From contig JBAXKK010000054.1 of assembly GCA_037137395.1 (NCBI GenBank), positions 1 to 18,137 of the forward strand: DNA of 18,137 nt, in the 5' to 3' direction. Numbering within the stretch: position 1 is the stretch's first letter; each line of letters opens with the position of its first letter. A program made the position numbers and the translations under genes. Under the pieces are notes generated by a model. It worked only from the letters and a program-made list of their open reading frames with translations, did no database searches and was not told the DNA's origin. This document shows positions 1 to 18,137 of the stretch, one piece after another. The DNA is from Elusimicrobiota bacterium. Its GTDB lineage: Bacteria; Elusimicrobiota; Elusimicrobia; Elusimicrobiales; UBA9959.

Positions 1-148
1 TGCGACGGAGCACCGACGAGAGATCTCATGCTCATCTTACGATTAGAAAATGCTGCCAATTGTGCTGTGTGTGCCAGAGCTGCAATCAAACTGTCGAGGA
101 TTACTCGGTAGATGCCTTATGCGAGTTGGGAGAGGCCGGAAGGTGAAT

Positions 149-979
149 TCAGTCCGGCACGCTGAAGGCGGCCCAGAAATTTTGCACGTCTCCGCGCAGG
201 GTGGTTTCACAGACGGCGGCGCAGGCCTGCACCAGGTAAAGGTCATATTTCTTAACGCCGGTCTTTTGAGCCATCACTCTGAATTTGCGGCCGCGATTAA
301 GGATAACTTCATCCTCAGCCTGGTCCACGAGTATTCCCTTTTCTCCTGAGCGGGTCAGGTATAGTGTGAAGATAGCGCGCCTGGTGGGCTTCTCTTCGTT
401 CATCTCTATGGCGAAATGGCGCGCGACGCTGTAGGAAAGCGAAGTGGAAACATAACCTTTATCCACAAACTCCTCGCCCATGTAGAAGGGTTTATCGGCG
501 CGGTATCCCAGGCCGAGGCCGCGGAACAGTATGAGGTCGGCAGGAATAGCCGGCACCCGGCCAAATATATTATCTACATGCGCCACAATGGCTTTTGCGC
601 TCTCGGGACTGGTGCCGTACCAATCGTAGGGCGCCGGATAAAATCGCAGGTAGCCGTTTATCTCTTCGTAGATGCCGTCTTCCTTGCTGGTATAGTTGTT
701 CAGGTCCTCCACTTCTTCCTCGGAAGAACCGAAATAGTGAGGCGAGGGATAGCCAAGGGAGCGGTAAAGAGTTTTAAAGTTGTAGACATGAGCGCCCGCG
801 GCGGCCGGCTTGACGGTAAGCCGCGGCTGGTCTAAAGGAACGCTCTGTATGTATTCGATTAATGAAAGCCCGCCGGAAGCGCCGTCAAAAGTAATATCCG
901 CGGCCTTTGCGCTGTTAATAAATAAGGCGGCCAAGCCCGATATCAAGCCGGCGGCAAAGATCCGTTTAAATAGTTTCAC
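149..979 (-). CDS. Secreted mono-ADP-ribosyltransferase, VIP2/exotoxin-like (R-S-E clade)
   Basis: 276 aa, GTG start. Sec-type signal peptide (MKLFKRIFAAGLISGLAALFINSAKA, AxA cleavage). ART motifs in the right order: YEEINGYLR, LILFRG (Arg), GYVSTS (STS), QAEDEVIL (E-x-E). Confidence 0.88.
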   Translation of the reverse strand: MKLFKRIFAAGLISGLAALFINSAKAADITFDGASGGLSLIEYIQSVPLDQPRLTVKPAAAGAHVYNFKTLYRSLGYPSPHYFGSSEEEVEDLNNYTSKEDGIYEEINGYLRFYPAPYDWYGTSPESAKAIVAHVDNIFGRVPAIPADLILFRGLGLGYRADKPFYMGEEFVDKGYVSTSLSYSVARHFAIEMNEEKPTRRAIFTLYLTRSGEKGILVDQAEDEVILNRGRKFRVMAQKTGVKKYDLYLVQACAAVCETTLRGDVQNFWAAFSVPD

Positions 980-985
980 GGATAT

Positions 986-1028
986 ATTTTAGCTTGCGCG
1001 GGCCAAAGTCGTATGGGCCATTGGTCCC
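986..1028 (-). promoter_or_regulatory. Putative -10 element and upstream palindrome for the ART gene
   Basis: Minus-strand TAAAAT (986-991) lies 6 nt before the GTG start with no SD. Imperfect palindrome GGGCC-ATTG-GTCCC at 1015-1028. Confidence 0.45.
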
Positions 1029-1060
1029 CAAAATCTCTGTCTTTTGGCCTATCTAATACC

Positions 1061-1954
1061 TTACCCGCTGACGATCCTGTTCCGGCCATGCTCCTTGGCA
1101 TCATAGAGGCACCTGTCGGCGACGGAGATCATTGATTCGGCTGAAATGTTCGCGCTGTATTCACCGGCCGCGAAGCCCGTAACTCCGAAGCTGGCGGTGA
1201 AATGCACCGCCGAACCTTTTGCCATAACTTCCAGCCCGGAAGCGGCGACCCTTATCCTTTCTGCCAGCACTGCCGCCCCCTCCGGGCCGGTATCAGGCAG
1301 GACAAGTATAAATTCCTCGCCTCCGTATCTGGCGACCCAATCCACGTCTTCTCTGCACATGGACTTAATGGCTCGCACGAAGGCTTTCAGGACGAGATCC
1401 CCGGCCTGATGGCCGTGGGTGTCGTTGACCTTCTTGAAAAAATCAATATCAGCCATGACAAGAGAAAAAGGCTGCCCGTACCGGCCGGCCCTTTTTATCT
1501 CCTGGGGCAGCGTATCCATCAGATACCCCCTGTTCCGGCTTCCAGTAAGGGCATCGGTAGTGGCCATTATCCTGTAGCGTTCCGTGTCGGTGATGTTGCT
1601 GATGACTACTATGAGCGATCTTGTGTCCGCCTCGCCACCGGTTGTCGCGATGAGATATGAGGTTGTCACCGCCAGCGTCAGCGTACGCTGCGCGATATGG
1701 TAAGGAACGAGGGTGTGATGCGCCAGTTCCTTTTCATAGATCGCGTTAAGGACGGCCTGATTGAAGGCGTCATTGTCTTCCCCTGGGAGGAATATCTCAC
1801 CGAAGTTTCCGCCTATCACATCTTCCTTCTTGAGGCACAGGATTTCGGCGGCGGCGCTGTTGAAGGTCAGAACCTTCCCAGACGCGTCAAGGGTTATGAC
1901 GCCGTCCCTCAGGCTTTCCAGTATTCTGCCATATGTGTATTCGTCAAGAGCCAT
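1061..1954 (-). CDS. PAS-domain diguanylate cyclase (PAS-GGDEF)
   Basis: PAS signature (ILESLRDGVITLDASGKVLTFNSAAAEIL), TDALTG, DIDFFKKVNDTHGHQAGD, RYGGEEF, TASFGV, AKEHGRN. Start moved from 2149 to ATG 1954 (MALDEY) because the longer ORF overlaps the upstream gene and adds no domain. Confidence 0.93.
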   Translation of the reverse strand: MALDEYTYGRILESLRDGVITLDASGKVLTFNSAAAEILCLKKEDVIGGNFGEIFLPGEDNDAFNQAVLNAIYEKELAHHTLVPYHIAQRTLTLAVTTSYLIATTGGEADTRSLIVVISNITDTERYRIMATTDALTGSRNRGYLMDTLPQEIKRAGRYGQPFSLVMADIDFFKKVNDTHGHQAGDLVLKAFVRAIKSMCREDVDWVARYGGEEFILVLPDTGPEGAAVLAERIRVAASGLEVMAKGSAVHFTASFGVTGFAAGEYSANISAESMISVADRCLYDAKEHGRNRIVSG

Positions 1955-2097
1955 AAGCGTTTTCCTGTTTTCCGGTTTCCGCGTTTGATCCCGGTTCTTA
2001 GTATCTTGCCTTAGTATAGCGTGGAGTCTTTTTGGTTCAAATGGAGCGTCGCGCCAGCCGCGGGTATTAAGGGCAGGTTCTTCAAGATCTGTAGTGC

Positions 2098-2718
2098 CTA
2101 TGCTTTTTGCACGCCTCGCGCTTTGTAGTAGTAGAACAGGCCGCCGCACAAATCCCTGTCGCCGCCATCAAGCCTGGAGCCGCTGACCAGCCACCCGAGC
2201 CACGCCTGAGTCGCGAAGGTCTTTTCCTGGATAGGTGGAGTGTAAATTTTAAAAGTGCTGATTCCCGCTTCTTTTAAAAACTCACCGTAAGCTTTCGCCT
2301 GATTCCCAAAAGCGTAAGCCGTCAATTCTTCTTCAGCCAGTTTTAAGGATGGGATATTTAGATTGGTGACCTTGCAGGAATCCGCGAGAGCGTTTTCAAT
2401 CTGCTTTGAAGTGGGATGGAAAACATGTTTATTTTTATGGCACTCTGTCGCCTTTTCAGCGCTTTCCATTATCGGAGAATTCTTTGTAAGGAAAATGCCT
2501 TTCTGGGGCACATAGACGAAGCCTTCGCGCGTCCAGTTTCCATTCTGCGATATAACGGCGCCTTTACCCTGCTGTACCCTCAACAGGGCCATCTGCTCCA
2601 GCGAGATTATTTCATAGCGGCTCTTTTCCAGATCCCTTTTTGCGTCATCAAAAGTCGCTTCAATATAAGCTGATTTTAAAATTCCTTTTTTCACATCTTC
2701 AATTATTTGTGTTTTCAT
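2098..2718 (-). CDS. Hypothetical protein, possible DGR-target (CLec-like) protein with C-terminal variable-region-like segment
   Basis: 206 aa, AT-rich 5' codon usage. C-terminus QAWLGWLVSGSRLDGGDRDLCGGLFYYYKARGV is Gly/Asp/Tyr-rich, dominated by NNC codons and ends in an RGV motif. Function is inferred. Confidence 0.75.
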   Translation of the reverse strand: MKTQIIEDVKKGILKSAYIEATFDDAKRDLEKSRYEIISLEQMALLRVQQGKGAVISQNGNWTREGFVYVPQKGIFLTKNSPIMESAEKATECHKNKHVFHPTSKQIENALADSCKVTNLNIPSLKLAEEELTAYAFGNQAKAYGEFLKEAGISTFKIYTPPIQEKTFATQAWLGWLVSGSRLDGGDRDLCGGLFYYYKARGVQKA

Positions 2719-2783
2719 TGTTGTTAGTCTCGCTGTATTATTCTTGGCAATCTGCCTCAGGCCCGTAAAAAATCGCTTCGTGA

Positions 2784-2792
2784 ATTATATCA
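2784..2792 (-). promoter_or_regulatory. Extended -10 promoter for the 2098-2718 gene
   Basis: Minus strand reads TGaTATAAT, a perfect TGnTATAAT, about 65 nt upstream of ATG 2718. Confidence 0.6.
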
Positions 2793-2804
2793 AAATAACA
2801 TTCC

Positions 2805-4475
2805 TTATCTTCCGGCAGCCGGCGCTGGTTGTTTTCCGCGTTCCCACGCTTCTGAAGCTTTTAATGCGGCAATGGCGTCGGAATAATCCGGATTTATTTC
2901 AAGCGTCCTTTTCCATTCACTTCTGGCCTCAGCCGGCTTGCCCGCCTTATAATAGAGAAGCCCAAGATTAAAATGGGCGTTATCGTAGTTGGGATTAATC
3001 GCCAGCTCCAACTGATATTCCTTAAACGCCGCGTCCAGTTGGCCGCGCGAGGCGTAAATAAGCCCCAGGTTATTGTGGACCATTTGTTCCGTGGGATTTA
3101 AAGCCAGAGATTTCTTATAATAATTTTCCGCCAGGTCGTGTTGTCCGTTAAGATAATACATGGCCCCCAGATTTCTTTGAGCCAGCGGCGAATGGGGCGA
3201 GGCGGAGGCCGCGTTCTTCCAAAAAGACAATCTGTCCGCAAAGTTTCCCTGATAATTAAAGGTGATAACCACAAAAACGCACAGGAGCGTCAGGGTTAGA
3301 TATAGATGGGCTCTCTTTTTGAAATCAAGCGAGCTCAGCATTTTTGTTTCCGCCAGAATTATGAAAATCCCTATAATCGGCAGATACACCCGGTGCTCTA
3401 TAAAATCCGCCGTTAACTTCGTGTCCGGTCGGATAAATGACGGAAGCAAAAACGCCAGAAACCAGAGTGTTCCGAATAAAACCATTCCCTCGCTTTTCTT
3501 TCTCAGCCCTGTCGCAACCATTGCCGCCAGGCCGACCAAGGCTAAGATCCCCCACCCGAAACTTGTATCCCGCATGATAGGCAAAACGGATAAATTAAAC
3601 GGAAAAAAGACCTTCCCGATAAACTGGATAAGCGCAGGACTGTTTATTATCACCGATTTAATCATCTCCAAAGCAGTCAGCGGCAGCGGGTTATTCCCCA
3701 GCGCGGCGTGGCGCAGCCACAGCCAGATAAGTCCAGCCGCGGCGAATCCGGCCGCTATCCACCAGGGTTCTTTGCGCGCGCTTAGTGCCGCTCTTCCGTT
3801 TGTCAGTAATAAGTAAACCCCGAAGATCGCCGGGATCACTAAAGCTGTTTCCTTGGTGAAAATGGCTAAAGCGAAGAATAAAAGGCTCTTTAAAAAGGAC
3901 TTGAAATTCCGGTCCGCCCAATAGTCGATCAAGAAAATAAAGGTCGCTAAGGCAAAAATGGCAACCAAAGAATCATTGCGGCCCGGCACCCACGCCACCG
4001 CCTGCGTTAATACAGGATGAACAGAAAAAATCAGGGAGAAAAGCAGCGCCACCGCCTGCGAGTGTTTGAGCCTAAGAAAAAGTTTATAAACCAAAAAGGC
4101 GGAAAACAGGTGAAACACGATATTTGAAAAATGATACATGAATGGCGCCCCCCCGGAGATAAGGGCGTCAAACATAAAGGAGAGCGTCAGGATCGGACGG
4201 TAATAAGAAGCGGAACTGTGTAAAACATGAAAGACTTCCTGGGTGAAAGCGCGGCCGACATTGCCGATGTTTTGCAGGAAAGCCAGATTGTCCAGGATCA
4301 AAACATTATCATCAAGATAGGTAAAGCCAAAAAATAAAGCTTTGGCATAAAGCAGCAGGCATAGTAAGCCCAGAATCCCGAACACCCGCAAATCGCTTAT
4401 AGGAATCACGGAGGATACCGGCCGCGAATCTTTCCCCAGCGCCAAAGCGCGCAATCTTCTGGATTCTTTGGACAT
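2805..4475 (-). CDS. TMTC-like GT-C membrane glycosyltransferase with C-terminal TPR repeats
   Basis: 556 aa, many TM segments. First-loop FTYLDD acidic motif, YYRP, HPVLTQAVAWVPGRND, KET and EHRVYLP motifs typical of TMTC/PMT-like proteins. Three TPR units (AQRNLGAMYY, VHNNLGLIY, AHFNLGLLYY). Confidence 0.82.
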   Translation of the reverse strand: MSKESRRLRALALGKDSRPVSSVIPISDLRVFGILGLLCLLLYAKALFFGFTYLDDNVLILDNLAFLQNIGNVGRAFTQEVFHVLHSSASYYRPILTLSFMFDALISGGAPFMYHFSNIVFHLFSAFLVYKLFLRLKHSQAVALLFSLIFSVHPVLTQAVAWVPGRNDSLVAIFALATFIFLIDYWADRNFKSFLKSLLFFALAIFTKETALVIPAIFGVYLLLTNGRAALSARKEPWWIAAGFAAAGLIWLWLRHAALGNNPLPLTALEMIKSVIINSPALIQFIGKVFFPFNLSVLPIMRDTSFGWGILALVGLAAMVATGLRKKSEGMVLFGTLWFLAFLLPSFIRPDTKLTADFIEHRVYLPIIGIFIILAETKMLSSLDFKKRAHLYLTLTLLCVFVVITFNYQGNFADRLSFWKNAASASPHSPLAQRNLGAMYYLNGQHDLAENYYKKSLALNPTEQMVHNNLGLIYASRGQLDAAFKEYQLELAINPNYDNAHFNLGLLYYKAGKPAEARSEWKRTLEINPDYSDAIAALKASEAWERGKQPAPAAGR

Positions 4476-4691
4476 AATGACAAATCTTTCCCAAATAAAT
4501 GCTTTCCGTTAAGACTTAGCTATATATTTAGTGGAGTAAGTTTGCGGGCAAGACGGGATAACATAATAACCCCGGTTGAAAACTCCGCGCCATTGGTACT
4601 ATGTTATAGTAATGCCGAAGTGACTGTCAATATAAATAATATGCCCAAATCCGCTGCTAAGATAAACGTAGAATCAAGACAGATGTCGTAT

Positions 4692-4707
4692 TGGAGTGGG
4701 TGACGGG
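4692..4707 (-). other. tRNA-like 3' end fragment (T-stem 3' strand, acceptor 3' strand, U discriminator, CCA), most like tRNA-Gly
   Basis: Minus strand reads CCCGTCACCCACTCCA, one mismatch from the common tRNA-Gly ending CCCGTCACCCGCTCCA. No TTCGA T-loop and no 5' half at the expected distance. Confidence 0.55.
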
Positions 4708-4929
4708 GGATCTGGGTTAGCGAAACCGTACCGGAGTGGACTGGGCTACCAGAGGTTTGCTACGGACACTGCTTTCGCTCGGTGCTTGCATAAGCGCACC
4801 GAGCGGGTGGAGTCTTGCGACACTGGGCCCGATCCGGAAGTGCGGCCACGGTGTGGCCGACGGATGCAGTGTCCGATAGTCAAGCAAACTGCGGCAAAGT
4901 CCACTCTGGTTTCGCGTTCCAGGCCCCCG
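4704..4929 (-). ncRNA. Unidentified structured RNA or palindromic element (~225 nt)
   Basis: Nested complementary segments: 4704-4709/4924-4929, 4711-4715/4919-4923, 4720-4727/4908-4915, 4734-4742/4898-4906, 4755-4761/4883-4889, 4763-4772/4866-4875. Inner hairpins 4776-4785/4796-4805, 4832-4836/4861-4865, 4843-4849/4853-4859, plus GTC-GCAA-GAC (GNRA loop on the minus strand, 4812-4821). Confidence 0.65.
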
Positions 4930-4969
4930 GCAGGACCCGCGAACCAGTAGGCTATAAATGAATAAAAAT

Positions 4970-6031
4970 TTATTCGGCAGCTTTCGGAACAGCGTACCAG
5001 CGGCGGCCTATCCAAAGCGAGACATTCACAAGGCCTATCAGCACCGGCACTTCCACAAGCGGCCCTATGACGGCGGCGAAGGCGGCGCCGTGACCTATGC
5101 CGAAAGTGGCTATAGCGACCGCTATGGCGAGTTCGAAGTTGTTTGAAGCCGCGGTGAAGGACAGCGTGGCGGATTCCTGGTAGGACGCGCCAGCCTTTTT
5201 GCTCATATAGAAGGAAGCAAAAAACATGATCGTGAAGTAAAACAGCAGCGGTATAGCCACGCGCACAACGTCCAGCGGCACCTTAACGATGTTTTCCCCC
5301 TTAATGGAGAACATTACGATTATTGTGAAGAGAAGCGCCACCAGCGTAAGCGGGCTTATGACCGGGATAAACTTTTCAGCGTACCACTCCCGGCCCTTTG
5401 CCGCTATCAGCGAGAACCGCGTGATGATACCGGCGATAAAAGGGATCCCCAGATAGATAAAAACGCTCCTGGCTATTTCACCCATAGTGATATTTACAAC
5501 CGCGCCCTCAAGCCCCAGCCAGCGCGGCACAATAGTGATAAAGAACCAGGCGTAAACCGGGAACAGCAGCACCTGGAACACGGAATTGAAAGCCACGAGC
5601 CCCGCGCAATATTCTCTGTCGCCGCGTGCCAGATCGTTCCAGACAATAACCATGGCTATGCAGCGCGCGAGACCTATCATTATCAGGCCTACCATGTATT
5701 CCGGTTTGTCCCTGAGGAATATTATTGCCAGCGCCGTCATAAGCACAGGCCCCACCAGCCAGTTTTGGACCAGCGACAGCGCCAATACCTTTTTATTAGC
5801 GAAAACTCTGTGCATCTCTTCGTATTTAACTTTCGCGAGCGGCGGGTACATCATGAGAATCAAGCCGATAGCGATGGGGATCGAGGTCGTTCCCACGTTG
5901 GACGCCGCGTTGAAGTCCGCTACGGCTTGCGGCGCCAGCCAGCCCGCGCCCACCCCCACGGCCATGGCGGCAAATATCCATAGCGTAAGATAGCGGTCCA
6001 GAAATGAAAGTTTCTCGCTTATCGCGCTCAT
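4970..6031 (-). CDS. acr3: Acr3-family arsenite efflux transporter
   Basis: 353 aa. [35 protein letters not shown] (conserved Cys), [20 protein letters not shown]. Confidence 0.97.
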
Positions 6032-6465
6032 TTTAATTCTCCTTGATCCAGTGCTTCAGGCAGCTTTAAAATAAATTCTTTGATCTCGTCACGCACGCGT
6101 CGGTAATGGAGCAGCGCTTCTTCTTCGGTTTTGGCGCCTTTGGCCAGGAACGGCGGGTCCTCAAAACTCTTATGAAGTTTCTGTGCCTTGCCGAACCAGA
6201 CCGGGCAGGCTTCACGCGCCTTGTCGCAGACCGTCACTACCAGGTCAAAATTTATATCCTTAAATTCCGAAACATGCTTTGAGCGGTGTCCGGAAATATC
6301 AACTCCGGCTTCCGCCATCACTTTGACGGCGCGGGGGTCCACGCCGCCGGGGTTTGTTCCGGCTGAGTAGGCTGATATAATGCCAGGATGAAGTTTGTTG
6401 CACCAGCCTTCTGCCATCTGGCTGCGGCAGGAGTTACCGGTGCAGAGAAATAGTGCTTTGGTCAT
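6028..6465 (-). CDS. arsC: Thioredoxin-coupled arsenate reductase (LMW-PTP fold)
   Basis: P-loop [15 protein letters not shown], resolving cysteines [15 protein letters not shown] motif. 4-nt overlap with acr3. Confidence 0.95.
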
Positions 6466-6480
6466 TTCGACTCCAAGGAT

Positions 6481-7173
6481 TTAAATTACCGCGAAAATAT
6501 ACTTAAGCCCGAGATAAACTCCGCAGGCTATAAAGGTCCAGGCGGTGACGGGTTTGGCGCAGCTTTCAAATTTATCGGCCAGGCCGGTGACGGCCGATAT
6601 TTTCTTAAGGCCGAAATCCAGCGCTACCGCCAGGGCGATAACCGGCAGGGCGGTGCCCAGTCCGTAAAGCAAAGGCAGGAAGAAGGGCGCTGAATTTTTT
6701 GCCGCCAGTGGGATTATGACGCCAAAGTAAAGAGCGGCGGAGATTGGGCAGAAGGCCAGAGCGAATATAAAACCCATTATCAAAGAAGACGCCGCTCCGC
6801 CTGTAGCTTTGAATTTTGAAAGGTCAAAAAAATTAAAGCCCATAAAACCGCGGCCGAACATGTCCAGCATGTACATCCCGGCCAGCACCAATATGGGCGA
6901 CAGCGCCTGATTGCCGTATTTTTGCATAAAGAAAGAGAAAGACGGCACGCTGAGCAGGCTTTTTACAAGCAGGAAACCGATGATGATATACGCCAGCGCG
7001 CGACCCAGGGCGTAAAGCCCGCCGTGCGCCAGCACCGCCAGGCGGCCTGAACCTGAATGTTTTGAGATATAAGTAAGAGCGGCTATATTGGTGGCCAGCG
7101 GGCAGGGGCTCACCGAGGTGATAAATCCCGCCCACAGAGCCGTCAGGGCTGCCGCCCATAATTCAGCGCTCAT
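6481..7173 (-). CDS. arsG: ArsG-family (CcdA/DsbD-like) membrane protein
   Basis: 230 aa, about 6 TM segments, SPCPLATNIAA and ALAFCPISAALYFG motifs, located in an ars operon next to ArsE/ArsF-like genes. Confidence 0.82.
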   Translation of the reverse strand: MSAELWAAALTALWAGFITSVSPCPLATNIAALTYISKHSGSGRLAVLAHGGLYALGRALAYIIIGFLLVKSLLSVPSFSFFMQKYGNQALSPILVLAGMYMLDMFGRGFMGFNFFDLSKFKATGGAASSLIMGFIFALAFCPISAALYFGVIIPLAAKNSAPFFLPLLYGLGTALPVIALAVALDFGLKKISAVTGLADKFESCAKPVTAWTFIACGVYLGLKYIFAVI

Positions 7174-7733
7174 TTCTCATCCAGCAGCTTATGTGTTTCG
7201 GCGGTAACATAATTCACAAAAGCTTCTTTGTCACCGAGAAGCTGCCAGACCTTTTCAAGTTTCACCCACTTAAGAGGTTTGTCTCCTGCGAACTTCTGCA
7301 CGACCACGGACTTGGAGTTGAGCCAGTAGTCCTGCACAAAATGGTTATTCAGCTCATCGTCCACATTTACGCCCTTAAAGGCGATCTTCCAGCCCTTATA
7401 ATCGGCTGAGAAGTTTTTCTCCACGGCCTCCCGCGTGTAAGCCTCTATGGCTTTGCAGGAAGAGCAGCGCGTATTGGTGTAGAAATAATAAACCGCGGCT
7501 GTTTTTAAACCAGTCTTTTTTACCGCTGAGGCCGGGGTTTTAATAGCGGCCGGGCCGGTGGCGGGCCGGACGGCTGCCGCCTCTGTGGGCGCGGCTTGGG
7601 TTTTGCTCTTCGCACAACAGTTAAAGCCGGCTATTTTATACACAGCTGCTCCGATACTCAGAACTACAAAACCCCAAAGCAGATATTTTAGAACGCCGTG
7701 ATCTCGGCTTGCGGATAAATCTTTAAAAGTCAT
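7170..7733 (-). CDS. arsF: ArsF-family thioredoxin-like protein with N-terminal membrane anchor
   Basis: TM segment (YLLWGFVVLSIGAAVY), Ala/Pro/Thr linker, then VYYFYTNTRCSSCKAIE (CxxC). 4-nt overlaps with both neighbours. Confidence 0.75.
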   Translation of the reverse strand: MTFKDLSASRDHGVLKYLLWGFVVLSIGAAVYKIAGFNCCAKSKTQAAPTEAAAVRPATGPAAIKTPASAVKKTGLKTAAVYYFYTNTRCSSCKAIEAYTREAVEKNFSADYKGWKIAFKGVNVDDELNNHFVQDYWLNSKSVVVQKFAGDKPLKWVKLEKVWQLLGDKEAFVNYVTAETHKLLDEK

Positions 7734-7972
7734 TCGGCCTCCGAGATTATTTTCTTTAGTTCCTGGGTGGCTGGAATCCTGGCTGAAAATTTAACTTTAC
7801 CGTTTATAGCTAAAGCCGGGGTCATCATAACTCCCATGTCGGTTATCTTGTTTATATCATTGATCTTTTCCATCTCATACTTTATTCCAAGTTCTTTGGC
7901 CGCAGCTTCAGCTGCCGCGTAAAGCTTATTGCATTTTGGACAGCCCATGCCCAGTATTTGAATCTTGATCAT
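7730..7972 (-). CDS. arsE: Small thioredoxin-like protein (MTH895/ArsE type)
   Basis: IKIQILGMGCPKC...GVMMTPALAING. Start set at ATG 7972, which has a GGAGG SD just upstream; the ORF-track start at 7993 runs into the repeat tract. Confidence 0.85.
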   Translation of the reverse strand: MIKIQILGMGCPKCNKLYAAAEAAAKELGIKYEMEKINDINKITDMGVMMTPALAINGKVKFSARIPATQELKKIISEAE

Positions 7973-7988
7973 AAAACCTCCATTGGTT

Positions 7989-8037
7989 GCCATACATTAA
8001 CCGCCATATGCTTTAGGCCGTAAGCCATAAGCTTTAA
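7989..8037 (+). repeat. 7-bp-period repeat tract (GCCATAR/GCTTTAR family)
   Basis: In phase: gccatac attaacc gccatat gctttag gccgtaa gccataa gctttaa. Confidence 0.8.
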
Positions 8038-8044
8038 AATTCTC

Positions 8045-9007
8045 TTACTTTACTATCAGATTAAACAAGAACCCTGTGAATATTATCCCCATGCCTACTA
8101 TCCCGAAGAAAATAAAAAGCAGTTTGATCTTCATAACGCGGCGCAGTATCAGAAACTCCGGCAGCGATAAACCTGTTACCGCCATCATAAACGCCAGCGT
8201 TGTGCCCAGCGCCACGCCTTTTTCAGTAAGGGCGCTTACCAGCGGGATAATCCCCGCGGCGTTTGAATAGAGCGGGATGCCCACCAGCGTTGCCAGCGGC
8301 ACCGCGTACCATTTATCAGCCCCGGCCCAGCGCGCGAGGAAGTTTTCAGGCACATAACCATGTATCCAGGCGCCTATTCCTATGCCTATGAGCACATAAG
8401 GCCATACTGTCTTAAAAATATCCGCTGTGTAGTCCCGGGCGTAAGTTAAGCGCTCAGGCCAGGACATCGTAGCGCCGAAAGCGATGTTCTGTATCCTCTT
8501 TGAAAGATCAAAACCTTCAAGCAGATATTCAAGGTTAAGCTTGCCGATTATAAGCCCTGAAACGACCGCGATAACAAAACCGCTTAACGCGTAAAGAGCG
8601 GCTATTTTAAAGCCGAACATGCCGAACAGCATCACAAGAGCAACCTCGTTTATCATCGGCGAGGCAACCAGGAATGAGAAGGTTACGCCCAGCGGAATGC
8701 CTGTCTGTATGAAGCCCAGGAACAGCGGTATAGCGCTGCAGGTGCAGAACGGAGTTATAATGCCGAGGCCGGCCGCCCACAAATGTCCGGAAAACCTGCT
8801 TTTTTTGAGAATTATTTCTCTTATTTTGGAAGGCGGCAGGAAGGTGCGTATTATGGAAACCGCGAAGATTATACCGGCCAGAAGTATGAATATTTTTATC
8901 GTGTCAAAAATAAAAAAGTTTACGGATCCGCCCGCCAGCGTGTTGCGGCCAAGGCCGAAAACTCCGTATACAATCCAATCGGAGAAAATCTGAACAGGCT
9001 TAAACAT
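8045..9007 (-). CDS. arsP: ArsP-family (DUF318) organoarsenical permease
   Basis: 320 aa. GIITPFCTCSAIPLF, SFLVASPMINE, GIPLYSNAAG and GLSLPE motifs; directly follows arsR. Confidence 0.9.
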   Translation of the reverse strand: MFKPVQIFSDWIVYGVFGLGRNTLAGGSVNFFIFDTIKIFILLAGIIFAVSIIRTFLPPSKIREIILKKSRFSGHLWAAGLGIITPFCTCSAIPLFLGFIQTGIPLGVTFSFLVASPMINEVALVMLFGMFGFKIAALYALSGFVIAVVSGLIIGKLNLEYLLEGFDLSKRIQNIAFGATMSWPERLTYARDYTADIFKTVWPYVLIGIGIGAWIHGYVPENFLARWAGADKWYAVPLATLVGIPLYSNAAGIIPLVSALTEKGVALGTTLAFMMAVTGLSLPEFLILRRVMKIKLLFIFFGIVGMGIIFTGFLFNLIVK

Positions 9008-9008
9008 A

Positions 9009-9296
9009 TTACCTCTTGAGCCCGGCTACGCAGGCCGCAAAGTCCAGGACGCAGGGGCAGGTGAGGCGGTAATGCAGCCAGTTGCCCTCGCGGCGCGCGG
9101 CCACCAGTCCGGCTTTTTTAAGCACCAGCAGATGCTTTGATACGGTTGAGATATCGTCGCCAACCATATCGCGCAGCTTGCAGACGCAGGTTTCCTTCTT
9201 TTTAAGGGAATTGAGTATCAGAAGACGGGTGGGATGCGCCATGGCCTTTATGACAGCGGCCTGTGCGGCGTAATCGTTCTTTGTTTTAACCTTCAT
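9009..9296 (-). CDS. arsR: ArsR/SmtB-family As(III)-responsive repressor
   Basis: KAMAHPTRLLIL, ETCVCKL (CVC site), STVSKHL, GLVAARREG, extra C-terminal Cys (CPC...C). Start set at ATG 9296 because the upstream in-frame stretch is the promoter/operator. Confidence 0.93.
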   Translation of the reverse strand: MKVKTKNDYAAQAAVIKAMAHPTRLLILNSLKKKETCVCKLRDMVGDDISTVSKHLLVLKKAGLVAARREGNWLHYRLTCPCVLDFAACVAGLKR

Positions 9297-9331
9297 ACAT
9301 CTATTTTGCCAAATAGCCAAATAGATGTCAA
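9297..9331 (-). promoter_or_regulatory. ars operon sigma70 promoter with overlapping ArsR operator
   Basis: Minus strand TTGACA (9326-9331), 17 nt, CAAAAT (9303-9308), 6 nt, ATG. Perfect 10-bp inverted repeat ACATCTATTT (9297-9306) / AAATAGATGT (9319-9328) and tandem GCCAAATAG copies. Confidence 0.8.
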
Positions 9332-9354
9332 TCATTAAAACCAGTGAATAGTGG

Positions 9355-10668
9355 TTAGTGGTTAGCGGCGGGTTGCACTTTGCTTGATAAGTCCCTTTTG
9401 GCGAAGAGGCCGTAGATTATGGAGCGGACCAGGCCGGGATGCCGCAGGAGCCAGCCGGGGCGCTCGGCCAGTCTGAGAGGAAGTTTGCGGCGGAAGTAGC
9501 CGGAGAGTTTTACGATCGCGTCCTGGACGCCGGCCTCCAGTTCTTCCGGGGTCATGTTTTTAGGTTTGAAGACGGCGTTAGCCCAGCCGAAATTCATGCG
9601 GTCCTTACCTTCCAGAAGCCGCCCCTCTTTTTTGAACTGCTCATATATTTTAGTGCCGGGATACGGCGTTAGTACATAAAGGTTCGCGTCGTCCAGATTT
9701 ATCTCTTTGGCCATAGCCACGCTGCGCGCGAAGATCTCTTTGTCGTCGGTGTCGAAGCCGAACATCAGGAACCCCGTGACCAATATGCGGTGTTTGTGCA
9801 GGAGCGAGACGGCGGCTTTGTAGTCGCCGATATGATTGTGGTCTATGGCCGCCCATTTAAGAGATTCGGGGCTGGAAGTCTGAAATCCCATCTGAACATG
9901 GAAGCAGCCCGCTCTGGCCATTTTCTCCACCAGCAGCGGGTTCTTGGCTATGGTGGTGGGCGCCTGTATTGAAAATATTTTTTTGAGAGGGGCTATCCTG
10001 TCGAAGAGCGCCATGGCGTAGGCCGGATCGGCGAAAAGATTATCGTCTACGAAATAGATAACTTTCTGTTTTAAGCTTTTAAGCTCTTCGTAGACTTTCT
10101 CTATGTCCCTTTTGCGGTAGGCGCTCCATGGGACTTCCGGCAGGTAGCAGTAGAGGCATTTATTGGGACAACCCCTGGTGGCCTGGATGCAGGATATCCA
10201 CGAGGTTTCGTTCAGCAGGTCCCGTCTGGGCGCGGGTACATCGTCCATGTCGGTAGGCCGGTCGCTTTTGTAAATGTTTTTGAGCTCGCCTTTCCCGGCG
10301 TCGGTCAGGAGTTCTTTCCATACATATTCCGCCTCCCCCACAACCACGGCGTCGGAGTGCGCGAGGCATTCCTGCGGCAACAGGCTGGGATGCGGCCCGC
10401 CCATAACCACCTTTGCCCCTTTTGCCCTGAATCTGTACGCGATGGCGTAGGCCTGCTCCGAGGTGAAGGTTGTGACCGTTATACCCACGAGGTCGAAGTT
10501 CTTTTCATACGGTATCGCGTCCCAGTCTCCGTCCGCAACTGTCACTTCGTTGCCGTCGCTTAAGGCCGCCAGTATGCCAAGATTGAGGGGCGTAAACTTG
10601 ACGCTCTCAAGCAGGCGATACAGGCCGCCTTTAACGAACCATCTGGGTTTAATCAGGAGTATCTTCAT
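9355..10668 (-). CDS. B12-binding-domain radical SAM protein
   Basis: N-terminal cobalamin-binding-like region (DLVGITVTT, VVMGGPHPS, VVVGEAE), TRGCPNKCLYC (CxxxCxxC), FVDDN, TPYPGT. Start moved to ATG 10668 (MKILLIKP) to avoid overlap with the upstream gene. Confidence 0.92.
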   Translation of the reverse strand: MKILLIKPRWFVKGGLYRLLESVKFTPLNLGILAALSDGNEVTVADGDWDAIPYEKNFDLVGITVTTFTSEQAYAIAYRFRAKGAKVVMGGPHPSLLPQECLAHSDAVVVGEAEYVWKELLTDAGKGELKNIYKSDRPTDMDDVPAPRRDLLNETSWISCIQATRGCPNKCLYCYLPEVPWSAYRKRDIEKVYEELKSLKQKVIYFVDDNLFADPAYAMALFDRIAPLKKIFSIQAPTTIAKNPLLVEKMARAGCFHVQMGFQTSSPESLKWAAIDHNHIGDYKAAVSLLHKHRILVTGFLMFGFDTDDKEIFARSVAMAKEINLDDANLYVLTPYPGTKIYEQFKKEGRLLEGKDRMNFGWANAVFKPKNMTPEELEAGVQDAIVKLSGYFRRKLPLRLAERPGWLLRHPGLVRSIIYGLFAKRDLSSKVQPAANH

Positions 10669-10690
10669 CGATAAGCCAGGGTAACAGGTT

Positions 10691-11833
10691 TTAAAAAAGA
10701 GATTTCCATGGATCCCTGGTCTTAATGAATTCCAGGAAGCGGGTCGTATTCTTGTTCTGCAGCTCCTCGTGTTCGGAGCGGGTTGTTTCGTCCACGGGCT
10801 CAAAGAAGCAGGTCGGGTCCTCGGCCATGTAGTCCCCGGTCTTATAGAAAGCCAGCGCGCGGCAACCGCCGCAGGTTTGCTTGTAGCGGCAGCGACCGCA
10901 TTTACCCTTTAATGTTTCACGGGAGCGCACGGCTTTTATTATCTCGTTATTCCGGAGTATGTCAGTGAGCGCGATATCTCTGACATTGCCGCATTTCAGG
11001 TTGTTGTCCAGCAGATGCACGCAGGGCGCCACGTGCCCCTCGGCGGAGATGCCGACGAAGCCGCGGGCCGCCTGGCAGCCAAGCTGGTCTATCTCCACGT
11101 TCATCTCTTTCCACTTATCTTCCAGAAATTCCGGTCCGGCGAAAAAAGGCGTATAGCTCACATAACTTAAAGCGTAATTCCTGAGGACAGGGTGTATTAT
11201 GTTCTTCATGTCTTCCGGAGTCAGCGCCAGTTCCTGGTGGCAATTGCCCATGCCGCGCGTGACGAAAGGGGACCTGAGCATCGGAATTTTTTTGAGCTTC
11301 AGAAAATTGACTGTGGTGGAAAAGCTTTTAAGGTTGCTCTTGCTTATAGTGGTTATGAAGAAGAAGTTTACGCCCGCTTTAAGGCAGAGGCGCGCCGCTT
11401 TGATCACCGTCCAGAGGCTATCGTCGCGGCTCCATTTCTGGATCGTGGGCAGAATTGAGTTAAGGGAGAAGACAAAGATGACCTTGCCGCCGGTCGCAGT
11501 CTTTACGCGCTTCAACAGATCGGACGTGAGCAGGGTGCCATTGGTGTTTATAAACGACCAGAGCCCGGCCTTGGCGGTGTATTCCAGTATTTCCAGCGCG
11601 TCCGGTCTGAGCAGGTGTTCCCCGCCGGAAAAAGCGATGGCTCCGTGCGAGCAGTAGTTCCTTATCTCGTCGATTACCAGGCGCTTTATCTCTTCGGTGG
11701 AAAGTTCGGTTGTGTGGTCTTTCGGTTTGGCGCGGGGCGCTTTAGCCATGCAGTAGCGGCAGTTGAGGTTGCATTTGCGGGTGCTCTCAAAATAGCACAG
11801 GAAGAATTTTTTCCGCGGATCCTTGTTGTCCAT
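10691..11833 (-). CDS. Radical SAM/SPASM domain protein (AhbC/AhbD/NirJ-like architecture)
   Basis: CNLNCRYC, FSGGEH, NTNGT; SPASM cysteines GCQAARG...GHVAPC...KCGRCRYKQTCGGCRA...DPTC. Confidence 0.92.
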   Translation of the reverse strand: MDNKDPRKKFFLCYFESTRKCNLNCRYCMAKAPRAKPKDHTTELSTEEIKRLVIDEIRNYCSHGAIAFSGGEHLLRPDALEILEYTAKAGLWSFINTNGTLLTSDLLKRVKTATGGKVIFVFSLNSILPTIQKWSRDDSLWTVIKAARLCLKAGVNFFFITTISKSNLKSFSTTVNFLKLKKIPMLRSPFVTRGMGNCHQELALTPEDMKNIIHPVLRNYALSYVSYTPFFAGPEFLEDKWKEMNVEIDQLGCQAARGFVGISAEGHVAPCVHLLDNNLKCGNVRDIALTDILRNNEIIKAVRSRETLKGKCGRCRYKQTCGGCRALAFYKTGDYMAEDPTCFFEPVDETTRSEHEELQNKNTTRFLEFIKTRDPWKSLF

Positions 11834-11867
11834 GGTCGTAACTCAATTTTATCTTAATCGGAGGTGT

Positions 11868-12974
11868 TCAGATCCCGCCGCGCTTGCGCTTTGGGACATC
11901 TTTAATCTCTTTGCTGATCTTTTTCGCGCGGTCCTTCCGTTTAAGGCGTTCGGCCACGTCCATTTTGGATTTCAGGAAGGCGGTTTCGGCGCGCAGCTTC
12001 AGGTAATTGTCGTAGTGGGCGCTGTCCAGGGTTCCGGTCTCCAGCGCGGCGCGCACGGCGCAACCCGGCTCGTTGGAATGGGAACAGTTGCCGAACCTGC
12101 ATTCAGCGGCCAGCGCGTGAATAGCCTCGAAAGTTTCGTCCACGACATCCGCTTCGGCCCAGAGTTCCAGGCCGCGCATGCCGGGCGTGTCTATCAGAAG
12201 AGCTCCCCCCCATGACGCATTGGCCGGCAGGACGAACAGCTTTCTGCCCGTGGTGGTATGGCGCCCCTTGGAGTCGTCTTCTCTGACGGAGGCTATGCGC
12301 TGAAGGTCGGAGCCCATCAGATTGTTTATTATAGTGGATTTGCCGGCGCCGGATGAGCCCACCAGCACGATGGTGCGTCCGGCCGTAATGTAGGTGTTCA
12401 GGGCCTCATAGCCGGTACGGTTGATGGAATCCAGCAGCAGTACAGGAGCGTCCAGGCTGCGCCCGCGCACTTCAGCAGCCTTTGATTCGGCGTCGGGGAC
12501 AAGATCGCTTTTGTTCAGTATGATGACCGCTGTGGCTCCGCCGGCCCTGGCGGCGGTCAGATATCGTTCCAGACGTTTAAGGTTATAGTCGTCGTCCAGA
12601 CCCTGGACGATGAAAACTATATCTATATTGGCGGCGAGGACCTGTTCTTCTTTCCCGCCGGGGTCGAGGCGGGACAGCACGGCTTTTCTGGGCAGAAGGC
12701 CCTGTATGGTCTGCCGCTGGCCGCCGGGGTTGAAACTGAGGGCTACCCAATCTCCCACTGCCGGGAATTGGGCCTTGGATTTTTTGGCCGCGCGCCTGAA
12801 GACGCCGGAAACTTCAGCAAGATACGCGCCGTTGGCGCAGATAACATCGTAGGCTGAACGATGTTCGGCTACGACCCGGGCCGGGATGAGGTTTTCCGCT
12901 GAAAAAGTATTAAAAGCTTCCGCCAGTTCCGGCGTCCAGCCAAGTTCTTTAAGCGTCGGAATCTTTTGGGTCAT
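11868..12974 (-). CDS. rsgA: Ribosome small subunit-dependent GTPase A
   Basis: PAVGDWV, circularly permuted GTPase (NKSD, GSSGAGKS, GRHTT, DTPG), Zn finger CRFGNCSHSNEPGC. ATG 12974 preferred over TTG 12992. Confidence 0.96.
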   Translation of the reverse strand: MTQKIPTLKELGWTPELAEAFNTFSAENLIPARVVAEHRSAYDVICANGAYLAEVSGVFRRAAKKSKAQFPAVGDWVALSFNPGGQRQTIQGLLPRKAVLSRLDPGGKEEQVLAANIDIVFIVQGLDDDYNLKRLERYLTAARAGGATAVIILNKSDLVPDAESKAAEVRGRSLDAPVLLLDSINRTGYEALNTYITAGRTIVLVGSSGAGKSTIINNLMGSDLQRIASVREDDSKGRHTTTGRKLFVLPANASWGGALLIDTPGMRGLELWAEADVVDETFEAIHALAAECRFGNCSHSNEPGCAVRAALETGTLDSAHYDNYLKLRAETAFLKSKMDVAERLKRKDRAKKISKEIKDVPKRKRGGI

Positions 12975-12990
12975 AGGGGTATAAGTCGGC

Positions 12991-13110
12991 AATCGTAAAT
13001 CGTAAAGCGGGAAACGTAAAGAGTAAGCGATCTCTATTCTGCCTATAGCCTATGGCCTCCGTAAATCGTAATAATCTCTATTCTGCCTATGGCTTAAAGC
13101 CTATGGCGGT
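12991..13110. repeat. Compound intergenic repeat: heptamer tracts plus a local duplication
   Basis: aatcgta aatcgta aagcggg aaacgta aagagta; CGTAAATCGTAA at 12994-13005 and 13060-13071; ATCTCTATTCTGCCTAT at 13030-13046 and 13074-13090, each running into the reverse complement of the GCCATAG family. Confidence 0.85.
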
Positions 13111-13125
13111 CGTTAGCTTAAATCT

Positions 13126-14139
13126 TCACTCCTTCCCCTGATGGGCTTCCGTGTATTTTATTATTTCGTTCATCATCCGCACGGTTTCGGCGGGATATTT
13201 CCCGGCCGCCGTCTCCCCGGAAAGCATGACATAATCGCTGCCGTCCAGAATAGCGTTGGCCACGTCAGACACTTCCGCTCGTGTGGGCAACTTGTGGTCG
13301 GTCATGGATTCCAGCATCTGTGTGGCCGTGATGACCGGCTTTTTAAGAAGATTGCACTTTCGTATGATGCGCTTCTGGAGCATGGGTATCTGCCATATCG
13401 GGAAGGTTACGCCCATATCTCCGCGCGCGATCATAATGCCATCGGAAGCTTCGATTATAGCGTCCAGGTTTTCAAGCGCTTCCCTGGCCTCGATCTTTGC
13501 TATTACCTTCGCCGGACTTTTGCGCGCCCGGACTGTTTTTTTTACGGCCAGGATGTCCCCGGCATCGCGCACGAAGGACTGCGCGATAAAATCGAATTTA
13601 TTGGAGATCGCGAAGTCCAGATCAGCCCGGTCCTCCTCGTTCAGCTCCGGGAAATCCAGATTCGCGGCCGGGATGTTCACGCCCTTCCGCTCTTTAAGCG
13701 AAGCCGGAGTGATAACCGAACATTTGATCGAGTCTTTTGCAACCGAGATGGTTTTAAGACAGATGTTCCCGTCGTCTATATATATCAGAAAGCCTTTTTT
13801 TATCCGGGACATTTCCCCCTTATAGTCAAAAGGAATTATGACTCCATTGCCGGCGCCGTTCCTGGACAGGGTTACCATCTGATTTTTTATGAGTTCGATG
13901 GGGCTTTTGATCCGCCCTACGCGTACGCGGTTGCCCTTAAGGTCGGCCAGAAGCCGAATATGGCGGCGAAGTTGTTTATTCAGGGTCCGGACTGAGGCTA
14001 GGCGCGCTAGGCGCTCAGAAATTTCGCCGTGTGAGAAGTTAAGCCGCGCGACATCCAGCCCCGCCTCAACCATGCCGCGGAGTACCGCCGGAGAGGAACT
14101 TGCCGGACCGAGCGTGGCGATAATCTTGGTTTTTACCAT
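13126..14139 (-). CDS. pyk: Pyruvate kinase, short form without the C-terminal domain
   Basis: TKIIATLGPAS, RLNFSHG, KGVNIP, AKIE, IARGDMG, ATQMLESM, RAEVSDVANA, MLSGETA. Ends at 337 aa, right after the barrel domain. Confidence 0.95.
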   Translation of the reverse strand: MVKTKIIATLGPASSSPAVLRGMVEAGLDVARLNFSHGEISERLARLASVRTLNKQLRRHIRLLADLKGNRVRVGRIKSPIELIKNQMVTLSRNGAGNGVIIPFDYKGEMSRIKKGFLIYIDDGNICLKTISVAKDSIKCSVITPASLKERKGVNIPAANLDFPELNEEDRADLDFAISNKFDFIAQSFVRDAGDILAVKKTVRARKSPAKVIAKIEAREALENLDAIIEASDGIMIARGDMGVTFPIWQIPMLQKRIIRKCNLLKKPVITATQMLESMTDHKLPTRAEVSDVANAILDGSDYVMLSGETAAGKYPAETVRMMNEIIKYTEAHQGKE

Positions 14140-14151
14140 TGGCGTAGGTTA

Positions 14152-14160
14152 ATTCTATCA
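14152..14160 (-). promoter_or_regulatory. Extended -10 promoter for pyk
   Basis: Minus strand TGaTAGAAT, 12 nt before ATG 14139; no SD between them. Confidence 0.5.
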
Positions 14161-14175
14161 AATGTGGATAGCGAT

Positions 14176-14281
14176 TTAGAGGCAAAACAACTTAGAGGCA
14201 AGGCCGGCTAAAAACAAACCACCCAGAGCACGGCCATTTATACTTAAATTGCCTTGCGTCTAGATGGCTTTACGTCTAGAT
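14176..14281. repeat. Two short direct-repeat pairs with 16-bp spacing
   Basis: TTAGAGGCAA at 14176 and 14192; CGTCTAGAT at 14257 and 14273. Confidence 0.6.
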
Positions 14282-14299
14282 TGCTTATTGCTCGCGCTG

Positions 14300-14656
14300 T
14301 CAGCTTACTTTGCAGCGGCGTCTTTTGGAAATAAGGTATTCGCCGTTCTTCATGTGCATCCTGGCCACCAATTGATGGGTGCCGGGAGTGAAATTGGTCC
14401 AGTCGAACCACCAGTAACCCACTGAGTGCCTGCATCCCTGCCACGGAGCATCGTCTATTGAAATATCCAGGCTGACGGCGGCGCTGGCGGCTATCCTGAC
14501 GGAATAATCTCTGGAAGTTATTGTTTCCAGATTCTTGGGATGGTCTATTAGCACGTACTCGCTCGTGTTGGTCAGTTTCTCGCGAGCGGCGGTCTTGGTG
14601 GCGGTATTCGTTGTGGTCTTTGTGGTGATATTCTTCTTAACGGTCAGCTTAATCAT
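14300..14656 (-). CDS. Possible independently initiated 118-aa protein nested in frame in the Tal-Pgi tail
   Basis: AAGGTGAGGAG-agcaat-ATG at an in-frame Met (MIKLTVKK), then a Lys/Thr-rich segment and a beta-rich, Trp-rich domain (IDHP...ISIDDAPWQGCR...GYWWFDW...GTHQLVAR). Confidence 0.55.
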   Translation of the reverse strand: MIKLTVKKNITTKTTTNTATKTAAREKLTNTSEYVLIDHPKNLETITSRDYSVRIAASAAVSLDISIDDAPWQGCRHSVGYWWFDWTNFTPGTHQLVARMHMKNGEYLISKRRRCKVS

Positions 14657-17554
14657 ATTGCTCTCCTCACCTTGCGGTTGTGCTTCTTTTGATGTTTTCA
14701 CGGTCTGGCCTGTTCTGGAAATCTTCTCATCAAGATATCTGAGGGATTTGTCGAGAGGTTGTTTTAGGTGAATTCTTAAAACCCGTCTGTTTTTTGAGTC
14801 CAGAGCCTCAAAATCCCCCATGGCCTGAGCCATTTCCAGCTGCCAAAAAGTGTACTTTTCCCCTATGATATTGATATCATTTTTGGCCTGGGTTGTCAAT
14901 ATGAGGAAGAACGCGTTATCGGGGCCGCCTTTGTGCAGTTGCCCGGAAGAATGCAGGTATCTAGGGCCGTATGAAAGAGTGACGGCCGAGTTAGTTTTAT
15001 CTTTCAAGCTTGAGCGAAGATTGTTTAATTCCGCCTCCACCTTTGGCGCGTTTGGCAGGTAGGCCAATAGGGCTATGTACTCCTTTTCATTCAGGGTCGA
15101 AAAAAGGCGCTGGAACACATCATCCTGCCTGTCCGGCCCGGGGGCACTTGCGAGAAGGGCTTTTGACGCGAAAGCGTCCAGCTTATCCGACGAGAACTGC
15201 GGTTTTGCCGCCGGGATCTTTACTTTAGCCGTCAGGGTTTCCAGCACCTTCATCGTCAGATCTTTGGCTTCCTTTACATTGGGCTGGTCAAACGGGTCTA
15301 TGCCCAGAATCGCACCGGCCGCGGCCGTGGCCGCTTCCCAGCGGAAGAACTCGCCTCCGAGGTCGTAGGCGTCCTTGATGAACATGGTGTAAACCGGCTG
15401 GCCAGCCTTTTTAAGTTTGCCCAGTTTGCCGGCCGTTACGGGCTCCGGTGTGGCGCCCAGCTGTGTGTGCGTGAAGAACCTGTCTGCCTGATACTTGTCC
15501 GGCGCCGAGAGCTCTTCCATGCATACGGGGACCACCCCTTTGCCTTCTTTGCCAGTGCTTTCGGCCACAAGCTGTTCCACCCAGAGGCCGAAGATCTCAA
15601 GGCTTTTCGGCATGATAAGGGTCAGTTTATCGCGTCCATTAAGTGCCATGCCGCCGATCAGGGCACCCAGCATTGCGCCGGGATTTTTCATGAGTTCGGG
15701 ATTCTTGCACATATTGGCCATGTCTATCGCCCGCTCGAGCAGTTTTTTGATGTCGGCGCCGCATATCGCCGCCGGCACCAGGCCGAAATATGAGAGCGCC
15801 GAGAACCTGCCGCCGATGTCGGCGAAGTTGATGAAAACCTTGCGGAATTTCTTTTCTTTCGCCAGTTTGGCTAGGCCGGTGCCCGGGTCGGTGATGGCGG
15901 CGAAGTTATTGCCAGGTTTTTTTACCCCCGCCTTTTTCAGGAGGCTCCAGAAATATTTAAACTGGCTGGAGGGCTCGATTGTGCCGCCGGACTTGCTCGC
16001 GAATATGAATAGTGTTTTCTTCAGGTCCAGGTTCTCTTTGACCGAAAGGATCCAGGCCGGGTCCGTGGTGTCAAGGACGTACAGCTTGGGGTTTTTAGAG
16101 CTCTGGAACATGGTCTTCATGACCTCAGGGGCCAGGCTGGAACCGCCCATGCCGAGCAGCACCACGCTGGAGACCCCATCCTTGATGATCTCGTCCCTGA
16201 AACGACCGATCTCCTTAACGCGGGCCAGCATCTTGAAAGGTGAATCCAGCCAGCCCAGAGAGTTGTTGATGATCTTCACGTGCTCCGGCTCTTTTTTCCA
16301 GAGGCCCGCGTCCTTTTGCCAAAGGCGCTTCACAAAATCCATATCCGCGAGTTTTTTGAGTTCCGGTTTGTAATCCCATGAGGGCGGCTCATCAGCCGCG
16401 GGTTCGGAGCCGGCGGTCTTGGACAGTGAACGCTTTTTTTCCTCTATGTGGCTTATCAGCGAATCATACGCGCGCGAGAACCTCTCTACGCCGTCCCGTT
16501 CCAGAAATTCAAGTATAGACTGGAAATCAATCCCGGCCGTCTCCAGCTTCGCGAAAAACGCCGCGGCGGCGGCCATCCTGCCTGTTATCGGGGTCTTGTC
16601 GGGATCGCCGTGCTCGATGAAAGCCGCAAGCGCTTTTTCAGGCAGGGTGTTGATCGATTCCGTGAGCAGCAGGGCGTCGGCGTACATCGTATCCCTGTAG
16701 GCGTGGTTCTTCACGCCGGTAGAGGCCCAGAGTATGCGCTGTTTCATGGCGCCTTTTTCCGACAGCGCCCGGAATTCATTGCTCGAAAAAACCATTGAAT
16801 ATGTCTTGTATGCGATGAGAGAGTTTGCGACTCCCGCCCGGCCTCTGGCGGAGTTGGCAAAGTCGTAAAGTTCCTCGCTGTCGAAAGATTCCTCCGCGGC
16901 CAGATGGATCTCAAGTTCGTCGTCCGTGGCCGTATCAATGCGGCTTACGAAGAAGCTGGCGACCGAGGCCAGTGAGTTCACCGGCAGATGATTGTCCGCG
17001 CGCCAGGTCAGGGCGTCCACGTAGGCCTTTACAACTTCCTCGTATCTTACTGGCGAGAAAATGAGCGTGAAATTGACGTTGACGCCTTTTTTCAGGAGGG
17101 CGTTGCCGGCGATTACACCCTGCGGCGTTGCCGGTACTTTTATCATCACGTTCTTGCGGCCGAGCTTCGTGAAAAGCCGCTCGCCTTCTTTGATGGTTTT
17201 CTCCGTGTCGTAAGCCAATGAAGGTCTGACTTCCATGCTTACGAAGCCGTCGGCCCCGCCTGTTTCCTCATAAACACCTTTTAAGAGGTCAGCCGCACGC
17301 TGAATATCTTCCAGGGCGAGGGTTTCAAATATGACCTCCGCCGTTTCATCCTTGGCCGCGAGGCGTTCTATCGTCTCCGTGTACGAGGAGGAATTGAGTA
17401 TAGCGGTCTCGAAAATAGAAGGGTTGGAGGTTACGCCGCTGATGCCGAGGTCCTTGATCATTTTAGCCAGGGCGCCGTTCAAAAGCATGTCGCGGTTAAG
17501 GCTGTCCAGCCAGAGGCTCTGCGGGGCGGTTTTTATCTCTTTCAGAATATCCAT
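14300..17554 (-). CDS. Bifunctional transaldolase/phosphoglucose isomerase with extra C-terminal domain
   Basis: Tal: SLWLD, GVTSNPSIF, NVMIKVPAT (Schiff-base Lys), SFFVSRID, LWASTGVKN. Pgi: GMGGSSL, SKSGGTIE, GGRFSALS, EQLVAESTGK, PFDQPNV, GPRYLHSSGQLHKGG. About 130 additional C-terminal residues. GGGAG SD upstream. Confidence 0.95.
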   Translation of the reverse strand: MDILKEIKTAPQSLWLDSLNRDMLLNGALAKMIKDLGISGVTSNPSIFETAILNSSSYTETIERLAAKDETAEVIFETLALEDIQRAADLLKGVYEETGGADGFVSMEVRPSLAYDTEKTIKEGERLFTKLGRKNVMIKVPATPQGVIAGNALLKKGVNVNFTLIFSPVRYEEVVKAYVDALTWRADNHLPVNSLASVASFFVSRIDTATDDELEIHLAAEESFDSEELYDFANSARGRAGVANSLIAYKTYSMVFSSNEFRALSEKGAMKQRILWASTGVKNHAYRDTMYADALLLTESINTLPEKALAAFIEHGDPDKTPITGRMAAAAAFFAKLETAGIDFQSILEFLERDGVERFSRAYDSLISHIEEKKRSLSKTAGSEPAADEPPSWDYKPELKKLADMDFVKRLWQKDAGLWKKEPEHVKIINNSLGWLDSPFKMLARVKEIGRFRDEIIKDGVSSVVLLGMGGSSLAPEVMKTMFQSSKNPKLYVLDTTDPAWILSVKENLDLKKTLFIFASKSGGTIEPSSQFKYFWSLLKKAGVKKPGNNFAAITDPGTGLAKLAKEKKFRKVFINFADIGGRFSALSYFGLVPAAICGADIKKLLERAIDMANMCKNPELMKNPGAMLGALIGGMALNGRDKLTLIMPKSLEIFGLWVEQLVAESTGKEGKGVVPVCMEELSAPDKYQADRFFTHTQLGATPEPVTAGKLGKLKKAGQPVYTMFIKDAYDLGGEFFRWEAATAAAGAILGIDPFDQPNVKEAKDLTMKVLETLTAKVKIPAAKPQFSSDKLDAFASKALLASAPGPDRQDDVFQRLFSTLNEKEYIALLAYLPNAPKVEAELNNLRSSLKDKTNSAVTLSYGPRYLHSSGQLHKGGPDNAFFLILTTQAKNDINIIGEKYTFWQLEMAQAMGDFEALDSKNRRVLRIHLKQPLDKSLRYLDEKISRTGQTVKTSKEAQPQGEESNMIKLTVKKNITTKTTTNTATKTAAREKLTNTSEYVLIDHPKNLETITSRDYSVRIAASAAVSLDISIDDAPWQGCRHSVGYWWFDWTNFTPGTHQLVARMHMKNGEYLISKRRRCKVS

Positions 17555-17571
17555 GTGGTATCTCCCGGTTA

Positions 17572-18015
17572 TTATTTTTCAAAAGATCGTATCTTGTCCA
17601 GGCGTCTGACGAAGCGCGCTTCGTTGGAGAACGCGGCGCCGACGAAGGCCTGGACGATGTCCTGGGCCAGCGCGGTGCCGATGACTCTGGCGCCCAGGCA
17701 TAAAATATTCAGGTCGTCATGTTCAACGCCCTGACGGGCGGAATAGGTGTCGTGGCAGACCGACGCTCTGGCGCCGTTGAATTTATTGGCCGCCACGCAG
17801 GCGCCTATGCCGGAGCCGCAGACTATGATGCCTCTGGCGGCTTTGCCGTGGGTCACGGCCAGGGCCGTTTTTGCCGCGAAATCCGGATAATCTACCGATA
17901 CATTGGCGGAGTCGGTTCCCAGATCGTCAACCTTATGCCCCTCGGCCTTCAGATAGTCGGCCAGATACTGTTTTAAAGGAAATCCGGCGTGATCGCTGGC
18001 GATAGCTATTTTCAC
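17572..18015 (-). CDS. rpiB: Ribose-5-phosphate isomerase B
   Basis: KIAIASDHAG, DYPD, IVCGSGIGACVAANK, HDDLNILCLGAR. GTG 18015 has GGAGG 5 nt upstream and is preferred over ATG 18039. Confidence 0.96.
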   Translation of the reverse strand: MKIAIASDHAGFPLKQYLADYLKAEGHKVDDLGTDSANVSVDYPDFAAKTALAVTHGKAARGIIVCGSGIGACVAANKFNGARASVCHDTYSARQGVEHDDLNILCLGARVIGTALAQDIVQAFVGAAFSNEARFVRRLDKIRSFEK

Positions 18016-18056
18016 TTTATCCTCCACGGTATATCCCATCAGGAAACTGATCGGTT

Positions 18057-18098
18057 GCCATAGGCTCTAAGCCATAGGCCATAGGCCATAGGCAGAAT
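18057..18098 (+). repeat. 7-bp-period repeat tract (GCCATAG family)
   Basis: gccatag gctctaa gccatag gccatag gccatag gcagaat. Confidence 0.9.
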
Positions 18099-18116
18099 TA
18101 TCAGCAAATTCATGCC

Positions 18117-18131
18117 TGATAAATTTTATCA
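18117..18131 (-). promoter_or_regulatory. Extended -10 for rpiB-tal/pgi overlapped by a 7-1-7 palindrome
   Basis: TGATAAA-T-TTTATCA is a perfect inverted repeat; the minus strand reads TGaTAAAAT at 18123-18131. Confidence 0.55.
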
Positions 18132-18137
18132 TTTTGG

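Follow-up and report, generated by a model that had tools for sequence, protein, structure and literature searches.

A Y-Shaped, Gene-Less Structured Repeat Restricted to One Family of Elusimicrobia, Probably a Non-Autonomous Mobile Element

Introduction

BIME, ERIC/IRU, Correia/NEMIS and RUP sequences are intergenic imperfect palindromes of 100–250 bp that are modular, occur as nested or truncated copies and can sit at gene ends. Palindrome-associated elements derived from IS200/IS605 form strand-specific hairpins in single-stranded DNA, need no terminal inverted repeats and are not known to generate a target duplication. REPINs consist of two REPs of 20–40 nt. According to PMC3116915, compensatory changes are common in their DNA hairpins.

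The locus described here belongs to an uncultured Elusimicrobiota bacterium whose genome (G000; 2.70 Mb in 174 contigs) is 98.9% complete and 7.7% contaminated. The window, i.e., the whole stretch of DNA that was analyzed, is 18,137 nt long (positions 1 to 18,137 of contig JBAXKK010000054.1, assembly GCA_037137395.1). An initial annotation had placed at positions 4704–4929 an unrecognized structured RNA, described as a long interrupted rod capped by a multi-branch head, and had proposed either a novel class of non-coding RNA or a non-autonomous mobile element. Our analysis identified this stretch as one copy of a gene-less repeat, called here the Y element, and refuted a single-locus RNA gene.

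Results

Ends and Fold of the Window Copy

The structured unit of the window is a long variant (255 nt) of the Y family and spans positions 4691–4945 on the + strand (C54:4691-4945 in G000; covariance-model match of 94 bits, E 9.2e-19). In metagenome contigs from four runs, in which depth is 270–585 within the element versus 12.4 in the flank, unrelated sequences join exactly at 4691 and 4945, and these positions were therefore taken as the ends of the unit. The interval 4704–4929 annotated initially was too short, since the outermost helix (4696–4701/4935–4940) lies outside it. The contigs of these four runs break within the repeat, and none of them bridges an empty or a filled site.

Comparison with 200 dinucleotide shuffles of each strand confirmed the strong fold. 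As RNA, region 4690–4945 reaches −141.0 kcal/mol on the + strand (z −7.78; shuffle mean −102.6, sd 4.9) and −122.3 kcal/mol on the − strand (z −7.20; shuffle mean −88.4), and none of the 200 shuffles is as good on either strand. The description as a long interrupted rod with a multi-branch head also holds once the ends are corrected: in the + strand minimum free energy (MFE) structure, nested helices of 6, 6, 6, 8 and 10 bp are followed by four short ones of 3, 3, 5 and 3 bp and by a last one of 10 bp, forming a rod that closes a junction with hairpin A (12 bp) and a second arm. In the family consensus, this second arm corresponds to a small module hairpin and hairpin B, in agreement with the three hairpins originally seen at the head.

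The base of the rod is a four-segment stem. Its 5′ strands (4696–4727) are P1a (4696–4701), P1b (4704–4709), P1c (4711–4716) and P2 (4720–4727), and its 3′ strands (4908–4940) are P2 (4908–4915), P1c (4918–4923), P1b (4924–4929) and P1a (4935–4940). Above it lies the rod extension, whose 5′ arm (4736–4776; skipped in short forms, joint 4735>4777) pairs with its 3′ arm (4862–4905; joint 4861>4906). Hairpin A (4774–4807) has a covarying stem and a conserved CTTGCRTA(A)GCG tip. It is followed by an optional module (4806–4832) that starts with GGGTGGAG, includes GACACTGGGC and is found in mid-sized and long copies, and then by hairpin B (4839–4862), whose covarying stem surrounds an invariant CACGGTGTG tip. 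The GCAA loop of the minus strand that had been pointed out is present in the window copy (TTGC on the + strand, 4815–4818), but this loop differs from copy to copy and is not maintained as GNRA.

A search of the whole window against Rfam 15, with its families of tmRNA, SRP RNA, RNase P, 6S RNA, riboswitches, ribozymes, HEARO, Y RNA-like and other RNAs, gave no match at the gathering threshold. With E ≤ 10, region 4450–5050 matched only mir-35 (18.8 versus 70.2 bits) and sR32 (11.3 versus 40 bits), both at chance level, and 10 short and mid-sized copies gave no match at E ≤ 1. Three other candidates were rejected. A CUGANGA word beside hairpin A recalls a hammerhead ribozyme, but it is located in an internal loop, the rest of the hammerhead core is lacking and none of the ribozyme models matched; ARAGORN called no tRNA or tmRNA gene in 4500–5100; and the 84-aa ORF at 4696–4950 was discarded as a gene, since every + frame is closed by stop codons in several copies and the modules have lengths that three does not divide.

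Copies and Modular Architecture

BLAST of the G000 genome yielded 80 matched pieces, corresponding to 67 HSPs in 35 loci. At E ≤ 1e-3, a covariance model derived from 20 copies of this genome gave 39 matches in it (24 of at most 150 nt, 10 of 151–210 nt and five of at least 211 nt), a number that contradicts a single RNA gene. These Y-shaped repeats, which range from 142 to 255 nt, are dispersed between genes across the genome, and some of them are truncated or interrupted. Two copies, C37a and C71, differ at only 1 of 144 positions and have unlike flanks, so that near-identical copies occupy unrelated loci.

The alignment of 23 complete copies delineated a common core of 142–148 nt made of the four-segment basal stem, the junction and hairpins A and B. 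Two optional pieces can be added at the junction: the module of ~25 nt located 3′ of hairpin A and, in two copies, a small extra hairpin. Furthermore, five copies carry the 5′ extension (41 nt) and four of these, including the window copy, also carry the pairing 3′ extension (44 nt); the full rod is thus found in the window copy and three others of this genome.

Complementarity is the only support for the helices of the rod extension. Their covariation cannot be judged because the four G000 copies that carry both arms are nearly identical there; as these copies show no covariation in the additional rod helices, the ordered nesting is not decisive for a selected RNA fold. In G001, a genome of the same genus, three copies have the 3′ extension without the 5′ extension, and there the 3′ extension is complementary to the optional module. 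The 5′ extension and the optional module have the words GTGGA and ACACTG in common. Since the 3′ extension is complementary to the optional module as well as to the 5′ extension, the window copy can pair it in two ways. We infer that its long rod arose when the optional module was duplicated and inverted, and that this rod would serve no separate function.

A relative of the 5′ extension module was also found at G000:C65:10035-10240. At this locus, a tRNA-Pro(GGG) gene is followed, ~110 nt further on, by a second copy of its last 23 nt, and the interval holds this relative; this arrangement resembles the scar of a very small integration event at the end of a tRNA gene.

Covariation and Strand Preference

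The basal stem (P1a–c and P2) and hairpins A and B covary, both among the copies of G000 and among copies from other MAGs. In alignment A1 (20 copies of G000), 91.1% of the cells are paired versus 34–47% when the partners are slid by 1–3 columns, and both partners change in 17 of the 49 pairs; four of the five measures are reached by none of 500 shuffles, and the fifth (further pair types) is not above shuffles (332/500 reach it). In alignment A2 (84 copies from other named MAG records), 90.8% of the cells are paired versus 36–47% after sliding, 37 of the 49 pairs covary and none of 500 shuffles reaches any of the five measures. A2 is an alignment fitted to the model, and the search pattern used to pick its loci keeps the hairpin B tip constant, so that the apparent conservation of this tip is inflated in A2.

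The + orientation folds better in 23 of the 23 copies, a count that, like those of the shuffles, does not represent independent trials since copies are related within and between genomes. The mean difference is −11.1 kcal/mol with RNA parameters and −5.5 kcal/mol with DNA parameters. In agreement with this orientation, G.T cells outnumber A.C cells (121 versus 32, or 65 versus 32 without the dominant pair). Therefore, the folded strand is not that of acr3, as had been proposed, but is opposite to both neighboring genes, i.e., the gene of the Acr3-type permease (Pfam SBF, E 1.4e-60; 4970–6031, − strand) and that of a PMT_2/TPR protein, located downstream on the − strand (2805–4475). The distance from the end of the element to the stop codon of acr3 (4970–4972) is 24 nt and not 40 nt.

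The acr3-like gene is part of an arsenic-type gene run on the − strand (4970–9007), which includes, besides the Acr3-like SBF permease, a low-molecular-weight phosphatase/ArsC-like protein (6028–6465), a DsbD_2 membrane protein (6481–7173), an unassigned 187-aa ORF (7170–7733) and an ArsP_1 permease (8045–9007). A promoter-like sequence of the − strand (TTGACA-18-TAACAT, 10/12; 4601–4630) lies upstream of the PMT_2/TPR gene, just outside the insert, and is conserved in G001.

Turnover between Species

The comparison of five loci with G001 shows that the occupancy of orthologous sites differs between two species of the genus. At the window locus of G001, the acr3 stop codon is followed by GCA and then by the upstream region of the TPR gene, positions 4644–4969 (326 nt) being absent. 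The C32b copy and its flanks (~220 nt) have 13 nt in their place in G001, and the locus of C47b carries unrelated sequence. At the C18 locus, G001 (C83:30731-30777) retains exactly the first 47 nt of the element (5′ arm) without the next 180 nt, whereas C47a is intact in G001, with three differences. Such an orphan 5′ arm of 47 nt (G001:C83:30731-30777) could be mistaken for a direct repeat or an att site.

None of the loci compared shows a clean target-site duplication or an exact empty site, and G001 has a few unrelated bases at the window locus and at that of C32b. As no site gave a clean empty allele, insertion in G000 and deletion in G001 cannot be told apart. Three other genomes of the genus (G002, G003 and G006) are not syntenic downstream of acr3 and therefore do not provide an outgroup for this distinction.

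A Larger Unit with 17-nt Terminal Arms

The 4644–4969 region that is absent from the syntenic G001 site is a composite unit on the + strand, comprising a left terminal arm, a spacer, the Y element and a 3′ tail. The left terminal-repeat arm (4645–4661) has two mismatches with CCAAATCCTCCGCTAAG, and its inverted right arm is missing in the window copy. The spacer module (4662–4690) harbors a TAGAAT/TAAAAT-like box (4669–4674) and is common to 12 of the 23 copies; the promoter scan called no sigma-70-type site in it. The 3′ tail (4946–4969) is cut off at the acr3 stop codon; in the G001:C97 copy, which has the same tail, it runs on to a further hairpin module and the right terminal arm. The unit of the window, which has the left arm and this tail, is therefore right-truncated at the acr3 stop codon.

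In total, a shared module of ~46 nt precedes 12 of the 23 copies and is lacking in the 11 others. Its first 17 nt recur in inverted orientation 16–100 nt past the element in several copies, delimiting units of 224–344 nt. Such inverted arms bound the outer unit at C1, C19, C20, C30, C40 and C43, the window copy having the left arm only. The outer unit is flanked by GCTAAC on both sides at C19 (6/6), by GGAGC at C43 (offset by 2) and by GAAA at C1, and these flanking duplications are suggestive; none was found at C40. The Y core has no target-site duplication at the sites examined, and its own ends pair imperfectly with each other (P1a).

The 17-nt arms also enclose a different, GC-rich structured core (G000:C19:231-474, G000:C30:12192-12480 and G002:C15:96238-96947), and therefore several repeat families share one pair of ends. 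G002 also carries a bare 105-nt unit with these arms. Contigs C77 and C131 end inside the GC-rich structured core. Paired arms are at most 344 nt apart in G000, where none encloses a transposase gene, and the widest pairs of five relatives (~680–710 nt) contain only further repeats and no convincing gene. MAG assemblies often lose insertion sequences.

Distribution

The repeat is restricted to one family of Elusimicrobia. Matches to the covariance model, scored up to 39 per genome, occur in 65 of the 80 genomes of this family and in 6 of its 13 genera; 28 other families of the same phylum, represented by 143 genomes, gave none. Similarly, BLAST of relatives found the element in 15 of 41 genomes, all within the family. 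A pattern scan of named genome records detected at least 111 stretches; among the 80 matches listed, 73 are labelled Elusimicrobia, -ota, -ales or -aceae, six are labelled "bacterium", and one is a 1.8-kb contig labelled Armatimonadota. Plasmid and phage collections gave no match at E ≤ 1e-3. Full-text searches of the literature on Elusimicrobia repeats and on REPIN/RAYT systems yielded no description of such a repeat in Elusimicrobia.

Discussion

Mobile DNA or RNA

The rod annotated at 4704–4929 is the middle of one copy of a Y repeat, which probably multiplies as non-autonomous mobile DNA via a single-stranded form folded on its + strand. The presence of 39 copies, the restriction to one family and the turnover between species fit the mobile element that was one of the two initial proposals; the other one, as far as it implied an RNA gene at a single locus, is refuted. 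As the Y element likely spreads as selfish mobile DNA and is not a one-off RNA gene, it would be an undescribed member of an ordinary kind of element. The Y fold would be the feature recognized by a putative trans-acting enzyme, the intermediate would be single-stranded DNA rather than RNA, and the long rod of the window copy may derive from an inverted duplication of the optional module.

Several classes of enzymes were searched for in G000, and none emerged as the mobilizing enzyme. Neither TnpB (PF07282) nor the IS110 models matched anything in this genome, and the 5′ flanks of 23 copies show no fixed word and no conserved 4–5 nt target before the 5′ end. The single reverse transcriptase of the genome belongs to a DGR (G000:C52:11796-14837); it has a MutS_I-like tail and is accompanied by a bAvd-like accessory gene, and the presumed target is an Lcl_C-domain (lectin-fold) gene.

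The strand-specific fold, the conserved unpaired motifs and the tandem G.A pairs would suit RNA equally. The copies could therefore be transcribed structured RNAs, either small RNAs or cis-acting ones, expressed from the + strand, perhaps from the conserved 5′ module, and acting at the RNA level. The persistence of a G.U pair in the strand-specific fold (GU 56, AU 19 of 76 in A2), the conservation of loops and bulges among copies and the TAAAAT-like box of the upstream module in 12 of the 23 copies are consistent with such RNAs. So is a weak excess of copies antisense to co-directional neighbors: with gene calls that are crude long-ORF proxies, 12 copies are opposite to both neighbors and four have the orientation of both, eight lying between convergent and seven between divergent genes. 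However, neither a sigma-70-type promoter nor an intrinsic terminator was called within the element or next to it on the + strand, the one promoter-like site of this strand (4576–4605) being outside the insert, and 11 of the 23 copies lack the 5′ module. Furthermore, close species differ in the sites that are occupied, some copies are truncated or interrupted and the Rfam searches gave no relative. The ordered nesting of helices, put forward initially as the mark of a selected RNA fold, is not decisive, as compensatory changes are also common in REPIN DNA hairpins according to PMC3116915, from which covariation and one-strand folding would be expected for single-stranded DNA transposition substrates too. 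Overall, we consider a function as transcribed RNA unlikely.

A more speculative and quite improbable alternative is a self-propagating structured nucleic acid of a new kind, either RNA transcribed from the + strand or DNA in single-stranded form. Its conserved three-way junction and the invariant tips of its hairpins would recruit a host enzyme unrelated to Y1/RAYT, DDE or reverse transcriptase enzymes, or the RNA itself would be catalytic; the junction modules would then be swappable domains and the alternative pairing of the 3′ extension would be a switch.

Less Likely Explanations: Host Structure, RAYT and Retroelement

The structure could also have been domesticated by the host, at the DNA or RNA level, and kept as a protein-binding site, a transcription insulator or a stabilizer of mRNA ends. 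Its long persistence (six genera) and its placement directly after a stop codon for the window copy and beside a ribosome-binding site for C32b would fit such a role. However, the orientation and position of copies relative to genes are inconsistent, copies are gained or lost between close species and some have decayed; we regard domestication as very doubtful.

Also very doubtful is a REPIN-like element moved by a RAYT-like Y1 (HUH) transposase of the same genome. G000 has four PF01797 (Y1) genes whose best NCBIfam match is the REP-associated tyrosine transposase model, two of them have a Y copy within 3.5 kb, and the Y element is, like REPINs (PMC3116915), an intergenic hairpin with compensatory changes. 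However, all four proteins score 59–69 bits, below the NCBIfam cut-off of 80, and none of the four genes is flanked by a Y copy. Other repeats flank two of them on both sides and a third on one side, including the genes of C17 and C4. Moreover, within the family the two are distributed independently of each other: Y1 genes occur in 56 of the 65 genomes with the element and in 11 of the 15 without it, and the nine element-bearing genomes devoid of Y1 include some that are 91–98% complete. The defining link with RAYTs thus fails.

A short palindrome that does not belong to the Y family, with core GGTAGCGTCTACC between A and T runs, brackets one Y1 gene in inverted orientation (G000:C17:9400-9560 and 10390-10520), which is a classical REP-RAYT layout. 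The Y1 gene at G000:C4:34800-35925 is flanked by a third repeat, with words GTTCCGGGGACAGTATATTTAA arranged as inverted pairs; this repeat also interrupts a long Y copy within hairpin A at G000:C32:2638-3040.

Finally, it is extremely improbable that the Y element is a SINE-like retroelement that ends in a tRNA-like acceptor and that a reverse transcriptase copies from an RNA intermediate. In one of the 23 copies, the reverse-complemented 5′ end is similar to the 3′-terminal part of tRNA-Gly, CCA included (16 nt, 94%, E 0.027), but ARAGORN finds no tRNA, this end lies on the strand that folds worse and the only reverse transcriptase sits in the DGR cassette with bAvd and a lectin-fold target gene.

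Significance

This work removes a tempting false lead, since there is no new single-copy regulatory RNA beside the arsenic-resistance gene. Several properties of the Y family are unusual for bacterial mobile DNA: covariation maintains its three-way junction in six genera, it folds on one strand only, it grows by modules at the junction, and it has no link to the RAYT-like genes that these genomes carry together with repeats of their own. Identifying the mobilizing activity would reveal how repeats that are defined by structure and flexible in sequence spread. In practice, Y elements break MAG assemblies and can mislead the annotation of non-coding RNAs in Elusimicrobia.

Comparison with Known Systems

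The one-strand hairpin fold of the Y element recalls the palindrome-associated elements derived from IS200/IS605. However, its arms are unlike each other, no fixed target word precedes its 5′ end and no TnpB was found in the genome. Compared with MITE-like palindromes, the Y core shows no target-site duplication at the sites examined, and neither G000 nor five relatives yielded a parent insertion sequence that shares the terminal arms.

Like REPINs (PMC3116915), the Y element is extragenic, gene-less, short and present in tens of copies, with a long hairpin predicted in single-stranded DNA or mRNA, compensatory changes across this hairpin and vertical persistence in a lineage. Unlike them, it does not consist of two REPs of 20–40 nt, nor do its ends form a short REP doublet; instead, it has a conserved three-way junction, two unlike arms and optional modules. 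Its independence from Y1 genes, which neither lie next to it nor follow its distribution, also separates it from REPIN/RAYT systems. In habit, it is similar to BIME, ERIC, Correia and RUP sequences, from which it is distinguished by a shape that is kept by covariation and on one strand only.
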